Sequence record: OP889247.1 | DNA: 64,000 bases | Reading direction: 5' to 3' (one strand) | In this document: positions 1 to 64,000 of the stretch, in pieces | Position numbering within the stretch: the stretch's first letter is position 1 | How the letters are laid out: every line of letters begins with the position of its first letter | Position numbers and translations under genes: made by a program | Notes under the pieces: generated by a model | The model's input: the letters and a program-made list of their open reading frames with translations, nothing else | Databases searched by the model: none | What the model was told of the DNA's origin: nothing

Positions 1-293
1 ATCCAGAGCTTAATGTAAAACACCAAGCTTTCTATCCGATGTTTAAAAACACCGTGGATAACGTTAATGATCCGTCTCGTTACGACTATCTGCTTATTAG
101 ACCAGACCCCACCCAATCTAATCTCTTGGTTATCGGCTATCCCTGGATTAATCCAAGTTCCCTAGAAGTAACTAAAGGTCGTTCCGCCCTTATTACTATT
201 ACTACTTGGGAACAGCGCTTTGAAAGTCCTTTAAAAGACTTTCTGGCTAATCTAGGCGTACCTTACACCATTGACATCCGTGATAAGTCTTAA
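1..293 (+). CDS. 3' end of a conserved hypothetical protein (partial, frame open to window edge)
   Basis: The frame of ORF 39..293 stays open upstream to the window start and is followed by a hairpin at 310-343. Confidence 0.6.
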   Translation, partial: PELNVKHQAFYPMFKNTVDNVNDPSRYDYLLIRPDPTQSNLLVIGYPWINPSSLEVTKGRSALITITTWEQRFESPLKDFLANLGVPYTIDIRDKS

Positions 294-309
294 CTCCTTT
301 TAACTAATT

Positions 310-343
310 CTAACCTAACCTCCTTAATTGGAGGTTAGGTTAG
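310..343. terminator. Stem-loop, likely intrinsic terminator
   Basis: CTAACCTAACCTCC-TTAATT-GGAGGTTAGGTTAG, 14-bp perfect stem after a stop codon, T-rich downstream. Confidence 0.7.
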
Positions 344-455
344 TCTTTACCTTTGTTCCCTTTTTTATCTTTTCACCACGATTACAATTTAGTAGCGAAC
401 TAAACATTTAACCTCCTATCATTTGTTTTTCATAATTTCTGTTGAGGGAACAGTT

Positions 456-2522
456 ATGTCAGAATCCAATCCGTTTCTCTCAGAAACGTACGAATCAGAT
501 CGTAATATAATTAAACACTCCATTGATCAGTATTCGGAATTGATTAGTAGAGTACAAGGTGAAGATAAAGAAGTTGTAAAAGCTAACCTTTTAACTTATT
601 TTAAAGCTAATAAAGAACAATATAAATCTAAGCGCGCCAAAGTTATTATTAAGAATAAAGTAGGTGATAGAGAAGTAAAGATTATTCCATTCTCGTCTGT
701 ATTAAAACACGTACAAGATAAGAACTATCACTTCTCACCTAGTATGATTGCTTACACTAACTCTGATGAAGAGGAGTGTGTAAACTCTATTGGAACACGT
801 TTATTCATCGCTAACCGTAAGTATTATAAGAACTTACGACAAGATGCCAAAGCTGTAAACGATAAAGATCTTTATGGTAAGTATCACGAGTTACAAAACG
901 CATTTAAGATCTTTAACAACGCCCAATCCGGAGCCATGTCCTCTGGCGGAACTCCAATTAGTAATCACACTGGCCACACATCACTCACTTCCACAACAAG
1001 ATGTCTGACCTCTACAGCTAACCTAACCAACGAACAATTCATCGCTGGTAATCGTTTCTATCATAACCCTGATGCTACCTTGCAGTCTATGATAGCTAGA
1101 ATTCAAGTGACTGATTTTAAACTACTTGAACAGGTAATGGAAAAGTATAAACTACATTACCCAACTACCGAAGATCTAATGAAAAGGGTTAAGCATTGCT
1201 CTAGTAGATACTGGGATTCCGAATCACAAATGAGTCTTATAGAGACCTTTGTGGATAAACTGAAACCTATTGAAAAGGCGTCTATACTTTATACACTAGA
1301 CTTGTTTTCTCTGTTCAACCATAACAGGGATGTTGTATGCGCTTTCTTTGATAAATGGTGTCATATACCAGAAGTTGATGAATCTAAACTACTTAAACCT
1401 GATAATGGTGATAGATATGTTCTTTGTGTTTCCAAGCTCCCAAGGGATCCAAGTAAAGAACAAGTACAGGCATTAAATTATCACCATGTTCAGGTGGAAA
1501 AAGAATACAGTGATTTTATTAAGGTATTTTTTAAATCACCGATTCCACCTACCGGATTATTTAATGTTGTAAATGCCGTTAGGGATTGTGTCTTAACTAG
1601 TGATACTGACTCAAGTATTTATAGTGTTGATGAAATGATAGATTCTTACACTAGTGATCAAAAGCAAGGCGTGATGTTGAACGGAGTACTTACGTATTTT
1701 ATTCGCATGGTCTCTGTTGATCAACATGCACAACTATCCTGCAATATGAATGTGTCTAAGAAAAACTTAGATCTACTTAATATGAAAAATGAATATTTCT
1801 TCTCAGGTTATGTTACAACTGACATGTCCAAGCATTATTATGCTTATCAAGATATGGTAGAAGGTGTAGTGAACGAAGAGGCAGAAATGGAAATTAAAGG
1901 TGTTCATCTCAAGTCTTCAAAAATCGCTACTGTTATTAAAGACAAAGCTCAGGAATTAATGGTTTCCACACTAGACGCCATTAAATCTGGTAAACAGTTG
2001 AACGCTCCAGAAATACTATTTGGAGTTGGTGAGCTGGAAAGAGGTATCGTCGATGATATTCAAAATGGCGATTATAGTTGGCTTAGTCGTGAAAGTATTA
2101 AACCAGCCAGCGCTTATACTAACCCAGATTCTGAAAAATATCTTTATCACTCTCTTTGGGAAGAAGTGTTCTCAGAGAAGTACGGACCAGCTCCTGAACT
2201 TCCTTACACTGGGATTAAAATGTCTGTTGATCTTACTTCCAAATCAAAACTCAATGCTTATTTGGAAAAGATTGAAGATAATACCATTCGTGAGAAGTTT
2301 AAGAGCTTCCTAGAAAGTAAAGGTAAAGATAAGTTAACAAACCTTTATCTCCCTATGGAAAGAGCTCAGAACTTGAAAGATATCCCCCTAGAGTTCAAAC
2401 AAGCTATTGACTACAGAACCTTGTTAAAACAAAACCTCAAGAGTGTTTACACTGTACTCCACTCTACAGGTTTGTACATGATGAATGACAGTATTACTCG
2501 TTTAGTATCGGACGAACATTAA
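456..2522 (+). CDS. Family B DNA polymerase, C-terminal (fingers/palm/thumb) subunit, phiKZ gp50-like
   Basis: Motif B-like KIFNNAQSG and motif C SDTDS present; no exonuclease domain. Start moved to ATG 456 (GAGGG SD). Confidence 0.88.
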   Translation: MSESNPFLSETYESDRNIIKHSIDQYSELISRVQGEDKEVVKANLLTYFKANKEQYKSKRAKVIIKNKVGDREVKIIPFSSVLKHVQDKNYHFSPSMIAYTNSDEEECVNSIGTRLFIANRKYYKNLRQDAKAVNDKDLYGKYHELQNAFKIFNNAQSGAMSSGGTPISNHTGHTSLTSTTRCLTSTANLTNEQFIAGNRFYHNPDATLQSMIARIQVTDFKLLEQVMEKYKLHYPTTEDLMKRVKHCSSRYWDSESQMSLIETFVDKLKPIEKASILYTLDLFSLFNHNRDVVCAFFDKWCHIPEVDESKLLKPDNGDRYVLCVSKLPRDPSKEQVQALNYHHVQVEKEYSDFIKVFFKSPIPPTGLFNVVNAVRDCVLTSDTDSSIYSVDEMIDSYTSDQKQGVMLNGVLTYFIRMVSVDQHAQLSCNMNVSKKNLDLLNMKNEYFFSGYVTTDMSKHYYAYQDMVEGVVNEEAEMEIKGVHLKSSKIATVIKDKAQELMVSTLDAIKSGKQLNAPEILFGVGELERGIVDDIQNGDYSWLSRESIKPASAYTNPDSEKYLYHSLWEEVFSEKYGPAPELPYTGIKMSVDLTSKSKLNAYLEKIEDNTIREKFKSFLESKGKDKLTNLYLPMERAQNLKDIPLEFKQAIDYRTLLKQNLKSVYTVLHSTGLYMMNDSITRLVSDEH

Positions 2523-2540
2523 TCAATATTATGTAATTTA

Positions 2541-2571
2541 ACCTCTACCTTCCAAATGGGAAGGTAGAGGT
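2541..2571. terminator. Bidirectional terminator between convergent genes
   Basis: ACCTCTACCTTCC-AAATG-GGAAGGTAGAGGT lies between stops at 2522 (+) and 2579 (-). Confidence 0.75.
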
Positions 2572-2578
2572 ATAATTA

Positions 2579-3670
2579 TCATCTTTCTTTTAAATCTAAA
2601 TGAACATTATAGAATTTGTTTCTCCAATAAGGATCTTTTATTTGATTAAGAATAAAAGCAGGATTTAGTTTATAGAAAGTTCTTAATTGAGCTTCTATAA
2701 TAGGATCTTGATATCCCATGTAATCCATATAAGAGAGATATGGTTTCACCCAGTATAAAGCGGCTAGGGTGTAGATCCAACCTAGCTGAATAAACATCTG
2801 GGATTTTCCACAGTTAATGAAAGGTCCTGAGTTATAGTAAAGAGTAGGATGATATTCCATATACTCGGTAAAGCTTCTCAGTCGATCAGACATCAATTTC
2901 TTTTTCTTCCACGTTACATACTTGCTTAAGTCCATGGAGTAGTCTGTAAACGCGAATGGTGGATCTTGAATGACTATTTTATCACCAGCTGTATAATTTA
3001 ACATTACTGTTTCATTATGTACTGGATAATAATCCATCAATACTAAGTAGATAAAGTGTTGAGGAGTCAATCCCACATTGATATTATTACTAACTCTATC
3101 GGTTAAGTAATAGTAATAACTTAGTACTAGTCGATGGACATCTACTTGTATAGCAGAATAGAAGTCTTCTTGACTCTTTCTAATCTCACTGTCTAATAAC
3201 TTAGACAGATCCCAGTATTGAACATTACTGGTAGAGAAGATAGTGGAGAGTATTGGTTGTTCCAATACTTTTTCACGAGAGAGATCATCTATTGTCAACC
3301 CGTACTCATTATCGAACGGAACGACAAAAAGAGTGTGGTGATTGCTTTCAGGAAATACTGTATCAAGGTGATCTTTACCTTTGTTATATAACGAGGTAAG
3401 GTTAACCAAGCTTGCGTATTGCCTACCTTTTAATTCCACCAAATTAAAAAGAGACTCTGATCCTGATACAATGTCAACCGAAAAGTGTTGAAGCAGTTGT
3501 ACTAATGGATGTTGACTAGGAACAACTCGATTACCTAGTTGGAAATACTTCCTATAGTTTTCTCTGTTTCTAGCTATAATACGTTGTAGGTTACCAAGAC
3601 CTCCGTACTGTGGTACTGAGTATTGTAACCCATTGCTCTTTAGTTTGAAATGAGACATATGGTAACTCAA
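2579..3670 (-). CDS. Conserved phiKZ-like hypothetical/virion protein
   Basis: Long ORF convergent on the polymerase and divergent from chimallin; this arrangement is typical of the group. Confidence 0.65.
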   Translation of the reverse strand: MSYHMSHFKLKSNGLQYSVPQYGGLGNLQRIIARNRENYRKYFQLGNRVVPSQHPLVQLLQHFSVDIVSGSESLFNLVELKGRQYASLVNLTSLYNKGKDHLDTVFPESNHHTLFVVPFDNEYGLTIDDLSREKVLEQPILSTIFSTSNVQYWDLSKLLDSEIRKSQEDFYSAIQVDVHRLVLSYYYYLTDRVSNNINVGLTPQHFIYLVLMDYYPVHNETVMLNYTAGDKIVIQDPPFAFTDYSMDLSKYVTWKKKKLMSDRLRSFTEYMEYHPTLYYNSGPFINCGKSQMFIQLGWIYTLAALYWVKPYLSYMDYMGYQDPIIEAQLRTFYKLNPAFILNQIKDPYWRNKFYNVHLDLKER

Positions 3671-3810
3671 CTTAAAAAGATAAGTGATGTAGTATTATAT
3701 GTACAAACATCTAGGTTCATCCTAGATGTTAAAGCGGTAGCTGTACGTCGTATGGAAAATTCTGTCATACGATCAACGTAGGAATGACTAATTTGTGACA
3801 ATTTTTATAG

Positions 3811-3844
3811 TTCTATAATTTTTCAAACCTATATTACCTAAGTG
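3811..3844 (+). promoter_or_regulatory. Early (virion RNAP) promoter of chimallin
   Basis: TTCTATAATTTTTCAAACCTATATTACCTAAGTG contains the phiKZ early motif TATATTAC (3830-3837) and aligns with five other copies. Confidence 0.8.
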
Positions 3845-3924
3845 ATAAGTAAGAGAAGTATTTTCAATTACTTAATTAACCCGCCACTAGTGATTTAAAT
3901 AACTTTTAGCTAAAGGAAATTATC

Positions 3925-5826
3925 ATGCAAGTTAACAACAACGAAAACAACGCTATGAACTCCACCCTGGGTCTGGGCACTTCTTCTAACGGTTCTGGTT
4001 CTCCTCTGGCTGCTCTGTTTGGTAGCACCAACCTGATCACTTCTTCTCACTCTGCTACCGAAGTTGCTGATGTGAGCAAGTACCTGCAAGAGAAAGTTAA
4101 AGAGCTGCTGGCTAACACTGCTCCTGAAATCCAGAAAGCAACTCTGCCGCGTTTCATGCAACAGCTGACCTCTGACATCACTCCGCATCTGCCGGGTATC
4201 GCAATGTACACCGTACTGGGTACTAGCTGCTACGTAATGCCGATCCTGTTCTACAAAGCAGGTATCACCGATGCTACCGATACCATCCAAATGGGTAACG
4301 AAGCTCCGCGTGGCTATGCTAAGACTCCGACTTCCTTCATGACCAATGACGTAATGAAGAAAGTTAAGGAAAGCTTCAAGGTCATCGATGGTAAGACCAT
4401 GACCAACGTCGTGATCACTGCACCGATGGTAATGAACCTGGAGCGTTATATCAAAGCCGGGATCACTGGTGAAGATATGGCTGCTAAAGTTGGTCACAAG
4501 CTGCTCAAAGAGTGGCAGACTGGCATTACCAACATGGCAGCTCTGGAAACTCAGAAAGCTGGTGGTCAACTGCCCAACCCGTTTGCTGGTGGTAAGCTGT
4601 TTGGTCAGCATGAAGCCGCTCTGGCTCGTGTTGAGTCTGTTCATCAACTGGTTGTTGATGGTCTGCCTGTTCCGTATAACCTGGCTGTTAAGCTGGCAAC
4701 TGCCAACAAGAACAACATGACCAACTACGGTAACAACACCGCCAAGACCATCCTGACAACTTACCTGAACGTCCAACTGGAAACTATGTCTCCAGGTCAG
4801 TTCAACGATGTCCGGGCTCGTAACCCTGGTCGTCCTTGCGGTCCGATCGTTCCGGTTGTTGTAGCTGGTATGTCCAACCCTGGTGAAACCCTGCATCACA
4901 ATAACTCCCTGATGACTCAACTGCTTGGTCTGTTCGCAAGTCTGGCAGCTAACGCTCCGGTGTTCTTCTCTGAAGCGTTCCGTGGTCAACAGGTTGGTAA
5001 CCGTGGTAACCTGGGTGTGTTCAACAACTACATGGCTTCTATTCTGGGTCCTGTATATGGTGCTGATCACAACCTCACCAACAAGAACATCACCAACATC
5101 GCAGTAACCAATGACTGGATCCAGCGTTATGTTGCTCCTCAAGCAGTATACGCAATCGATCTGATCGGTTATGTAGATGAAACCAGTAACAACGACTTCT
5201 GGTTCGGTATCACCTCTGGTGACAAGTCCTCTACCTACGTTCGCTCCATGATCTCCCTGTGTGATCTGCTGACCGGTGGTAAGTTCTCTGCCCTGGCTAA
5301 AGAGAACACTGAGAAAGGTGCAAACCGTGACAAGTCCAAAGAGTGGGCGTTTGGTGATGCAATCATGCACCGTACCAACATCATCCGTCCTTACGGTATC
5401 GCCAAGAAAGGTAATGCTTGGTTTGATCTGGGTGAAGTAGATGGCATGTTCCTGCGTCAGCCTGAGTACTACGGTACCAATGAAGTAGCGATCAACGAGT
5501 ACAACGCTCTGCTGCAAGGTAGCATGGGTAACATCGATACTCGTATCCGTCAGTACAACATCCTGAACCGCCTGCAAGCAATGTTCAATAACGATGTGAT
5601 CGTTGAAGGTTGGAGCCTGCGTTATGTATTTAACCAGTCCTTCTTCAACACCCTGGCTCAAGCAATGTCTGCTGCTGGTACTCTGTCTGTATCCGGTAAC
5701 AACGCAGCCGCTAACTGGACCATGCACGTTCAGAACGAAATCCTGAACATGACCATGGGTGCTAGCCTGTCTAACGCGCCGGTCACTCAGAACGTAATGA
5801 ACAACGTGATGTACACCCAGTTCTAA
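3925..5826 (+). CDS. chmA: Chimallin, major phage nuclear shell protein (phiKZ gp54 / 201phi2-1 gp105 family)
   Basis: 633 aa, lying between the DNA polymerase and nvRNAP beta' genes. Has an early promoter, very strong codon bias (CTG/GGT/ACC/AAC) and its own terminator. Confidence 0.88.
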   Translation: MQVNNNENNAMNSTLGLGTSSNGSGSPLAALFGSTNLITSSHSATEVADVSKYLQEKVKELLANTAPEIQKATLPRFMQQLTSDITPHLPGIAMYTVLGTSCYVMPILFYKAGITDATDTIQMGNEAPRGYAKTPTSFMTNDVMKKVKESFKVIDGKTMTNVVITAPMVMNLERYIKAGITGEDMAAKVGHKLLKEWQTGITNMAALETQKAGGQLPNPFAGGKLFGQHEAALARVESVHQLVVDGLPVPYNLAVKLATANKNNMTNYGNNTAKTILTTYLNVQLETMSPGQFNDVRARNPGRPCGPIVPVVVAGMSNPGETLHHNNSLMTQLLGLFASLAANAPVFFSEAFRGQQVGNRGNLGVFNNYMASILGPVYGADHNLTNKNITNIAVTNDWIQRYVAPQAVYAIDLIGYVDETSNNDFWFGITSGDKSSTYVRSMISLCDLLTGGKFSALAKENTEKGANRDKSKEWAFGDAIMHRTNIIRPYGIAKKGNAWFDLGEVDGMFLRQPEYYGTNEVAINEYNALLQGSMGNIDTRIRQYNILNRLQAMFNNDVIVEGWSLRYVFNQSFFNTLAQAMSAAGTLSVSGNNAAANWTMHVQNEILNMTMGASLSNAPVTQNVMNNVMYTQF

Positions 5827-5854
5827 TAGAGCTGATAAACGTTAAGATGTAACT

Positions 5855-5892
5855 ACTAGAGAGGAGGGTAATTCCTCCTCTCTAGTTTTATT
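5855..5892 (+). terminator. Intrinsic terminator after chimallin
   Basis: ACTAGAGAGGAGG-GTAATT-CCTCCTCTCTAGT followed by TTTATT. Confidence 0.8.
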
Positions 5893-5913
5893 ACCTGGAG
5901 GTAATTTTTTCGT

Positions 5914-7308
5914 ATGTCAACTTTAGCGAATGTACTTGAGCAATACCAAATACAACATCTTCTTCCAACCACTCTATTTGATAAAATCATTGGAGAGTCA
6001 GGTTATGTACCAGAAGGTGATGACGAAAGTTTTTATCAACCTCTTTATCCAGATATTGAAGATTTCAATTATCGGCATGATACCACTACAGTTCATCCGA
6101 TCTATCTGAATGATTTCGATTTTAATATAGAAGAAGATCGAGAAAAGATTACTGCTTTGCTACGTACTGAATATGAAGGAAACAATTTCGATACAGTAGC
6201 GAGTTGTACTTGTAAGAAACATCGTACTAATGCGTATCTTGGTACAAGTTTCGTTTGTGACAGTTGTGGAGATCCTGTTACTAAACCACTTGGTGAGAAG
6301 ATCGAAACCAAAGTCTGGCTTCGTACTCCCGCTAACGTGTCAGGGTTTATTAACCCAACTATTGCAGAGGTATTCTTTCGCAAACTCAATACCAAAACCC
6401 CTAAGGTGAATTTGGTTGAGTATTGGATTAACAAAGAGTTTAGAAATGAAAAACGGTTTAGAGACCCAAGTCATAGTGCGTTTAAAATAGCTTGTAAACT
6501 GGAAGCTTTCCGTTTGTCACTCAATATCGAATTTGGATATAACGAGTTCGTTGACAATATGGATTTGATTATCAGATCAGCTATTGAACACGACACTAAT
6601 GGTGTTCTTGATCTTACCGAAAAGAACCGTGAACATTATGCGATGTTCTGGGAAAAATTCAAATCAAGAGCTGTAGCTCAATATCTCCCTTTGCCTAACA
6701 AGGTAACCTCTATTGTCGAGTCTGACCAACGAGATAAATACGTTAATAAGGAGAAGAGTGATCTTGAAAAGATCTTTTACACCATTGCTGATATGTATCC
6801 GGCTTATGACTATCGTTCTACTGAGAACGCAGAGATCATGGGGAAGATCTTTACTAAACTCAAAAGCATGATGTTGGATGTAACTGAATCTATCCTATTC
6901 AAGAAGAAAGGGATGATTCGTTATCACGCTGGTGCCGGTAAGTTACCGATGACTGGTCGTTCTATCATCACAGGCGAATCTGGTGTTTGTCGGTCAGACA
7001 CTATTATTGTTCCCTGGTTGTACGGAATTACGTGTCTGGATAAACACCTAACCAACTGGTTGTATCGTAAAGGCTACACTCCACTAAAAGTAAAGGAGAT
7101 TATCCGCTCAGCTGCTAACTTTAAACATCCTGTTGTAGAGGAGTTCTTTAACTGGGTAGAAAGTAATCGATACGCTATTGCAACGTGCGGTCGAAATCCC
7201 TCTATTCAGTATTTGTCGGCACGTGGTTTCTTTGTACAATTTAACCGCGATGTAGAAGATAAATCCATCCGGATTCCGATTACTACAGTTAAGGAATTTA
7301 ATGCCGAT
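5914..7308 (+). CDS. Non-virion RNA polymerase beta' N-terminal subunit, exon 1 (phiKZ gp55-like)
   Basis: Zn-finger CTC..CDSC, then GKLPMTGRSII and GRNPSI, ending KEFNAD at T7308. This is the first half of the NADFDGD catalytic motif. Confidence 0.9.
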
Positions 7309-8776
7309 AAACACACTAACACTCACCACTGCCAAAGGTGAGAATGAAACTACTCAGAAATTTAATAAAATCCATTAGACTTTATTATCCCGGTTATAGA
7401 AAGATAATAGGTCTTCCTGGATTAATACATCCTATTTTGGATATAGTGTATGAATTAAAGGTATTAGCCCCTGGGTTGATTGTCCCTATCGAAGTCCCAT
7501 TGCAAAAGGGTCAGTATGTCGGTGTTACAATAGCCGGTTCAAACCACCATTTACATAGATTAAAGGCTGAACGGTTTTTACCAAAACCGATTGGAGTTAA
7601 AGACAAATTAATTATCAATCATAAAGACGGTAAAAAGGCCAACAATTCAATAGAAAACTACGAATGGGTTAGTTATTCTGATAATATTGTTCATGCTTAT
7701 AAATCTGGGCTTAGAAGTGACAACATCTCAGGAACAATGTATGACCTTATAAATCTCACTACTTACGATTTTTATTCGTATGCTGACCTATCTAGACATT
7801 TAAAAGTCAACCCTAGCTATGTGACGTATTACATGAAACGTCCGCGCGATTACCCGTTTAGACGAAGATATGTGATAGTCCCAACTGGTAGTGAAAAACC
7901 CAACATAACTAAGGATGATATTTGGAAATCCAATGAAAATTTTGGAAATCCAATAAGCGTTCTGGATACGGTTACCAATGAAATTACCAAATTTGGTAAT
8001 TTTGCTAGCATGGTGAAAACTCTAGGTCTTAAATACCACCAAAGAGAAAAGTTCTTTCCTGGAAAGGAGTATGTTTTCGGTAACGGAAGACATATAGTAA
8101 CATTAATGACCGAGTATAACGAAATCATATCAACACTTAATTCAGACCCTAACTTTTCTACCCGTGATTATAGTCATTTAAACTATAAGAAGGAAAGAAA
8201 TAAAGTTAAAGTGTCTTACCCAAACGGTGATGTGAAAATATTCAAAAATGTTGAAGTGGCGGCTAGAGAGTTAGGAAGCACAGACGCCGCTTTATCAAAA
8301 AGAATACATTCGTTCAAAGGTCTTTGGAAAGGACATGTATTAACTTATATCTGAGTGTTAGTGTAATAGTCCCCCTAGGGTGAAAGTCCTAGTGAGGTAC
8401 CTTTTGAATTGCTGGAAAGTCCACAAAAGTTACTTACCTAAGCTTAATTAGAAATGATTAAGTTAATGGTGTCGAAAGACAGAAACAACAAGTAACCTGT
8501 CCTATGCTAAAAAATAATGCTAAGGGATATTAACAAGGGATAATCAGCCTCCGAGAATCTAAGTATATTCGTGATGAATAGATACGATTCAGGTTCAACG
8601 ACTGTCCCGTGGCTGGGAGTAGGGAAATCAGATTTCCTGAAGTATTAGGCACCTAACCGTGTAAAGACGTAGGTGATGGTATAGTCTGCTCCTCTAGTAA
8701 TGTAGAGGCGGGTGTCTTAGCACACCGGCGTTATTATGATAGCCAAATGGCGAACGGTAATAACGTGGACATAAGG
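7309..8776 (+). mobile_element. Group I self-splicing intron (1468 nt) with HNH homing endonuclease
   Basis: Preceded by U (7308) and ends in G (8776). Core elements: P AATTGCTGGAAA (~8407), Q AATCAGC (~8542), R GTTCAACGACTG (~8593), S TATAGTC (~8680). Removal restores in-frame NAD|FDGD. Confidence 0.9.
7338..8354 (+). CDS. Intron-encoded HNH homing endonuclease
   Basis: HRL..AERF...NHKDGKKANNSIENYEWVSYSDNIVHA HNH motif, followed by NUMOD/IENR-like DNA-binding segments; located inside the intron. Confidence 0.88.
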   Translation: MRMKLLRNLIKSIRLYYPGYRKIIGLPGLIHPILDIVYELKVLAPGLIVPIEVPLQKGQYVGVTIAGSNHHLHRLKAERFLPKPIGVKDKLIINHKDGKKANNSIENYEWVSYSDNIVHAYKSGLRSDNISGTMYDLINLTTYDFYSYADLSRHLKVNPSYVTYYMKRPRDYPFRRRYVIVPTGSEKPNITKDDIWKSNENFGNPISVLDTVTNEITKFGNFASMVKTLGLKYHQREKFFPGKEYVFGNGRHIVTLMTEYNEIISTLNSDPNFSTRDYSHLNYKKERNKVKVSYPNGDVKIFKNVEVAARELGSTDAALSKRIHSFKGLWKGHVLTYI

Positions 8777-8971
8777 TTCGATGGTGATAACATGTATCTA
8801 TTCTTTATCCCAGATATGGTGGGTAAAGTAAATGCATATAGTAACTGGGGGCACCATCAAATGGTTGATCCTAACAAGCCGTTTAAAACAAGTAGATTTG
8901 TTGCCGCAACACGGACTAATCTCTTAAATATAAATAGCGTGCTTCTTAATACACCGATTGAGGAGGACTAA
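8777..8971 (+). CDS. nvRNAP beta' N-terminal subunit, exon 2 (phiKZ gp56.1-like)
   Basis: Begins FDGDNMYLFF directly after the intron's terminal G and completes the DFDGD Mg-binding motif. Confidence 0.88.
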   Translation, partial: FDGDNMYLFFIPDMVGKVNAYSNWGHHQMVDPNKPFKTSRFVAATRTNLLNINSVLLNTPIEED

Positions 8972-9620
8972 TTTGAACGTAACATCAGCTTTCAATAGAG
9001 GTTGTGGTGGAAGCTTGAGTAGTGAAGCTGCTCAGGTCTACGATAACTTCGTAGGAAATATGTTACAGAAATACGATAACTTAACTGGATGGTTGAGTGA
9101 AACTGTAGATTCTGTAAAGAAAGCTCATAGTAACTTTATGTCTTCTAAGATGTGGGAGTTCTCTAACCGTATTGGTAGAACAGGACACTACGTAGGAAGA
9201 TTCGAAATCGGTTATCTGTCGGAAGTTCAATTCCAACAACAAGCCACTGGGTTTATGCGTAATTACATTATGGCTAACCCTAACATGATGGCGTTGTATG
9301 AAACTGAACAAGTCTCTGGATATGATGGAGATTTCTCTGACCTGTGTTCTGGTATCGGTCATGGTAATTATTACTATGATAAAGCTATGGATGGGTTGGT
9401 TACTCAAAATGAGAGTGATCAATACTTCTATCGCACTTACCATAATTCAATGGACGAAGGTACACACCTAAGTCCTAGAGAACGCTTCGATATTCAACGT
9501 ACTTGGCGTGCAACCGATCACCATATTAAGAACTTGTTTGACTCGTCAAACATTGCGGGTGGAAACATTCTTACCTTGGAAGAAGTTGAAGAACGTCGTA
9601 AAGCAGAAGACAAAGAGTAA
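8958..9620 (+). CDS. Conserved phiKZ-like hypothetical protein
   Basis: 220-aa ORF overlapping the end of exon 2, followed by a terminator. Confidence 0.7.
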   Translation: MRRTNLNVTSAFNRGCGGSLSSEAAQVYDNFVGNMLQKYDNLTGWLSETVDSVKKAHSNFMSSKMWEFSNRIGRTGHYVGRFEIGYLSEVQFQQQATGFMRNYIMANPNMMALYETEQVSGYDGDFSDLCSGIGHGNYYYDKAMDGLVTQNESDQYFYRTYHNSMDEGTHLSPRERFDIQRTWRATDHHIKNLFDSSNIAGGNILTLEEVEERRKAEDKE

Positions 9621-9627
9621 TTAAACT

Positions 9628-9662
9628 GAACTACCTGAGGAGCTATCCTTGGGTAGTTCTTT
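9628..9662 (+). terminator. Stem-loop terminator
   Basis: GAACTACCTGAGGA-GCTA-TCCTTGGGTAGTTC (two G-U pairs) followed by TTT. Confidence 0.65.
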
Positions 9663-9693
9663 ATCTACTTTAAAAAATTAAGGAAATAGACAA

Positions 9694-10020
9694 ATGAAAC
9701 AAGTTCATAAAGACGATATTTGTGTCGTAACACGCTCTGAAGTTGATGTTAATCGTTACTATGGACGTGGTAATAAAAACAAACTTAATTTTCCAATGTT
9801 GAAATTTCAAGATAGTAGTGAGGTCATTAACGAGAATGGATTCACTTTAGAAGGTGTTATCGCTTGCACTATCGATCGTTTGGAACACTTTAATACTGGA
9901 CAGTTTAAATGTGATCACAACGATCGTGCTTTGGAACATCTTCGCGGTGCATTGAAAGAACTTAATGACCGAGTAGAGGATCGTAAAGCGCGAAATGTTT
10001 ACAACACCGACAAAGCTTAG
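9694..10020 (+). CDS. tad1: Tad1-family cyclic-nucleotide sponge (anti-Thoeris / anti-CBASS)
   Basis: KFQ..(N)G...DRL..F..G.F.C..N..AL.HL..AL..LN.RVEDR..RNV..T matches the Tad1 signature as recalled (e.g. RVEDRIERNVLGT). Confidence 0.8.
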   Translation: MKQVHKDDICVVTRSEVDVNRYYGRGNKNKLNFPMLKFQDSSEVINENGFTLEGVIACTIDRLEHFNTGQFKCDHNDRALEHLRGALKELNDRVEDRKARNVYNTDKA

Positions 10021-10028
10021 GAGTTAAC

Positions 10029-10517
10029 ATGGGTGCTGGATACGCCTCTTTCCAGATGGATTTGAAAAGTGCTGTAGCGATTAATACAGCAATTGAAAAA
10101 GAAGAGATTAAGTGTGCTGATGACTTTCACGAGAAGTTAGCAACTAAGATTAACATTGTAGCTAATGATCTTCACGCAACATTGATGTATGACAAACGAG
10201 ATCCGGATATTAGCCCAGGAATCAATCGTAAATCATACAAAGCTAAGGTAATCGACGTAGAGAAGCTAGGAGTACCCGGTAAGCAATTCTACGCCCTAGT
10301 CCTTACTCTTGAGTCAGAAGAGATCCAGAAACGTTTTAAAGAGCTCCTAGATCTTGGGTTTGAACACTCTTTCCCAGAGCTTAAACTCCATTGTAGTTTG
10401 TATTATGGGGATGGAACTGAACTGTGTTATAAGTTCATGAAACGTTTGTTCGATGAAGGTAAACTGCCAGAATACATTACACTTTGTAATGAGAACTGGA
10501 ATGCTTGCAAAGACTAA
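10029..10517 (+). CDS. acb1: Acb1-family 2H phosphodiesterase (anti-CBASS nuclease, T4 gp57B-like)
   Basis: Two HxT/S motifs (LHATLMY, LHCSLYY), plus LVLTLES, LGFEHSF and a C-terminal E..W lid, as in T4 Acb1. Confidence 0.82.
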   Translation: MGAGYASFQMDLKSAVAINTAIEKEEIKCADDFHEKLATKINIVANDLHATLMYDKRDPDISPGINRKSYKAKVIDVEKLGVPGKQFYALVLTLESEEIQKRFKELLDLGFEHSFPELKLHCSLYYGDGTELCYKFMKRLFDEGKLPEYITLCNENWNACKD

Positions 10518-10525
10518 CATTTAAG

Positions 10526-10559
10526 ATCCATAGATTTTCAAACCTATATTACTAGAGTG
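10526..10559 (+). promoter_or_regulatory. Early promoter
   Basis: ATCCATAGATTTTCAAACCTATATTACTAGAGTG; 10520-10554 is identical to 34340-34374. Confidence 0.8.
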
Positions 10560-10611
10560 ATAAATAGAATATGTATTTTCAACTCTACAGATATAGATAA
10601 GGAATCTCATC

Positions 10612-10755
10612 ATGACTTCAGGTCAATACTTCGGACTCGCTTTCTTTGCCCCTATGATGGTAGTTACCTTCTCTATGTTGGGTTTCTATTATTATAACCG
10701 GTGGAAAGAAAACAAAGCTAAGAAAGGTCCTATGGCTACCTTTAATAAGCGTTAA
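10612..10755 (+). CDS. Small single-pass membrane protein (47 aa), absent from the ORF track
   Basis: AAGGA SD, then MTSGQYFGLAFFAPMMVVTFSMLGFYYYNRWKENKAKKGPMATFNKR*; lies between an early promoter and a hairpin. Confidence 0.72.
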   Translation: MTSGQYFGLAFFAPMMVVTFSMLGFYYYNRWKENKAKKGPMATFNKR

Positions 10756-10763
10756 GTTATACG

Positions 10764-10793
10764 TTGCTACTCTCCCAATTGGGAGAGTAGCAA
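10764..10793. terminator. Perfect 30-bp palindrome / terminator
   Basis: TTGCTACTCTCCC-AATT-GGGAGAGTAGCAA. Confidence 0.7.
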
Positions 10794-10837
10794 TATTAAG
10801 AATGATAAATTTTTTGTTTAAATTTAAGGAGTAGTGT

Positions 10838-11251
10838 ATGCCAAAAGGTGTAGTTGCTACCATGGATACTTTAGGATATGTTAAAGAACCTACCGTAAAG
10901 ATAGATCGACTCATTGCATATTGGTTTGCAAACCGTATTGATCAATCTATTATCCTCACTGGTATTTATAGTTATCAATATGTTGTTGCAAGACATCAGA
11001 ACGATTTCCAGATTGATAACTTTATTAAAGATATGGAAGAAAGTTTACGTTCCTATCTTTTAGAGTGTTTCACAGGTGTCGAAGTGGTGGTTAGATCACC
11101 AGATTACGAACCAGTTAAAAAGATGTTTACATTAGCAGTATCTGGACAAGTAGAAGAAGACGGTAAGCTGTATGATTTAGCAACGTCAGTTTCTGTTAAT
11201 GGTAAGACATTCGAATTAATTCAAAAAGGAAGGAAAGAATATGCAAGGTAA
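10838..11251 (+). CDS. Conserved hypothetical protein
   Basis: AAGGAG SD, 137 aa, first gene of a run of overlapping ORFs. Confidence 0.7.
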   Translation: MPKGVVATMDTLGYVKEPTVKIDRLIAYWFANRIDQSIILTGIYSYQYVVARHQNDFQIDNFIKDMEESLRSYLLECFTGVEVVVRSPDYEPVKKMFTLAVSGQVEEDGKLYDLATSVSVNGKTFELIQKGRKEYAR

Positions 11252-12053
11252 AGAAGTTGCAGGTTTTGAAGGGGTTGATAAATTCGCTCACGGTGATTTG
11301 TTCGAATTCCTAAGTAAGACCTTTGCTTATACAGAAGTGGCTGGACAACGTGTTATTCAAACACCAGATGGTCTATTTGTAGAACACGTGTTGATGGAAG
11401 AAGAGTACTTCGTAGAGAACTGGTTGTCTCAGTTCGCCATTGGTCACGCTGGCGATAAGAACTACTTCGATATGGAGACTTGGAACCAGCTTACTGATAA
11501 CTTCACCAAAGGTGTAATTGTTATCAATGAACAACGTCACCCGGTTCTGATTATTCGCAAGTTCACCGAGATGGTACTACCCGAAGATCTAATGGAGAAA
11601 CTCGCCTTTTGCAGTAACTATGCTTCTAAAGCCAAGTTTGTTACTGACGAAGCTGAAAAGACGGCTTTGATCAAACAGTTTGCTGAACAAGTCAATGCTA
11701 TCACTAACTACGCTGGGGTAGATGAGGATTCTCTAACTAGTTTGATCCCTCCTGCATTCTACGATAAACACAATGTACATCCGCTCACAATGAAACAATT
11801 GATCTACATTCGTGATACGTATAAAGTAGCTGGTCAATCTATCGATCCTGATGGTGATATCTTCAAACGTCTTGAAACCATTATTACTAGATTTAATAAA
11901 GGTGAAAAGATCAACGAGTCCGATAAGAAGTTTGTTCTTGATATTACCCAAAATGAATTTCTTTTTGACTACGAAGACCATTCGGTAGAAGAATCAATTT
12001 CAATCGAAAAAACACCGTCAGAACCTGAAGAATTTGATCCACTTGCGGATTAA
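11241..12053 (+). CDS. Conserved hypothetical protein with acidic C-terminus
   Basis: 270-aa ORF overlapping the upstream stop, with an AAGGA SD. Confidence 0.7.
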   Translation: MQGKEVAGFEGVDKFAHGDLFEFLSKTFAYTEVAGQRVIQTPDGLFVEHVLMEEEYFVENWLSQFAIGHAGDKNYFDMETWNQLTDNFTKGVIVINEQRHPVLIIRKFTEMVLPEDLMEKLAFCSNYASKAKFVTDEAEKTALIKQFAEQVNAITNYAGVDEDSLTSLIPPAFYDKHNVHPLTMKQLIYIRDTYKVAGQSIDPDGDIFKRLETIITRFNKGEKINESDKKFVLDITQNEFLFDYEDHSVEESISIEKTPSEPEEFDPLAD

Positions 12054-12085
12054 ACTAATGAGGGTGTTTACGTTTAGGAACAGAC

Positions 12086-13219
12086 ATGGAAAAAAGATTT
12101 AATGCATTATGGTGTTCTGATCAACACACGTTACACCCTCATACCTCCACCCAACACATTTTGGATAACTTAAGTCGTTTCTATTACAAAGATAACAACT
12201 TAAGTGATATAGATCTAAGTGTTTGGGGTGGAGACTTCTTCCATGACTTAGCGCCAGCTAATGACAGTAATCTGTTGTTAGTACACCGCTGGGTTAAAAA
12301 GTACCTACATAGTTGTCATGAACGTAAAGTCCATGTAAGAATATTAGAAGGAACATCTTCCCACGATTGGGGTCAGCCAGAGACATTGGAAGTACTAAAG
12401 CCAAAAGGTTCACCTTATATCAAATACATTAACACGTTGAGCATTGAGTTTATTCCAGAACTAGATATCAATGTAATGTATGTTCCTGATAACTTTGGTA
12501 AAACTTCCACTGAAGATATTTATGATCAAGCGGTTGAACTATTGGCTAATCATAACTTAACTCAAGTGGATTTTATCTTCTTACATGGCGGGTTTGTATT
12601 TCAGCTTCCACCAGTTGCCAATAAACACGGTACATTGTACGATGAATTGAAATGGAGTAAGTTAGCTAAACACGCTATCTTCTCAGGTCATATCCATAAA
12701 CCCGGACAGAAATACAACATCTATTGTTCTGGTTCTTTTGATCGTATAGCTCATGGCGAAATGCATCCAAAGGGTGCTTACAAGTTCTCGTTTAACAAAG
12801 AACACTTTAGTGCTTCGTTCTATGAGAATACTTACGCACAGATCTACGATACGATCCAGATAACTCCAGAAACTAATGTTAAACAACTTACCAAGATCAT
12901 TGATAACTATTTAAGGAAATCTCCACCACCTAAAACACGTATTAAAGTTAAAGGTGGTTTATCAGCGGTAACAGTAGCTTTAGTAAATGAGTACAAAGAT
13001 CAATATCCGATGTACCATTTTGAAACCGATAATGTTAAGGAAGAGAATATTGATATAGATGCTACTCTGTATTCTCCAGAAGACTATAAAGCTATTACAT
13101 TGACCAAAGATAACCTTAAAGCTAACTTGTTTAATTTCATGGAACCAACTATCGGTCAGAACGACGACATAGATAAAGCGTACCTTGAACAGTTATTAGA
13201 CGAGGTAATGAATGGTTAA
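12086..13219 (+). CDS. sbcD: SbcD/Mre11-like metallophosphoesterase nuclease (phiKZ gp65-like)
   Basis: Calcineurin-like motifs SDQH, GGDFFH, GTSSHD, LHGGF and SGHIH, followed by GSFDR. Confidence 0.85.
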   Translation: MEKRFNALWCSDQHTLHPHTSTQHILDNLSRFYYKDNNLSDIDLSVWGGDFFHDLAPANDSNLLLVHRWVKKYLHSCHERKVHVRILEGTSSHDWGQPETLEVLKPKGSPYIKYINTLSIEFIPELDINVMYVPDNFGKTSTEDIYDQAVELLANHNLTQVDFIFLHGGFVFQLPPVANKHGTLYDELKWSKLAKHAIFSGHIHKPGQKYNIYCSGSFDRIAHGEMHPKGAYKFSFNKEHFSASFYENTYAQIYDTIQITPETNVKQLTKIIDNYLRKSPPPKTRIKVKGGLSAVTVALVNEYKDQYPMYHFETDNVKEENIDIDATLYSPEDYKAITLTKDNLKANLFNFMEPTIGQNDDIDKAYLEQLLDEVMNG

Positions 13220-14024
13220 CCGTACACTAGGTACTGTACCGATAAGTGTCGGTACTGCAATGGCTATAGAAGCTCTCCAGAGCGCTCCTATGCACAGATA
13301 CCAAACACTCCTCGTCAATCTGCGTACTGTGGTGAGAAACGCAAGAGAAGCGTTTGAGGAGTCTCCTAGCGAAACTGAACTTTTTAATGCAGCTAAAGAT
13401 GATGTGGTAGGGATTGCGAATTACATTGCTGAACTTAAGTTAAAAACATTGCTTGATATTAAGTTCTATTATCCGAGTTATCAAGCTCTACCAAGACTCT
13501 TCCCATTAGCTAAATTAAAGGAACAGGATCCTAGTAAACTAGTTAATCCAAAAGAAGAGAACAGAAAGAAAAAGATCATCCTTGATAATAATGTACTAAA
13601 ACGTCTTATTAAAGAGTTTGATAAGTTTGTTTCTCAAGTGGATTCAAGTATTCCACAGTTCTCAGGAGATGGATTAATCATCACTCATCATCCTGTTGAT
13701 TTAGTAACAACAGAAAGTTACCACAGGTTGCATCTATTAGAATCACACACTGGATCGATAAAAGGTTACGTTCAGTTTTACACTAAACTAACCGGGGGGA
13801 AAGAGCTGACCAATATCCCATTGAACAAACTGACTATTCAGATCTTTGGTGATAATGCGGTTAACTTCATGTCCCAGTCAATCTCAGTGAAAAACGAAAT
13901 CAAAGCGTTGGCTAAATCAGTACCTTGGAGTACTGCATCCACCCCAAGCTTTATTGCAAGTACAATTCGACGGATGCCGAGTTCTGCAGCAGAACGTGAC
14001 ATTCTACTCAAAATGATTAAGTAA
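13212..14024 (+). CDS. Conserved phiKZ gp66-like protein (possibly degenerate PIN/FEN-like fold)
   Basis: 270 aa, between SbcD and the ChmC-like gene; the fold assignment is only a guess. Confidence 0.6.
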   Translation: MVNRTLGTVPISVGTAMAIEALQSAPMHRYQTLLVNLRTVVRNAREAFEESPSETELFNAAKDDVVGIANYIAELKLKTLLDIKFYYPSYQALPRLFPLAKLKEQDPSKLVNPKEENRKKKIILDNNVLKRLIKEFDKFVSQVDSSIPQFSGDGLIITHHPVDLVTTESYHRLHLLESHTGSIKGYVQFYTKLTGGKELTNIPLNKLTIQIFGDNAVNFMSQSISVKNEIKALAKSVPWSTASTPSFIASTIRRMPSSAAERDILLKMIK

Positions 14025-14037
14025 AAGGAATATTAAC

Positions 14038-14784
14038 ATGTCTCAACAACAAGCTTTCCAACGTCGCCCTTCCTTGATTTCAAATGACTATCGATACCCC
14101 GCACCAATGTCCCGTGAACCTGTAGACGGTGCTAAGTACCCAGCCCGCTGGACCTGGGAACAAGGTCTGGATGGTAAAATCTATTTCAAAGTTAACGATG
14201 GTGTATTTGGTAAAGATGACCGCAACGCCAAAATGAAAGAAGTAGAAATGTCTGCCATGGATCGTCTGTCTCTATTCGAACTAATGAAAGATGCTTGCGA
14301 CAACGCCAACTTTACCAAAACACAATACCACGTTAAGAAGGTTACATTTGGCGCCGGTGGTCGTTTGAACGAACATCCATCCACCCTTGGTATTTTTACC
14401 GTTATGCGTAGCCAAGAAGGTCGCATCTCGGTAGGTTACACCAAAGGTTCTTACAAAGTTATGTTTGAATTCAAATCACCATTTGATTCAATGATTATGG
14501 TCGCTAAAGACGGTGAACCTTGCGAAGAACCGGGTTTGATGAGCCGTGTATATTGTAAAGCATTTATCAATTTCTACGGTCCGTATCTTAACGAGCTAGA
14601 GATCGCTGGTTACAAACCTCGCGAAAGCAAGAACGCTGGTGGTAATAACAACTCCAGCGGTAACAGCGGTTGGAATAACAACCGTGCTGGGAATGGTGGC
14701 AATAACTGGAATGGTAACGGTGGTAACAATAACTCCCAACGTAAACCTGATCCCACTTCTTTTGATGATGACATTGACTTCTAA
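14038..14784 (+). CDS. chmC: ChmC-like nucleus-associated nucleic-acid-binding protein (phiKZ gp67-like)
   Basis: 248 aa, directly upstream of the gp68-like and PicA-like genes. Beta-rich core, G/N-rich disordered tail and acidic end DPTSFDDDIDF. Confidence 0.65.
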   Translation: MSQQQAFQRRPSLISNDYRYPAPMSREPVDGAKYPARWTWEQGLDGKIYFKVNDGVFGKDDRNAKMKEVEMSAMDRLSLFELMKDACDNANFTKTQYHVKKVTFGAGGRLNEHPSTLGIFTVMRSQEGRISVGYTKGSYKVMFEFKSPFDSMIMVAKDGEPCEEPGLMSRVYCKAFINFYGPYLNELEIAGYKPRESKNAGGNNNSSGNSGWNNNRAGNGGNNWNGNGGNNNSQRKPDPTSFDDDIDF

Positions 14785-14806
14785 GAAAAACTTTTAACAC
14801 ATTTAA

Positions 14807-14833
14807 AGAGAGAAGGCTTAAAGCCTTCTCTCT
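14807..14833 (+). terminator. Intrinsic terminator
   Basis: AGAGAGAAGGC-TTAAA-GCCTTCTCTCT after the stop codon. Confidence 0.7.
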
Positions 14834-14852
14834 ATTATATCTATTTTTACTG

Positions 14853-14886
14853 TTCTATATTTTTTCAGATAGATATTATTTAAGTG
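14853..14886 (+). promoter_or_regulatory. Early-type promoter (GATATTAT variant)
   Basis: TTCTATATTTTTTCAGATAGATATTATTTAAGTG aligns without gaps to the chimallin promoter. Confidence 0.65.
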
Positions 14887-14899
14887 TTATTCTAGGGGA

Positions 14900-16510
14900 G
14901 TGTTTAAAATGCGCTATAGCACTGTACTTTCTGGGAAACGACGGATTGATTCTGTTGTCGTTTCTCACAATAATGAACAGATTGAATTTAAGGGAACACA
15001 AACAGTTTGCGGTGGTGATGCCGACCAAGAGTTGTTTGAATTCATGAACATCTTCTTTGAAGGTTGTCGTGATAGTACAATGGATCAATTGTGGAATTTG
15101 TTTAAGGAAGGTAAACGAATTCTTCAGCCTGGTTATTTCGAGGAAGCAGAAACTGCCGAATTATCAGAACTTCGCGAACGTAGTTTGGATTATCAGTTCC
15201 TAATCGAGAAGCTGAGTCCTATTATCAAACGTATGTATGAGCTGGTCACACCCAATGAGATTGCTTACGCAGCGCAAGTAACAGGTCGTACTGTGGCACC
15301 TAAAGACTTGATGCGTATGGCGGCAATGGGGGACTATCCAGAAGAGACCACTATTGATAATGACAAGTATGCTGAGTTGGTTAAACTAGCTTTCACAGCT
15401 CAACTTTGTTTCCCTCTTATTAACCAGTTGTTAGATCAGATCAACGAGGTAACTGGTAAAGAGTATCAGTACGCAGTAGTAGGTAGTATGATTTCTCAAA
15501 TCCCTAGTATCGTAGAGATACCTGGTTGGAAAATCATGGATACATATATCCGCGCTAGCTGTGCTCGCAAAGATAGTAAACGGGAAAATACCGACGTAGT
15601 ATCTGAGGAACGATATGTAGATTATATCGTATTCGAGGGACTGTTTAGTAAACTCTCTTTGTCATTTATACCAAGTCAGCTCAAAGACAAGAACTTGTCC
15701 AAAGAGTTAAACTCGTTAGTAGAAGGAAAGATCCGTAAAGAACAATCTACTAAGTTTACACGGTTCTCTGAAAGTAAACCAGGTAGTGACGATCAATCAA
15801 TTCCTGAAAGTTATCGTATTGCCCAAACAGTAAACGGTTCTGACGAAGAAGCGATGGCGGAGTTCTTCTCATTTGGGATGTTTGATGAAGAAGATAAACC
15901 CCGTTATAAAGACATCTTTAAACACCAAGCAAAAGCCCTTGGAATTAAAGCTGAGAAAACTGTGGAGAAGTTGTTCCATAATCTTCCAACTGTTTGGGAT
16001 TTTCGTTTCACTAACATTCAGAATCAATTACTCCAGTTAGCATTTATTGATGATATTAACTATTATCTTTATCCTGCTATGGATTATCGACAGCTAACTG
16101 CCGCAATGTGTTTAGCACAAGTTAAACTATTTGAACAAGGTTATGAGCATCTTGCTCAATTAGTCTGTGCTATGCGTTCTAACGCTGTTCCAATTACTTA
16201 CATGGGGGATGAATTCAAACTCTCTACCAAAGAGCGAGAAGATCTAATTGATCTGTGTTATATCTATGTGGGGCAATCCACTGCTAGTACAGATAACATG
16301 TTAGTGATGTCGGTACAATCCTTCCTAGATGAATTAGCGGCTTCTGGGTGGGAATCTAATATTGAACCAGGATTATTGGGAAATCAGAAGTTTCTTGATG
16401 CAATGTCACCTGGTGACATGTATCCCATTGATCTAGTACCAGAGATTAAACGTGAGTTACTTGCGTTGATTACTCAAACCCATAGTGTAGAAAAAGAAAA
16501 CGAGGAATAA
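14900..16510 (+). CDS. nvRNAP promoter-specificity (sigma-like) subunit, phiKZ gp68-like
   Basis: 536 aa, helical; synteny and size match gp68. Confidence 0.75.
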   Translation: MFKMRYSTVLSGKRRIDSVVVSHNNEQIEFKGTQTVCGGDADQELFEFMNIFFEGCRDSTMDQLWNLFKEGKRILQPGYFEEAETAELSELRERSLDYQFLIEKLSPIIKRMYELVTPNEIAYAAQVTGRTVAPKDLMRMAAMGDYPEETTIDNDKYAELVKLAFTAQLCFPLINQLLDQINEVTGKEYQYAVVGSMISQIPSIVEIPGWKIMDTYIRASCARKDSKRENTDVVSEERYVDYIVFEGLFSKLSLSFIPSQLKDKNLSKELNSLVEGKIRKEQSTKFTRFSESKPGSDDQSIPESYRIAQTVNGSDEEAMAEFFSFGMFDEEDKPRYKDIFKHQAKALGIKAEKTVEKLFHNLPTVWDFRFTNIQNQLLQLAFIDDINYYLYPAMDYRQLTAAMCLAQVKLFEQGYEHLAQLVCAMRSNAVPITYMGDEFKLSTKEREDLIDLCYIYVGQSTASTDNMLVMSVQSFLDELAASGWESNIEPGLLGNQKFLDAMSPGDMYPIDLVPEIKRELLALITQTHSVEKENEE

Positions 16511-16515
16511 ATAAA

Positions 16516-18054
16516 ATGCAACTAGTTAACGCTCAAGTCGGCCTGACCAACCTGTACCCTGATCAAGTAATCCGTAATCCAGCAGTGAACATGGATAACC
16601 AGGTAATCGATACCTTGGTTTCTGAGAATCTGCAAGGTGGTGTAAACGAACGTTCCCTGTTAACAGCTGCTGCTCTTTCAGGTGGGCTTAATGCTCAAGC
16701 TACTGGGTTCGCTACTATCCAGAATGGTTGGAATGATAGTAAGGGTCTGATGAAGCTGGATTTCATTATTCAGGATTCTCCAGTAGCAGTCCAATACATG
16801 CACGTGATTGGTTATATCCATAATAACAACTCACAAGGTCTTGACCTGAATGCTATATTTGTTCCGCAGTTCAGCTGGAAAAGTGAAGACCGGATGGTGG
16901 GTTCTGGTTTGCTGGATATGCCAACTACTACCAAGCGTACCATTGGGCAACGTACCGATTACCTGATGAACGATGGTTCAGCTTCTGATCAAATGGTTAC
17001 CATGCGTCCCGGTGATGTAGTGGAGTATGCGCTTAACAACGCGACTCAGCAATCCATTATCGATCAAATGGAAGCCGAAGGTCTGGAAGGGATGACCCCA
17101 GTTGGTACAGTGGCTGGTTCTAATATCTCGCGGGTGGGTGTAATTGCATCCAAACGGGGTAACCTGAACCCTGCTGGTTATGCTGCTGACATCCTGGGTG
17201 CTGGGTTATCTGTTCAACGTGGTCAGAGGGTATACCAGGGCGGAACCGAAATGGATGGTGTCATCCAAGGTCACGGGGAAGGTTTGTTCGGAGAACTAGC
17301 GAACTCTGCACATCAAGTAAGTGGTACTGAACCTGCTATCATGCGTGACAACTTCTTTGCTGAAATGTCATCTATGCTTGGTAATGTTCGTATGGCTGGG
17401 TTTACCGGCTATACCATTAATGACCTACTGATGGTATTCGACAACCTGAACGAAGTACTTGACCTTACTTTGTTTGATGCTGAACAATACCGTGTGGATG
17501 ATCTTTCTCTGAGTTGTGAAAGTATGGGTACTTCTCAGCTCGCCGAGTTCGTCAGTCACGAAATCATGATGAACGTTATGGATCTGCTGATCAAGTACGG
17601 TCTGACCACAATTTCTTTCCGTGGTTCTAACTGCGATAACTTTGGCGGTGACGGTGGTTTGAGTAACATTGTTATTCTTCCGTATAACGTAACATCGTTG
17701 ACTGAGAATGATTTTGACATGGGTTCTAAAGCAGAAGCTTTTGTAACTGCACTGACTAATCAGATCTTCACCAAACTCAATGGCATCAGTATTAACCAGT
17801 TGACTCCGATTCGTTTTGATGTCCACGCAGAACTCTTTGGTACCACCACTATTAATATGTGTGTAGTAACCGAAGATAACATCTCAACCGGATTCTCCAT
17901 GAATGACGCTGGATCAGTCTCTGGGATGCAATCTCGTACCTTCCCGACTTTTGCTATTAACAACGCTTCCTCTATTCTGGGTAATGATTCTACCGCGATC
18001 CAGATGGGTGCTAACTTCTATAGCAACATTAACGAATACTTCACCGGCTACTAA
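16516..18054 (+). CDS. picA: PicA/Imp1-like nuclear protein import factor (phiKZ gp69-like)
   Basis: 512 aa, directly after the gp68-like gene in the conserved Chimalliviridae block. Confidence 0.68.
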   Translation: MQLVNAQVGLTNLYPDQVIRNPAVNMDNQVIDTLVSENLQGGVNERSLLTAAALSGGLNAQATGFATIQNGWNDSKGLMKLDFIIQDSPVAVQYMHVIGYIHNNNSQGLDLNAIFVPQFSWKSEDRMVGSGLLDMPTTTKRTIGQRTDYLMNDGSASDQMVTMRPGDVVEYALNNATQQSIIDQMEAEGLEGMTPVGTVAGSNISRVGVIASKRGNLNPAGYAADILGAGLSVQRGQRVYQGGTEMDGVIQGHGEGLFGELANSAHQVSGTEPAIMRDNFFAEMSSMLGNVRMAGFTGYTINDLLMVFDNLNEVLDLTLFDAEQYRVDDLSLSCESMGTSQLAEFVSHEIMMNVMDLLIKYGLTTISFRGSNCDNFGGDGGLSNIVILPYNVTSLTENDFDMGSKAEAFVTALTNQIFTKLNGISINQLTPIRFDVHAELFGTTTINMCVVTEDNISTGFSMNDAGSVSGMQSRTFPTFAINNASSILGNDSTAIQMGANFYSNINEYFTGY

Positions 18055-18075
18055 TTTTAGATGTAAGGATTTACA

Positions 18076-19599
18076 ATGAACCAACTTAACAGTATTTACC
18101 AATCCATGCTCAAATCCTGGGGTGTGAGTTTCACTTCCGATCATGAACTGATCCTGAATATGGCTGGTCAAGAAGTTCCAGTTAAAGTAGAAGATAAGCA
18201 AGTGTACCTTCCTACTAATGATAACCTTAATGGTGTTACCATTGGTAAGGTATTCTTCCATCCCGCTTGTGAATCAGTAATGTCTAAGGAAACTGAGATC
18301 TTCAAAGTTATCCGTAAACTTACCTGTGCACGTATTTACCAAGTATTCCAGCCTATCGCTCAAGTACTGTTTGCTGTAGCCGGTAAGAAGACAGGTAAAA
18401 CTACCTCTGGTAAGATGCTGGAGAAACTGGAGCCGTTTAAGAATGCTTCTAAAGAAGTTAAAGAAGATGTTCTTACTCTGATCAAAGGCATCGGTATCTC
18501 TTTGGAAGGTACAGGTATTGATAATCGTCTTATCAACTGGAATCTGATCAAAGGCGGTAAAGATGATCAAGATCGTCATGTCTACTATACCGCTATCCCA
18601 GATTACCCGTATTACATGGAACTGTGTCGAGTAGTAGCTCAAAACGATCATGTTAAACAAACAGGTCGTTTGAACTTCAATAACAGTAATGTAAGTAAAG
18701 CTGCTATGGAGTTGGTAATTTATCTGTTCGAGATGGTATTCCCGTCTTCACTTGATAACACTGTAGCAAGTTACTCAGTAGTGTCCCCGGATGCAGCTCG
18801 TTTAACAGCTTACCTGCACTCTTACGGTTTGGTAGTAAGTGAGCTCAATTCCCTGATCAGTAAGTTCCGTAAGGATTTCGATACCATTGGTATTTATGGT
18901 ATTGAACTAGACTGGTTGACTGAACTGGATTCACTGGGTGAATACAAAGGTCTTATCCCTCCTCTGGACTACAACAACTACAACGTAACTACCTCTGGCG
19001 ACAATGTAGGAAGTCGTGCTCCCAGTAAAGCTGTCACTACCTTTAATCTATTCGGTGCTAACACTACTCAACAAAACCAGCAACAACAAACCAACACAGC
19101 TGTAAAACAACCTAATGCTCCGGCGGCTCGTCCTGGTGAACATTACATGGGATGTGACTACACTGAGTCCAATGGTGTATTTGAATTTAAGTTCCAAATG
19201 CCAGGTGGTTTGATCCGTTCTGTATCGATGACCGAAGATAACCGTATTATCAATGAAATTGTAATTAACCCTGCAATGACAGCGATGAACGGTCTCGGTA
19301 ACACCCCCCTTGGCGGCATGAACGATCCACGTTTGCTTATGGCTCTTGCCCAAATGCAAAACAACGGTATCCCTCCCCTGATGGGTATGGGTGGGAATAA
19401 CGGTGGTGGTTTTGTTCGCGACCCTTATACTGGTCAAATGGTTCCTACTGGTGGCAATAACGGTTATAACAACAATGGTTATAACTCAGCACCACTTGGT
19501 TCCAATGATGCTTGGGGGAATAACAACAATCAATATCAACCTATGGACGCTTACACAGCTACTGGCGCAGGTGGTACTGTAAGTGTAAATAACTTCTAA
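18076..19599 (+). CDS. Conserved nucleus-block protein, phiKZ gp70-like, with N/G/Q/M-rich disordered C-terminus
   Basis: 507 aa, synteny, FFHPACES motif, low-complexity tail. Confidence 0.68.
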   Translation: MNQLNSIYQSMLKSWGVSFTSDHELILNMAGQEVPVKVEDKQVYLPTNDNLNGVTIGKVFFHPACESVMSKETEIFKVIRKLTCARIYQVFQPIAQVLFAVAGKKTGKTTSGKMLEKLEPFKNASKEVKEDVLTLIKGIGISLEGTGIDNRLINWNLIKGGKDDQDRHVYYTAIPDYPYYMELCRVVAQNDHVKQTGRLNFNNSNVSKAAMELVIYLFEMVFPSSLDNTVASYSVVSPDAARLTAYLHSYGLVVSELNSLISKFRKDFDTIGIYGIELDWLTELDSLGEYKGLIPPLDYNNYNVTTSGDNVGSRAPSKAVTTFNLFGANTTQQNQQQQTNTAVKQPNAPAARPGEHYMGCDYTESNGVFEFKFQMPGGLIRSVSMTEDNRIINEIVINPAMTAMNGLGNTPLGGMNDPRLLMALAQMQNNGIPPLMGMGGNNGGGFVRDPYTGQMVPTGGNNGYNNNGYNSAPLGSNDAWGNNNNQYQPMDAYTATGAGGTVSVNNF

Positions 19600-19615
19600 A
19601 CAACAATAAGGTAGT

Positions 19616-19645
19616 CCTGTAAGTCAGCATTAGCTGACTTACAGG
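19616..19645. terminator. Bidirectional terminator
   Basis: CCTGTAAGTCAGC-ATTA-GCTGACTTACAGG between convergent stop codons. Confidence 0.75.
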
Positions 19646-19660
19646 CTATTTACTTAATCT

Positions 19661-19999
19661 TTAATTTTCGCGTCTCACTCTTGTTACTTGAATAACGGAG
19701 TTAATATTTTCTCTAGTAACAGTCCAAATTCCTTTTAAGTGGGAGAAATCTTGATTAGGATTCTCTATTCCATTTAAATAAGAAATGGTCCAGATCATAT
19801 CTTCAGGAATAAGACTATTCATTCCCCCCATACTCCTAAGAAGTTTATGAAAGTTATTACGATAAGCAAACCGTAAACTGTCATCTACGAAAGGAGAGAA
19901 TGAAGCTCTAGCCAAAAGGATTTCTTTACAGCTTCGAATAATGGTTTTGTATTCTTCAGTGTAGAAAAAAGAATTACCAGAGTTCATAGAAATTGGCAT
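19661..19999 (-). CDS. Small conserved hypothetical (probable virion) protein, 112 aa
   Basis: Start refined to ATG 19999 (MPISMNS) with an AAGGA SD. The longer ORF call overlaps the promoter and the next gene. Confidence 0.6.
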   Translation of the reverse strand: MPISMNSGNSFFYTEEYKTIIRSCKEILLARASFSPFVDDSLRFAYRNNFHKLLRSMGGMNSLIPEDMIWTISYLNGIENPNQDFSHLKGIWTVTRENINSVIQVTRVRREN

Positions 20000-20034
20000 G
20001 ACAAAAGTTTCCTTTTTTATTAATTTTTTACAGG

Positions 20035-20068
20035 CCCTATAATATTTCAGACCGATATTATTAGAATG
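20035..20068 (+). promoter_or_regulatory. Early-type promoter of the nvRNAP beta/beta' operon
   Basis: CCCTATAATATTTCAGACCGATATTATTAGAATG aligns with the other five copies. Confidence 0.65.
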
Positions 20069-20090
20069 TAATTCTAGGGAGATATTAAAA

Positions 20091-22193
20091 ATGAACGACA
20101 AGAAACCTAAAAACCAAATCACGTTTAGAACTGGTGGTGTCGGCGTCGGTTTGAACGCCTGTCGAGCTAACTCATCTGCTGCCAGACTTTACATGTTGGG
20201 TAAGAATGCAGGGAAGGCGTCTGTTATTTGGCATCCGACAAATAGAAAGTTTAGTGCTGGTGATGAAGTCGAGTATGGTAAGACTGCTCGTAAAGTAGAA
20301 GCAGAGTCTGATGTGGAAGTTGAAGCTATCTTCTTTCCACGTAATATACTTAATACCACCGAGCCTAATCTTTGGGGTAAAGTAAACGTTATAGTTCGTA
20401 ATCTAGAAACAGGTATCTATGACGTGATTGAACTGGATAAGTTCAATACTCAAAACATGGATTTGGGATTCGAGTACAAATACGACGATGATTTACTCCG
20501 TAGTATCAAGCCTGGTAGTCAATACCGCAAAGGAACTGTGTTTGGGCAATCAGCTCGTATTTCTGAAAGTAATGAATGGTGTCCAGGTATTGAAACTAAA
20601 GTAGCCGCGATGAGTCACGTGTATACAGAAGAAGATGCTGTTTTGATCTTTGAAAGTTATGCGCGTAAGATCGGTGTTACCTTTAGTCGTAAACATGACT
20701 TCCAGTGGAACGAAGAAGAGTTTATTCCGCTTAACTTGTACGGTAGTGTCGATAAACCGCAACTCTGTCCACTGTCTGGGGAGCGTGTTAGAGAAGATGG
20801 TATTGTAATGGGATTTCGTCGTAAGGATCCTAATGCGGGGATCTCTGGGATGACTAAACGCTCCCTGATGATTCCAGATCCTATTTACGACGTATTGTTC
20901 TACTCAAGCCCAAACTGTATTGTGGCGGACATTGAAGTTCAAACAGAACGTTACAAGAACCAATCTAATAATCGTAAAGCTGAGAAGCTCACTCAACCTC
21001 ACACTTTGATCTTGGAAAAGATTGAGGAAGAGTATAACAGCTATTATAACGATATTGTTAAATGGTTCGTTAATAAGGAACGTCAGTATGCTGACAATGT
21101 TCCTTTGTCAGGTAAGCTCTGGAATTTGATCTTTATGGCACGAGGTGCTATTACAAGAGATTTCAGCACTCCTCACTCTAATGGTAAATTCCATAAGGTA
21201 AAACGTAAAATCCACAACATCAATCTGAAGGACTGGCGTATTATCGTTACTCTTAAGGAAGATGTAGAAGGTAAAGTGCGGTTTAAGAATACTGGTATGG
21301 ATGGTAACAAATCTGTTATCATGAAAATCCTACCAGACTCTATGGCTCCAGTAGATGAGTATGGTAACAAAGCTGATATGATTGTGGGTAACACACCTGC
21401 ATTTCGTCGTCAAACTTTGGGCTCATTGATCGAGCTTGATGTTAACTTTGTTAACCAATATGTTTATCGAGAGATTAAACAAGCTTTTGAAAGTAAGGAT
21501 TATGCGTCGGCTTGGGATAAAGCACATCTGTTCTACAAAACAGTTAATCCCTCATTTGGGGAACTAGTAGAACAATTGAACGCTGAAGAACGAATGGCGC
21601 ACCTAAGATGGATTCTGAAGGATGAGAATGAATTCGGTATTCTAGCACCTTCCGGTACTGATGATGTAGGCATTAAGATCACTGAACGTTTGGCCGATAC
21701 TTATGCACATATCAAACCAACACCTGTTACTTACATGAACGAGAATGGAGCTAGGATCACTACCATTCACCCGATTGTAATCAGTTCACTCTATTACCTG
21801 ATGTTGGATAAATTCGGTGATGACATCAGTTGTCAGTCCATGCCGAAACTTAATATCTTTGGGCTTCCAACTTCACTTAGTAAACATGAACGTTCTCGTG
21901 ACTTCTATCGAGCCACTTTGAACCGTAACGTTGGTGAAACCGAGGGTCGGTTGTTTGTTAACCAGAAGGGAGGTGCGGCTGCTGTACGTAGTTTGGCACT
22001 AGCTAACAGTCCTGAGTTATTAAGCTTGGCTGGTAAACGTATTATCCGCGCTGATAATCCATTCTTGATCAAACACCTGATTAAACCAGGTGAGGAGCGT
22101 CGTAACCATTCTCTACAAGTGATCGATAATATCATGAGTGATTTTGGTCTTAAACTTAGAACAGAGCGTTCTAGTGACCGTACCGACGATTGA
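20091..22193 (+). CDS. nvRNAP beta C-terminal subunit (phiKZ gp71-73-like, uninterrupted)
   Basis: RNAP beta motifs: YTEEDA, GMDGNKSVI (GxxGNKG), LYYLMLDKFGDD and GETEGRL. Confidence 0.88.
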   Translation: MNDKKPKNQITFRTGGVGVGLNACRANSSAARLYMLGKNAGKASVIWHPTNRKFSAGDEVEYGKTARKVEAESDVEVEAIFFPRNILNTTEPNLWGKVNVIVRNLETGIYDVIELDKFNTQNMDLGFEYKYDDDLLRSIKPGSQYRKGTVFGQSARISESNEWCPGIETKVAAMSHVYTEEDAVLIFESYARKIGVTFSRKHDFQWNEEEFIPLNLYGSVDKPQLCPLSGERVREDGIVMGFRRKDPNAGISGMTKRSLMIPDPIYDVLFYSSPNCIVADIEVQTERYKNQSNNRKAEKLTQPHTLILEKIEEEYNSYYNDIVKWFVNKERQYADNVPLSGKLWNLIFMARGAITRDFSTPHSNGKFHKVKRKIHNINLKDWRIIVTLKEDVEGKVRFKNTGMDGNKSVIMKILPDSMAPVDEYGNKADMIVGNTPAFRRQTLGSLIELDVNFVNQYVYREIKQAFESKDYASAWDKAHLFYKTVNPSFGELVEQLNAEERMAHLRWILKDENEFGILAPSGTDDVGIKITERLADTYAHIKPTPVTYMNENGARITTIHPIVISSLYYLMLDKFGDDISCQSMPKLNIFGLPTSLSKHERSRDFYRATLNRNVGETEGRLFVNQKGGAAAVRSLALANSPELLSLAGKRIIRADNPFLIKHLIKPGEERRNHSLQVIDNIMSDFGLKLRTERSSDRTDD

Positions 22194-22225
22194 GAAGTTC
22201 TTTTAGTTTAGTAAAAGAGGATCCG

Positions 22226-24250
22226 ATGAAAACAATTAGATTAAGAGAATTCGCTGGACTTGATCAAGTTTCAATGCTTAACATGACGGAGCGTCGTTAT
22301 AAAGTAGAAGTGATCGATGACCAAGGAGAGAAAGTAATCACTGATAGTTGGCTACTAGCTATCAACTGGTACACACTCATTCCCCATCGTTACTTCCACG
22401 ACGAACCTTATCATATTGACGAGGTTATCGTTCTGAAGTCCAAGGAAGGACGTCAGAGCTTTATTGACGATGATAAGCTGAAGCACCCGGTGGATAACTT
22501 CCTGGCACGCATTATGCCTAAGAACGATGATCCTGTTTTCTACGATATGATTAAACAATTGATCTTTGTTTATCATAATGCTTGTCACAACTATCTGTGC
22601 GTAAAGTCCGAACATGGTGTTGTATCTGCACGTTCTATGGATGTGCTCCATGTGCTGAGAAATCCAAAGATTGCTGATCTGAAGAAACGTGTTCAATCTG
22701 GTCAAACTTGTATGGCGGATGGTGCTAAGGAGTTTGAACAGATCATGATGACCGAACCTGATTTTGATAAATCAGTATTTGGGTTATTGTATCGTACTCG
22801 CTCAGTATCAAGTGTTCAGTCATTCCAGTTGGTAATTGCACGTGGCGACGTAACCGATCTTAATGGCACTATCCTACCTAATACTATTATGGAATCGTAC
22901 GCTGATGGGATTACCAACCTTGCTGATAGTCTAGCGGACTCTAAAGGTGCTGGTTTCTCATTGATCTCTAACGGACAAGCACTACAAGACTCTGAGTGGT
23001 TCCACAAGAAGATTCATAACGTAGCTCAGGTAGTTAAAGGGATTGACTACCAAAAGGACTGTGGGAGCACTACAGGGACGATTGTGAAGATTGTCTCCAA
23101 AGAGTTTAAACAGTCTTTGGCTGGTAAGTGGCGAATCATGGAAGATGGTTCTTTGGAACTATTGATCGGTAAAGCGTTGGATAAGATCGAAACTGGAGAA
23201 AAGATCACCTATCGCTCTGTTGCTTGGTGTCGACATGGTAGAACAGGAAGACCTTGTTCGGTGTGTTTTGGTAAAATGGAATCGGCTCTACCGTTTAACC
23301 CTTACACTAGAAGAGGAGCAGTGCCTGGATTGTTCTACGGTTCTACTCTTGCCGAACCCATTGGTCAGTCTATCCTTAAGACTAAACACCGGATTGGTTC
23401 TGCGTCAGCTAAAGGGTTTGTAGTTAATCGTGCTGACGCCGACTATATTACTGGTGATGAGTCTGGTGATTACATCTACTTTAAGAAAGAGATCCTTAAT
23501 GAGGATTCTGATCCATATTTGATTCTGGATAAGGAAACACAGCAGGACTTCTCCGACTTTAAGTTTATGGAAAACTTGGAAGACATCGATCTGTCCCGTG
23601 TTCTTAGAACATATGAAACAATTAAACTGCGGGTAAGTATTTCTAACCCTATGTTTGAGAGTAAGAAAGCAGTTCATTACCCAATCATCACTACCACTGT
23701 TGCTAGTCGCGACGCAAGGATGACCAGAGCGCTTGTAGAGTACTTGTTGGAGCAACCTATAGAGGAGGAGGGTAAAACCTTTAAGATCTCTTTGAAAGGG
23801 TTTGATGCTAAGGAACCAGCATTTGAGTTACCGCAAGTAAACGAGGACTTGGATGCCTATCGTAAGAGAGTAGAAAATAGGTTTAAGTTTGATGAAGTTA
23901 AGAACCGCTGGGATCACTGGATTACACCTGAAATCTTTGGTGAGTACGTAGTATCTCTTTGGAAGGTAATTGATGAGAAGTACAAAGGTGCTAATATCAT
24001 CATGACCGATATCTTCCTCTGGGCTTGTACCGCTATTGATCCTAATAACTTGGATTACGGATTACCTGGTGAAACAGACAAACGGGTATTTGTTTCACTA
24101 CATGAGTCCATTATCCATGGTGGAATGAGTAATGCACTAGTATACGGTTATCAGAAAGAGAGCTTAATTAACGAACCATATCGGTTCCTGGTTAAGAACC
24201 GTAAGAGTGGTGTATTGGAAGCATTCATGAACCCAATCGCAATTAAATGA
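22226..24250 (+). CDS. nvRNAP beta' C-terminal subunit (phiKZ gp74-like)
   Basis: DCGS, RSVAWC..C..CFG Zn site, AEPIGQSILKTKH trigger-loop-like region. Start at ATG 22226 with a GAGG SD. Confidence 0.86.
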   Translation: MKTIRLREFAGLDQVSMLNMTERRYKVEVIDDQGEKVITDSWLLAINWYTLIPHRYFHDEPYHIDEVIVLKSKEGRQSFIDDDKLKHPVDNFLARIMPKNDDPVFYDMIKQLIFVYHNACHNYLCVKSEHGVVSARSMDVLHVLRNPKIADLKKRVQSGQTCMADGAKEFEQIMMTEPDFDKSVFGLLYRTRSVSSVQSFQLVIARGDVTDLNGTILPNTIMESYADGITNLADSLADSKGAGFSLISNGQALQDSEWFHKKIHNVAQVVKGIDYQKDCGSTTGTIVKIVSKEFKQSLAGKWRIMEDGSLELLIGKALDKIETGEKITYRSVAWCRHGRTGRPCSVCFGKMESALPFNPYTRRGAVPGLFYGSTLAEPIGQSILKTKHRIGSASAKGFVVNRADADYITGDESGDYIYFKKEILNEDSDPYLILDKETQQDFSDFKFMENLEDIDLSRVLRTYETIKLRVSISNPMFESKKAVHYPIITTTVASRDARMTRALVEYLLEQPIEEEGKTFKISLKGFDAKEPAFELPQVNEDLDAYRKRVENRFKFDEVKNRWDHWITPEIFGEYVVSLWKVIDEKYKGANIIMTDIFLWACTAIDPNNLDYGLPGETDKRVFVSLHESIIHGGMSNALVYGYQKESLINEPYRFLVKNRKSGVLEAFMNPIAIK

Positions 24251-24256
24251 TAATGT

Positions 24257-24290
24257 CCTACCTAGACATTTTGTCTAGGTAGGTTTATTT
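24257..24290 (+). terminator. Intrinsic terminator
   Basis: CCTACCTAGACA-TTT-TGTCTAGGTAGG followed by TTTATTT. Confidence 0.78.
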
Positions 24291-24301
24291 GGAGTATAGT
24301 T

Positions 24302-24649
24302 ATGAAACGTCTTTACCTGATCAAATCTGGAACTGACTTACTTCCTTATTTGATGCCAAAGTTAAATCAAGTTCACGTACCTAAAAAGAAACGTGCTATA
24401 ATGAAAGCAGGGACCGATCTTGTTCTTATCTATAGCAAAGGGAAATGTCTGGTACAACGAGCAGATATTCGCACACCCTATCGACACATGGTTTTCATGT
24501 TCAACCTTCCAGATTGGGATAAGTATATTTACCCTATGGAACTCACTTGTCTTTCCACACAGGGACTAATAATAGATCAAGTAAAAGGATTACCTTGGGC
24601 TCAGCCTGAAACATTTAAACCAGGTAGTGTAAACGTTAAAACGTATTAA
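24302..24649 (+). CDS. Hypothetical protein
   Basis: GGAG SD, 115 aa. Confidence 0.65.
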   Translation: MKRLYLIKSGTDLLPYLMPKLNQVHVPKKKRAIMKAGTDLVLIYSKGKCLVQRADIRTPYRHMVFMFNLPDWDKYIYPMELTCLSTQGLIIDQVKGLPWAQPETFKPGSVNVKTY

Positions 24650-24655
24650 GGATGA

Positions 24656-25054
24656 ATGATGAAAAAGTTCTATTGTTTTACTGCTGGACAACTGGTACCT
24701 TCCTGGGTTGTTGATTTCGTTTCTGAAAATCCAGAATCAGAATTTAATAACCGTAAAGGTAAAATAACTTTTGCGTCTTCCTGCCTCGGTGTTAAAGAAG
24801 AAACTGGAAATATTAAACTTCTCAGACTTAATGATAAAAATGGTGATCAAGATCACGATTATGTTATTGTCGGGAATATGAACAATGCGGTGATTGGTGG
24901 CATTGGGAATGGTCGCGGTATCCACATTGCTAGCAGGTCTTATCAAAAGGATTTTGGTAAAGGTCTTCATTATTCACATTCCATTGTAAATGGTAAAGAA
25001 GTCCTAATTCAACTGAAAGGATTTGAAGATGTCGCTATCCAAGGAAGTAAATAA
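24656..25054 (+). CDS. Hypothetical protein
   Basis: AAGGA SD, 132 aa, directly follows the previous gene. Confidence 0.65.
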   Translation: MMKKFYCFTAGQLVPSWVVDFVSENPESEFNNRKGKITFASSCLGVKEETGNIKLLRLNDKNGDQDHDYVIVGNMNNAVIGGIGNGRGIHIASRSYQKDFGKGLHYSHSIVNGKEVLIQLKGFEDVAIQGSK

Positions 25055-25205
25055 ACTCTTTGATGAAATAGAGTATAAAATCTCTAAATTTCAAAAGAAA
25101 CTAGTTGATCGAAAGGAACCTAAACGTTCAACATTACCTGGCGGTGGTGGTTATCAACCCCATCCTACAGATAAAGAAGCTTCCCCTCCCCCAAAGAAAC
25201 AGTAA
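25023..25205 (+). CDS. Small basic, proline-rich hypothetical protein
   Basis: 60 aa, overlaps the upstream gene and ends just before a hairpin. Confidence 0.45.
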   Translation: MKMSLSKEVNKLFDEIEYKISKFQKKLVDRKEPKRSTLPGGGGYQPHPTDKEASPPPKKQ

Positions 25206-25212
25206 TACAAAT

Positions 25213-25243
25213 AACGTAGTGAGAAACTCTCACTACGTTTACA
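25213..25243 (+). terminator. Stem-loop terminator
   Basis: AACGTAGTGAGA-AAC-TCTCACTACGTT. Confidence 0.65.
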
Positions 25244-25357
25244 AAAAGGTCTGTTAATAAATACAACAGTCATAATTCGTTAGAAACCAATCTTTTGTGA
25301 CCACTTTCCAAGAGGTTAAATGATATAACGTTTTATGTGTTCTAAGGGAGATACCTA

Positions 25358-26890
25358 ATGAGAAAGACGTTAGAGGTTTATAAAGCTAGTACCTACGTTA
25401 GGCTCACTGGGTATAAACCGGAATTAGTTAAACAGATATTAATGCCTTTTTGTAAACGTAACTTTGCAAGAGTCCAAAAGGTTCCAGGTGATTTATACGG
25501 AACACATAAGTGGGAAATTACTCATGTGTTTGCGAGATTCAATAACGATAAAACAGAGTTAAGGTTCTGTTCATCGATGCTACCTGAACTAATTAAACTT
25601 ATGACTAGTTCTGGTTATAAAGAGTCACGCATTTCTATTCAAGATGAAAAGGTGATTAAACCTAAAAAGGTAGTATTACCTTTACTTAATCCAAAGATTA
25701 AACCAAGGGATGAAGAACAGGAAGAGTTCTGCGAGTTCATGATGAACGAAGATCCTCTTTCTATTAACAACCTTCCGCCCGGGAGGGGAAAGACATTCTG
25801 CGCTTTATTTTCAGCACACCATGTTGGTGAAAGAGTTCTTATCACAGTTCTACCAAGGTTCGTTGATATCTGGGTTAAAGCGTTTGGTGAGTTTTACAAT
25901 ATCAAACCTGAAGATGTGGTAGTGGCTGATATCATTGGTGTACCTGAACTACATCAAGCTATCGTTAATAACGTAATAGATCCTAAGATCATTATTCTCC
26001 CTTTAACTAAGATTGATATTTATCTGAAGAAAATGAGGGATGATGAAACTCTACCAAGTCTTGATCAAGTGTTCGATGATCTTGGTTGCGGGATCCGTGT
26101 TATAGACGAAGCACATGAATCGATCTATTCAGTTTATAGTAGTTTGATGTTTGGTAATCACAAACGTACTTTTGTATTATCAGGTACATTGAAAGGTGAT
26201 GACGAATTTGTAAACAAAATTTATAATGCAATCTTTCCATTTAGTTGTTACCTGAGATCCCCAGAACACACACCTTACATGCACGTTGTTGCTTATTTCC
26301 ATCGAATGGATTTATTTAAACATCGTATAAATACAAAAGGTTTTGGTGGCTATAGCCACGTAAAATTTGAGCAAGGGATATTAAAGAAACCTTGTTTATT
26401 TGAAAGTTACTACCAAATGCTTTTAGGTGCATATAAACAGTTTTACTTGGACGACTACTTAGAAGGTCAAAAGTCAATGTGGTTTTTTGCCACTACTGAG
26501 TTTTGTGATAAGTTTAATGAAAGGTTATTGTCCGATTATCCTGATCTAGATAGCATTGTGTTCAATTCCAAAACAAGCAAAAAGGATCCAAATGGTTATA
26601 GAGAACATACCAATGTGGTAACTACACCAGGATCTTGCGGTACCGGTAAAGATATACCCAAGCTCTTTACAGTGTTCTCACCTATAGCTGTGTCTTCTTC
26701 ACAGCGTAACAACCAAATGGTGTGTCGCACTAGACCGGTTGATAAATGGTGGCCAGGACTAATGCCGTACTTTGTTTATTTTGTTTGTCAAGACGAGAAA
26801 AAGCAAATAGAGTATGGTAGAAAGAGGAGGGAACTTTTTAACGGCGTTTGTAAGAAGTTTTCTATTATCGATAGTGGTGTAAGAATGTAA
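25358..26890 (+). CDS. Superfamily 2 (UvsW-like) DEAH-type helicase, phiKZ gp75-like
   Basis: Walker A LPPGRGKT, motif II IDEAHE, motif III LSGT, motif V GTGKDIP and motif VI QMVCRTR. Confidence 0.88.
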   Translation: MRKTLEVYKASTYVRLTGYKPELVKQILMPFCKRNFARVQKVPGDLYGTHKWEITHVFARFNNDKTELRFCSSMLPELIKLMTSSGYKESRISIQDEKVIKPKKVVLPLLNPKIKPRDEEQEEFCEFMMNEDPLSINNLPPGRGKTFCALFSAHHVGERVLITVLPRFVDIWVKAFGEFYNIKPEDVVVADIIGVPELHQAIVNNVIDPKIIILPLTKIDIYLKKMRDDETLPSLDQVFDDLGCGIRVIDEAHESIYSVYSSLMFGNHKRTFVLSGTLKGDDEFVNKIYNAIFPFSCYLRSPEHTPYMHVVAYFHRMDLFKHRINTKGFGGYSHVKFEQGILKKPCLFESYYQMLLGAYKQFYLDDYLEGQKSMWFFATTEFCDKFNERLLSDYPDLDSIVFNSKTSKKDPNGYREHTNVVTTPGSCGTGKDIPKLFTVFSPIAVSSSQRNNQMVCRTRPVDKWWPGLMPYFVYFVCQDEKKQIEYGRKRRELFNGVCKKFSIIDSGVRM

Positions 26891-26899
26891 ATAAAAACT

Positions 26900-26938
26900 G
26901 ACTCTACCAAGCTTTGATGCTTGGTAGAGTCTTTATTT
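26900..26938 (+). terminator. Intrinsic terminator
   Basis: GACTCTACCAAGC-TTTGAT-GCTTGGTAGAGTC followed by TTTATTT. Confidence 0.78.
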
Positions 26939-26942
26939 AAGG

Positions 26943-27446
26943 TTGAGAGAAATGCAAGCTAATTTTAATACGATTACATTCTCGCTTCCTAATGTGAGAA
27001 ACGAAGAAGTTCTAAATGCTATTGTAACTGGACTAATGTCTATTATTGCGAATCAGTTTAACAACGGTGATGAGATGAGTTGTGTTTTTAATAGAGACAT
27101 TGCTTATTACAGCATGGGAGAAGTTATCACTGATAATGTAATGGATGAACAACAGTTCCAATCTTTACATCAACAAGCTGTATCTGGACTAGAACATATA
27201 TTAACACATCAGTTAACTACTCTAGAAATGCTTGTAACAACTTCTGAAGGACTTTCCGACATAATCCCATATGTTTCCCCTGGTGTTATCTTACTTTACA
27301 TTAGAGAAGGTTTGGTGAGTAATATCAATGGCACGTATGCAGGTATAGAAAGTAACAATCAAGCTTATTTCGAATACTGTCAAATAGTAGGAGATAAGCC
27401 AAGTAACAGTTTTCTTACTAATGGTGATTTCAGTGAGATCGTTTAA
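26943..27446 (+). CDS. Hypothetical protein
   Basis: 167-aa ORF; the start may be ATG 26952. Confidence 0.6.
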   Translation: MREMQANFNTITFSLPNVRNEEVLNAIVTGLMSIIANQFNNGDEMSCVFNRDIAYYSMGEVITDNVMDEQQFQSLHQQAVSGLEHILTHQLTTLEMLVTTSEGLSDIIPYVSPGVILLYIREGLVSNINGTYAGIESNNQAYFEYCQIVGDKPSNSFLTNGDFSEIV

Positions 27447-27825
27447 TCCAGTACCAATTAGAGAAAATAACTTAGAAGTGATAAGTCATCACTTTCTATT
27501 ACCAGTAATACATGAACAATTGAATACACCTCATAGTGTTTTGCATGAGTGGTTAGTCTATAGCTTAGGTCAATGTGTACTTGATTGCCCTGGTGCACCA
27601 TTCTGTTTTATGTCGGAGGTCGCTGAGCAGTTGATTGAATCCATCGATCCAGGTGATCTAGACCGTGTGCATGAAATAATAGACTGGTTACAAGAGCAAC
27701 ATTATCTGTTATTTTCTGATCACGTATTTCAATCAATCTGTTTTAGTAATTTAGAGTTTTATAAGTTTAGTTATGAGTTGTATCCAACTTCCGGCAGAAT
27801 CTTATTTCACGTAGATGAAGACTGA
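27421..27825 (+). CDS. Hypothetical protein
   Basis: 134-aa acidic ORF overlapping the previous gene. Confidence 0.6.
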   Translation: MVISVRSFNPVPIRENNLEVISHHFLLPVIHEQLNTPHSVLHEWLVYSLGQCVLDCPGAPFCFMSEVAEQLIESIDPGDLDRVHEIIDWLQEQHYLLFSDHVFQSICFSNLEFYKFSYELYPTSGRILFHVDED

Positions 27826-27859
27826 TTCGTTAACTAACCTAATTAAAAGAGTATAGACA

Positions 27860-28372
27860 ATGAACGCAATTAACCAAACACTCCCCGTGGAACCTTTAGC
27901 TATATTTGCAAATCCAGCTCCTGTAATGTTTAAACTTAACAGTTGTGATCTTTCTGATTACTTCGAAGGTTACAATTCAGAACAAACACTTATTGCTCTT
28001 GAAGGAGCTTTAAACATTATCTTTAATCCAGATATATTGTTAGGGAAAGTCGATGATGGTTTAACATTGGCAGAAGACAATGGATGGGATAGTGTTGAAA
28101 ATAACATTACTTCTGAAACAGTGTTTAATCTAGTCAATCGTCATGACAGTTGTACTGTCATGACACATGAAGAATTAATAGAAGCTTTTACTAGTTCTTT
28201 CGATGCAATTGTGAATAAACTTTCCGAAGATATTACAGGAGATCATTACAATTCTGATGTTGCTACAATTTATGCAGAAATGACTACTTTTAACAACATT
28301 ACTGTTAACTCTTATTTATACGAAGAAAGAAGTAATGTGCTAAGAGTATATCTTACTTTCAATATGTATTGA
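27860..28372 (+). CDS. Hypothetical acidic protein
   Basis: 170-aa ORF with a GAG SD, ending before a terminator. Confidence 0.65.
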   Translation: MNAINQTLPVEPLAIFANPAPVMFKLNSCDLSDYFEGYNSEQTLIALEGALNIIFNPDILLGKVDDGLTLAEDNGWDSVENNITSETVFNLVNRHDSCTVMTHEELIEAFTSSFDAIVNKLSEDITGDHYNSDVATIYAEMTTFNNITVNSYLYEERSNVLRVYLTFNMY

Positions 28373-28380
28373 ACATACAT

Positions 28381-28420
28381 AAGTTCCCTACCTAACCTTA
28401 ATTGGTTAGGTAGGGAACTT
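28381..28420. terminator. Bidirectional terminator
   Basis: AAGTTCCCTACCTAACC-TTAATT-GGTTAGGTAGGGAACTT, 17-bp stem between convergent genes. Confidence 0.8.
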
Positions 28421-28437
28421 CATATCACTTTTTCTAT

Positions 28438-28695
28438 TTACTTACCAAGGATTTCTTTGTCAAGAATACCTTTCGCAGAATCACGTTGTACTTGTGCTTC
28501 AGCAACGGCTACCTTGGCTTTTTCAAGTTGAGCTTCAACTTTACCCAGGTGAGTTTTAGCTACACCAAGTTTAACCTCAGCAGCATGGTAGTTCTTCAGA
28601 GCTTCACTCTGCTCTTTGTACTCAGGGGAGAGTACAGCACAACCAGTCAGACCCATAAAGGTCATTGCTACAGCGAGAGTTTTCCACATCTTCAT
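28438..28695 (-). CDS. Small coiled-coil lipoprotein (85 aa)
   Basis: GGAG SD, MKMWKTLAVAMTFMGLTG-C lipobox, heptad-rich mature part, C-terminal Lys. Confidence 0.78.
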   Translation of the reverse strand: MKMWKTLAVAMTFMGLTGCAVLSPEYKEQSEALKNYHAAEVKLGVAKTHLGKVEAQLEKAKVAVAEAQVQRDSAKGILDKEILGK

Positions 28696-28751
28696 TTTAC
28701 TACTCCAGATGTTTATAGTTAAAAGGACATAAAATTGCAAATAGTAGATTC

Positions 28752-30056
28752 TTACTTTACAATTCTGTTTATATCCAGTTTCACCATTTTTAACTGAGAT
28801 GTGTGCATTCCTTTCATACGTTGCAACATGATCTGTGTGAAGATAAGAACTGTTTCGGCAGAAACACGGTTTTGAATAGCACCTAGTTTTTCTCCGCAAC
28901 AAACCTTGCAAAGGTTAAAGTCACCTTGTTCGCAGAACTGGGGGACTCTAAATTGCAGTGGTTTACCTAACAGCGCTTTATCAGCCTTAGTCAACACCTT
29001 TAGACCATCAGCAGTTTTATAATACCCACCTACCCAAGATCCGAAACTAAAGTCATTAAGTGTTACTGTTTCTGTTCTTGGAGTTTGACAATCAGTATCA
29101 ATGGCTTCAATTCGGTCAGTAAGAAGAATCATTACTTTAACTTCTGCTCCACCTTCACCTGTTGCGTTACCACGGTCGTAGGAACCAGAAATAGCCGTAT
29201 TGATATAAGCTGGATAGTTATCTTTATCCCAACCCTCATTCAACGAGTTACGAAGTAGTTGATACTTACCGGTATTAAAATCAGGAACCATGTCAAATAC
29301 AACAAACATTTTCTTACGGGCGTTATCAATGAACTTCTTATCAATGAAGAAGTCTTTAGATGGACCGTTGTATTGAATAGAAGCATCAAGCGCTACAACT
29401 TCGTCAATGACTTTTGCTACAGCTGATGGGTCATTAAGTTTGTTCTCTTTCTCTAGTTCGTTTAGTAGCTTATCACGAAGTTTGATTACGTCAGGATGAA
29501 CGGTAAGGACATCTAAGGAAGACGCTTTAACAAATACGTCGTTAAGTCCCTCTAAGTAATCAAGGTTCTTAGTAATGTTCAAACATTGAGTGACGGATGC
29601 TTTATCAGATGGAATAGTTTCACCTTCCTTGGGATCGTCTACCATGATAGAGTCAATAAGACCACGTACGGTACCAGAAGTAATTGGCCCATTGATGTAA
29701 CTTGCTGCGTGACCAACCGATTCAAAGAAAACGACTAGGTTTACTAACAACAATCCTACAGTCGTTTCAATCTTCTCTTTAACGAATTCATGAACTGACA
29801 TATCGACTGTGATTTTATCGTTCTTATTAAAGAGAGCTTTATCGTACTGTGCGTGCTCTATAACAACTTTCTTACCTTCTTTAAGGAAATATACTTCCTT
29901 AGTATCAGGATCGCGTAGAAGCGCGTACGGTACTGTTTTGAGCTTGTTATTGTTAGCTACAGAAGGAGTTACAATAGAGAATACTGAAAGTAGAAATGAT
30001 TTGCGAATGTAAGCTCTATTATTAATTGCTTCAAAGAGATAATCAAACTTGTTCAT
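28752..30056 (-). CDS. Virion RNA polymerase beta' subunit fragment (phiKZ gp80-like)
   Basis: Bridge-helix-like ATGEGGAEVK, DCQTP, RVPQFC..LCKVCCG Zn site, and TQIMLQRMKGMH. Confidence 0.8.
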   Translation of the reverse strand: MNKFDYLFEAINNRAYIRKSFLLSVFSIVTPSVANNNKLKTVPYALLRDPDTKEVYFLKEGKKVVIEHAQYDKALFNKNDKITVDMSVHEFVKEKIETTVGLLLVNLVVFFESVGHAASYINGPITSGTVRGLIDSIMVDDPKEGETIPSDKASVTQCLNITKNLDYLEGLNDVFVKASSLDVLTVHPDVIKLRDKLLNELEKENKLNDPSAVAKVIDEVVALDASIQYNGPSKDFFIDKKFIDNARKKMFVVFDMVPDFNTGKYQLLRNSLNEGWDKDNYPAYINTAISGSYDRGNATGEGGAEVKVMILLTDRIEAIDTDCQTPRTETVTLNDFSFGSWVGGYYKTADGLKVLTKADKALLGKPLQFRVPQFCEQGDFNLCKVCCGEKLGAIQNRVSAETVLIFTQIMLQRMKGMHTSQLKMVKLDINRIVK

Positions 30057-30927
30057 CTAGTTTAACCTTTTCCAATAGAGTTTGTGCTTTGTATATCTCA
30101 TCCATGTTTTCTGCTACTTCTTCTAACAAAGCGAAATACTGGGATTTGATTTGACCGTCAGTAAGATCAGAGATAAGCATCAGAGAAAGAACTTGCTTAA
30201 AGTAATCTAATTTGTCCTCAGTGAGTTTAATCCCAAGATCAGAAACAAACAAGGTCATTAATACTTCGAGAGAGAGAGTGGAAGCACCACCTTTGGTAAT
30301 ATGCTCCCAAGCTAAGGTTTCTTTGAGAAACTCTTTATTAGCTTGTACACGACGTTTAATGGTAGGTTCCATATATTCAGTGTCATCGTTATCTAGGATA
30401 TTCAAACCGATGAGAATACCTTTGGTAACATTAGGAGAAACCTCCTTAATCATATAAGGGAAGTTCTCTAAATCATAATCTGGTTCAACACGTTCAATGA
30501 CACGAATGAAACGTTCCTTAGCATCGATCAATTCGTCATCTAGAATCTCTACCAGTTGCATTAAATCATCCATACCGTCTAGAGTATAAATAGTATCTAG
30601 AATGTGGACAAGATCTTTCAAGCTATCTGGTGAAACATAATCGTAATCAATGATAATTCCCATCATCTGTAAACAATCTACTATGCTGTCGATCAGAAGT
30701 TTTCTGATATGCATAACAGTGTCAGATGTTTCAAGGGACTCATCAATTAAGATATTGGTAATCTGGATGTCATTTCCATTCTCAGGAAGAGAAATAGAAA
30801 TTAAGTTATACGCATCCTTGAATAATATAGCTGCTTCAGGCATTAACCTTGCAGCAAAATCCTGCCACATCTCGCCTAAATTTTCTACAGCAAGATTTCT
30901 GTCTCCAAGATCAATTATCTCAGACAT
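30043..30927 (-). CDS. Conserved virion-associated hypothetical protein
   Basis: 294-aa acidic ORF overlapping the vRNAP gene start. Confidence 0.65.
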   Translation of the reverse strand: MSEIIDLGDRNLAVENLGEMWQDFAARLMPEAAILFKDAYNLISISLPENGNDIQITNILIDESLETSDTVMHIRKLLIDSIVDCLQMMGIIIDYDYVSPDSLKDLVHILDTIYTLDGMDDLMQLVEILDDELIDAKERFIRVIERVEPDYDLENFPYMIKEVSPNVTKGILIGLNILDNDDTEYMEPTIKRRVQANKEFLKETLAWEHITKGGASTLSLEVLMTLFVSDLGIKLTEDKLDYFKQVLSLMLISDLTDGQIKSQYFALLEEVAENMDEIYKAQTLLEKVKLDEQV

Positions 30928-30959
30928 AAGTCATGTTCCCATTCTGTTATTAAAGGAGT

Positions 30960-30968
30960 TCATAACAT
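30960..30968 (-). promoter_or_regulatory. Candidate late (TATG-type) promoter
   Basis: ATGTTATGA on the - strand, 33 bp upstream of the 30927 start; the same 9-mer occurs at 40766 and 59121. Confidence 0.45.
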
Positions 30969-31659
30969 GAGCAAAAAGGCCCAACAAAATGCAGCTGCAA
31001 AACGTGCTCGTCGTAACACTGCAAGTAAAGTAAAACGCAGTGATCGTAACGCTAAAGGTGTTAAGGTTTTGCCAGGTCGTAGACCCACTCGTGGTAGCGA
31101 AGCGCTTACTGCATTGGCGCAAGCTCTCTCTCGTTCTAACCTTGATGACCCGCTCCAGTACATCCTTGATGGCGGTAAAAGTGAAGGTGAATTCAATCCG
31201 CAATCATTGATCAAAACCTCCCGTAAAGCTGTAGGTGAAGTTTACAAACTGTTTAGTTATGTAGTGTTGGCTGAACGTTTGGTGCAACAGAAAGCTTTTG
31301 TACATGACTTTGCTTGCGATCTGGATCGTGTTACTAATGAGTTGATCGAGATTGATCGTCAAGTTATGCGTCTGCCCAAACTGGCAGAAATCGATCTGGA
31401 ATCTTTCACTATCGATATGCTTGATATTGGTGGTTATGTAGAGAACCTCGCTGATCAACTTTATACCGAAATTGAAGCGCTTGAGAAACACAGTTTTGTT
31501 ATTGAAGACCGTCTCAATAAAGCAGCTCATGATTTCCAAGTTTCTCACCCAGAAGTTACCGAACAAGATGCTCGTTTGGTAATCATGGAAACTGTTTCTC
31601 AGGAACGTGTTAATAAGTTCCGTCAACTGCAACAACAAGCCGAAACTGCTGAGGTTTAA
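30967..31659 (+). CDS. Conserved hypothetical protein with basic N-terminus and helical body
   Basis: AAGGAG SD; K/R-rich N-terminal 40 aa. Confidence 0.7.
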   Translation: MSKKAQQNAAAKRARRNTASKVKRSDRNAKGVKVLPGRRPTRGSEALTALAQALSRSNLDDPLQYILDGGKSEGEFNPQSLIKTSRKAVGEVYKLFSYVVLAERLVQQKAFVHDFACDLDRVTNELIEIDRQVMRLPKLAEIDLESFTIDMLDIGGYVENLADQLYTEIEALEKHSFVIEDRLNKAAHDFQVSHPEVTEQDARLVIMETVSQERVNKFRQLQQQAETAEV

Positions 31660-31661
31660 TA

Positions 31662-33296
31662 ATGTCTGAAGAAATTCAAACCCAAGAGCCTGCTAAACCT
31701 ATTAAACGGATTAAGCCGATCGAATATCTGCGAGAAGCCATCATCCAAGGTAAAGAAGCTAATCAAGCTTACTCTCTTCCTTTATTCCTTGGTAGTCTGA
31801 CTTCTCAACACGAAGCTATCCTTACTACGGCCACTGTGTACGCGCAACTTAAACAAGTTGATGATGACATTAACAGTGGTAATAGTAATATCTCTGAAAG
31901 TATTCGTAACTCATTGCGAGTTAAGTTTGAAGAACTGCAAGAGAAGCATTTCCCAGAAGTTGATCAAGATGAGCTTGGGGTAATGCTGATCAACTACTTC
32001 CAGTTCTATCAGCGTGGTTTGGATCGAGTTCTAGCTCGGGAAGATAATCAAGAGTTCATCGATCCATCAGTTCTGATGAACACATTCCCGTTCCGTAATG
32101 AACGTATTGGGATCATCAACCCGATTAAACCACAAGTAAAAGCTAAAGACTCTGTACGTGACCGCATGCGTCGCAGTAAGCTTAAACTTGCCAATGAACC
32201 TGATACATTCTCCTTGATGTTGGTAAACTCTCGTGTCTTCTTGAAGATGAAAGTTCCCACTCCCCTGGATATGGTTCTACTCATTAACAAGATTACCTCA
32301 GAGCTTAAAGGTTATGGTGAACGTTACCGTGTTTCCTCTATGCATCTGGAACGAGCACTGATTACTCGTATCCTTGTGACCTTCATGTTAGAGAAGGCCA
32401 CTTACTGGTCTGTTGCTGATATTCTTGACGCGGAAGAACTGTTCAAGATCATCAAGTTTGAAGACGTTGGTATTATTGCAACCACTCTTCTTGCTAACGC
32501 AGCTCCTAAGGGTGTGAGTTACACGATCTCCTGTCTGGCTGATAAGTGTGATTATAACGAGACCAATTTGATTGATCCAGCTAACCTTGTGGTTTATGAC
32601 GATATACGTCTACCCCAAGTGTATAAGGATCAAATCAGTGCTATCTTGAACACCGGTAAGAAGTTTACCATTGAAGAACTCAAAGCTTCAGATGTTCCTT
32701 ACACTGACTTTGAAGGTAATGTAATTGATACTGTTGTTAAGCACGACAACGGAGCTGGTGAAGTTCATATCAAGTCACCTTATCTGGCGGATTACTTTAC
32801 CTGCTTTGATAACATGGCTGAACAGATCAACCCAGAGTTGCGTGAACTTGCTGTGCAATTCCCTAATCAGAAAGTGTACGCAACTAAACGTGCTGAAGTA
32901 ATGGGTTCTATCCGAATGGCCGAATATCTTCAGTGGTTTGATAAAACCGTTACTTTGCCAGAACCTGGTGAAGATGGAGAACCTGAGGTAATTAGTCGTC
33001 AGGAAGATCCTAAAGGGTTTGATCAAGGTCTGCTGGATATGTTCAATAGCGACGATAACTTGCTGCGAGATGCACTGGATAAAGTCATTAAGAGTGTACC
33101 TAAGTTGACTTATGTTTACATCGGTATTCCTGATGATCACTGTCCTAAGTGCAAAACTCGCGCTAATGATGTAATCAAGGAGATTAATGGAGGTTTCACT
33201 CCTATTGATCCAATTCTGAATTTTTTCGACCATACCCGGATGTTGATAACGATGCGACGAGATCTCGTGACTTTACAAGAGGAAATTCTTTCCTAA
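31662..33296 (+). CDS. Putative tail/baseplate assembly chaperone (G-type, frameshift-containing)
   Basis: 544 aa with C-x4-C and CPKC motifs reminiscent of T4 gp26/gp51-like proteins; slippery T TTT TTC near the 3' end. Confidence 0.55.
   Translation: MSEEIQTQEPAKPIKRIKPIEYLREAIIQGKEANQAYSLPLFLGSLTSQHEAILTTATVYAQLKQVDDDINSGNSNISESIRNSLRVKFEELQEKHFPEVDQDELGVMLINYFQFYQRGLDRVLAREDNQEFIDPSVLMNTFPFRNERIGIINPIKPQVKAKDSVRDRMRRSKLKLANEPDTFSLMLVNSRVFLKMKVPTPLDMVLLINKITSELKGYGERYRVSSMHLERALITRILVTFMLEKATYWSVADILDAEELFKIIKFEDVGIIATTLLANAAPKGVSYTISCLADKCDYNETNLIDPANLVVYDDIRLPQVYKDQISAILNTGKKFTIEELKASDVPYTDFEGNVIDTVVKHDNGAGEVHIKSPYLADYFTCFDNMAEQINPELRELAVQFPNQKVYATKRAEVMGSIRMAEYLQWFDKTVTLPEPGEDGEPEVISRQEDPKGFDQGLLDMFNSDDNLLRDALDKVIKSVPKLTYVYIGIPDDHCPKCKTRANDVIKEINGGFTPIDPILNFFDHTRMLITMRRDLVTLQEEILS
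33221..33227 (+). other. Putative -1 programmed ribosomal frameshift site U-UUU-UUC
   Basis: The 0-frame reads AAT TTT TTC. The -1 frame is open from 33209 through ATG 33374 to the stop at 33733. Confidence 0.65.
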
Positions 33297-33733
33297 GTAG
33301 CGATCAGTCTGGTCAACTCCAACCAAGGTTCAAAGAGCAGAGCGATAAACTGCTCTTTGAAACCTACCGCAACATGCCACAAAGTAAATTAGAATTGTTG
33401 ATTACAGAGCGCAGAGCTTACATGATGAAGTTTGGTTGGGTTGCTGATAGAGAACCTTTAAGTAACACAATCAAATATAATCGAGCTCGCAGAGACTCTA
33501 GTCATCAGTTCAGTGCGGCTGCGGTTGGAGAGATGTTCGGGTTTAGAGAATATGGTGAGATCTTACCGCTTAAAGATTTCTTAACTCTTCCATGTAATGT
33601 ATTAGAAGATATCATTGATTCTGTGGCTGTTGGTAAACGTAAAGCTAAAGAAGTAGCTGACCGTATGACCAAGAAAAACAAAGGAATCCCTGAAGCGGAA
33701 CAACTTCTAAAACAACTTGAGAATAAGGATTAA
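33221..33733 (+). CDS. Frameshift extension (T segment) of the 31662 protein; includes ORF 33374..33733
   Basis: 51 sense codons precede ATG 33374, which has no SD. Contains the LKDFLTLP motif. Confidence 0.6.
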   Translation, partial: FFRPYPDVDNDATRSRDFTRGNSFLSSDQSGQLQPRFKEQSDKLLFETYRNMPQSKLELLITERRAYMMKFGWVADREPLSNTIKYNRARRDSSHQFSAAAVGEMFGFREYGEILPLKDFLTLPCNVLEDIIDSVAVGKRKAKEVADRMTKKNKGIPEAEQLLKQLENKD

Positions 33734-33735
33734 CA

Positions 33736-34284
33736 ATGTCTAAACCACATGTACCACCTGTAGTGGAACAAAGCAAAACAGCTGTAGCTCAACAGCAGGC
33801 AGTTGTCGAGAAAATGGATACTAGTGTAATGGTTCCTACAGAGAAGGTTCCCGCCACACCTGCCACTATTTATCAAAATGGTATTGATAACTTTGTAAAG
33901 TTTATCAAAGGCGAATTTAAATCTGCTAGTTTGCAAGAACGTAGTAACTATCAGTGTGAGTTTATGGGAACTATCGTTCAGATGCTCTCTATTGACTCTG
34001 AAGAAGTAGCCAAGGTACTTAACCACTTCATCGAAGTGATTCTTACCAACCCTGTACAGTTTGGTCAAAGCGAAATCTTTGCCCCACTGTACGTAGTCGA
34101 GAAAGAGAAAATGAAACCAGCTGACGAGATCCTTCGTTATAAGCAGTTCATGACTTTCATGGTAAGCTTGGCTAAGAACGCTCAGAACCGTCAACGTTTT
34201 GTAGCTAATGTTGATATGCGTAAATTGCTGAGCTATTTCCCTAGGAAAGCAGCTGACAATTTGCAAGAGTATTGCTTCCGTTAA
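33736..34284 (+). CDS. Conserved hypothetical protein
   Basis: 182 aa, AAGGA SD, followed by a terminator. Confidence 0.7.
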   Translation: MSKPHVPPVVEQSKTAVAQQQAVVEKMDTSVMVPTEKVPATPATIYQNGIDNFVKFIKGEFKSASLQERSNYQCEFMGTIVQMLSIDSEEVAKVLNHFIEVILTNPVQFGQSEIFAPLYVVEKEKMKPADEILRYKQFMTFMVSLAKNAQNRQRFVANVDMRKLLSYFPRKAADNLQEYCFR

Positions 34285-34294
34285 TGCGTAAATT

Positions 34295-34330
34295 ACCTTA
34301 CCTAACCGTAATTGGTTAGGTAAGGTTTAT
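34295..34330 (+). terminator. Intrinsic terminator
   Basis: ACCTTACCTAACC-GTAATT-GGTTAGGTAAGGT followed by TTAT. Confidence 0.75.
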
Positions 34331-34345
34331 GTATCTAATTTTAAG

Positions 34346-34379
34346 ATCCATAGATTTTCAAACCTATATTACTATAGTG
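34346..34379 (+). promoter_or_regulatory. Early promoter
   Basis: ATCCATAGATTTTCAAACCTATATTACTATAGTG; a 35-bp block is identical to the 10520 copy. Confidence 0.8.
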
Positions 34380-34438
34380 TATAAACATAAGAGATTCTTT
34401 AATCTCTTCAACCTTTAAGTATAGAGAAGGAATATAGC

Positions 34439-34891
34439 ATGATTAATCAAGCTCAAGATCTGAACGCCCAAGCTGTTTCCATGCATCAGCAAATGGTTGA
34501 TCAAACTTTTCAACAACTGAATTCCCAACTGGGTGATTCCTCTATCCTTCGTTACGCTGCTTGCAACAACTGGGATGAGATTGTAGCTGTTTCTCAAGAC
34601 ACTGCATGTCTGGGTAAGTACACTAATCTGGCAGGTGCTCTTGCTGGCGTAGCTGCGTCTGTAGCTATTGAACTCACCCGCGAAGGTGGTAGTGTTGCTA
34701 CCGCTAGTGTAGCAGCTGGTGTTGGTGGTGGATTGATCTTCGCTAACCGTGAAGCTATCATGGGATTCCAAAATGGTCCTGCTTCAGTGGTTGGTGGTTT
34801 GGGTCTGTTGGGTCTGACCCAAGTGGCGGCTCGTATCGTGGGTGCCGTAGCTCCCAATAAATCTGAAGAAGCACAAGAGTACATCGGTTAA
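34439..34891 (+). CDS. Early glycine/alanine-zipper membrane protein
   Basis: GAAGGA SD, biased codon usage, and three hydrophobic small-residue (GxxxG/AxxxA) segments. Confidence 0.72.
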   Translation: MINQAQDLNAQAVSMHQQMVDQTFQQLNSQLGDSSILRYAACNNWDEIVAVSQDTACLGKYTNLAGALAGVAASVAIELTREGGSVATASVAAGVGGGLIFANREAIMGFQNGPASVVGGLGLLGLTQVAARIVGAVAPNKSEEAQEYIG

Positions 34892-34922
34892 TACTTTACT
34901 TTAAATCTAGGAGAATGCAATT

Positions 34923-35144
34923 ATGTCTATTTACGAAATGTTGGTCTGGGTTCTCGCGATCGTAGTTGCGGTTTATCTGATCATCGGTGTTTATCACCTG
35001 ATCAAACTGATCAACTGGAAACTCCCTGAGTACTTGAACGAAGCAGGGGTTACCAAACAGAATCATGTTAAGGTAGCACTCTGGTTGATCGTGGTATACA
35101 CGGTTTGTGACTTACTGGTAATGCTTGCATCGCCTTTTATGTGA
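34923..35144 (+). CDS. Small two-TM membrane protein
   Basis: AGGAG SD; two hydrophobic helices in 73 aa. Confidence 0.72.
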   Translation: MSIYEMLVWVLAIVVAVYLIIGVYHLIKLINWKLPEYLNEAGVTKQNHVKVALWLIVVYTVCDLLVMLASPFM

Positions 35145-35151
35145 TATCTAA

Positions 35152-35183
35152 AGTTACCTACTCCCAACTGGGAGTAGGTAACT
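35152..35183 (+). terminator. Stem-loop terminator
   Basis: AGTTACCTACTCCC-AACT-GGGAGTAGGTAACT. Confidence 0.72.
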
Positions 35184-35211
35184 AATAATAGTTTATATTT
35201 TTTTTTACTCT

Positions 35212-35245
35212 TTCTATAATTTCTTAAACCGATATTATTAAACTG
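35212..35245 (+). promoter_or_regulatory. Early-type promoter
   Basis: TTCTATAATTTCTTAAACCGATATTATTAAACTG aligns with the other copies. Confidence 0.68.
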
Positions 35246-35282
35246 TAGTAAACAATATATGTATTTCAAAGGAGTATAGAAA

Positions 35283-35801
35283 ATGGAAAATAAAGTTTGT
35301 AAAGGTAAACTTTATATAAATGGAAAGGGTTATGGTGCAGATATTTATTTCTTAGCTGGTGATCTTGATAAACTCGATGCGTTATTATCTAAGGGTTTAA
35401 TCACGTTAGCCTTTGACCCCGAACCTATACATCTTCCCGCTTTAGTAGCTGGACCTCTAGAGATTTGTAAAGCACCAGATCTACGGTTTATCTATAAACT
35501 TTCAGTTGGTGTGAATAGCTATGACCACCCAAGTTTGAAAATGTTAGCATCTGAGCAAGAGACAATCTATGAAGGTGGTGAAATTTATGAATTACTAACT
35601 AAAGACAATCGGTTCTTTACAAGTAAGCTGATCGATAAACCTATACATAGTTTTAAAGTAAAAGCTATTTCAGAAATGGAAAGAATAGAGAAACTTCTAA
35701 AAGAAGCGGATCTTCAACTATCCCCAGAACAAGAAGTAAAGTTGTTACGCAAAATTATTGAAGAACAACAAACAGTTATAAACAAACTACAAGGAATCTA
35801 A
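35283..35801 (+). CDS. Early hypothetical protein with C-terminal LSPEQ helix
   Basis: AAGGAG SD, 172 aa. Confidence 0.7.
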   Translation: MENKVCKGKLYINGKGYGADIYFLAGDLDKLDALLSKGLITLAFDPEPIHLPALVAGPLEICKAPDLRFIYKLSVGVNSYDHPSLKMLASEQETIYEGGEIYELLTKDNRFFTSKLIDKPIHSFKVKAISEMERIEKLLKEADLQLSPEQEVKLLRKIIEEQQTVINKLQGI

Positions 35802-35803
35802 TC

Positions 35804-36748
35804 ATGGATTACAATTGGCCAGATATGAACCCAATCGTTATTTTGCATTTATCTTATTTAGAACCCAAAGAAGAAGTACTGGGTGTTATTTACCTACGTA
35901 AAAAATCTGTAGAACGTTTCAAGTCAAACGTTAATGAGCTACTTGGTGACAAGTTCAATTTGGTTGAGTTAAATCATGAGCCAAACTTTGACGAATATCT
36001 TCAAAAATCTAAACCTATCACTAGTGTAGAAAGTGACACGTGTTTTATGTTTATTCCGTTTGTTCTTGATTCTAGAATATGGAAATTCACAGCTCCATTA
36101 AACTGTACCGAGTACAAAAATACCAAGAATGCCACTAATGCAAAAGAGCTGTTCATCAATGTTGAATTTGACACGATGACCGTTTTACAATTAAAGGAGG
36201 AACTCGTGGAACATGAGATCAATACCTTGGGTGATGAAATGATCATTGAAGATGTAACAATAAATGCAAAAGAAAAATTAGTGGAAATTAATTTGTTCTC
36301 CCACACCAATGACATTCTTGGAACTTTATGGTGTTTTGAACGTAGTAAAGAACTCTATGAATCCAAACTTAAAATGTATAGTGATACTAGAGTGTTGGTT
36401 AGTAAACCACTGCCCTTGTCAACTTATGAACTGGAACCAGATCAAGGAGTTTTCACTCATCGTTGTGTGAATAACCCAGCTATTTTTATAGCTAAACCGT
36501 TCTCTACACCTCCTTTCCCTTTGGAGGTCAATACTGTTAATGTACCTACCATCGGTAGTGTAAGAAAACTATTGGATGAACTTTCTGGTAATGTTCAACT
36601 AAACGTAACGCCTGTCAACCCTGAACCAATCGTGGATGTTGAAGAAGACCTCAAGACCATTGAGAAGATTCTTGCTAAATATGAACTTAAACTAACAGCA
36701 GAACAAAAATGTAAGTTCCTTGAGGAACTTGTTAAAGTTCTCGGTTAA
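35804..36748 (+). CDS. Early hypothetical protein with C-terminal LTAEQ helix
   Basis: 314 aa, starting 2 bp after the previous stop. Confidence 0.7.
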   Translation: MDYNWPDMNPIVILHLSYLEPKEEVLGVIYLRKKSVERFKSNVNELLGDKFNLVELNHEPNFDEYLQKSKPITSVESDTCFMFIPFVLDSRIWKFTAPLNCTEYKNTKNATNAKELFINVEFDTMTVLQLKEELVEHEINTLGDEMIIEDVTINAKEKLVEINLFSHTNDILGTLWCFERSKELYESKLKMYSDTRVLVSKPLPLSTYELEPDQGVFTHRCVNNPAIFIAKPFSTPPFPLEVNTVNVPTIGSVRKLLDELSGNVQLNVTPVNPEPIVDVEEDLKTIEKILAKYELKLTAEQKCKFLEELVKVLG

Positions 36749-36753
36749 TGATT

Positions 36754-36790
36754 AACTTCCTTCTCTTTAATAGGGAAGGAAGTTTCTTTA
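36754..36790 (+). terminator. Stem-loop terminator
   Basis: AACTTCCTTCTCT-TTAAT-AGGGAAGGAAGTT followed by TCTTT. Confidence 0.7.
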
Positions 36791-36809
36791 CTATAAAGGA
36801 TTTTTATTT

Positions 36810-37379
36810 ATGAAACTAGAAATAAAAGAAATGTTGACTCGTTTTTCTAATGGAGCTTTCACTAAAGTCTTCTTTACCGCAGGTGGAATTCTACTTACAT
36901 GGGATAAAAACATTAATCCATTAGAAGCATCTGGTACACCTTCTCCTTATTCAACTGCAAGATTTAATTATCTTCAGTCTTTAGTAGATAAAGAGTATAT
37001 CGAATTTGGATTTGGTGAAACATTGACATTCCGCTTTTTGGTAATTTATATTCCTAACAAGAAAGAGCTTGTTACCAAGTACCTGTTTAAAGTTTCTGAT
37101 ATTTCTATTCCTGACTGTGTTGATTATAAAACTAACTACGTCTCTAAAGATTTATTCTCAGCTCTTAATGTGATCAGAAACAGTTTCACACCCACCGGAG
37201 TAATCGACTTTGAAACAGTTCAAGTAAAAGACCCAATCGTCGAATTACCGAAATGGTCTTTGCATAAAGAAACTTACACTAATCAAGAAGTACAAGAACT
37301 ATTAGAAGAGTTTAAGAAAGAGATGGTGGAATCTACCAATCAACTCTTTAATCGTTTTATTAATCGGATTAACAAATAA
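36810..37379 (+). CDS. Hypothetical protein with C-terminal amphipathic helix
   Basis: AAGGA SD, 189 aa. Confidence 0.68.
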   Translation: MKLEIKEMLTRFSNGAFTKVFFTAGGILLTWDKNINPLEASGTPSPYSTARFNYLQSLVDKEYIEFGFGETLTFRFLVIYIPNKKELVTKYLFKVSDISIPDCVDYKTNYVSKDLFSALNVIRNSFTPTGVIDFETVQVKDPIVELPKWSLHKETYTNQEVQELLEEFKKEMVESTNQLFNRFINRINK

Positions 37380-37387
37380 GGATTTAT

Positions 37388-37909
37388 ATGAGCAACAATC
37401 GTAATACTTACAATAATGAAGATTTTGTTTACATGTGTAAACTGTTGCAAACCCACGAAATAGTACTAGAAAAATTTGGAAGTCACTCTATTGCACTAGT
37501 AAAGGTAAAGAACTGTTTCCAGGGGATCGAAACGATTTCCGAAATACTAAACTCTTATCTTGAAATAAAAGAAGAAGATAAATCCAATCGTTGGGTTTCT
37601 TATAATCACATGGCTGTGTTTTCATCAACATGGAAACACTTCAAAGAAGAATACGTATTCGGGAACCCAGTTAAAGCAATTATTCATTATTGTGAAAATA
37701 TTGGTAAAGAAGAAAGTGTATTCTTCCGTCATACAGATTTACACCCAGAAAGTGAAACCCTAAAACAGTTCCTAGAACTATCTGAGAAGATGACCAAGGT
37801 AAGTTTAAGATTTACCCCTGAGCAAGAGAATACTCTTCTCCACAACGTCGTTGAAGAACTATCAGCAGAGATTACAAGTCTTAAACTAAAGATAGAAGAT
37901 CTCTCTTAA
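37388..37909 (+). CDS. Hypothetical protein with C-terminal FTPEQ helix / coiled coil
   Basis: AAGGA SD, 173 aa. Confidence 0.68.
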   Translation: MSNNRNTYNNEDFVYMCKLLQTHEIVLEKFGSHSIALVKVKNCFQGIETISEILNSYLEIKEEDKSNRWVSYNHMAVFSSTWKHFKEEYVFGNPVKAIIHYCENIGKEESVFFRHTDLHPESETLKQFLELSEKMTKVSLRFTPEQENTLLHNVVEELSAEITSLKLKIEDLS

Positions 37910-37919
37910 TAACCTAACC

Positions 37920-37953
37920 TAACTCACTTCTCCAATTAAGGAGAAGTGAGTTA
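37920..37953 (+). terminator. Stem-loop terminator
   Basis: TAACTCACTTCTCC-AATTAA-GGAGAAGTGAGTTA. Confidence 0.7.
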
Positions 37954-37977
37954 ATAAATATCTAAAGGTAAATAACA

Positions 37978-38976
37978 ATGTCTATTAAAACATTAACTGA
38001 AATACTTGGTTTATCCCTTGAATTGAAAGATTATGAAGATCGAGTTCAGAAAAGATACGATTACATTCAAGAACAATTAAAGAAAGATCCTGATTTTGTA
38101 GCTTATGACTATTTGGAATACTGGCATGGTAGAGCTGATATTCATTACATCATTGATAAGTACGTAATAGATACTAAAGGTAACTATTATCAACTCAAAG
38201 GTGATGTCTGGACCCTCGCTCGGACTAAACATGATGAGGGGTATAAAGAGAAGAACATTAACATGGGTAACGATAAATACCGAATGTTCCAAACACATCG
38301 AGCTATTGTTACCACTTTTATTCCTAAATATGAACACCTTAAAGATATTCCATATTGGAAACTTGAAGCTAACCACAAGGATGGAGTTAAAGAGAATAAT
38401 AACTTTATTAATTTAGAATGGATGACCAAAGCTGAGAATAACACCCATGCCGTAGAATTAGGTTCCCAACTATCAGGCTTGTCAGACCCTAATACTATTC
38501 CTTATCTTGCCACAATCATTATGGAGGGACCTTATAAAGGTCAACAGTTTGTACTTGCAGGTACAGCAGCATTTGAAAAGGAGGGGATTTCACGTTCCAG
38601 CGTGAGGAATCAAACAGAAGGTAAGTATCGCGCTATCGCCGGTTGTACTTGGGAGGTGATATCTAAAGAAGATGCTGTAATGTATTCGCAAGGAACTCCG
38701 GATGGGTTTATGGATTTTCTTAAAGCCAATACCTCGTTATCTGATCCTAAAGTTAAACCAGCTTTAGGTGTGGTACAAGATGGCAAGTATAAAGGTCATC
38801 ATTTCTGTTTGTACGGAAGTAAACATATATCCGAGAACGGATTTGGGCAAGCTTATGTCTCAGGTTCTGCCAAACGTAATAAAGTTTACAAAGGGGTATT
38901 ATGGAAGTATATCACACAGGAAGAAGCTTCCAATTATCCAAGAGGATTAGATAGAGAGATATATGATACTTTATAA
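37978..38976 (+). CDS. Free-standing HNH homing endonuclease with duplicated C-terminal domain
   Basis: HRAIVTTF..EANHKDGVKENNNFINLEWMTKAENNTHA; two ~65-aa repeats (G.YKG..F.L.G ... W..I(S/T).E.A..Y..G). Confidence 0.85.
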   Translation: MSIKTLTEILGLSLELKDYEDRVQKRYDYIQEQLKKDPDFVAYDYLEYWHGRADIHYIIDKYVIDTKGNYYQLKGDVWTLARTKHDEGYKEKNINMGNDKYRMFQTHRAIVTTFIPKYEHLKDIPYWKLEANHKDGVKENNNFINLEWMTKAENNTHAVELGSQLSGLSDPNTIPYLATIIMEGPYKGQQFVLAGTAAFEKEGISRSSVRNQTEGKYRAIAGCTWEVISKEDAVMYSQGTPDGFMDFLKANTSLSDPKVKPALGVVQDGKYKGHHFCLYGSKHISENGFGQAYVSGSAKRNKVYKGVLWKYITQEEASNYPRGLDREIYDTL

Positions 38977-38985
38977 CATAGAGTA

Positions 38986-39018
38986 AACTCTACCTACCCA
39001 AAGCGGGTAGGTAGAGTT
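38986..39018. terminator. Bidirectional terminator
   Basis: AACTCTACCTACCC-AAAGC-GGGTAGGTAGAGTT between convergent stop codons. Confidence 0.78.
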
Positions 39019-39019
39019 A

Positions 39020-40750
39020 TTATGCGGCTTCTTTTTCTTGTTCAACAAAAGGTTTAACAGTGTTGGTATAGAAGTTAGAAATATCTGAAATAGCGGGCAT
39101 TCCATAAATTACGTTACATAATTCTACAGCATTAGCCTGTGGACTAGAAGCGTAATTAATCCCTACCTTACGATAATCCATTCTATCCAAACCTTCTATC
39201 TGACAAACCTCCAACCTTGTTGTCTTATTAGAAACATTCAACGCAATTGTTGTGGATGGATATGCAGCGGCTACATCTATATCGTCAACACTATGTCTTC
39301 CTTTACTCTTCCATGACGGTAATCCAGCATAGATTGTTTTACCATTCTCTTCGTTAAGTTCTGCGTGAAGCAGGGCGATCCAATCTCTAAGGTCTGGTTT
39401 AATGGATTTGAACTCATCCTCTTTCTGTCTTCCAACTGTTCCCCATACATAACCGTTTTCCAACGCTATGAACGAGAGCTTATCAGAAATCATACTTGGT
39501 TGAGATTGATACGACTTCAACTCTGAAGATGTCACTAGAGATGGCAAAGACAATGAGTAGTCATTAGTTACTCTATTAATGTCTTCGATTACCCAGTTAT
39601 CTCGGATGTTGTACATCGCATACAAGTATGGTTCGTTCTTGAGCATCCATTTGTGCCACTCAGCAGAACCTGCTTGTAGATGACCTCCGACCTCAGTATA
39701 GAGCTTACCTTCTACTTTCTCATGTTGCGAGGTAGCTTGCAGAGAGTAAGACTCACGTTTACCTTGAGGTGCGCGTTTAATAGCGTAGAAAGACATTCCG
39801 TCAAACCACTGCCACTTAGCTGGAGCTTGGACTACTGGGAACTTCTCATGGTTATCAAGTGGAGTTTTAGATCCATCTACTTTGGTTTTAAACTGTCTTC
39901 CTGGGAAGAAAAAGTAATCTTGATAAACACCCGGAACTGAAGGATCAGAGTAAACTTCTTTTAAGTTAAAGTTCTCATTAAGCAGCGCATTCTGGTTAGC
40001 TTCCATATCAAAGCCAGCGTTCCAGGATACAATGAAATCCGGTCCTTGTCTGTGCCAGAACTGAATATTGTTATACACTACTTTACCTGGGGTATCTTCT
40101 AGTACATAATGGATTTTGACATCATGTTTTTCGATATATTCCTTTAGGTATTTCTCTTCATATTCCTTAAGGGTTTTAAGAATGACTTCATCAGAGTGTC
40201 CATGGAATATAGAACGCAATCCAGACCAATAAACAACTTTTTCAAAGGTGGTAGAAGCCATACAAACTGGACCAGTGGTGTTGTCTGGCATGATGAATGT
40301 TTCTACGTCATAGGCAGCTACGGAATAAGCTTCTTGGGGTTGGTGATCAGGGAACTTATCGTAATACTTCTGCTTATAGACTACTGGGACAGTTTCTTGA
40401 CATCCGAATACGAAAGGGTTGGATTTTAGATCATAAAGTTGAGCAGAACGATCTGGTCGTCCGAATAACACTTTAGAGATGTTAGTGGCGAGTCTAGCTT
40501 CATTAGAAGTGTACTTGTCACATTTGGAAATCTCTATGTAATCTTTCTTATCTTTGAAATTACGGTGTTTAGGTTTGACTATATAGAAATCACGCTTGTA
40601 GTTTTCTATTTTAGCTAATCTACTTTTACGAGATCCGTCAGCATAAATATCTGTAATTTTAGCTGTGAGTAGATCTGAATTAGAATCGTATTGATTAAAA
40701 GAAAGGTAGGCGTGTTTGCAAACACGCGCGACAATTTTGTTCTCTTCCAT
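39020..40750 (-). CDS. Family B DNA polymerase, N-terminal subunit (3'-5' exonuclease + motif A), phiKZ gp82-like
   Basis: ExoI YDVET, ExoII WNAGFD, ExoIII YNIRD, and polymerase motif A DIDVAAAYPS. Confidence 0.85.
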   Translation of the reverse strand: MEENKIVARVCKHAYLSFNQYDSNSDLLTAKITDIYADGSRKSRLAKIENYKRDFYIVKPKHRNFKDKKDYIEISKCDKYTSNEARLATNISKVLFGRPDRSAQLYDLKSNPFVFGCQETVPVVYKQKYYDKFPDHQPQEAYSVAAYDVETFIMPDNTTGPVCMASTTFEKVVYWSGLRSIFHGHSDEVILKTLKEYEEKYLKEYIEKHDVKIHYVLEDTPGKVVYNNIQFWHRQGPDFIVSWNAGFDMEANQNALLNENFNLKEVYSDPSVPGVYQDYFFFPGRQFKTKVDGSKTPLDNHEKFPVVQAPAKWQWFDGMSFYAIKRAPQGKRESYSLQATSQHEKVEGKLYTEVGGHLQAGSAEWHKWMLKNEPYLYAMYNIRDNWVIEDINRVTNDYSLSLPSLVTSSELKSYQSQPSMISDKLSFIALENGYVWGTVGRQKEDEFKSIKPDLRDWIALLHAELNEENGKTIYAGLPSWKSKGRHSVDDIDVAAAYPSTTIALNVSNKTTRLEVCQIEGLDRMDYRKVGINYASSPQANAVELCNVIYGMPAISDISNFYTNTVKPFVEQEKEAA

Positions 40751-40765
40751 TGCTGGGTGTCCCGA

Positions 40766-40774
40766 ATGTTATGA
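40766..40774 (+). promoter_or_regulatory. Candidate late (TATG-type) promoter
   Basis: ATGTTATGA upstream of the virion gene block. Confidence 0.45.
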
Positions 40775-40837
40775 CGTCAAATTAGGGTTCTCTAAAATAT
40801 AGAACCTGTGCTAATTAATTATTCCCTGGGAGTAGAT

Positions 40838-42184
40838 ATGTTAGGTATCGAATTTATCAGAAAGGAACAAGATTTAAACTTCTCCTTGGCTGGTATGGAA
40901 TTTATGGATTTCCAGAAACAGGATCGCTACCTGAAGCTGGTTGAGTTCTTTAAGCCGTTGATTGTTAAGAATGAATTCGGTTGGATGATTGACTGGATCA
41001 AGAGTGAGCAAGACGATCTAGTAAAAATGATCATGGAGATGACAGGTATCAAAGTCAGGATCATTGAACATCATGGTGATAGCGGTGATCTAGCAATAGA
41101 TACTGGTTATGTTTCACCAAACTCTGTTATGAACCGGCAAGGTACTGATGGGTTTCTCAGCACTAAACACTCTAAGGTATCTCAAGCATTTAAATGTTTG
41201 AATGTAGACGTACTGAAAGGCTGGTGTGATCCCAAGACAGGTATGGTTGGTGGTGACTTTAGTAAAATCGAGTTTGACATTCACGTAGAACGTTATCTAG
41301 AGTGGTTTGTTGATGTGGAAAAAATTAACAAACAGGTAAGTATTGCCGAAGCTTTTGCTATGTTTATTCTACATGAACTAGGTCACGCCTGGAATGCCTT
41401 TTATAACATCTGGCGAACTAGTACAGATGTATTAATGCAAAGCAATGCTATCAAGATGTTGGCGAGAACTGAAAATACTAAAGAGAAGATCGAGATTTAC
41501 AAAGAAACTCTGAAGTATCTTGAAGCAGATGCAAAAGTGGATGACAAACTAGTTAACAGTCTTGATTCCCAAGACGCCCAACAAGCCTTCTTTGATAAAG
41601 CTATTAACAACAGAGACTTGAGGCGAACCTTGTCATTAGGCGTCTCTAATCGCGGTAGTGAAATGATGGCAGATATGTACGCTATCAAGATGGGTTGTCC
41701 AAAGACACTTGTAATCGGTCAAAAGGGGTTCTATTACGCTGAAGGAACTTCTGGTCAAGCTTTGCTGGCCAGTTCACTTATGACTATCGGGGCCGTCGCC
41801 ATTGGTTCCCCGGTAGCAATTGGCGTGTGGGGTCTTATTACAATAGTTAATTTCCACACAGCGTTACACTCTCGTCTCATGCCTACCGATGAGTACGATT
41901 CTCCTTATCGCCGCATCAAAACCATTTTGCGGGAATGTGTTACTGAGTTCTCCCAGAACAAGAAAATGAAACCTGCTGATAAACAGCAATTCTTAGCTAA
42001 GTGTAAAGAGATTGAAAAGTTAGTAGAAGAGAACAAACCTATTCTCGAAGGAACAGCTTTCCAACGTTACATTGGGTGGATCTGCTCTGGTACCGATTTT
42101 AAAGCTCAAGAGTTTGAACACTATACAGCCGAATTGGTTTCCCATAATCTTGCCCTTTATACAGACTACTTTAAAGAGAGTTAA
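40838..42184 (+). CDS. Virion protein with zincin-like HExxH motif and hydrophobic hairpin
   Basis: LHELGH...EMMADMYA, plus a hydrophobic segment LLASSLMTIGAVAIGSPVAIGVWGLITIV. Start at ATG 40838 with a GGGAG SD. Confidence 0.7.
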   Translation: MLGIEFIRKEQDLNFSLAGMEFMDFQKQDRYLKLVEFFKPLIVKNEFGWMIDWIKSEQDDLVKMIMEMTGIKVRIIEHHGDSGDLAIDTGYVSPNSVMNRQGTDGFLSTKHSKVSQAFKCLNVDVLKGWCDPKTGMVGGDFSKIEFDIHVERYLEWFVDVEKINKQVSIAEAFAMFILHELGHAWNAFYNIWRTSTDVLMQSNAIKMLARTENTKEKIEIYKETLKYLEADAKVDDKLVNSLDSQDAQQAFFDKAINNRDLRRTLSLGVSNRGSEMMADMYAIKMGCPKTLVIGQKGFYYAEGTSGQALLASSLMTIGAVAIGSPVAIGVWGLITIVNFHTALHSRLMPTDEYDSPYRRIKTILRECVTEFSQNKKMKPADKQQFLAKCKEIEKLVEENKPILEGTAFQRYIGWICSGTDFKAQEFEHYTAELVSHNLALYTDYFKES

Positions 42185-42186
42185 TC

Positions 42187-42615
42187 ATGTCACATCTTGC
42201 TCACATTGTTACCTTTAAGAAAACCCTTATTGCCGATGGTATTACCGATCCGAAACTTCAGATTGATCTTACTCGCTCCGCTTATGTTCGTGCTCTGATT
42301 AGTCTTAAGCATCGATCAGCTATTGATGGTAAAGATTTTAAACCGTTCTGTAACCACGTACTTTCTTACTGGAATGAAACTTCTCCGGTTGCAGGTTCCC
42401 TGGTAGTATCTGAAGTTATTCACTTCTTTGCAGTACTTGACAAAGCTTTAAGTAATGTAGGTGAAATGGAAGTTATTCAAGTTCCTGTTACTACTGCTCC
42501 AGAACTCCCAGAAGGTAAGAAACTTACTGAGATGGCTTCTTATACCGATCTGGTTAACGCTTTGTTGGTTGAAGCTAGTGAGAAGTATAAGACCTGGGTT
42601 GAAGAATACTGCTAA
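42187..42615 (+). CDS. Virion-associated hypothetical protein
   Basis: 142 aa, within a tightly packed operon. Confidence 0.65.
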   Translation: MSHLAHIVTFKKTLIADGITDPKLQIDLTRSAYVRALISLKHRSAIDGKDFKPFCNHVLSYWNETSPVAGSLVVSEVIHFFAVLDKALSNVGEMEVIQVPVTTAPELPEGKKLTEMASYTDLVNALLVEASEKYKTWVEEYC

Positions 42616-42625
42616 GGAGAAAGTA

Positions 42626-44161
42626 ATGGAAGATGAAATCGAATTGGGATCTGTTATCCAACTTTCCCCTCACGCCCAAGCTGTTCAACTAACCTCTGGT
42701 AAAGTCAGTACGGATGACGAACCATTAATCTCTTTAGATGATGTATATGAAGTCACCGGTCAAGAATCAATCAACATTATCGTCAAAAGTGCTCAAGAGT
42801 ATTTTAAACATAATCGTCTTCATCGCGATTCCTTGACTTGTTTGAAAATCTCCGGCATGGAAAGTCTCCTTCCTATCTATGATCGGATGAATGCTCGTAA
42901 GGGTGGTGAATCTTTTATTGAAGGTTTCAAGAAAGGGTTCATGGCGATTATGAAAGCCATTGCTGACTTTATTAAGCAAGTGGTTAGCTGGTGTGTGGTT
43001 AAAGTAAAAACCATGTTTGGTTTTGCTAAGACAGAGAAAGAAACAGCTGCCGCTGTTACTAACTTTGAGAATGATGTTAAACCACGTCTTCAGAACCTAA
43101 TTAAAGATACATTTGGCAATGGTGCCGGGATTGGTACTATTTCATTTGACGAGTTTGTTAAGTCACTTCCTGAAGGTGTTACTGGCAAAGAAGCCATGTT
43201 GATTATTAAGCAACGCGGTGAAAAAGCCGAAGACGCCATTGCCAGGATGACGAGAGCTGTTGATGAAGTTCCCAAAGCAATCGCTGAAATTAACAAGTCC
43301 ATGCAAAAATCACGGACTGTTAAGAACCGTTTCCAAATGCTGATGCGTGATCTGAAAACTAAGGTTAAGAATAAAGATGTTACTGAAGGTGATATTGTAA
43401 ACTTCGTAGCTGGGTTGAACCATGAGGTGACAGATACTCTTAATCCTGAGAACTGTATCAACATCGCTCAAACCCTTTCTGAAAAGGTATTTGGTGTCCA
43501 GATCGAAGGCTTTGGTTTGGAAGGTGGGTTTAAGCAAGCCCAGGATCAGCTTAAGAACGCTTTAGAACGCACCAAGACTAATGTTAATCTGGAAGTACTT
43601 GGTATGTATCAAAAGCTTTCAGATAGTTATACACCAATCATGGCTCAAGCTGACACTATTAAACTAGATCCCTCTGCTCTTGATGATTTCAAAGTTATCC
43701 TTGATGTTGATAGCAATAGTGTCGTTAATTTAATCGCCACTAATTATCCCCAGTATAACTCCATTCTCAGTGATTACGCACAATTTGGGCAGCGTGTTTC
43801 TAAGTATAACGAAGCCCTTTCTTTGTGTGTGACTATTGTTAATGACTGTAAAGCTGTAGGTCAGAGTGTTGTTAAATGGCTAACTGCAATGAGAACTATT
43901 GCGGCGGCCTATGTCGCTCAGGATATTGAGAAGATTGTTAAAGCCCATGAAACTTTCACCCCAGGTAACGAAGATAAATACGTGGCTGACAAAGGTGCTT
44001 ATTTCTTAGCTGATGATCTGAAGATCCTTAACTCTATTTATCCTGGTCGTAACTGGGTAGAAGAAGGTTTAACTTATACTCGCGCTATTTCTCAAATGCC
44101 GGATGTGAAAAAGCGTATCAATAATCTACTGGGTCAACTTTCTGTTCCCTTGAAGGTGTAA
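42626..44161 (+). CDS. Head/inner-body (ejection) protein with probable protease-cleaved propeptide
   Basis: AAGGAG SD at ATG 42626; acidic leader, GQES and GMES sites, followed by GFKKGFMAIMKAIADFIK helix typical of the paralogue family. Confidence 0.68.
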   Translation: MEDEIELGSVIQLSPHAQAVQLTSGKVSTDDEPLISLDDVYEVTGQESINIIVKSAQEYFKHNRLHRDSLTCLKISGMESLLPIYDRMNARKGGESFIEGFKKGFMAIMKAIADFIKQVVSWCVVKVKTMFGFAKTEKETAAAVTNFENDVKPRLQNLIKDTFGNGAGIGTISFDEFVKSLPEGVTGKEAMLIIKQRGEKAEDAIARMTRAVDEVPKAIAEINKSMQKSRTVKNRFQMLMRDLKTKVKNKDVTEGDIVNFVAGLNHEVTDTLNPENCINIAQTLSEKVFGVQIEGFGLEGGFKQAQDQLKNALERTKTNVNLEVLGMYQKLSDSYTPIMAQADTIKLDPSALDDFKVILDVDSNSVVNLIATNYPQYNSILSDYAQFGQRVSKYNEALSLCVTIVNDCKAVGQSVVKWLTAMRTIAAAYVAQDIEKIVKAHETFTPGNEDKYVADKGAYFLADDLKILNSIYPGRNWVEEGLTYTRAISQMPDVKKRINNLLGQLSVPLKV

Positions 44162-44162
44162 C

Positions 44163-44846
44163 ATGGTTAAAGAAGAAGTTGTAAAGGTGATTAATGAACT
44201 ACGTATTCTCACAGCTAACTATAAGAAGTTTCGTGAGTACGTAGAGACATTCACTTGTGAACCTCGTTGTAAGAAAGGTGTCTTGGAGTTTGTTGATTCC
44301 TTGTTCTCTTACAACGATGGTGCTGGACAGGAATATCCAGCAGTATACGGCAAGGTTCATAAAGAACTAGGGTTGAAGCTAACAGTAGCTAAGAGCGACA
44401 TGAACGTTAGATTGTTCAGAGATGCTCTACGTGATCTTTATCTTGATTCTTCAGCAGTTAATAAGTTAGTAGGGACCAGGATTGAACTGGTTGCTAAACT
44501 TTGCGAATACGTTAAACATATTCAATCTGAACTTGATAAGTCGGTATTAACTGATGCTCGTGAACGTCAAGTTTACCTACGACGTGCGTTAGCTAGATTG
44601 AAAGGTGTTTTCAGTACTTTCCTTGCAGCGCCTATTAGCAAAGACTCTTGGTCAGAAGTACGTCCTGCTGAACATGTTCCATATCTCACAGACTCTATGG
44701 ACGAAATTATCAGTAAGTACTTTACTTATCCTGATAAAATCTCCCCTTGGTCAGTTGATTGGGATCACAATGAACTAAGTGATGAATTCACTATTGATAG
44801 TGTTGAAACATTCTTAGACTATCTAGATACTTTTATTAAGTATTAA
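44163..44846 (+). CDS. Virion-associated hypothetical protein
   Basis: 227 aa, last gene of the operon. Confidence 0.65.
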   Translation: MVKEEVVKVINELRILTANYKKFREYVETFTCEPRCKKGVLEFVDSLFSYNDGAGQEYPAVYGKVHKELGLKLTVAKSDMNVRLFRDALRDLYLDSSAVNKLVGTRIELVAKLCEYVKHIQSELDKSVLTDARERQVYLRRALARLKGVFSTFLAAPISKDSWSEVRPAEHVPYLTDSMDEIISKYFTYPDKISPWSVDWDHNELSDEFTIDSVETFLDYLDTFIKY

Positions 44847-44854
44847 ATAACATA

Positions 44855-44888
44855 AACTCTCTACTCCCTTAATTGGGAGTAGAGAGTT
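44855..44888. terminator. Bidirectional terminator
   Basis: AACTCTCTACTCCC-TTAATT-GGGAGTAGAGAGTT between convergent stop codons. Confidence 0.78.
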
Positions 44889-44898
44889 ACTTTTATGT

Positions 44899-47823
44899 TT
44901 AGTTATTCAAATGTCTTTTAAACACAATTTCAATATCTTCTCGAATAGTCAATAGTCTATCGGAAGTTTGATCAAGTGCTTTTCTAATACTAAAACCATT
45001 AGTGTCATCAACGTTGCTGATTACGTCTACAAAGTCATTCCCTGCCATCGCTACTACTTTCACATCTATAATGTCAGGAGTGCGCAGAGCAGTGATTAAG
45101 GAGCTTAGAGAGAACGTTTGTTTTCGTACTTCATCATTAGCTACTTTATGAGTATTAGTAATCAATACATTCTGAAGATCATTATCAGTAATACCTTCAT
45201 CATTGAGATAATAAGTGACACTAAGTTTAATATCGGAACGAATAGTTTTCTCAATCCCTTCGTTAATAACAATCTGGGTGAATCCCATTGTACTACGCGG
45301 TTTAAACAAGATACGTGTTTCATCAATAGCTTGTTTATTGAATTCAACCAATTGATCGTTTACTTCATTAGCAAAGAAATCTTCTACTAAACCGACATAA
45401 GTAGCATCGTAATCATCTTGACTGAGTAAGTAGTTAAAGTCAAACCCAATGAAATCCCAGTGATATTTAATCAGTCTAGGATGAAGCATAACAGGTTTCC
45501 CATCTTCATCATATACTGTTTGATCCTTGAGATATTTCCAGATAGGTTTAGGAGGTGTTTCATTAGTCATTCTGGGTTCACCTTTACGGTGTTCTAGAAC
45601 AGCTTTACCATTCACAATAACTAACTTACCGTTCTCTTTCTTATAAACATCATCCGGATAAACATCAGGAACGTTTTCAGTGTATTTAGCGTATTGAGCT
45701 GAACCTACTACTGGGCGAATACGAGTGTAAAGAGAACGAAGATTCTTACCAAAAGAGATCTTGTATTCAGTTTCAATGATAGCTACGTTTAGACTAGTAA
45801 ACAAAGACTGATCAATCTTAAAATCTGCTGTAGACTTGAGTACTTGACCTTCACCGGAATAAGTAAAGATGAAGTTTACAGTTTCATCTAAGTTAACTCT
45901 AATCTCATCTTGAGGTTTACCGAACTGTTTAAACCCTTTCAAATCAATAAGGTTATTATCGTCAATATCAAAATTGGAACCCAAATCAAAACTAAAGATA
46001 CGTTCTTTATCTTCAGTCCTGCCTAATAATACCCCTTTCATAGTTGCTGGTACATTAGAACCAGCAGTTTTGAACATCAGTTGAATGCTTACTGTGTCAT
46101 CAGATAGTTCTTTATACGCATCACTTGATTTGGTTTTGATATTTACAGTGTAGCCTGTTTTGCTAGAAAGGATATTAATACTACCAATACCAACTTGAAT
46201 CCCTAGATTGGCATTCTCATATCTAAAAGTTTGGTATTTAATCTCAGGTTTAGCTACTCGATAACAACGTACAGCAGCCCGGTCATTCATTGTATCGATG
46301 ACATACATGAATGGTGTATAGACCATCGACTTAGTTGCCATCGTATCAATCTTAGTCTGGTTATTACTATTGACTAAACTTTCCACTTCGTGAATAGGAA
46401 GTAGCCGGTTTGTCTGATTAGTAATGTCAAATACAGAACCGCGGATAACTGTTACACGTCGCCCGTTATCAATAGCGTTCCCGGAAGCAATCAATTCTTC
46501 TAGCGAAGTAAGTACTGTTCCAGTATGTGTACCAATCGAGCTATTAAACCTGACCATGGATTCGTCTTCAAAGAGTTTATTCTCCTGAATAGGAAGATCC
46601 TTAGTAGTGCGGTATAGACGACCAGATACTGTATCGATCGATTTAATACTATCATACCCAAGACGTTCCAGAGTTTGGGTAAAGTCTGAATTACTAATGG
46701 GAACTTGACGACGACGATGACCATAGATCACCATGTTCTTCAGTTCAGTAAACGTTGCGCCATTTAACCCACCGCTAATAGGAGTAATAGTATCCACAGT
46801 TACTTCATTGATATCTCGGAGAGGTAAAGAGTATTTACCCAATTTACCTTGTTTGTTTCGATAATCAAAATACCCAACTGTATGTTCCTGACTCTTCAGT
46901 GTACTTAGATCTTGACTATATTCACCCTTGGTGGTGTAGATAAGAAGAGTGACACGACCCAAAGCAGTTTCATTCTGCAAATATACAGAAGGGATGGAAG
47001 CTTCGAAACTACTTTCATCAATTAAATCAATTGTCAAAGTAGGTTGATTAGGATCAAAGTTATCGTTATTAAAAACTACTGACATTTCATAACGATTATC
47101 AGAACCATCTGGGGTAATGAATGCTCTTACTGCAAACAGTTTATCTTTAAACTCAATAGTGCTACGATAACCAGTTGTAACGTTAACAGGATCAGGACCA
47201 CGTTCAGTAATCTCTAACTGTCTCATTGGTAAATGAACAGAAAGATATTTACGATTATCAATATTGAGGATCTCTCGATCAGGAGAGTTACCTACTAGTG
47301 GCTTAAGGGGGGAATTATAGGAACTGTCATAAACCACCTGATAACCACCATGATCCATTACCCGGATCTCAACCGGATTCTCCAGTAAGAAAGGGATGCC
47401 TGCTACTGTGAACTGACTATCAGGAGGAAGAACTACTTTCTTATAAGTGTTAACTTGTGTCCCGTCAGTATCGGTATATTCCAAAGCAATAGAGTTGATA
47501 ACTTCTTCCGAAACTATCCAACGCCAAGTAAGATTAGAAGGTTCACTAAAAACACCGTACCAGTCTTCATCACACATTACTTTAGAAAGGTCAGAAAGAT
47601 TACGAGCATGGACTGGATATTTCTTAGCAGTGTTATCACCTAGCCTTGAGATAAACCCGTAGTTAGTACCTACAATCAAGTCCACTGCATAGCTAAAAGG
47701 GTGTCCTTTGCTATTGAGTGTTCCTGATCCAGCACTGAATGTAGCTTCTATTTCTTTGAAAACAGTACCTATAATTCTGCTTGGGTTATTAGCGTATTTT
47801 TCCAAATCGTCAAAAGAAAGCAT
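44899..47823 (-). CDS. Large virion structural protein, probable baseplate wedge subunit (T4 gp6/J-like; phiKZ gp87-like)
   Basis: 974 aa, beta-rich, with a GGLNGATFTELK segment resembling the baseplate-J GG.d.E motif; synteny. Confidence 0.6.
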   Translation of the reverse strand: MLSFDDLEKYANNPSRIIGTVFKEIEATFSAGSGTLNSKGHPFSYAVDLIVGTNYGFISRLGDNTAKKYPVHARNLSDLSKVMCDEDWYGVFSEPSNLTWRWIVSEEVINSIALEYTDTDGTQVNTYKKVVLPPDSQFTVAGIPFLLENPVEIRVMDHGGYQVVYDSSYNSPLKPLVGNSPDREILNIDNRKYLSVHLPMRQLEITERGPDPVNVTTGYRSTIEFKDKLFAVRAFITPDGSDNRYEMSVVFNNDNFDPNQPTLTIDLIDESSFEASIPSVYLQNETALGRVTLLIYTTKGEYSQDLSTLKSQEHTVGYFDYRNKQGKLGKYSLPLRDINEVTVDTITPISGGLNGATFTELKNMVIYGHRRRQVPISNSDFTQTLERLGYDSIKSIDTVSGRLYRTTKDLPIQENKLFEDESMVRFNSSIGTHTGTVLTSLEELIASGNAIDNGRRVTVIRGSVFDITNQTNRLLPIHEVESLVNSNNQTKIDTMATKSMVYTPFMYVIDTMNDRAAVRCYRVAKPEIKYQTFRYENANLGIQVGIGSINILSSKTGYTVNIKTKSSDAYKELSDDTVSIQLMFKTAGSNVPATMKGVLLGRTEDKERIFSFDLGSNFDIDDNNLIDLKGFKQFGKPQDEIRVNLDETVNFIFTYSGEGQVLKSTADFKIDQSLFTSLNVAIIETEYKISFGKNLRSLYTRIRPVVGSAQYAKYTENVPDVYPDDVYKKENGKLVIVNGKAVLEHRKGEPRMTNETPPKPIWKYLKDQTVYDEDGKPVMLHPRLIKYHWDFIGFDFNYLLSQDDYDATYVGLVEDFFANEVNDQLVEFNKQAIDETRILFKPRSTMGFTQIVINEGIEKTIRSDIKLSVTYYLNDEGITDNDLQNVLITNTHKVANDEVRKQTFSLSSLITALRTPDIIDVKVVAMAGNDFVDVISNVDDTNGFSIRKALDQTSDRLLTIREDIEIVFKRHLNN

Positions 47824-47846
47824 AACTTATTTCCTTAAGCATGTGA

Positions 47847-48920
47847 TCACTTCTGTACCCACCACGTTAATTTAATCCCGTATCTACCAGGACCGGAATC
47901 ATTTCGTTTATCACCTTGAACAGGTAACAACAAAGGGATCGCTCCGTAATTATAAGCTTGGTACTCTTTCGTGCTCAACATCCGATAATATTTATTACGG
48001 TTCTCTGGTCTTAATGCTGGGTTATAAAGATAGGTGTGTTCGTTAAATGACTGAATCAAACCCAGTTCATTAAACCGCATCCCTACTGAACTAAATTGGA
48101 CAGAGAAGTCATCTTGACCTTCAGCTCTCAGTGAGTTCTGGGTATTATCAATGTTAGCCATTGAACCAGCTGGATAGGTAGTTGGGATAGATTGTACAGT
48201 AGCAAAGATGTGTTCTAAGAACTCTGCATCTTTATTCATAATCAAATGGTAGATTCTGCAATCATAATCAATGCGATTACCAAATAGATAAAAATCTCTA
48301 GGAGATAAGTTACGATCACCAGAAGTAACTTCTGAAATGTAATCTTCCCATACTTGGAACAGAGCAGGTATTACACTTGGTTTAGGGTTATAGTAAGTCT
48401 GAGCCATGGTAAAGGTACCATTCTCTTCTAACTTACTACTCACCCGTTGATACACTTGATCACGAATACCGGGTTCTGAACTCTGAGTTTGAATTTGTAA
48501 ATCGCCAAACCCAGTAGAGGTTTTCAGATACTCGGTTAAACATGTAATAAAAGGAATCTGGTTATTAAGCATTATAGGTTGATTTGCAGCAGCCCAACGC
48601 TCATCTAACATCCCTCTTATATAGGCACCCATACTGTATTGCGAGACACCCATTAAACTACAAAGCTTCTCAGAACGACTAACGTTATCATCAGTTAAAT
48701 TCAATTGTGGACGAGTGACGAAGGCTAATCCTATGGTGTTATCGGACAGCGGCATCATAGCCGGTCCTCTGCCTAGTAGCCTAAATCCTCGAAGAGAATT
48801 TATTAGCGGTGCAGTATAACCCGGAGTACCACTATCGAGCATAGCTGCATCAAAAAGCTCTTTTCGTTTATCTAGGGTTTCTCCGGTATAATTTGTAAAA
48901 TCATTCTCATTTTGTTCCAT
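47847..48920 (-). CDS. Virion structural protein, tail-tube/baseplate-like (phiKZ gp88-like)
   Basis: 357 aa, FVTRPQLNL and YDCRIY motifs; co-oriented with the large baseplate gene. Confidence 0.58.
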   Translation of the reverse strand: MEQNENDFTNYTGETLDKRKELFDAAMLDSGTPGYTAPLINSLRGFRLLGRGPAMMPLSDNTIGLAFVTRPQLNLTDDNVSRSEKLCSLMGVSQYSMGAYIRGMLDERWAAANQPIMLNNQIPFITCLTEYLKTSTGFGDLQIQTQSSEPGIRDQVYQRVSSKLEENGTFTMAQTYYNPKPSVIPALFQVWEDYISEVTSGDRNLSPRDFYLFGNRIDYDCRIYHLIMNKDAEFLEHIFATVQSIPTTYPAGSMANIDNTQNSLRAEGQDDFSVQFSSVGMRFNELGLIQSFNEHTYLYNPALRPENRNKYYRMLSTKEYQAYNYGAIPLLLPVQGDKRNDSGPGRYGIKLTWWVQK

Positions 48921-48940
48921 CTGTTACTCCGGGAGTATAT

Positions 48941-50023
48941 ATGGCCATTGCAGCAGTTTTGGCGTTTGGCTCGATGCTGACCTCCCTCGCTACCATTGTA
49001 GGTAAAGGCGGGGAAAACATCGACAAAGCAAAAGAAGTTATTGACCGTGTAGGTTCAGCATACAATGTTTTAAATACAACTAGTGTTTCTCAGTCTGCTG
49101 GGCGTGTTTTGATCTCTCCGATGGTTGCGATTGAGCGCAGTTTGATTCATCAAGAATACGCTCAAGATCTGATGACCATCATTAATTTGCGCGATATTAA
49201 AGACGCTCTGACTCACTTGGCTATGCAAGGTCAAGTAGACGGTATTAAGATTGCATCTCTGGTAGATTCCATTAATCCACGTCGTGCTGGATTCTTGGCT
49301 TATCAAGGTGTGGAAGCATTTGGTGGTCAAGCTCCAAGTAAACCTCAAGTTGCTATTGAAGGTCGTGTAACTATCGCTGGTAAAGATTATCCAGACTTTG
49401 GCACTTACGCTCCTCTGGCACTTGGTCGTACCGTACAAGCTTCTGTACAGATCGGTTCCACCATGGTTAACTTCCCCCTTAACTTCCGTCAAGTTCCTGT
49501 TCCTGTCTCTTCAAACGATCTTGAAGCTATCTTTGAAGCAGCTCGTCCAGAAGAAGGTTTGTTCGGTCGTTACATGATGCTTCAATCAGGTGAATTGACT
49601 TCTCCTGAATTCCTTACCGGGACTGATCAGATCAAACGTGAATTCAATATCCGTATGAATGACATGTCCGGTTACTATAAAGAAGCTACTGAACGTTCTA
49701 GTAAGAACAAGATGGCTGCTTTGAAAACTGGTATTATGTCCATGAACACTATGGCCAATACCATTATCATGAGCCAAGAGACTGCCAATCAGATCGAAAT
49801 GGAACTTGGTATCAAGTTTAACAAATCTGGCATTGCTGCTATTCGTAAGAAAGTCCTTGCTAACACCATTGTCATTGTTGACGATGGCATGGGTATCTTT
49901 ACCTTCTGGAACTCCGGTTCTAATATGAAGGAAGAATACACTCGTAAAGAGATCTCTGTTATTACCAAGAAAGAAAACTCTATGGATCTTTCTTCCCTCA
50001 TGAAACTCTTTGTTGGGCGATAA
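48941..50023 (+). CDS. Head/inner-body protein (phiKZ gp89-like)
   Basis: 360 aa, GVEA processing-like site; divergent from the gp88-like gene. Confidence 0.65.
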   Translation: MAIAAVLAFGSMLTSLATIVGKGGENIDKAKEVIDRVGSAYNVLNTTSVSQSAGRVLISPMVAIERSLIHQEYAQDLMTIINLRDIKDALTHLAMQGQVDGIKIASLVDSINPRRAGFLAYQGVEAFGGQAPSKPQVAIEGRVTIAGKDYPDFGTYAPLALGRTVQASVQIGSTMVNFPLNFRQVPVPVSSNDLEAIFEAARPEEGLFGRYMMLQSGELTSPEFLTGTDQIKREFNIRMNDMSGYYKEATERSSKNKMAALKTGIMSMNTMANTIIMSQETANQIEMELGIKFNKSGIAAIRKKVLANTIVIVDDGMGIFTFWNSGSNMKEEYTRKEISVITKKENSMDLSSLMKLFVGR

Positions 50024-50025
50024 AC

Positions 50026-50901
50026 ATGATTCTGATTAAAAACTATTCAAAAGCAGATCTGCTTTTGACCATTGATCGTGAACTCAACCATGTGGTTGGT
50101 TTCAAAGACTCTATGAAACTCTTTAAGGAAGTACTGGGTGGTTATAACACTCTGAGTACTTACATTGATCACAATGCGGTTCTTAAAGGTATTCAGTCTA
50201 AAGTTAAATCCAAGATCGGTAATAACTTTGATCTGCTGGGTGCAATTGAGATGGGTGTTAATAACGTAGCTTCTGTATTACCAGAACTGCGTAAACAAGT
50301 ATCCCAGTCTAGTACTAAGACTTATGATGGTGAAACCATTACCTTTAAAGAACGCGGTATTCTTGACACTGTTTCAGCAATTAACTTCTTTAATCGTTAC
50401 ACCAACATGGTTTTGGACGTTCTCCTGACACAAGGTTGGGATGAGAAAGCTGACGTTAAATCACTGCTCAATAAAGTAGACTTTGCTTTCTTCAACGATA
50501 CTGCAGCTTACTACGGTAATCTCCTGACTCGTTTCAGTGAAGGTTATAAAGTAGTGCTGGAAGCTATCGAAGCTCTTTCTGATGAGCAAGTAGATGATCT
50601 CTCCGAAGGTATTATCGCTGAAGCAGAAGGTAAGGAAGCTGTTTCTGTTCGTCAAGGTCTTGCACCTCACGAATTGAACCCACTCTTCTGGATTCGACTG
50701 TGGAAGATGCGTCGTGACGTTTCTACTATCCAAGTATCTCAGGAACAGATCGAACTGATGGCAATGAAAATTGCTCGTTTGAATAACAAACGTTCTGGTA
50801 CTGAAGATCCTGCACTTGATCGTCAAATCGAGACTTATGAAAATGAGATCTTGAAGAAGCGCGCTAAGATCGAAGCAATCATGGGGAAATACAATGGCTA
50901 A
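50026..50901 (+). CDS. Head/inner-body protein (phiKZ gp90-like)
   Basis: 291 aa, helical with a C-terminal coiled coil; synteny. Confidence 0.65.
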   Translation: MILIKNYSKADLLLTIDRELNHVVGFKDSMKLFKEVLGGYNTLSTYIDHNAVLKGIQSKVKSKIGNNFDLLGAIEMGVNNVASVLPELRKQVSQSSTKTYDGETITFKERGILDTVSAINFFNRYTNMVLDVLLTQGWDEKADVKSLLNKVDFAFFNDTAAYYGNLLTRFSEGYKVVLEAIEALSDEQVDDLSEGIIAEAEGKEAVSVRQGLAPHELNPLFWIRLWKMRRDVSTIQVSQEQIELMAMKIARLNNKRSGTEDPALDRQIETYENEILKKRAKIEAIMGKYNG

Positions 50902-51418
50902 GGACTTCCGACACGCAAGATTCGGGTTGGTTCCTGCTAGTTTCACAGATCAGCGAATGGAAGGAAATGAGCAAATTCTCAAATCCTTCCTTAAAGGTGT
51001 TAATGGGTTTAATCTCATTAATAATGCTGAAAGTCATATCGAGGTCTTTACCATTGCTAAAGAGTACATTGGTGATGACTTCCGTAGTTGGCTTTATGTG
51101 AACTATCGTTCAGGTTCTGGTGCTCGTAAAGATCTTGTTCGTGCAATTGTTGGTTACATTAGCGGGAACCTTTCTATTCGCAACGTAACCACTCAGATAA
51201 AAATCGATCTGGGTAAAATTGCATATATCAAACCTGGTAAACAGATCCAAACTCCAATTATCTATGACGAGTACGATGCTCGTAAAGATAACTTTACAGT
51301 AGAAGATATTGATTTCTCTACTATCCAGAACCGGAACATCATGGATCTCTTTGCAGCTATTGGACCAGAACTTACCGCTAAGTTCTGTTTGAGCATTGAT
51401 GGAGTCTATTATGGCTGA
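50894..51418 (+). CDS. Virion-associated hypothetical protein
   Basis: 174 aa, overlapping both neighbours. Confidence 0.62.
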   Translation: MAKDFRHARFGLVPASFTDQRMEGNEQILKSFLKGVNGFNLINNAESHIEVFTIAKEYIGDDFRSWLYVNYRSGSGARKDLVRAIVGYISGNLSIRNVTTQIKIDLGKIAYIKPGKQIQTPIIYDEYDARKDNFTVEDIDFSTIQNRNIMDLFAAIGPELTAKFCLSIDGVYYG

Positions 51419-52676
51419 TACTGTAATGCAAGAACTCCAAATGGCTGAGATCAGTTTAGCTAAAGTTCCTGATGTTTCAGAACTGCAAAAAGAAGCAGCT
51501 AAACTAGTAGAAGATATCCGCACTGATATTTCTATTAAAGATCGTGTAGAGAAAGCACTTACCGTTATTAATGAAAAAGCCGATTACGAAATCACACCAC
51601 AGCTGGTTAAAGAAACAGATGACATGGTTAATGAGTTCGGCGGTTTAAAAGTTAAAGCAGGTGGTCGTATCTCTGTTGATGGAATGGAAAGCTTTGGTTT
51701 AACTGTTACTCCTAAAGAGTGGCGTGCAAGCCGTGTAGCTGGTTTAGAATCGTTTCTAGCAGACACTTATCGTAACATTAAGCGTTTGGCTAACCAACTA
51801 TCAGATACGTTTGAGCGTCGTTATACAGAGCTTACTACTTCTTTGGAAGTACTCGATACTCGTATTGAGAATGTTACTTCTATGTTGGATTCCGTTACCC
51901 AACAACGTGACGGTAAGAAACAAGTAGAACTCAATGGTTTACTTGTTCGTGCTCTGACCAAAGGAACTGAACCTCTTCCATCGGATCTTGCTAAACACAT
52001 TGTAAAAGAAGTTAACTACTTCTCTTCTGTGATGAAACTCTGTGAGATGGAACTGGGTCGTTATCGTGGTAACATCATTCGTTATTTTGGTAACAACAAA
52101 CTAAAGGAACTTAACAACGTAACCTTTAGTGCACCAAAGATTCTTAACTTCAATGGTAAAGTTGATCCTAAAGAAGAGAATGTTTTTATCCGTAGTGAAT
52201 CAGCTCCTATGCTGGAAGGTCGAGTAGTAAGTTGTAAATTCGTAGCACCACGTTGGTTGAAAGATCATTACACTGGTGAATCCGAAAACGACATGTACTC
52301 AGAACTTCTTGCTGAAACTGGGTTTGAACTTCGAGCTATAAGTCGCAAAGATTCTGGTAGTGTCAATGTAAACACTATGACTCTGAGTCAGATGTTCACT
52401 ATTCTCAAAGTTGTTCAAGAACTAGTTGAATATATTCGTAATCTTAATAATGAATATAATAGTCTTGATCTGAACCCAGAAGAGATCAAAGATAACCTGG
52501 TTACTTTGAAACGTGGAGATGATGAAGGTAAAGTACGTCAGTACGCTCTGCTCACTACTGATTATGATTACAAAGTTAATCTATTCAGGGCAGATGTATC
52601 TAACTACTTGACTGTGCTCTCCAGTCACCTTCTGACGCTTCTTACAGTTCACCTGGAGTGTTACGATGTCCAATGA
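51411..52676 (+). CDS. Internal head protein, paralogue family
   Basis: GGAG SD at ATG 51411; GMES and GLES sites followed by the family helix. Confidence 0.68.
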   Translation: MADTVMQELQMAEISLAKVPDVSELQKEAAKLVEDIRTDISIKDRVEKALTVINEKADYEITPQLVKETDDMVNEFGGLKVKAGGRISVDGMESFGLTVTPKEWRASRVAGLESFLADTYRNIKRLANQLSDTFERRYTELTTSLEVLDTRIENVTSMLDSVTQQRDGKKQVELNGLLVRALTKGTEPLPSDLAKHIVKEVNYFSSVMKLCEMELGRYRGNIIRYFGNNKLKELNNVTFSAPKILNFNGKVDPKEENVFIRSESAPMLEGRVVSCKFVAPRWLKDHYTGESENDMYSELLAETGFELRAISRKDSGSVNVNTMTLSQMFTILKVVQELVEYIRNLNNEYNSLDLNPEEIKDNLVTLKRGDDEGKVRQYALLTTDYDYKVNLFRADVSNYLTVLSSHLLTLLTVHLECYDVQ

Positions 52677-53649
52677 TCAGCAATCGCTGAGAAAGGGCTT
52701 AGAAGCGCTTATTTTGAGTGATATTCAGATTGCAGGGAACGAATCCCTGCTTTCTGATGTATTTGCAAAAGTTAGCTCTAATGTAAAAACTGGTGTAGAG
52801 TGGGCTGGAGGTAAATTGGCTGACGGTGCTGTACAAGCACTTAAACAAGCCAATACCTCTATTTTGCAACAACTCGGAGCACGTAAGCTTCTACTCTCTA
52901 ACTTAGCTAGTAGAACACGTAATGACGGAATTAAAGAGAGTTCAACTCTAACTTCCGGTCAGGTTCGTAAACTCACTACGCTAGAAGGTAACGATAAAGT
53001 TACCCCGGATATTATTGAAGATGATTTAGTTACTCTTCACAATGTTATCTCTGATGTACTGAAATTCCAATTGGAATTAGAAACCTATTATCAGAAAGAG
53101 CTAGGATTACTGAAATCTTTCTCCTCTGTTAAGAACACTGAAGAAGCTGTTAAATCGATTCAAGCACTTGATCAACTTAGCTTTCCTACTCCCAAGTTCA
53201 CTATTAAACAGGATTCTATGTTCCTAACAAGTGTACTTGCTGGTGGGAAACAGTTTGTGTTTAATCCAGACACTTGTAAGTTTACAGTAGAACAAGCTGA
53301 TCTTAAATCGATCAGTGGTGACGCTACTGTATCTTTTGCAAAGGAAGACGTACTCTCTTTGCTGACTAAAGTTAATGCTTTGGTTATCGATTACAATGCT
53401 GTCACTAAAGCTAATGAACACTACATGAGCTACATCAAGGAGTTCAATACTGTGGTGGGTAAGAGCTTTGTCCATTTGGAAGAGATCAAAGGTCAGATCA
53501 GCATTTCTTTGATCAGGGATATGCAATCTAGACTAGAAGGTAATCCAAAGGTATTTTCTTTCTACTCTGGTTTCTTACCTAAGATCACTCTTTACATTGA
53601 CGATTATGTGGAAGCATTGACGTCCTTCCTTAGTAAACAATTTAATTAA
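52666..53649 (+). CDS. Internal head protein, paralogue family
   Basis: AGNES site at about residue 26, then a family-like body. Confidence 0.66.
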   Translation: MSNDQQSLRKGLEALILSDIQIAGNESLLSDVFAKVSSNVKTGVEWAGGKLADGAVQALKQANTSILQQLGARKLLLSNLASRTRNDGIKESSTLTSGQVRKLTTLEGNDKVTPDIIEDDLVTLHNVISDVLKFQLELETYYQKELGLLKSFSSVKNTEEAVKSIQALDQLSFPTPKFTIKQDSMFLTSVLAGGKQFVFNPDTCKFTVEQADLKSISGDATVSFAKEDVLSLLTKVNALVIDYNAVTKANEHYMSYIKEFNTVVGKSFVHLEEIKGQISISLIRDMQSRLEGNPKVFSFYSGFLPKITLYIDDYVEALTSFLSKQFN

Positions 53650-53701
53650 ATCGTTTCGCGTAAATTCAAACGTTGTCTTTTCTATTCAAGGAATTTTTAT
53701 T

Positions 53702-54886
53702 ATGTCTCTTCATGATATTTTTGCTTCCGTAACCGGTAACGAATCCCTCGAAGGTGCTGTTGAAGAACAGATCGAAGCTACTGTTGAAGCAGTAGTTGAA
53801 GCTCAAGTTGCAGCTGAAATTGCTGAAGCTGGCGAAGCCATTGCTGAAGCAGAAGCTGATATCAAAGAAAATGAAGTAGCTATTGAAGCTGTGCAAGAGA
53901 AAGTTGAAGAACTGGAAGAAGTCGTAGAAGGTATGGAATCCATGCTGTCTGGCGCCACCCCGTTTAACGCTGCTCTGTTCCATGACCAGTATAAGCGCGC
54001 AGCTAAGATTTCTGCCAAGTTCGGTCAACCGACTGAAGTTCACGGTGTTGAATCTTTCGCAGATGCTTCTACCGCTTCTCTGAACGCTCTGGCTGGTGTT
54101 GAGTCCTTCAAGGAAACTGCTGCCAAAGGTGTTGCTGCTGTTAAGAAGTTCTTCGTTGATCTGTACAACGGTTTCATCAACTTCTTTGCTGGTATCTTTA
54201 ATAAGTTTAAAGGTATCGAGAACCGTGGTAAATCTCTGAAAGCTAAACTGACCGCTAAAGAGAAAATGCCTGAGAAGGCTAAGCTGCCGAAGTCCTCTGG
54301 CTGGCTGAAAGCTGACGGTTCTGCTCCTTCTGTAGGTTCTGTAATGGAATCTGTTGTTAAGCAGTGTCAAGGTGCTATGAACGTTGATGCTTCCGGTACT
54401 CCGTTCTCCAACCTGAAAGCTGCCGCTGAAACCCTGAAGGGTCTGGGTACTGCTTCTCAAGCTGCTGACAGCGATGCTTCTGCTACCTACAAAGTAGCCG
54501 TAGAGAAAGGTTCTTTCACTGTTACCGTTCCTAAGAAGCCGGAAGGTCTGGCCAACGTCTCCGTCACCGTAGGTGCTCCGGAAGGTGAAGGTGTAGAGAT
54601 CCAAGCTCCGGGTAAAGACAAGCTGCAAGATCTGGCTACCAAAGTTATGGTTGAAGCTAAGAAACTGCAACTGTCCAAACTGGATCGTAAAGCTCTGGAA
54701 GCAACTCGTGATGCCACCATCGCTAAACTCGAGAAGCTGGGTGCAGAGCAAGGTGCTGATAAGAAAGCTCAGATCGCCGAGTACCGCAATGGTACCAAGG
54801 GTGCTCTGAAACTCCAACAGGGTGGTCTGAAGGTTGCTGGTGCAATCCTGTCCGCTCAGCTGGACTACGTTGCTGCCTTTGCTTAA
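53702..54886 (+). CDS. Abundant internal head protein (phiKZ_IP / gp93-family-like)
   Basis: E/A-rich acidic propeptide; GNES, GMES and GVES (x2) sites; strongest codon bias in the late block; own terminator. Confidence 0.75.
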   Translation: MSLHDIFASVTGNESLEGAVEEQIEATVEAVVEAQVAAEIAEAGEAIAEAEADIKENEVAIEAVQEKVEELEEVVEGMESMLSGATPFNAALFHDQYKRAAKISAKFGQPTEVHGVESFADASTASLNALAGVESFKETAAKGVAAVKKFFVDLYNGFINFFAGIFNKFKGIENRGKSLKAKLTAKEKMPEKAKLPKSSGWLKADGSAPSVGSVMESVVKQCQGAMNVDASGTPFSNLKAAAETLKGLGTASQAADSDASATYKVAVEKGSFTVTVPKKPEGLANVSVTVGAPEGEGVEIQAPGKDKLQDLATKVMVEAKKLQLSKLDRKALEATRDATIAKLEKLGAEQGADKKAQIAEYRNGTKGALKLQQGGLKVAGAILSAQLDYVAAFA

Positions 54887-54915
54887 TCAACACTGTTGAT
54901 GCATAAGTAAACTAC

Positions 54916-54955
54916 TAGAGAAGAGAGGGCTTCGGCCCTCTCTTCTCTATGTTTG
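54916..54955 (+). terminator. Intrinsic terminator with UUCG tetraloop
   Basis: TAGAGAAGAGAGGGC-TTCG-GCCCTCTCTTCTCTA followed by TGTTTG. Confidence 0.85.
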
Positions 54956-54991
54956 TTCGCTGATTTTATGATCTCTACTAGGAGTACTAAG

Positions 54992-56083
54992 ATGGCTAAC
55001 GAATTTGTGCCTACTGTAAAGAGTCCAAGTAAGGATAATCTTTACGAAGAGGTAATGAAACCTTATGAAGAAGGAATGAATTTCTTCTTAAATAAATCTG
55101 TTACTGTAGATAACAGTGAAGTAACAGAAGAGAATAAAGAAACTGTCGCCGGGTTAGAGTCTTTGATCAAAACCTTTACTCAAGAAAACAATACTGCTTT
55201 AGTTCTTGATCTTGATAATGATAGTTTTATTAGTTATCAAGGTAGTGAAGGGTTTGGTACTAAAGTACGTAAAGGCATCGATGTACTTATTCAGTTTGTT
55301 AAAGATGCGGTAAGTTGGTTAATGTCTTTAATCAACAATAAACTCTTTAGAATGGATAATCGTTCCTACAGAGTAGCATCGCGTCGTAAACGCTTTGGGT
55401 TAACTCAGGAAGACGTTAAGTATCCAGCTGGTATGAGACGTCTACTTGTACCTAATAAGGTCACAGATGACGCTCAGTGGGTTTATGCTTCATTAGAAGA
55501 CGTTAATAACTTCTACCTTAAAACCGTGCAAGTTTACAAAGACCTAATTGGCCAAATTGCTAAGAACCCAGCTACCTTTGATCTACACCAAGCTATGAGT
55601 GATGTCACCACCGTAATGATTCGTGGTTTAGGTATGAAACAAAATGGTAAGAATGTCGAAGGTACTACAAGTTGGGTAACTGATATTCTTCCTGGTAATC
55701 GTTATTTCCGTTTTGATGCAAGTACTGATAATAACACTGATCGTGTAAACATCTATTTTGAAGATACAACTATGGATGTTAAACTTCGGTCACAGACTTT
55801 CTCTCCCACTAGCTTCATGATTGATAAAACTCTTGCTAAGATTAAAGAGTTGGTAGATAACATCAGGGCTAATCAGAAAACAGTTGGCGAGTTGTATCGT
55901 AAGTTTGAGAAAGAAGTTCTCCATTACGAAATGAAGCAAGACTATCAGATGACGAAAGATCAAAAGGATTATCTTCGTTGGTTAGTACGTATGAATAAGA
56001 AACTTTGTAGTTTGTCAATTCAGTACGTCACAGCTGCGGTAGATGTTTCTTTAGACTTTTGTGAAGCGGGGATTAAGGAATGA
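54992..56083 (+). CDS. Internal head protein, paralogue family
   Basis: AGGAG SD at ATG 54992; GLES and GSEG sites followed by the KGIDVLIQFVKDAVSWL helix. Confidence 0.66.
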   Translation: MANEFVPTVKSPSKDNLYEEVMKPYEEGMNFFLNKSVTVDNSEVTEENKETVAGLESLIKTFTQENNTALVLDLDNDSFISYQGSEGFGTKVRKGIDVLIQFVKDAVSWLMSLINNKLFRMDNRSYRVASRRKRFGLTQEDVKYPAGMRRLLVPNKVTDDAQWVYASLEDVNNFYLKTVQVYKDLIGQIAKNPATFDLHQAMSDVTTVMIRGLGMKQNGKNVEGTTSWVTDILPGNRYFRFDASTDNNTDRVNIYFEDTTMDVKLRSQTFSPTSFMIDKTLAKIKELVDNIRANQKTVGELYRKFEKEVLHYEMKQDYQMTKDQKDYLRWLVRMNKKLCSLSIQYVTAAVDVSLDFCEAGIKE

Positions 56084-56613
56084 TCGCTGATATTAATCTG
56101 ATAAATGAACGAATCTTGAAACAGTTGTTTATTTATCAATTAAACAAAGTTAATCACAGTAATCTTCAAATTGATGTCGATTCAGTCCACTTTGCTAAAA
56201 CTTCTGGTAATAAAGTTCTGCTTAGAGATAATAGTTCTCCAGCTGGAGTTGTTATTAACAAGATCTCTATTAATGATCTATTTGGTGAAGAACTTGACTT
56301 AAGTCAGTTTAAGAACCTGAAAGTTAATCACCAAATTAAAGGTAACTTTTACCCAGACGAACTCAATCGTGTTCTAAGCGATTTCAACACTAAGATGAGT
56401 AAAGTTACAGTAACTGAAGAGAACGACGTTATAGAAGGATTTAGAGGGGTTCCTGAGGACATTCTAAATGACTTTGTTTTGTTCTGTAAAGTTACAGGGT
56501 TCTTTGGGTTAAAAGCTAAAGATATCTCATTAACAAAAGAAGATAATGTTCTCACTATTGAGATTCCTAGTACTCATCTTCTTTTCTCTGGTCAACTAAA
56601 GGTTTTGGTATGA
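56080..56613 (+). CDS. Virion structural protein
   Basis: 177 aa, ATGA overlap; C-terminal HLLFSGQLKV resembles the SLGYYGEFKC segment of the 58066 protein. Confidence 0.58.
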   Translation: MIADINLINERILKQLFIYQLNKVNHSNLQIDVDSVHFAKTSGNKVLLRDNSSPAGVVINKISINDLFGEELDLSQFKNLKVNHQIKGNFYPDELNRVLSDFNTKMSKVTVTEENDVIEGFRGVPEDILNDFVLFCKVTGFFGLKAKDISLTKEDNVLTIEIPSTHLLFSGQLKVLV

Positions 56614-57155
56614 TTAACATTGACCGATATAAACAGCTAAAACAATGTTTGGTGATCTTTGAAGCTTTGTATTTAAAGTCTGTTGTAAAAGTAGATACAC
56701 TCGAGGTGGATCTTTTCAACCTTAGAAAAGAAATATTTCATTTGCTAGATGGGATTAATAAAGATTTCGTTATCCCAGTTACTTTATTACAGAACCAACG
56801 TTCCCATATTGACTTACGGGTCTTTCATTACAACTTTGACAGCTTGTACTTAAAGGTCAGCGAAGGTTCAGTTCAAGAAAGTTGTACTTTGGAACAAGCT
56901 TACGCAGAATACCCTAACTTTACTCCTTTGTTAGATTATTACAAAGAAAACAAAGAAAAGGGTGTTGTATTCGAAGATCTTAAATTTACAACTACAAAGT
57001 TGTTGAATTTGATCCATACTACTTTTAACATGTTAGAAGACTTAATTACTCGTAGAGATGAATTTGCTTCTTTTAACATTATCAATCTTCTTAAATTGGT
57101 GAATAGTCTACACACAGCAGAATTCATTTTTGAATTTACCAACGAATATGAATGA
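56610..57155 (+). CDS. Hypothetical protein
   Basis: 181 aa, ATGA overlap. Confidence 0.6.
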   Translation: MINIDRYKQLKQCLVIFEALYLKSVVKVDTLEVDLFNLRKEIFHLLDGINKDFVIPVTLLQNQRSHIDLRVFHYNFDSLYLKVSEGSVQESCTLEQAYAEYPNFTPLLDYYKENKEKGVVFEDLKFTTTKLLNLIHTTFNMLEDLITRRDEFASFNIINLLKLVNSLHTAEFIFEFTNEYE

Positions 57156-57162
57156 GGTTAAA

Positions 57163-58056
57163 ATGATTAATGTAACAACCCTTAACCCAGATTACGGTGA
57201 CCAGATCTGTGAGTCCATTGAAGATTCACCTGAGCTTCCTGTCACTCTGGTTAATGATCTTGATCACGTAGAAGAAGTACTAGATGGTTATTCACAACTC
57301 CTTTCTCACGACGAGATGGAACTAGCTAACCTACAAGGCTCTGAATGCTACGCTATGACCGTTCTTAAGCTTCGTGGGTACGAAGGGTGCGAGTCATGGA
57401 TGGAAACGCTTAAAAAGAGCGCTGAGGCTGCTTATAAAGCAATCATTGAAACACTCCGTGGAATTAAAGAGTTCTTCTTTGGTGAAGGTGAGAAACAAGT
57501 TCAAGCTGCTGATGAGAAAGCACAAGAATCTGTGGAAGCTTTAGCTGAACTGGATAAGTCAGCTCCTGTACCAGATGGTAAAGTTAAAGAACCCACTTCT
57601 TACTTTAAAGGTCTTGGTGAATCAGTAGAGCTTCAGAAGCTACTTGATGAACATCCTAGCATCAAACAAGTTATCGATAAGATTAACCAATCAGTTTCTA
57701 GAGTTGCTAATTCACAAACTGTAGGGCAACTTGGCGCTGTTTACCAAGATATCCGTAAGTCAGCTGCTGGTGCCGCTGAAGAACTTACCAAGAAGCTTAA
57801 AGAGAGCATTGGTAAGGCCGAGAAAGCAGCTAATGAAATGAAGTCACCTAAGACTGTAGCTGATGATGCTCCGCAGGAAGTGAAAGACGCAGCTAAAGCA
57901 GAACACAAAGAAACTGTTGACGAAGCTAAAGAAGAAACTAAGCAATCTCGTTTGATCGCAAGTCTTCGTAATAAAATTGTTACGGTTTTAAATGCTGTCT
58001 CTTCTAATGCTAATTCTGTTAAGGTAGAAAAGCCTGAGTCAGAATTCAAAGGTTAA
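57163..58056 (+). CDS. Internal head protein with acidic propeptide (phiKZ gp97-like)
   Basis: GAGG SD at ATG 57163; GSEC and GCES sites followed by the family helix and an A/E/K-rich body. Confidence 0.66.
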   Translation: MINVTTLNPDYGDQICESIEDSPELPVTLVNDLDHVEEVLDGYSQLLSHDEMELANLQGSECYAMTVLKLRGYEGCESWMETLKKSAEAAYKAIIETLRGIKEFFFGEGEKQVQAADEKAQESVEALAELDKSAPVPDGKVKEPTSYFKGLGESVELQKLLDEHPSIKQVIDKINQSVSRVANSQTVGQLGAVYQDIRKSAAGAAEELTKKLKESIGKAEKAANEMKSPKTVADDAPQEVKDAAKAEHKETVDEAKEETKQSRLIASLRNKIVTVLNAVSSNANSVKVEKPESEFKG

Positions 58057-58065
58057 GGAGTTAGT

Positions 58066-59067
58066 ATGAGCTTTAAAGAGCAGGTACTCTCACTCCTTCC
58101 TCCTGGAAGTACTTTCCTTCGAATGTTCTCTGTATCTCTTACCCGTAGTAAAGTAGAGTATCAATTAGGAGAACAGTGGAATGGTATTGTAATTGATAAA
58201 GTAGATTTAGGTAAACTTTCAGAAGTTATTCCATTTATCTCTTTAACTTCTACTTGTACTATGAATGATCTTTATAAACAGATTTCTGATCAGTTTGATT
58301 TAGGTCTGGTGCAAGGAACAGATTACAATGATTCCACTATACTTTTACTAGACGCTACAGATCGCTATATAACGTTACCTGTACTCCCAGATAGCCTTGG
58401 TTACTATGGGGAGTTCAAATGCCGTGTAAGAGCATCTGGTGATAGTTTAAACAGTTATTTCGGTAATCGTGATCTTACTACTATTTCTTTTGATAAACTA
58501 TTTCCTTTAACTACTTTACGTTTTTATCTTGTTTCTAGAATCTTCTCTCTACCTACTGGTAAACTCTTTTCTGATGTTGGATTAAGTTCTGACTTCATTA
58601 ACGAACTCGTTACTACTTTGAATAAACAGTTTCCTAGTTATTCTACCGAGTACTTACAAGAACTGTTACATCGTGGTCAAGTAACTGGTTTAGTTAATGA
58701 TGGTATCTCTGATCTCTTTGTATTTAAACTTCCTGATGGGAATGAACTCTTTGTTCGTTTCTCTAGTCAATGGAATGATCTTCCTAATGTTAATTTTATT
58801 TTTAACAGTGGAATTAATACATTGGATGACAACTCGGAAGGGTTGCTATCTGGAAGTGAATCAGTTGACTTGGAGAATCCGGTTGAGATAGGGGGAGTTT
58901 ATTTATATAAACAAGCATTAACGATAGTTAATGATCCTAATCCTTCTTTAACTCCAGAGGAGAATACTCTTCAATTAGAAGAAGAGATCAAAGAAGAAAG
59001 TATCATTAACGATAATGGAAAAGAGATAGAAATCATAGAAGAAGAAACAGTTGTTACATTCGAATAA
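58066..59067 (+). CDS. Virion structural protein with acidic tail
   Basis: AAGGAG SD, 333 aa; repeat unit of the type seen in jumbo-phage tail-associated proteins. Confidence 0.6.
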   Translation: MSFKEQVLSLLPPGSTFLRMFSVSLTRSKVEYQLGEQWNGIVIDKVDLGKLSEVIPFISLTSTCTMNDLYKQISDQFDLGLVQGTDYNDSTILLLDATDRYITLPVLPDSLGYYGEFKCRVRASGDSLNSYFGNRDLTTISFDKLFPLTTLRFYLVSRIFSLPTGKLFSDVGLSSDFINELVTTLNKQFPSYSTEYLQELLHRGQVTGLVNDGISDLFVFKLPDGNELFVRFSSQWNDLPNVNFIFNSGINTLDDNSEGLLSGSESVDLENPVEIGGVYLYKQALTIVNDPNPSLTPEENTLQLEEEIKEESIINDNGKEIEIIEEETVVTFE

Positions 59068-59077
59068 ACATAACGTT

Positions 59078-59113
59078 ACTCTACCTAACCATAAACGGTT
59101 AGGTAGAGTTGTT
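59078..59113 (+). terminator. Intrinsic terminator
   Basis: ACTCTACCTAACC-ATAAAC-GGTTAGGTAGAGT followed by TGTTT. Confidence 0.75.
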
Positions 59114-59120
59114 TACCCAG

Positions 59121-59129
59121 ATGTTATGA
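59121..59129 (+). promoter_or_regulatory. Candidate late (TATG-type) promoter
   Basis: ATGTTATGA between the terminator and the SD of the next structural operon. Confidence 0.45.
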
Positions 59130-59148
59130 AAACACCATATAGGAGTGG

Positions 59149-60666
59149 ATGGAGATGTTTACAGTTAAACTACCATCATCAGAATCGTATCGAATTTCAG
59201 TAAGACCTTCAGTGTTTAAATCACTAGCTCAAGAACTCTGTTACTTTAATCTCCATCAGAATAACCAAATCTTCTTTAATGGTGAAGCTGAAGTTTCTAA
59301 ATTGATTGGTGGTGAGTATAACGGAAGAAGAGGAAGTGATTTATCTATTGATGTTGGATATAACGATAAGATCTTTGTAGAGTTTGAATCAGAACCTTCT
59401 GGATTTAATGATGAATTAGATTCCATGAGAGGTGTTACTACACCTTTACTATGGCAAGATCCATTAACTGGTAGTAGTATCAGACCTATATTCGAAGGTA
59501 AACGTTATACAATCACCATTAACAAGTTCTTTAAGGATAGGGTTACTGCTGAGTCATTCAGACGAAGGATTCGTTCAGCGATCTTAGGAGAGCATTTAAA
59601 TACACTATTTGATCTAGATACGCACTTTCCTATTCCAATGGAAATATTAGCTTGTTATCAAGAGATCTATAACCGACTAGTTAATGCTAAAGCTGTAGAT
59701 CCAGTTAACAGTAACTTTATCAAATGGTTTAGACAAAACAGTTTAGTACCTACTGATTATATTAGTAACTTAATTGGTAATAATGACTGTTTAGTATTTA
59801 AACAACAAATGGCTGATAACGGAATTGATCACGGTGATATTCAAATCGCTAAAGTAAACAAAGGTCGTTACATTGGCCAATATGAAGTTAGTTGGAGTTA
59901 TAGTTATCACTGGAACGAACATACTGAATGGGAATTAACATACCCCATTCAAGTATATCAGCAACCAATGAACGTAGAGTGGATGCCAGATGACTTTGAT
60001 AACAATAAACGTAGTTATCCCACTAGACGTTTCCTAGAGTCTAAACTAGCAAGTATGGTATTTGATTACCTTCAAGACAATGTAAACAAGTATGTCTGTT
60101 TACCTAGTCAAGATAACTGGCGACCTCCAACTACTAACTGGATCTCTCCTCAATTACAAGTATTGATTAACTTAGAAAACGTTCAAACAGAACAAGTGTT
60201 ATTAAATGTAACACAGATTCAAGGTTTTGATTGGAATCCAACATTCCTCCATTTGATTTTGAAATACCATAAGAAAGTAACTAAACGACACAGTTCTCCT
60301 CTTAACTTTAAACTCTATTCTAATGACGTAGAAGTATTAGAAACTGACATTGAATTAAGAGAGAATGGTGACTTGGTACTTCTTAGACCAGGAACATTAA
60401 AGAACATCTATCGACTCACCTTTAACTTCGATACTGCTATTAGGTTATTTGATGATGGTTGTATTGATGACTTACTCAATGATCCAGAGTACGGTAAAGT
60501 AATTATAGATACACTATTCCCACAATACCCATTCCCGCCTGATTGGGGAAGTGGCGGTAAAGATGACTGGTGGAATATCTACGATAATGTTGATGTAGGT
60601 GATGGTGAACTAATCGAAGAGTTCTCATCATACATGATGGGTCTTGGTATTATCGCTTATCGATAA
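59149..60666 (+). CDS. Virion structural protein (phiKZ gp99-like)
   Basis: AGGAG SD, 505 aa; synteny. Confidence 0.62.
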   Translation: MEMFTVKLPSSESYRISVRPSVFKSLAQELCYFNLHQNNQIFFNGEAEVSKLIGGEYNGRRGSDLSIDVGYNDKIFVEFESEPSGFNDELDSMRGVTTPLLWQDPLTGSSIRPIFEGKRYTITINKFFKDRVTAESFRRRIRSAILGEHLNTLFDLDTHFPIPMEILACYQEIYNRLVNAKAVDPVNSNFIKWFRQNSLVPTDYISNLIGNNDCLVFKQQMADNGIDHGDIQIAKVNKGRYIGQYEVSWSYSYHWNEHTEWELTYPIQVYQQPMNVEWMPDDFDNNKRSYPTRRFLESKLASMVFDYLQDNVNKYVCLPSQDNWRPPTTNWISPQLQVLINLENVQTEQVLLNVTQIQGFDWNPTFLHLILKYHKKVTKRHSSPLNFKLYSNDVEVLETDIELRENGDLVLLRPGTLKNIYRLTFNFDTAIRLFDDGCIDDLLNDPEYGKVIIDTLFPQYPFPPDWGSGGKDDWWNIYDNVDVGDGELIEEFSSYMMGLGIIAYR

Positions 60667-60677
60667 AAGGGTTACAA

Positions 60678-61973
60678 ATGGCTCAAACAGTTATCGGACA
60701 AGTCCCTGAACCTGTCCAAGAAGAAAGAGCAATGGATAAAGTCTATCGACACTCCATTGTAGAATCTCATTACACACCCCATACAAGTTTACTTTCATTT
60801 GTATCAGGTTCTCCTACATTAGTTGAGTGGTACAGAGGTAGTTATGGTACCGACGAAGAACAACATGCTTTCACCCCTGACTCTATTGAGACATATAGTT
60901 CTTATAAAAGAATCAGAAATCTCATAGTTAAGCTAGATGACGGTAATGGTAGTTTTAACTTTGACCAAACTAATGCTCAATCTGAACTCACTTATACTGG
61001 ATATGTGATTTTTGATCTGACACCTAACAAAGGTGATCTTTTCATTAAAGATATTGGTGACGGGCGGGCTGGTCTGTTCAAACTTACTGAACAACCAGAG
61101 ATTCGTTCTATTGCTGCTGATAAGTGTTATTACTTTGAAGCTAAACTCTTTGGTGTAGTGACAGAGGAGATTGAGAATAACTTAAACAGTAAAGTTATTG
61201 AAGATCTTTATTACTCCAAAGACATTGCTGTAGCTGGCGGTAACGCTGTTCTCACCAAAGACGATACTCAGCTTAATAAGAAACTCTATGATTTCCAATT
61301 GGCGATTATGGATGAGATCCTTGGTAACCATTTCTTCTCTGATGAAAACACTATTGTTATTCCTAATGAAAAGAATGATTATCTCTACGATCCTTATTTA
61401 GCTAAGTTCCTCTCTTATACATTCCCAGTTAAACTACTTGGGAGTCGTAACAAGATTGAATTACTCAATGTCAACTATTGGGTAGATTCTGGTAAGATGC
61501 AAGAACCTCTCACTGTCTGGGATATGTTCTATCGTAATGGGTTTGATCATCCTAAACGGTTTAAACAAGATTACTTTGTTCATAACCGAAATGAGATGAT
61601 GAACACTCGTGGTTATGGTAATGTTTACTTTAGCAAAATGGATAGAGTAATCGTAATTCATAAACCATCTGCTATGGGACAGGCTTACGACTTTAAAGGT
61701 GGATTGTTACCACAAGGTGTTTACACCCCTCATCCATCAGCAGAGGGTGAAGATTACCAGTACTACTTCTCCAAAGAGTTTTACGAGGGAGGTGGCACTG
61801 AGATGGAACAATTCATCTGGAAGATGTTCAAAGATAAAACCATTGGCAAAAAAGAGTTGGTTGATATTCTAGAGAAATTCTGGGATTTGACACCAGTCGA
61901 TAAACTGTATATGAGCGGTATCTACGTAGGAGCCTGTAAAACAGCTCTGGTGACGTCGAGCGCTTATGTCTAA
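60678..61973 (+). CDS. Virion structural protein (phiKZ gp100-like, neck/baseplate)
   Basis: 431 aa; LTPNKGDLFIKDIGDGRAG resembles head-closure/neck-type beta proteins. Confidence 0.6.
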   Translation: MAQTVIGQVPEPVQEERAMDKVYRHSIVESHYTPHTSLLSFVSGSPTLVEWYRGSYGTDEEQHAFTPDSIETYSSYKRIRNLIVKLDDGNGSFNFDQTNAQSELTYTGYVIFDLTPNKGDLFIKDIGDGRAGLFKLTEQPEIRSIAADKCYYFEAKLFGVVTEEIENNLNSKVIEDLYYSKDIAVAGGNAVLTKDDTQLNKKLYDFQLAIMDEILGNHFFSDENTIVIPNEKNDYLYDPYLAKFLSYTFPVKLLGSRNKIELLNVNYWVDSGKMQEPLTVWDMFYRNGFDHPKRFKQDYFVHNRNEMMNTRGYGNVYFSKMDRVIVIHKPSAMGQAYDFKGGLLPQGVYTPHPSAEGEDYQYYFSKEFYEGGGTEMEQFIWKMFKDKTIGKKELVDILEKFWDLTPVDKLYMSGIYVGACKTALVTSSAYV

Positions 61974-61988
61974 CACGAGGTATAGGAA

Positions 61989-62651
61989 GTGGATCTAACA
62001 CGCTACAATCACGTTAGAGAGAACTTGGTGAGTCTTTACAAAACGATTACCGAAGAAACCTTTAACGTTTACATTCCAAAGAGTTCTTTCCTTACGTTGA
62101 AACAGATTAAACAAATAGAAAAGAACCCACCTATTAACGGAATGGAGTCTTACGATAACGTGATCGAACGTCCACTTTCTATCCTGCGTATGACTCAAGC
62201 CTTTTCAATGGTTGGGGAAGATGACGTTAACTTGGCATTCAGATATCCAAGGAAGGATATTCCAAGGATCTATAACTCCATTCAAGATTACATCATGTAT
62301 TGGTTAGAGATTAAACGTAACTATGCAAGATTTGATTCCCCTGGATTAGATGAATTAGAAATTCTTGAGAAAGTTGCTAAGTATGTTTTCTCCGCTTATA
62401 AGGAATACCATATTCAAGAAGTCAATGACAAGTTCGGTGTCGCCAAGCAATCTGATATGACACTGATGGATTACATCAAAGGCACTTGGATGTATGGTGA
62501 ACAGTTCCAAGAGAACATCTCATTTATAAGCCACCTAGCTGTCTATAGAGAAGAGAATAACCTTTCCCAGTCCCATCACATTACCCAGAGCTCAAGTGAT
62601 CTCCTACGTGATCTGATGGCTCTTAAGAACAGGTCAGGGATGGGGGATTAA
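61989..62651 (+). CDS. Conserved hypothetical protein
   Basis: GTG start with GAGG/AGGA SD, 220 aa. Confidence 0.62.
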   Translation: MDLTRYNHVRENLVSLYKTITEETFNVYIPKSSFLTLKQIKQIEKNPPINGMESYDNVIERPLSILRMTQAFSMVGEDDVNLAFRYPRKDIPRIYNSIQDYIMYWLEIKRNYARFDSPGLDELEILEKVAKYVFSAYKEYHIQEVNDKFGVAKQSDMTLMDYIKGTWMYGEQFQENISFISHLAVYREENNLSQSHHITQSSSDLLRDLMALKNRSGMGD

Positions 62652-62653
62652 TT

Positions 62654-64000
62654 ATGGGTTTAAACAGCCAAATAGAAGGTTTCTTAAAACAAGCCGGTAT
62701 TGTTGAAAAGAGATCTGATAAACTAATCGATAGTACTAGAATTAAAGCTGTAGTGATAACACCTAAAGCACAGTTTAAAGCATTGGGTGTAACACACTTT
62801 ACAGAAGTAGCGGATTTCATTTATAACCGGGCAGAAGTGGTAGCTATTAAACTAAGACTTCAGCCAAGTATTTATTTCGATCACGTTGTTCCTTATCGTG
62901 ATGATCTAATTATTCAAGTTATTATGGATTCAGAATCAGATATGGTGATACGAGAGTTTGTAGCTTCCCCTATGGGAGATAAAGACTTTCGAGCTCAAGG
63001 TAATAACTCTCAACAAGCTAACTTAGATGCTTTTGATGAAACCAATATGGTTGAATATGAGTTTCAGTTAATTGATAAGGGTTATAACGTCCTTAAGAAT
63101 ATTCCTGTATCTGAAAACTTTATGATGTGTAAACCAGGTGATGTACTTCCTCTGGTAATGGAGACATATAGTAAACAAGCTAAAATGCCAAGTGGGGTAA
63201 AATACAAAGGTCTGTATTTACACCAACCCATCGATAATCAGAATAACTATAGACAAATACTTATTCCCCAAGGTACAAGGTTAATTGATGTACCAAGTTA
63301 TTTACAAGCTCATGACGAGTACGGGATTTACTCTAAGGGGTTGGGTAGTTTCTATAAGCAGGGTTATTGGTGGATCTATCCGCTCTTTAATACAGAACTT
63401 GCTGATAAACATTATCGCCCTATCGACATTATCCGTGTCCCTCAGGATAAAATACCCACTCTTGATATGACGTTTGTTAAAACTGCTGATGCATTAACTA
63501 TTATCTCTACTGGTTATTCTGAACACAGTGATAACGCTGATGTGAGGAAACAAAACAGTGGTGTAGGTAAGCGTATAGTAATGGCGGATGCTATTGCTGG
63601 TGATACTGGTTATCATTATACCAAAGGTAGAGCTGTTACTACTAGAGCAGATTCTCTCCAAGAGTATAAACTATCAGATAGACGTAATGGTCAAGAGTAC
63701 ATCCCACTTGATCTGAATCCCACTAGTAACGTTTCTCTCCCTATGAGTGAGAACGCTATGAACGAAGGTGAGTTCATTGAAGTAGAATGGCACAACGGCG
63801 ATGTAGGGTATTTGGAACCAGGACATCCTGTTAAATACCAGTACATGGGTGAAGGTAACGATATGGTAGTAAGAAAAGGATCTTTGTTAGGTTATCGACA
63901 AGATCATCTTCCTATTACCAGTGGATTAGAACCAGATATGAAACGTGTCTGTAAATTACTTCTATTCCTCAAACGCCAAGAAAAGTATAAAGCAACATAG
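62654..64000 (+). CDS. Virion structural protein, probable baseplate hub (phiKZ gp101-like)
   Basis: 448 aa, beta-rich; WHNGDVGYLEPGHPVKYQY resembles hub/gpD-type C-termini; ends with TAG at the window edge. Confidence 0.55.
   Translation: MGLNSQIEGFLKQAGIVEKRSDKLIDSTRIKAVVITPKAQFKALGVTHFTEVADFIYNRAEVVAIKLRLQPSIYFDHVVPYRDDLIIQVIMDSESDMVIREFVASPMGDKDFRAQGNNSQQANLDAFDETNMVEYEFQLIDKGYNVLKNIPVSENFMMCKPGDVLPLVMETYSKQAKMPSGVKYKGLYLHQPIDNQNNYRQILIPQGTRLIDVPSYLQAHDEYGIYSKGLGSFYKQGYWWIYPLFNTELADKHYRPIDIIRVPQDKIPTLDMTFVKTADALTIISTGYSEHSDNADVRKQNSGVGKRIVMADAIAGDTGYHYTKGRAVTTRADSLQEYKLSDRRNGQEYIPLDLNPTSNVSLPMSENAMNEGEFIEVEWHNGDVGYLEPGHPVKYQYMGEGNDMVVRKGSLLGYRQDHLPITSGLEPDMKRVCKLLLFLKRQEKYKAT

Follow-up and report, generated by a model that had tools for sequence, protein, structure and literature searches.

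A probable mobile group I intron between the NAD and FDGD codons of the non-virion RNA polymerase gene of Aeromonas phage AVP1

The window analysed, a 64,000-nt stretch of sequence record OP889247.1, comes from Aeromonas phage AVP1, a nucleus-forming jumbo phage, and all features described here lie on its plus strand. The gene for the nuclear shell protein, chimallin (3925–5826; PHROG 4795 'nuclear shell protein', E 1.1e-95), adjoins an interrupted polymerase gene on its upstream side, the same order as gp54 (shell) and gp55 (RNA polymerase) in phiKZ. Exon 1 of the polymerase gene (5914–7308) comprises 465 codons for the N-terminal subunit of the non-virion RNA polymerase beta' and ends with ...KEFNAD, and exon 2 (8777–8971) comprises 64 codons plus a stop codon and begins with FDGDNMYLFFIPDM.... 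Searched separately against profiles, exon 1 matched positions 2–418 of PHROG 2987 (E 2e-115) and exon 2 matched positions 419–477 (E 4e-9), the two matches abutting at the junction (418/419). Residues 29–465 of exon 1 also matched PDB 7OGP chain A, comprising spliced phiKZ gp55 and gp56.1 (E 1.2e-31). Because of this match and of the chimallin gene directly upstream, the exon 1 gene is, as judged from sequence and position, the orthologue of phiKZ gp55, encoding the non-virion polymerase beta' N-terminal subunit; the initial annotation had named a non-virion RNA polymerase, and the PHROG 2987 and 7OGP matches bear this out and specify the beta' subunit. Neither exon had a match in Pfam, so that the PHROG and PDB searches were needed to place them, and exon 2, too short a query, gave only a chance match in PDB.

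The public AVP1 record breaks this essential polymerase subunit up into three 'hypothetical proteins' and an HNH gene, with AVP1_0185, 0186 and 0187 annotated in GenBank as separate proteins and the DFDGD codons left without annotation. The records of ACP1, PS1, PS2, pAEv1810, CF8 and others treat the subunit and its DFDGD codons in the same way; recognition of the intron gives back a complete catalytic subunit in the annotation.

The boundaries of the intervening 1,468 nt (7309–8776) were set by contiguity along PHROG 2987 and by intron-less homologues. Exon 1 ends with TTT AAT GCC GAT, T7308 being its last base and in frame with the open reading frame from 5914, and exon 2 opens at 8777 with TTC GAT GGT GAT. 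Joining 7308 to 8777 is predicted to give ...AATGCCGAT followed directly by TTCGATGGT..., and the peptide ...EFNADFDGDNMY... across the NAD-FDGD junction. Homologues read ...(G/N)ADFDGD..., and ...ADFDGD... runs uninterrupted in seven IMG/VR relatives and in phage AhC3_1; together with the contiguity of the separately searched exons on the profile, these continuous homologues indicate that excision of 7309–8776 restores the host frame. The intron ends with the terminal (omega) G, G8776, read from the sequence, within an ...AAGG end conserved in five of five close copies. The junction between the NAD and FDGD codons that had been proposed in the initial annotation is thus exact to the base in coordinates and sequences, as are the U that it placed at the end of the 5' exon (T7308) and the G at the end of the intron.

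Rfam model RF00028 matched 8347–8707 over its full length (1–253) with 49.9 bits, 0.1 bit below the curated gathering threshold of 50. The match (E 5e-11 in 3 kb; 1.1e-9 over the 64-kb window) is the sole one in the window, lies far beyond chance, and corresponds to the one match in the public AVP1 record among the public records scanned. The orthologous intron of ZPAH34 scored 59.6 bits, over the curated threshold. Taken with the covariation described below, the profile contiguity and the intron-less homologues, 7309–8776 is very probably a mobile group I intron, subgroup IA-like with P7.1 and P7.2, inserted in the beta' N-terminal gene between the NAD and FDGD codons; the earlier claim of a group I intron is accordingly upheld by sequence, profile, covariation and comparative evidence.

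The RNA fold was drawn by hand and its pairs were then counted. In P1, the exon strand GAU (7306–7308) pairs with the internal guide sequence GUC (8370–8372) through U7308·G8370, the splice-site wobble, A7307–U8371 and G7306–C8372. The exon part of P1 thus amounts to only 3 bp, and P10 to 1 bp at best. A P1 extension of 13 bp, in which 7313–7325 is the exact complement of 8353–8365, bounds the loop containing the HNH gene. The 3' strand of the extension and the guide together span 8353–8372; in ZPAH34 and CF8, the extension is preserved by one compensatory change of A-U to G-C and another of C-G to U-A. P2 (8375–8392) is a hairpin of 7 pairs, 100% paired, with a GAAA tetraloop. P3 (8397–8402 with 8647–8652) has one compensatory pair and, in the AVP1 clade, an A·C mismatch. 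P4 (8411–8415/8544–8548), P5 (8419–8422/8538–8541) and the P5 extension (8429–8529), which carries two GAAA tetraloops, occupy 8411–8548; P5 together with its extension contains 7 compensatory pairs, and P6/P6a (8551–8593) has 2.

The P7 pairing, GACUGU (8600–8605) with AUAGUC (8681–8686), crosses P3 to form the pseudoknot; its 6 pairs are 100% paired and include one G·U, which becomes A-U in the ZPAH34/CF8 clade. Between P7 and the 3' strand of P3 lie P7.1 (8606–8608/8615–8617), which is invariant, and P7.2 (8622–8628/8632–8638), with 3 compensatory pairs, an arrangement that serves as the criterion for subgroup IA. P8 (8653–8672) is likewise part of the hand-drawn, pair-counted structure, followed by P9 (8691–8708), P9.1 (8711–8726) and P9.2 (8729–8765), which have 6 compensatory pairs. 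This P7 pairing had been named beforehand, together with P/Q/R/S cores, and these too could be located: R-like GTTCAACGACTGT, S-like GATGGTATAGTCT, and the P/Q strands AATTGCTGG and TCAGC (P4).

Over P2–P9.2, including the P3/P7 pseudoknot, the fold comprises 105 pairs, which are 98.3% paired across five phages. Compensatory changes occur in 19 of the 105 pairs, as against 0–1 when the partners are slid, and the observed value was reached by 0 of 500 shuffles, with the covariation drawn from essentially two lineages, Ferozepurvirus and Chaoshanvirus. A consensus from RNAalifold was rejected, as it mispaired the P7 strands and the pseudoknot cannot be drawn by that program.

Within the P1 loop lies the HNH homing-endonuclease gene (7344–8354), inside the intron as initially annotated, comprising 336 codons plus a stop codon and starting at AUG 7344, with an in-frame GUG at 7338. 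Its product belongs to PHROG 59 (E 1.4e-24) and matched Pfam NUMOD1 with 28 bits (cut-off 22.8) and HNH_3 with 24.5 bits, just below the cut-off of 24.8. A phmmer comparison with I-HmuI (1U3E; E 1.6e-4) aligned the (D/N)HKDG...NN...N motif, which reads NHKDG..NN..N in AVP1, and a second, weak match fell in the C-terminal region of I-HmuI. The protein is as long as its homologues in EL, phiKp_32 and phiKZ. The gene is therefore an intact I-HmuI-like HNH/NUMOD1 endonuclease gene by sequence, and its activity is predicted. A hairpin can be drawn over its ribosome-binding site (7322–7327/7337–7342; dG -8.3, z -1.7), and 10 of 200 shuffles folded equally well; with so weak a fold, regulation by this hairpin is not claimed.

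Turning to the relatives of AVP1, four insertion sites are occupied within the 21 bases of the NADFDGD codons: N/A, NA/D, NAD/F and FDG/D. A single gene can have as many as two of them filled, in which case the internal exon is 9, 12 or 15 nt long. AVP1 carries an intron with its gene at NAD/F (site A), pAEv1810 is filled at site B only, and ACP1 and PS1 are filled at both A and B. In all six site-A introns the guide GUC pairs with exon GAU, and all six occupied alleles have GAT as the codon preceding site A, while the 13 alleles read without an intron at sites A, C or D have GAC. Site-D introns, those of EL and phiKp_32, are homologous, lie 3 nt upstream, and have the guide GGC paired with exon GCU. 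Every stage of a homing cycle is seen among these relatives: the empty site in pAEv1810, with exons about 96% identical, and in AhC3_1; the intron with its gene in AVP1; a deletion remnant in ZPAH34, where 58 nt from the 5' end of the HNH gene and 91 nt from its 3' end are left; and clean loss of the gene in CF8, ACP1, PS1 and PDCC-1.

Introns in RNA polymerase genes of phiKZ have been described before (PMC11512511; PMC10914365), and the comparable polymerase intron in phiKZ that the initial annotation had mentioned proves to lie in the orthologous gene itself (gp55, gp56 HNH, gp56.1), which is next to chimallin in both phages. The phiKZ intron is inserted at N/ADFDGD, 6 nt upstream of that in AVP1, a position that fits the numbering 417-DFDGD-421 of the structure paper (PMC8287921); to this known case, the present analysis adds the four occupied sites in the NADFDGD codons. 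Both introns fall within these codons and have an HNH gene directly 3' of the 5' splice site, and the two nucleases are homologous (35% over 141 aa). They differ in P1, which is 6 bp in phiKZ (CCUAAU/GUUGGG) and 3 bp in AVP1. In megablast, the only records matched by the AVP1 gene region were those of Aeromonas phages, so that phiKZ and AVP1 show no close similarity in DNA.

Among full-length relatives, those closest to the AVP1 HNH protein are ORF025 of the Pseudomonas phage EL and 0160 of the Klebsiella phage phiKp_32 (about 30% over 85% of the length). Their introns interrupt the same gene, hold the HNH gene in the same P1-loop position, and have an RNA core homologous to that of AVP1 (57–62% identity, in long shared blocks), with the same 3-bp exon P1 closed by a long helix; they differ from the AVP1 intron in lying 3 nt upstream, at NA/DFDGD, with the guide and exon triplets given above. 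I-HmuI, encoded in the DNA polymerase introns of the Bacillus phages SPO1 and SP82, is a nicking enzyme whose HNH fold and motif match the AVP1 protein, and, as in AVP1, it is encoded by a subgroup IA-type intron in an essential phage polymerase gene. It differs in host gene and phage group, and also in size: I-HmuI has 174 aa, whereas the AVP1 protein, at 336 aa, has roughly double that length and contains additional DNA-binding repeats of the NUMOD type.

For PhiPA3 gp210, which had been offered as a parallel in the initial annotation, there is experimental precedent of an intron nuclease harming a co-infecting relative (Birkholz et al. 2024, PMC11620839). Here, too, a group I intron carries an I-HmuI-like HNH nicking endonuclease, as predicted for AVP1, and interrupts an RNA polymerase gene of a chimallivirus at conserved aspartate codons of the catalytic region. 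The parallel holds as an intron-nuclease precedent but fails as a homology: the PhiPA3 intron is in the virion polymerase beta subunit (gp211/209), at a non-homologous site, whereas that of AVP1 is in the non-virion beta'. A role of the AVP1 protein as a gp210-type 'weaponised' endonuclease against co-infecting phage would be an analogy only.

A search of public RNA contigs over 6800–9300 (three metatranscriptomes and one RNA-type library, with contigs being unable to show absence) yielded none with the 7308–8777 joint. These contigs represented only unspliced forms and a gene-less allele: the only joints seen, one from 7286 to 8368 and one from 7308 to 8368 with an intervening stretch of 64 other letters, belong to the gene-less allele already known in ACP1 and PS1. 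Public contigs thus neither support nor refute splicing in AVP1. One wastewater library holds both an AVP1-like allele with the HNH gene and the gene-less allele. For the phiKZ introns, one long-read study found no spliced reads (PMC10914365).

Several other readings of the locus were weighed. Removal of the insert as an intein, or its skipping by the ribosome, would have in its favour only the location of the insert at an active site, a preference shared by inteins; it was rejected because of stop codons, as the exon 1 frame ends 11 codons into the insert (UGA 7339–7341), and with the HNH frame having its own start codon, no intein motifs found by Pfam and the 3' 430 nt being non-coding structured RNA, we regard it as having a negligible chance of being correct. 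Very improbable, too, is a truly split gene without splicing, in which a 475-aa protein ending ...NADKHTNTHHCQR would assemble non-covalently with a small protein started near 8747 or 8792. The separate GenBank entries AVP1_0185, 0186 and 0187 agree with such a split, a frame of 74 codons starting at ATG 8747 contains FDGD, and jumbo-phage polymerases already consist of several subunits (PMC7598289). Against this, the break would fall within the magnesium-binding loop, the upstream ATG in this frame is not a conserved feature (the annotations of ZPAH34 and CF8 start 3' of FDGD), the group I fold is kept by 19 compensatory changes, the break occurs at four positions among the relatives, each with a matching guide, and intron-less relatives are continuous.

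A more serious alternative, though still rather unlikely, accepts splicing and proposes that the HNH gene no longer drives homing, its product being inactive, excluded from the nucleus or used otherwise, such that the intron is inherited only vertically. Loss of the gene is common, most relatives having a gene-less intron (ACP1, PS1, PS2, CF8, PDCC-1 and, with a remnant, ZPAH34); the HNH_3 score is just below its cut-off; and PhiPA3 gp210 is kept out of the phiKZ nucleus (PMC11620839). The AVP1 frame, however, is intact over 336 codons, with its catalytic motif aligned with that of I-HmuI and its length equal to that of the EL, phiKp_32 and phiKZ homologues, and the co-occurrence of gene-bearing and gene-less alleles in one wastewater library is expected of an element that still circulates.

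For a mobile intron with a working nuclease, we infer the following course of splicing chemistry, nicking and homing. After transcription the RNA would fold, placing U7308 in the 3-bp P1 (exon GAU with guide GUC) lengthened by the 13-bp helix, and free guanosine would attack 3' of U7308. Joining of the exons after G8776 would remake the NADFDGD loop, which binds the catalytic magnesium; without splicing, the phage would therefore lack a middle or late polymerase. On the model of I-HmuI and PhiPA3 gp210, the HNH protein would introduce a nick into the intron-less allele of a relative infecting the same cell, for which the pAEv1810 allele AATGCTGACTTTGACGGT is a natural candidate substrate, and repair would copy in the AVP1 intron together with the GAT codon that the intron needs. 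In nucleus-forming phages, transcription and translation are separated.

Tentatively, and with doubt prevailing, the NADFDGD bases could be an insertion target for which intron-endonuclease elements compete, with one intron-plus-HNH lineage occupying two sites 3 nt apart. The guides of these two sites differ by one base (GUC and GGC). If so, these introns may move to new positions through a change in what the ribozyme targets, in line with the reverse-splicing model, and one filled site may protect against, or compete with, the endonuclease of the adjacent site; the AVP1 HNH protein would therefore act in phage-versus-phage interference within shared phage nuclei. The 3-nt shift within one lineage, matched by a one-base change of the guide, is an uncommon example from nature that informs the question of how group I introns come to occupy new sites. 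Close Aeromonas phages, with exons about 96% identical, vary only in the sites filled and in the presence of the nuclease gene, and AVP1, pAEv1810, ACP1 and PS1 form a ready natural system in which homing, co-conversion and interference by introns can be studied in phages that build a nucleus. Pattern scans with a conserved 34-nt block of the intron returned three loci in IMG/VR, all of known isolates, and one short metagenome contig, at site D; the AVP1 intron lineage is rare in the IMG/VR and metagenome collections scanned.

Positions 5900–9000 of the window match Aeromonas phage AVP1 at 100% identity (OP889247.1, genus Ferozepurvirus; record coordinate = window coordinate + 170,448). The gene at 3925–5826 is a match to chimallin, the nuclear shell protein (PHROG 4795, E 1.1e-95), which identifies AVP1 as a phiKZ-like, nucleus-forming jumbo phage. 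An open reading frame beginning at 5914 stays in frame up to GAT 7306–7308, its product ending ...KEFNAD; past 7308 this frame encodes ten unrelated codons before UGA 7339–7341. The codons TTC GAT GGT GAT (FDGD) begin at 8777, immediately 3′ of G8776. Searched individually, not as a joined sequence, exon 1 (5914–7308) matched positions 2–418 (E 2e-115) and exon 2 (8777–8971) positions 419–477 of the 478-position PHROG 2987 ('RNA polymerase beta subunit'), so that in the profile the second piece takes up exactly where the first leaves off. Exon 1 further matched PDB 7OGP chain A (E 1.2e-31), which is the spliced β′ N-terminal subunit of the non-virion polymerase from phiKZ (depositors' name 'PHIKZ055 | ... 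PHIKZ056.1'), and chimallin is the immediate upstream neighbor of the polymerase gene in both AVP1 and phiKZ. Taken together, these observations support the non-virion RNA polymerase assignment made in the initial annotation. Public records list the gene pieces as hypothetical proteins: in GenBank, the AVP1 gene (window 5914–8971, record 176362–179419) is divided into AVP1_0185, 0186 and 0187, of which 0185 and 0187 are so labeled, and because 0187 starts at ATG 8792, the FDGD codons fall outside every annotated AVP1 gene. Similar mis-annotations occur for ACP1, PS1, pAEv1810, CF8, D3 and Miami.

The initial annotation placed the junction at NAD|FDGD (hereafter site A), and its coordinates were all correct on re-check of the sequence; the junction itself is corroborated by the abutting profile matches and by eight intron-less relatives that read continuously through ...(G/N)ADFDGD.... 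These comprise Aeromonas phage AhC3_1 and seven IMG/VR contigs with 65–69% protein identity, OBP and pEt-SU among them. Retention of D-F at the junction leaves 7308/8777 as the sole possible splice-site pair, and we consider it very likely that 7309–8776 splices as an intron at precisely these ends. No 7308-to-8777 joint was present among contigs covering the region in three metatranscriptomes and an RNA-type wastewater library. They contained only unspliced forms and a gene-less allele, the latter represented by a 7308-to-8368 joint with 64 nt in between and by a 7286-to-8368 joint; because rare forms are lost from contigs, the missing spliced contig does not count against splicing. In one library, a gene-bearing AVP1-like allele (contig over 7248–7956) occurs together with the gene-less allele. 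Introns are stated to exist in phiKZ (PMC11512511), a long-read study of that phage found no spliced reads (PMC10914365), and the phiKZ polymerase structure (7OGP) was solved with a joined gp55 + gp56.1 chain.

Turning to the intron RNA, Rfam model RF00028 matched over its whole length at 8347–8707, scoring 49.9 bits against a threshold of 50 (E = 5e-11 in 3 kb; 1.1e-9 across the whole window). This was the single match within the 64-kb window, and the orthologous ZPAH34 copy scored 59.6 bits. A canonical architecture was drawn by hand on an alignment of five close site-A copies (AVP1, ACP1, PS1, ZPAH34 and CF8). It comprises P2 with a GAAA loop, P3 (8397–8402/8647–8652), P4, P5 and a long P5 extension with two GAAA tetraloops, P6/P6a, P7 (8600–8605/8681–8686, the GACTGT/ATAGTC pairing proposed initially), the subgroup IA hallmarks P7.1 and P7.2, and P8, P9, P9.1 and P9.2. 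Standard pairs occupy 98.3% of cells, and 19 of the 105 pairs change on both sides, a count limited by the five copies representing approximately two lineages only; sliding the partners by 1–3 columns gave 0–1 such pairs, and none of 500 shuffles attained the observed value. PS1 by itself contributes one extra compensatory pair, in P9.2. The group I reading of the initial annotation is supported, and 7309–8776 is a real, unannotated group I intron carrying an I-HmuI-type HNH gene.

This intron is not new in kind, since phiKZ has an intron in the orthologous gene at the same motif. The comparison made in the initial annotation to PhiPA3 gp210 is functional only, as the gp210 intron lies in a different gene, encoding the virion polymerase beta subunit (PMC11620839). 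The literature searched yielded no description of these Aeromonas-phage introns or of a multi-site NADFDGD cluster. What is added here is the four-site cluster, its doubly occupied alleles and the 3-nt relocation of one intron lineage with a one-base guide change. Within the seven NADFDGD codons, four distinct sites are occupied, and U ends every 5′ exon. Read directly, site C (N|ADFDGD; G|ADFDGD in AerS_266) is occupied in phiKZ and AerS_266; site D (NA|DFDGD) in EL, phiKp_32 and one metagenome contig; site A in AVP1, ACP1, PS1, ZPAH34, CF8 and PDCC-1; and site B (NADFDG|D) in pAEv1810, ACP1, PS1, AerS_266, phiKp_32, HHBS47_1, Miami and D3. The phiKZ site-C intron is 1,372 nt long, contains the gp56 HNH gene and has P1 CCUAAU/GUUGGG; its N415|A416 junction fits the numbering of the motif in the phiKZ structure, 417-DFDGD-421 (PMC8287921). 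Where one gene carries two introns, the internal exon is 9 nt (UUCGACGGU; ACP1, L002 1910–2771, and PS1, L003 1910–3544), 12 nt (phiKp_32, L017 1310–3062) or 15 nt (AerS_266, L015 ~3567–4314), and P1 of the downstream intron (FDG|D) is a canonical 6-bp helix, GACGGU with GCCGUC. The PS1 site-B intron has its own HNH on the 3′ side. The PS1 genome also holds a third, weaker RF00028 match (MN032614.2 224203–224543; 35.5 bits, E 1.9e-8), for which no counterpart was found in AVP1.

In a wider survey based on coordinate gaps between separate exon-1 and exon-2 tblastn matches, ~22 distinct chimalliviruses were intron-less in this segment and about an equal number had at least one intron; phages other than those read directly were called from gap sizes alone. 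Within Ludhianavirus, a ~310-nt FDG|D intron occurs in D3 (L021) only, its close relatives D6, D9 and LAh10 being intron-less by coordinate gaps; this is a further case of recent gain or loss.

The exon-derived portion of P1 is short, pairing G7306-A7307-U7308 with G8370-U8371-C8372 through a U7308·G8370 wobble, and P10 has at most one pair. A 13-bp P1 extension (7313–7325 with 8353–8365) closes the ORF-containing loop and is preserved in ZPAH34 and CF8 by two compensatory changes. One lineage of intron plus HNH gene occupies two sites with a 3-nt offset, namely NA|D in EL (L016 1355–2771) and phiKp_32 (L017 1310–2739) and NAD|F in AVP1 (7309–8776), and the guides differ in one base: GUC in all six site-A introns and GGC, fitting exon end GCU, in the upstream EL and phiKp_32 homologs. 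This comparison across sites provides the best support for the drawn P1, and reverse splicing is a candidate route for the 3-nt relocation. The codon preceding site A is GAT in 6/6 occupied alleles and GAC in 13/13 alleles read without an intron at A, C or D, a split that fits the pattern expected if the splice site requires U.

The HNH gene that the initial annotation recognized within the intron (7344–8354, 336 codons, with the same AUG as in GenBank) matches NUMOD1 (28 bits) and HNH_3 (24.5 bits) in Pfam, and PHROG 59 (E 1.4e-24). It also matches I-HmuI, a nicking enzyme of known structure (1U3E, E 1.6e-4), and the alignment includes the catalytic NHKDG...NN...N stretch. Its nearest full-length relatives, EL ORF025 and phiKp_32 0160 (~30% identity across 85% of length), are both encoded within the P1 loop of the homologous intron, which interrupts the same polymerase gene; phiKZ gp56 shares 35% identity over 141 residues. 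The reading frame is unbroken and of typical length for the family, and we put the chances of nuclease activity in homing or interference at about even. The exon-1-frame UGA precedes the HNH AUG by two bases. Within 7322–7346, the ribosome-binding site AAGGUGAG is able to pair with CUCACC (7322–7327), which has four bases in common with the P1 extension strand. The predicted hairpin is weak (dG -8.3, z -1.7) and might tie translation of the nuclease to unspliced RNA; a similar hairpin spans the EL ribosome-binding site, with none obvious in phiKp_32.

Relatives present a full homing cycle at site A, and the AVP1 intron is probably mobile. The site is empty in pAEv1810, whose exons are ~96% identical to those of AVP1 over the last 420 nt, and in AhC3_1; AVP1 carries the intron with its gene. 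ZPAH34 retains a stop-containing remnant, with 58 nt left at the 5′ end of the gene (52 identical), 91 nt at the 3′ end (77 identical) and the middle ~900 nt absent. Clean gene-less introns occur in CF8 (439 nt) and in Photobacterium phage PDCC-1 (392 nt), whose exon protein is just 35% identical, and ACP1, PS1 and PS2 have gene-less introns of 474 nt with a different, 63-nt P1 loop. Core identity to AVP1 is 98.5% for ACP1, 81% for ZPAH34 and CF8, and 57–62% for PDCC-1, EL and phiKp_32. The P1-loop contents of AVP1 (7309–8366) and of ACP1 and PS1 (L002/L003 1910–1972) are unrelated despite cores 97–98.5% identical, and so the histories of the loop cassette and the ribozyme core seemingly differ; the AVP1 loop and HNH gene instead resemble the ZPAH34 remnant (~85–90% identity). 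A third loop variant, with a loose end at 7308, was seen in a wastewater RNA library. Finally, ACP1 exon 1 carries nine clustered substitutions at L002 1888–1897 (positions −22 to −13 relative to the splice site; TVKE to TCGA) in an exon otherwise ~95% identical, a patch resembling a short tract acquired by co-conversion or recombination from a less closely related donor.

Follow-up and report, generated by a model that had tools for sequence, protein, structure and literature searches.

Two adjoining genes of Aeromonas phage AVP1, AVP1_0189 and AVP1_0190, are both labelled hypothetical protein in GenBank (OP889247.1, 234 kb). A sequence-only reading of this locus had proposed that they encode a Tad1-like sponge and an Acb1-like phosphodiesterase, forming an anti-signalling cassette in a nucleus-forming phage. 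Which families do the two proteins belong to, and why do they stand side by side? We analysed a stretch of 64,000 nucleotides of this genome, called the window here. The comparisons point to a clade-specific islet of two anti-defence genes of known families, whose function we infer from what is published on these families.

Phage and gene neighbourhood

Phage AVP1 belongs to the genus Ferozepurvirus, which was assigned to the nucleus-forming family Chimalliviridae by the 2025 paper on Z90. Region 8700-11300 of the window matches AVP1 at 100% identity, and it is 93-96% identical to phages pAEv1810, ACP1, PS1 and PS2. The following genes of the window are needed for the description of the locus.

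3925..5826, + strand: chimallin homologue (51% identity across 265 aa with an AerS_266 protein that carries the annotation chimallin)
5914-7341: phiKZ gp55-like subunit of the non-virion RNA polymerase (matching phiKZ gp55, 7ogp, with E 5.6e-32)
9694..10020, + strand: gene 1, AVP1_0189, 108 aa, Tad1-family sponge gene (by phmmer, family profile, AF2 model, Foldseek and pocket residues)
10029..10517, + strand: gene 2, AVP1_0190, 162 aa, Acb1-family 2H phosphodiesterase gene (by Pfam PF23474, profile and HxT/HxS tetrad)

The gp55-like gene is the next gene after the chimallin candidate, and both are found about 4 kb upstream of the pair. Because the chimallin candidate gave no phmmer match to a solved chimallin or to any other PDB sequence, its identity is a matter of transitive homology, through the annotated AerS_266 homologue, and of position. 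The gene content, with a chimallin homologue and phiKZ-type split RNA polymerases, and the placement of the genus support the classification of AVP1 as a nucleus-forming-type phage, which had been proposed before.

The shell of the phage nucleus keeps out restriction and DNA-targeting CRISPR systems, and hence nucleus-forming phages are of interest for therapy. Their exposed flank is signalling-based abortive infection, namely Thoeris, CBASS and type III CRISPR with NucC.

Tad1 and Acb1 are well-characterised families, and the co-localisation of anti-defence genes is a recognised pattern. The GenBank record of phage AerS_266 already labels an adjacent pair as "Anti-Thoeris" and "Anti-CBASS", and the paper on AerS_266 contains no discussion of these two genes. 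According to a 2026 review, no anti-defence protein other than phiKZ Tad1 has been described from jumbo phages. We found no text describing a conserved Tad1-Acb1 tandem in this subclade, variants with a lost or fused Tad1, or the contrast with the injected form of phiKZ.

Identity of the two proteins

Using phmmer, residues 33-106 of AVP1_0189 aligned to CbTad1 (7uav/8kb*, E 1.3e-6), and Tad1 entries were the only significant matches among PDB sequences. The two proteins have KFQ, G, DRL, F, G.F, N, AL.H, AL, N.RVEDR and RNV in common, so the Tad1 signature that had been read from this ORF is real. When 1.84 billion representatives were searched exhaustively by profile, 1,451 relatives of AVP1_0189 came up. 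A profile built from 118 of these matched the CbTad1 and CmTad1 structures from end to end, with E between 1.6e-30 and 1.4e-28. It also detected phiKZ gp184 (E 1.9e-22), and it matched no Acb2 structure in the PDB.

In Tad1 proteins the N-terminal part is an antiparallel beta-sheet, and two long helices make up the C-terminal part. The AF2 model of AVP1_0189 from the 118-homologue alignment (pLDDT 93.9, pTM 0.82) has strands at residues 2-6, 10-14, 21-26 and 36-38 and helices at residues 52-66 and 74-99; it superseded a poor model made from 7 close homologues, with pLDDT 61 and values below 50 in the N-terminal half. When the model was compared with the PDB by Foldseek, the top 20 matches were all Tad1 (TMq 0.74-0.85, probability 1.00), and the first match outside Tad1 had an E value of 0.26.

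Domain databases were less informative. AVP1_0189 had no Pfam match at E up to 1, and the NCBIfam models were of no help with gene 1 or gene 2. A precomputed match of AVP1_0189 to PF24729 (Acb2/Tad1 hairpin) was reproduced in just 6 of the 118 family members. Acb2, with which this hairpin domain is shared, was ruled out as the identity of gene 1: it appeared neither in the profile matches nor among the significant fold matches, and the N-terminal sheet of the model is Tad1-like. At the level of profiles and predicted fold, AVP1_0189 is confirmed as a Tad1-family protein.

The next question is which ligands such a protein might hold. Mutation of CbTad1 residues F82, N92, R109 and R113 abolishes the binding of gcADPR and 2',3'-cGAMP. 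In the pairwise alignment these residues correspond to F66, N76, R93 and R97 of AVP1_0189, and all four are kept. None of them varies among the 7 close homologues, and in the 118 representatives F66 is kept in 82, N76 in 116, R93 in all 118 and R97 in 115. By homology, AVP1_0189 should bind gcADPR and/or cyclic dinucleotides.

The trinucleotide site is in a different condition. CbTad1 residues R90 and T97 hold the phosphates of cyclic trinucleotides (CTN) and help to build the hexamer, which is a trimer of dimers with interface residues overlapping the substituted CTN site. In AVP1_0189 they are replaced by D74 and E81, in an alignment free of gaps between N76 and E81. Position 81 was acidic in 5 of the 5 intact Chimalliviridae Tad1 homologues that were aligned, and E or D is frequent at positions 74 and 81 among the 118 nearest Tad1 representatives; Li et al. 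found substitutions of R90/T97 of this kind in only about 6% of Tad1 homologues. With D74 and E81, trinucleotide binding is not predicted for AVP1_0189. Cover against cA3 or type III CRISPR signals would therefore depend on Acb1 and not on the sponge.

Cyclic-trinucleotide binding is a secondary activity of Tad1 and does not define the family.

A Tad1 fold could also serve another role, either as a sponge for another ligand or as a virion or structural protein like the phiKZ gp184 precursor. Sponge families have a wide diversity of ligands, phiKZ gp184 is a protein of the capsid inner surface with a Tad1 domain, and AVP1_0189 varies most in residues 25-46, the loops that surround the pocket. 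However, AVP1_0189 has just 108 aa without an N-terminal capsid-anchoring region, and all four residues for gcADPR/cGAMP binding are kept, so we regard such another role as improbable and take AVP1_0189 as a sponge for immune signals in what follows.

Gene 2 gave a clear result in Pfam. AVP1_0190 scored 51.8 bits with PF23474 (Acb1; cut-off 27), at an E value of 9.7e-14, and this was its only Pfam match at E up to 1, with no LigT or 2',5'-RNA-ligase family among the matches. A profile of 14 homologues, searched against 177,635 PDB sequences, matched Acb1 entries only: 7t26 (E 1.5e-7), 9q2g (1.6e-6) and 9q2y (4.3e-5), aligning its positions 22-121 to 7t26 and 15-134 to 9q2g. The earlier description of gene 2 as an Acb1-like 2H phosphoesterase with HAT and HCS motifs is borne out, because both motifs are present (H49-A-T51 and H121-C-S123) and they line up with both H-x-T motifs in the Acb1 of FBB1, where the HxT tetrad is catalytic. 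H49, T51, H121 and S123 are invariant in the 14 homologues. Acb1 has a compact 2H fold, in which a U-shaped pocket is furnished with aromatic residues for base stacking and a lid. Y5 and W157 are also invariant in the family of gene 2 and F111 is nearly so, and these might correspond to Acb1 Y12/W74/F107 or to the lid.

The records of OBP, N1M2, pEt-SU and Kc263 tell another story. They name the gene 2 product RNA ligase or RNA 2',3'-cyclic phosphodiesterase, and PHROG 755 is labelled "RNA ligase"; moreover, HxT/S motifs are common to all 2H enzymes. It could follow that gene 2 encodes an enzyme of RNA repair or a 2',3'-cyclic phosphodiesterase of LigT type and not a nuclease for immune signals. 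But Acb1 is the sole Pfam family found, well over its cut-off and without any LigT-type match, and the family profile reached Acb1 entries only. The PHROG label presumably predates the discovery of Acb1. We regard the RNA-repair assignment as very improbable. AVP1_0190 is confirmed, by domain and profile matches, as an Acb1-family 2H phosphodiesterase. Substrate range differs markedly across the Acb1 structural group (PDE-9, for example, avoids 2'3'-c-di-AMP), so the exact substrates of AVP1_0190 cannot be deduced from its family.

Arrangement and evolution of the pair

Three signals in the DNA around the two genes were considered.

9628..9659, + strand: terminator-like hairpin that follows the 220-aa gene and immediately precedes the pair (by fold energy)
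10018..10031, + strand: gene junction, where the TAG stop overlaps the AGGAG ribosome-binding site and ATG follows 5 nt later
10536-10553, + strand: promoter-like repeat TTTCAAACCTATATTACT, before the small membrane protein gene 10612-10755

The junction reads GCT TAG GAG TTAAC ATG and leaves an intergenic gap of 8 nt, so the tight linkage and the overlap of stop and Shine-Dalgarno sequence (SD) described before are both correct. In AerS_266, D6, OBP and N1M2 the corresponding gaps are -1 to 9 nt.

The hairpin has a 14-bp stem and a 4-nt loop, and its tail is T-rich but interrupted. Its minimum free energy is -22.1 kcal/mol (z = -5.69), and none of 200 shuffled sequences was equally stable. 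A hairpin with a T-run was seen by eye, without folding, at the matching position in D6, OBP and N1M2. Downstream of the pair, the 18-mer TTTCAAACCTATATTACT has 4 copies in the window against 0.17 expected when as many as 3 mismatches are allowed, all of them on the + strand and intergenic, with one at 3821-3838, shortly before the chimallin gene. This is good evidence that TTTCAAACCTATATTACT is a phage promoter-type element, which would start the next transcription unit. The 8-mer TATATTAC alone occurs 6 times in the window against 3.45 expected, i.e. it is not enriched; as an early promoter it was ruled out on this ground, and a literature search for it gave no lead. The pair had been described as bracketed by a terminator and an early promoter. 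The hairpin and the enriched 18-mer stand on its two sides as described, while "early" is a reading of the timing, drawn from the one copy of TTTCAAACCTATATTACT before chimallin. No motif of the TTTCAAACCTATATTACT type was found between the hairpin and gene 1, so the pair would be read through the hairpin from upstream or by way of an unrecognised signal.

To see how far this arrangement extends, both proteins were searched by tblastn in 50,697 phage records. At least five genera, with 18 distinct jumbo phages, have abutting Tad1 and Acb1 genes in the same order, separated by about 0-9 nt. All 19 Aeromonas jumbo-phage records, representing 13 distinct phages, contain it, and beyond Aeromonas it was found in Pseudomonas phage OBP, Klebsiella phage N1M2, Serratia phages Sureiya and Yubaba, and Shewanella phage SXP01. 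The annotated regions of OBP, N1M2, AerS_266 and D6 share a block with chimallin, the gp55-like subunit, the 220-aa protein, Tad1 and Acb1 in this order; next come the genes of the small membrane protein and of a virion protein, a further gene, and that of an SbcD-like nuclease.

A block conserved in at least five genera means that the pair is no recent insertion in AVP1 and is older than the split of these genera. The suggestion that the locus looks like an inserted module was dropped for this reason; the two genes are residents of a conserved syntenic block. From gene order, the pair has been settled since early times in the chimallin and non-virion RNA polymerase (nvRNAP) block in the subclade of Chimalliviridae formed by OBP-like, Aeromonas and enterobacterial phages.

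The two genes have had different fates within this block. Edwardsiella phage pEt-SU, which belongs to the genus of OBP, has kept Acb1 and lost Tad1. Erwinia phage AH04 and Kosakonia phage Kc263 have a Tad1 remnant of about 90 residues fused in frame to Acb1, in proteins of 241-245 aa, and this remnant aligns with Tad1 but lacks the segment of R93/R97. PS1 has an intact Tad1, but just upstream of it are a gene for an HNH homing endonuclease and a duplicate of the Tad1 5' end, 40 codons long.

In a single pairwise comparison of AVP1 with PS1, Tad1 had a dN of 0.10 and a dN/dS of 0.20, while Acb1 and three other flanking genes had dN of 0.006-0.013 and dN/dS of 0.02-0.04. The gene of the 47-aa membrane protein was fast too (dN 0.089, dN/dS 0.13). 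The non-synonymous divergence of Tad1 between these two phages is about ten times that of Acb1 and of three of the other four flanking genes. Tad1 is still under purifying selection, although relaxed or diversifying, and its allele may have been exchanged. Fast divergence of this kind is typical of arms-race genes. Judged by these sequence comparisons, Acb1 is the stable partner and Tad1 the fast-evolving, dispensable one.

Outside this clade the situation is different. Acb1 was within 3 kb in 1 of 49 IMG/VR Tad1 loci, which is OBP itself, and absent in 48, as counted with an Acb1 HMM that was built from this clade alone and that distant Acb1 genes may escape. Within this count, pairing with Acb1 is not a general Tad1 property.

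A second Tad1 copy was not detected in AVP1. A second, packaged Tad1 in Kc263 (IMG/VR locus L021) was considered and rejected, as L021 comes from a different phage; its protein has no match of at least 60% identity in the phage collection.

It must be asked whether the adjacency has a functional meaning at all. Adjacency within a fully syntenic block is by itself no proof of functional coupling. Both genes could be anti-defence genes as named and simply be ancestral neighbours, held together by the synteny of the chimallin/nvRNAP block. The entire neighbourhood from chimallin to the SbcD-like gene is syntenic across genera, pEt-SU retains Acb1 after the loss of Tad1, and nearly all IMG/VR Tad1 loci do without Acb1. 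Neighbouring anti-defence genes are also common: in the AntiDefenseFinder survey, about 18% of the systems from phages were no more than 1 kb away from a second one. On the other hand, in every lineage the gap stays at 0-9 nt with the SD overlapping the stop, the two genes are fused in frame in two genera, and Acb1 supplies the activity of the trinucleotide site that Tad1 is missing. We hold a mere neighbourhood for possible but somewhat doubtful, and continue with the two genes as a working pair.

Proposed role and comparison with known systems

We consider it likely that the two genes are expressed together, probably with coupled translation, as a counter-defence pair that clears host nucleotide alarm signals in the cytoplasm. 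Translational coupling is suggested by the tight junction, and early co-expression by the place of the pair in the chimallin block. The targets of both proteins in the cytoplasm of the host would be small-molecule alarm signals, which the chimallin shell cannot stop because host sensors and effectors stay outside the shell. The Tad1 sponge would sequester gcADPR of Thoeris and some cyclic dinucleotides of CBASS with its pocket of F66, N76, R93 and R97. The Acb1 enzyme, with its HxT/HxS tetrad, would cut 3'-5' bonds in cyclic di- and trinucleotides of CBASS, and possibly also cA3 of type III CRISPR.

Known Acb1 does not cleave 3',2'-cGAMP or cGG, and Tad1 binds 3',2'-cGAMP. With these published specificities and the missing trinucleotide site of the AVP1 Tad1, a division of labour between the two proteins is plausible; ligands, expression timing and division of labour are all inferred in this scheme.

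A stronger form can be imagined, where an interdependent sequester-plus-degrade unit evolved in the nucleus-forming subclade. Tad1 would have given up its trinucleotide site as Acb1 handles those signals and would have specialised in signals beyond the reach of Acb1, namely gcADPR, 3'2'-cGAMP and cGG-type signals, and the AH04 and Kc263 fusions would be a further step, in which a module derived from the sponge regulates the enzyme or captures its substrate. We think this unlikely, and prefer the simpler cytoplasmic pair described above.

The locus means that a large subclade with phages of Aeromonas, Pseudomonas (OBP), Klebsiella, Serratia and Shewanella has a free-standing Tad1 coupled to Acb1 near chimallin. 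It would represent a second mode of Tad1 deployment, by synthesis after infection as opposed to injection, and the natural variants with loss, decay or fusion give a series open to direct comparison. Known families are extended here and no new principle is added; the result is of use for work on counter-defence of jumbo phages and will hold little surprise for a specialist.

Compared with the known Tad1 proteins (CbTad1, 7UAV/7UAW/8SMD; CmTad1, 8KBB; SBSphiJ7 Tad1), AVP1_0189 shares the fold, full-length profile homology and the gcADPR/cyclic-dinucleotide pocket. It is shorter, with 108 aa against 123-138 aa in the solved chains, and the beta4-alpha1 loop, which carries R57 in CbTad1, is shortened. 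The CTN contacts R90 and T97 of CbTad1 are the other difference, being exchanged for acidic residues.

With gp184/Tad1 of phiKZ, which also belongs to Chimalliviridae, AVP1_0189 has in common that a nucleus-forming jumbo phage encodes a Tad1 domain. Experiments established the phiKZ Tad1 as a blocker of both CBASS and Thoeris. It is made as gp184, a precursor of 230 aa anchored in the capsid, from which the head protease releases the Tad1 part, which is then injected. In contrast, the AVP1 Tad1 is free-standing, must be made after infection and adjoins Acb1 in the chimallin block.

With Acb1 (T4 gp57B; Erwinia phage FBB1, 7T26/7T27) and the 2H enzyme PDE-9 (9Q2G), AVP1_0190 shares the Pfam family, the tetrad and a similar size. 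Its second motif is HxS and not HxT, and its similarity to the solved members is low, reaching E of about 1e-7 only by profile. The lid of these enzymes is C-terminal in FBB1 and T4 Acb1 and N-terminal in PDE-9.

Finally, the pair resembles anti-defence islands such as acb1/acb2 of T4, having two anti-signalling counter-defence genes within 1 kb, and T4 combines a degrading enzyme (Acb1) with sponges as the AVP1 pair does. Unlike these islands, the AVP1 pair is a fixed abutting unit in a core block, with its order kept across genera and its two genes fused in two of them.

Decay, fusion and loss of Tad1 in relatives

The Tad1 half of the pair is variable among related phages. In Erwinia phage AH04 and Kosakonia phage Kc263 a degenerate Tad1-like N-terminal domain is joined to a complete Acb1, which we read from the ORFs as a putative fusion. 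This N-terminal domain has 22-27% identity with AVP1 Tad1 and lacks the segment bearing both pocket arginines. In Edwardsiella phage pEt-SU no Tad1 gene was found between the 220-aa gene and Acb1 of the same syntenic block (L008 2892-2989), where the two genes are separated by 96 nt; the Tad1-Acb1 pair is present in OBP, which is congeneric with pEt-SU. Tad1 was also found as the C-terminal domain of longer proteins on three jumbo-size IMG/VR contigs. Coordinates are those of the extracted locus regions.

Tad1-like domains in longer ORFs
L007 2725-3450, AH04, single Tad1-like/Acb1 ORF of 241 codons
L009 2719-3456, Kc263, single Tad1-like/Acb1 ORF of 245 codons
L012 1951-3198, IMG/VR contig, longer protein with C-terminal Tad1 domain
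L016 2212-3198, IMG/VR contig, the same arrangement
L021 2035-3186, IMG/VR contig, the same arrangement

Two of the three contig proteins have an N-terminal domain that looks by eye like cyclophilin (peptidyl-prolyl isomerase). The N-terminal region of the third is similar to Ralstonia and Burkholderia jumbo phage proteins annotated as major head protein, and this one may be another packaged Tad1, as is phiKZ gp184.

Small gene after the pair, and promoter-like elements and hairpins in the window

The position just after the pair is held by a small gene in all genera examined. In AVP1 it is a hydrophobic-looking ORF of 47 aa. Its divergence is rapid: the AVP1 and PS1 versions share 85% amino-acid identity, with a dN/dS of 0.13. 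Another feature that recurs in intergenic DNA of the window is an element some 35 nt long, with the approximate form TCTATAAT..TTTCAAACCTATATTACT.(A)GTG. Every copy is on the + strand and upstream of genes, the chimallin gene among them. The element probably represents a class of promoters for a phage RNA polymerase. Long perfect hairpins lie 3' of many genes. They are alike in stems and loops, for example ..CTACCTAACC-TTAATTGG-GGTTAGGTAG.. and ..CTACTCCC-AATTGG-GAGTAG.., and have the look of terminator hairpins related to one another as a family, not of independent ones.

Intergenic features and small ORF in the window
10612-10755, small ORF directly downstream of the pair
3821-3838, 10536-10553, 20045-20062 and 34356-34373, +, promoter-like element
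inside 14785-14908 and 35145-35282, +, looser copies of this element
294-455, 10756-10837, 28373-28437, 34285-34438, 35145-35282, 44847-44898 and 59068-59148, examples of hairpin regions

Inserts upstream of the pair

In Aeromonas phage PS1 a 1.2-kb insert (L002 2412-3615) separates the 220-aa gene from Tad1. It holds a duplicate of the Tad1 5' end (40 codons) and then a 347-aa ORF, by eye a putative homing endonuclease; downstream lies an intact yet divergent Tad1. This suggests that a homing endonuclease inserted here, with co-conversion of the locus.

The phiKZ gp55-like RNA polymerase gene of AVP1, upstream of the pair, is split, and is unbroken (about 530 codons) in OBP, N1M2 and D6.

Split RNA polymerase gene in the window
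5914-7341, exon 1
7342-8746, insert
7344-8354, HNH/NUMOD1 endonuclease ORF within the insert (family matches)
8347-8707, group I intron ribozyme core within the insert (RF00028 match)
8747-8971, exon 2

Exon 2 matches the C-terminal end of the RNA polymerase beta-subunit PHROG. The insert gave a full-length match to RF00028 (group I intron) with E 3.5e-11, whose 49.9 bits fall just short of the gathering score of 50. The arrangement resembles the intron endonuclease described for the RNA polymerase gene of PhiPA3.

Follow-up and report, generated by a model that had tools for sequence, protein, structure and literature searches.

A conserved candidate -1 ribosomal frameshift site joining two adjacent genes of phiKZ-like jumbo phages

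Introduction

Is the small ORF that follows a 544-aa gene in Aeromonas phage AVP1 a gene in its own right, or does it encode the end of a second, longer form of the protein upstream? A preliminary description, made from the letters of the DNA, favoured the second answer: a hidden -1 ribosomal frameshift was proposed to fuse the two, and the pair was taken to be a tail assembly chaperone of the lambda G/GT type. Here we follow up both parts of that proposal. The window, by which we mean the whole stretch of DNA that was analysed, is 64,000 nucleotides long and comes from sequence record OP889247.1.

This record is the genome of AVP1, a phage of the genus Ferozepurvirus, which is 100% identical to the window over positions 31000-34300; pAEv1810, ACP1, PS1 and PS2 are 91-96% identical over the same positions. 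With 234 kb AVP1 is indeed a jumbo phage, as had been claimed. It is also phiKZ-like, since the RNA polymerase gene beside the locus (phrog_2962) is homologous to phiKZ gp80, a subunit of the virion RNA polymerase.

Results

Layout of the locus

The features of the locus are given below.

28752..30927, minus strand: span of the divergent neighbour pair, from PHROG matches and phiKZ gene order
28752-30056, minus strand: divergent neighbour, virion RNA polymerase subunit (phrog_2962, phiKZ gp80-like)
30043-30927, minus strand: divergent neighbour, "virion structural" protein in related records (phrog_5038, phiKZ gp79 position)
30967..31659, plus strand: gene of 230 aa, function not assigned; syntenic, on the 5' side, phiKZ gp78 position
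31662..33296, plus strand: gene of 544 aa, the 0-frame product (phrog_4585; phiKZ gp77 homologue)
33209..33296, plus strand: 88 nt in which 0 frame and -1 frame are both open, dual-coding from the heptamer on (33221-33296)
33221..33227, plus strand: slippery heptamer T_TTT_TTC, covering the last base of an Asn codon and the codons of F521 and F522
33227..33733, plus strand: -1 frame extension, 168 codons and a stop; a length of 154-180 codons is kept in all loci
33297..33373, plus strand: "intergenic" by annotation; -1 frame without stop and without start codon
33374..33733, plus strand: small ORF annotated as its own gene (phrog_19747), without Shine-Dalgarno sequence (SD)
33736..34284, plus strand: gene of 182 aa, function not assigned (phrog_14374); syntenic, on the 3' side

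The neighbours are thus a virion RNA polymerase subunit, a "virion structural" protein and small genes of no assigned function, and in relatives a DNA polymerase gene is found nearby. No tube or tape-measure genes adjoin the 544-aa gene, which does not lie in a tail module. The candidate tape measure of phiKZ, orf181, is encoded far from gp77 (10.1101/2025.11.23.690004).

The slippery site and the open -1 frame

The codons at 33219-33230 in the ORF 31662-33296 read AAT TTT TTC GAC, which places T_TTT_TTC at 33221-33227 in the phase X_XXY_YYZ. Counted from the first Phe codon, the stop of the 0 frame is 24 codons away. In the -1 frame the last stop ahead of the heptamer is TGA 33206-33208, and no further one occurs from 33209 until 33731-33733. 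The reading of the codons and the ORF list therefore agree with the preliminary description on the phase of the heptamer and its distance from the stop, and on a -1 frame that opens at 33209 and runs without a stop through the ATG at 33374. As the ORF list starts the -1-frame ORF only at this ATG, there is no earlier ATG, GTG or TTG in the open frame. A product of frameshifting is predicted to have 522 + 168, or about 690, residues, the size originally put forward for the fusion. The window has 57 in-phase X_XXY_YYZ heptamers within ORFs of 100 aa or more, and a -1 extension of more than 35 codons follows one only (168 codons); the heptamer at 33221-33227 exceeds chance expectation within the window.

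Start signals of the small ORF

The lack of an SD before ATG 33374 had also been remarked on, and it stands out against the surroundings: an AAGGAG-type SD of 4-6 nt precedes 14 of the 17 other annotated neighbouring genes. The alternative start, ATG 33422, is preceded by GAG only. The records do not agree on where the small ORF begins, at 33374 (PS1 and PS2) or at 33422 (AVP1, pAEv1810 and ACP1). Across the wider set of loci described below, the annotated starts are ATG, GTG or TTG at non-homologous positions, one record places the start 136 nt within the upstream gene, and many loci have no ATG, GTG or TTG at all from the heptamer to the annotated start. The match to the phrog_19747 profile starts near ATG 33374.

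Conservation in phiKZ-like phages

In tblastn searches 69 phage records had the large protein and 44 the small one, the two always side by side. We compared 34 loci, AVP1 and 33 further ones, which represent 17 named genera, unclassified isolates and four IMG/VR contigs; the IMG/VR scan gave 6 loci only. The genera are Ferozepurvirus, Chaoshanvirus, Ludhianavirus, Petsuvirus, Nimduovirus, Meadowvirus, Branisovskavirus, Elvirus, Risingsunvirus, Aphroditevirus, Tidunavirus, Miamivirus, Phikzvirus, Erskinevirus, Eowynvirus, Agricanvirus and Ripduovirus, and the identity of the large protein goes down to about 21%. In all 34 loci, phiKZ included, the downstream ORF is read in frame -1 relative to the upstream one. 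A phased heptamer is likewise present in every one, as T_TTT_TTC (25 loci), T_TTT_TTT (8) or T_TTT_TTA (1), and lies 39-75 nt from the 0-frame stop. In 34/34 no stop interrupts the -1 frame between a point 5' of the heptamer and the end of the small ORF, and the extensions have 154-180 codons. The expectation that homologous pairs would share both the heptamer and the open frame is thus confirmed. In phiKZ the pair consists of gp77 and PHIKZ076.4; gp77 aligns to the window protein with a pairwise E of 1e-8, and the alignment ends exactly at Phe-Phe.

A search with a profile HMM of 19 sequences reached 848 family clusters (50% identity) at E <=1e-3, and a second homologue search seeded with a profile reached no further than the first. 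In 151 of the 158 full-length family representatives from the HMM search, Phe-Phe is found 8-29 residues before the C-terminus; natural in-frame fusions carrying the extension are missing from the top 150 representatives. A 686-aa protein of phiEaH2 was considered as such a fusion and rejected; it is a longer version with the same frameshift.

None of the 34 GenBank/IMG records carries a slippage annotation at this locus. No description of the frameshift was found in a full-text literature search with subscription literature outside its scope. The name "gp77" in the papers found refers to the numbering of other phages. An earlier mention of the candidate frameshift is therefore possible.

Selection on the site and coding character of the -1 frame

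The heptamer region was tabulated codon by codon for 25 loci. The codon before the two Phe codons is AAT, ACT, AGT, GGT or GCT, so that the encoded residue can be Asn, Thr, Ser, Gly or Ala while the codon ends in T in 25/25. The first Phe codon is TTT in all tabulated loci, even in genes that prefer TTC about five to seven to one (TTT:TTC ratios of 4:27, 4:23 and 3:21, as examples). The residues F521 and F522 are themselves nearly invariant across the family. Among the five close phages only one of the 76 columns of 33221-33296 is variable, as compared to a divergence of up to 9% over 3.3 kb.

The -1 translation is conserved directly after the heptamer, with Pro at residues 2 and 4 in all 25 loci and a basic-x-Ser-(Phe/Pro)-Leu motif about 15 residues after the Pro pair. 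The extension opens with a segment that contains Pro, continues as a linker that evolves fast and ends in a domain of about 120 aa. No locus has a stop in the -1 frame of the "intergenic" stretch, whose length is roughly kept. Over five independent pairs, 23, 17 and 45 of its substitutions hit the first, second and third codon positions of that frame, a third-position bias with a chi-square of 15.3 (p about 5e-4); the linker evolves like a coding region read in the -1 frame. The 0-frame tail after the heptamer is 21-24 residues in 25 loci and partly conserved in sequence. The short form is therefore a selected product as well, rather than the remnant of a decaying fusion or an error of sequencing.

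Possible stimulators of frameshifting

A stimulatory element is common at frameshift sites but not obligatory. When the single sequence was folded, the downstream RNA was no better than shuffles (z-score -0.5), and RNAalifold on 18 loci gave 0 conserved pairs. A hairpin at 33280-33294 was judged too far away to act as a stimulator, 52 nt downstream of the heptamer and at the 0-frame stop; it can be explained by the dual-coding constraint. An SD-like GGAGG (33189-33193) was also rejected, being 27 nt upstream of the heptamer and not conserved.

Protein family and predicted fold

The 544-aa protein matches phrog_4585 (E 1.8e-86) and the small ORF phrog_19747 (E 4.2e-19). These two PHROGs, both without an assigned function, were the only matches of the window proteins in Pfam, PHROGs and NCBIfam, and no tail-assembly-chaperone family was matched. 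NF047360 was matched by 1 of 61 family members with an E of 0.0077, which is noise level. Sequence searches of the PDB, with the single proteins and with a profile of 61 members, gave no match. Some records carry the label "ZipA-like cell division protein", and nothing in this analysis backs it.

Five residues of the 544-aa protein are invariant in the family, D268, C291, C296, C494 and C497. The conservation pattern of the four cysteines suggests a structural zinc site, zinc-finger-like, that would join two distant segments of the protein. The AF2 model of the 544-aa protein has a pLDDT of 74.6 and a pTM of 0.72, and in it a C-terminal helix of low confidence begins at Phe-Phe; for the -1 extension the pLDDT is 45. 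Foldseek with the 544-aa model gave nothing below E 0.4 in the PDB. In BFVD the model matched jumbo-phage homologues, and more weakly it also matched several hub-labelled proteins with E 1e-4 to 1e-2 and a probability of 0.89-1.00, both sides of the comparison being predicted structures, and with a TM of 0.32-0.54 normalised to the target. The labels of the latter are "Baseplate hub assembly protein, bacteriophage T4-like", "Baseplate hub assembly chaperone" and "Baseplate hub subunit", and a protein labelled "T4 gp51-like" reached only E 0.18 and a probability of 0.41. The Pfam family PF12322 (T4_baseplate) was matched by 3 of the 61 diverse family members, all distant ones, with a best E of 1.2e-5, and phrog_150 ("baseplate hub") by 1 of the 61. 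The window protein and 18 close relatives gave no match to PF12322.

Discussion

Expression of the two genes

The best explanation of the locus is a programmed -1 ribosomal frameshift at 33221-33227, and judged from the sequences compared we would give it a probability of about 0.8. Most ribosomes translating 31662-33296 would pass both Phe codons and stop at 33296, which would give the 544-aa form ending in a helix of roughly 22 residues. On U_UUU_UUC a fraction of them would move back by one base and then read the -1 frame as far as 33733. Both tRNA-Phe could re-pair on UUU in such an event, the tandem slip from UUU-UUC to UUU-UUU allowing perfect re-pairing. The slip would exchange the terminal helix for the Pro-containing linker and the domain of about 120 aa, for a total of about 690 residues, and the "small gene" would therefore be the C-terminal module of a second isoform. 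The ratio of the isoforms would be fixed by the efficiency of slippage. As no conserved stimulator was found, this efficiency is probably low and probably set by the heptamer alone.

The same long product could also arise if RNA polymerase, either the phage's own multisubunit enzyme or that of the host, added one U in the U6-U7 run; an mRNA longer by one nucleotide would yield the -1 frame product by standard translation. Such transcriptional slippage is in line with the T6 or T7 homopolymer that every locus has at the site, and with the failure to find a ribosomal stimulator, whether by folding of one sequence or by RNAalifold on 18 loci. The runs are, however, only 6-7 nt long, and bacterial RNA polymerases generally need about 8-9 nt for efficient slippage. 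Nor is the run lengthened in most loci: the seventh base is C in 25/34 loci and A in one, and these 26 loci fit the rule for a heptamer and not a rule that longer is better. The X_XXY_YYZ phase is also exact in 34/34, which is partly a consequence of the conserved Phe-Phe. We regard transcriptional slippage as improbable. A homopolymer also raises the suspicion that the length of the T-run was miscalled in what is truly one continuous ORF, as such runs are error-prone on some sequencing platforms. This has next to no chance of being right, because the same arrangement is seen in 34 genomes or contigs from many laboratories, 25 loci keep a 0-frame tail of 21-24 aa whose sequence is partly conserved, and the continuous long form is absent from the top 150 family representatives.

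The annotation in all GenBank records, where the small ORF is a separate gene, would hold if it were translated independently, either through leaderless or SD-less initiation or through termination and reinitiation, with the -1 relation to the upstream gene being incidental. An ATG is available at 33374, and the start of the phrog_19747 profile close to it agrees with a protein beginning there. Against this, a -1 relation in 34/34 loci is very unlikely to come about by chance over such divergent genera, and the frame is open back to the heptamer in every locus. Start codons are absent in many of the loci and the annotated starts are non-homologous. Moreover, the sequence 5' of the ATG has the third-position bias of coding DNA and no SD, and -1-frame residues directly past the heptamer are conserved. 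Two independent genes are thus a very unlikely solution, and the programmed ribosomal frameshift is the reading that we carry forward.

Comparison with known systems

In lambda, gpG and gpGT are related by a -1 frameshift that is conserved in the counterparts of other tailed phages, and neither protein is found in the virion (PMC5009743). The jumbo-phage locus would resemble this system in its expression, as far as can be told from the reading frames: a -1 slip shortly before the upstream stop would yield, as a minor product, the entire body of the short form with a C-terminal extension. The lack of a strong RNA stimulator is another likeness, as far as it was tested for the jumbo-phage locus, and absence from the virion may be a third, here suggested by the phiKZ gp77 record having no structural note. 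The differences lie in the protein and its place in the genome. The upstream protein of G/GT-type pairs is typically roughly 100-150 aa, whereas the jumbo-phage protein is 544 aa with a Cys4 site, matches no tail assembly chaperone family in sequence and is not encoded between tube and tape-measure genes. Of the G/GT-type pair in the preliminary description, what is strongly supported is the -1 frameshift, by its conservation in 34/34 loci, selection on the heptamer, a linker that evolves as coding and start signals that are absent; the identity of the pair as a tail assembly chaperone finds no such support, as it fails on gene position, size and family or fold. The locus would follow the expression logic of lambda G/GT while family membership fails in these three features, and we therefore file it as G/GT-like in expression and possibly a hub-assembly factor, not as a family member. 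A role of the 544-aa protein in tail assembly is nevertheless plausible in view of the predicted fold and of the distant family members that match T4_baseplate and the "baseplate hub" PHROG.

The T4-type hub assembly proteins (PF12322) may be related to the jumbo-phage protein, the links being weak ones through the predicted fold (BFVD) and through the 3 of 61 distant members that match. They differ in that the jumbo-phage proteins are about twice as long and that the window protein stays under every match threshold. We know of no frameshift described for hub assembly proteins of the T4 type. The dnaX gene of E. coli, from which tau and gamma are made by a -1 frameshift, offers a parallel of another kind: a single gene would give rise to two isoforms that have their N-terminal body in common, and how often ribosomes slip would decide their ratio. 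In dnaX, however, frameshifting makes the shorter isoform and is highly efficient owing to strong flanking stimulators, while the shifted product of the jumbo phages would be the longer one and no stimulator was found.

Possible function

Among possible functions, the likeliest is that the 544-aa protein assists assembly of the tail baseplate hub without becoming part of the virion, as a distant relative of the T4-type hub assembly proteins, but this assignment is tentative and we would place it somewhat below even odds. If the parallel with lambda G/GT extends this far, one partner would be bound by the body common to both isoforms and another recruited by the extension. The phiKZ gp77 record has no "structural" note, while the records of gp79-81 have one. 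In a transposon screen of phiKZ, both PHIKZ077 (1602 bp) and PHIKZ076.4 (243 bp) had zero insertions after filtering (10.1101/2025.11.23.690004, Table S2), and the neighbouring PHIKZ078 and 076.3 tolerate insertions (10.1101/2025.11.23.690004, Tables S2 and S3). Polar effects are a caveat of this screen. The record notes and the transposon data are compatible with an essential, non-virion assembly factor. No chaperone for jumbo-phage tail or hub assembly was found described in the literature search.

Implications for jumbo phages

A wider reading is conceivable, although as a whole we find it rather doubtful. The recoding would be essential and family-wide in the nucleus-forming jumbo phages (Chimalliviridae), and the two isoforms of a zinc-binding factor, similar to the T4 hub assembly proteins, would be the missing functional counterpart of G/GT for giant contractile tails that are initiated at the hub. 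This would tie the "catalyst" class of T4 hub proteins to the frameshifted chaperones. If the frameshift itself is real, every phiKZ-like genome is mis-annotated at this locus, where the "hypothetical" small gene in fact encodes the end of a second isoform. In phiKZ an essential-looking gene, gp77 with PHIKZ076.4, would gain a defined mechanism of expression, and frameshift-controlled stoichiometry of phage assembly factors would reach a very different and much larger protein of the jumbo phages. It would also give a concrete handle on how the tail or the hub of jumbo phages is assembled.

Sequence elements around the heptamer

A hairpin with a perfect 6-bp stem and a loop of 3 nt occupies 33280-33294 of the window, 52 nt downstream of the heptamer proposed as the -1 frameshift site, and the stop codon of the 0 frame begins at the hairpin's last base. 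The hairpin is retained in part within the Aeromonas/Petsuvirus group, and its region encodes conserved residues in both frames. On the other side, 27 nt upstream of the heptamer, a strong SD-like sequence, GGAGG, was found at 33189-33193. It falls within the conserved Gly-Phe-Thr-Pro-Ile-Asp region, and its conservation is absent in distant relatives.

Annotation of the small ORF and a longer homologue

The start of the small ORF differs among the GenBank records of near-identical phages (the window and loci L002-L005): it is placed at ATG 33374 in the PS1 and PS2 records and at ATG 33422 in those of AVP1, pAEv1810 and ACP1. No convincing SD was seen at either of these candidate starts. In Erwinia phage Deimos-Minion the corresponding gene, gp272 (L035:4471-5019), is annotated to start 136 nt within the upstream gene, and the annotator evidently traced the open -1 frame back beyond the heptamer.

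At 686 aa, the upstream protein of Erwinia phage phiEaH2, gp222 (L033:3596-5656), exceeds its AVP1 counterpart by about 140 aa. The added length as a fused extension was ruled out; the same heptamer is retained 69 nt before the stop of the gene, and the extension is 162 codons.

The upstream protein

Among records of homologues of the ORF 31662-33296 protein (OM810292.1, MK838116.1, MF459646.1), some carry the label 'putative ZipA-like cell division protein', which was supported by no search in this analysis, and one (KPN8) is labelled 'putative baseplate protein'. A comparison of 61 diverse family members showed that D268 and the cysteines C291, C296, C494 and C497 are invariant. The four cysteines look like a Cys4 zinc site, linking the middle and C-terminal parts of the protein.

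Neighbouring genes

30967-31659, 230-aa gene upstream of the pair, in the position of phiKZ gp78
33736-34284, 182-aa gene downstream of the pair
37978-38976, putative HNH endonuclease ORF (annotation of the AVP1 record)

Related phages carry other genes at the position of the 37978-38976 ORF, which suggests that it is a mobile homing endonuclease. The 230-aa and 182-aa genes border the upstream gene and the small ORF in nearly all relatives, and these flanking genes may be part of the same module as the pair.
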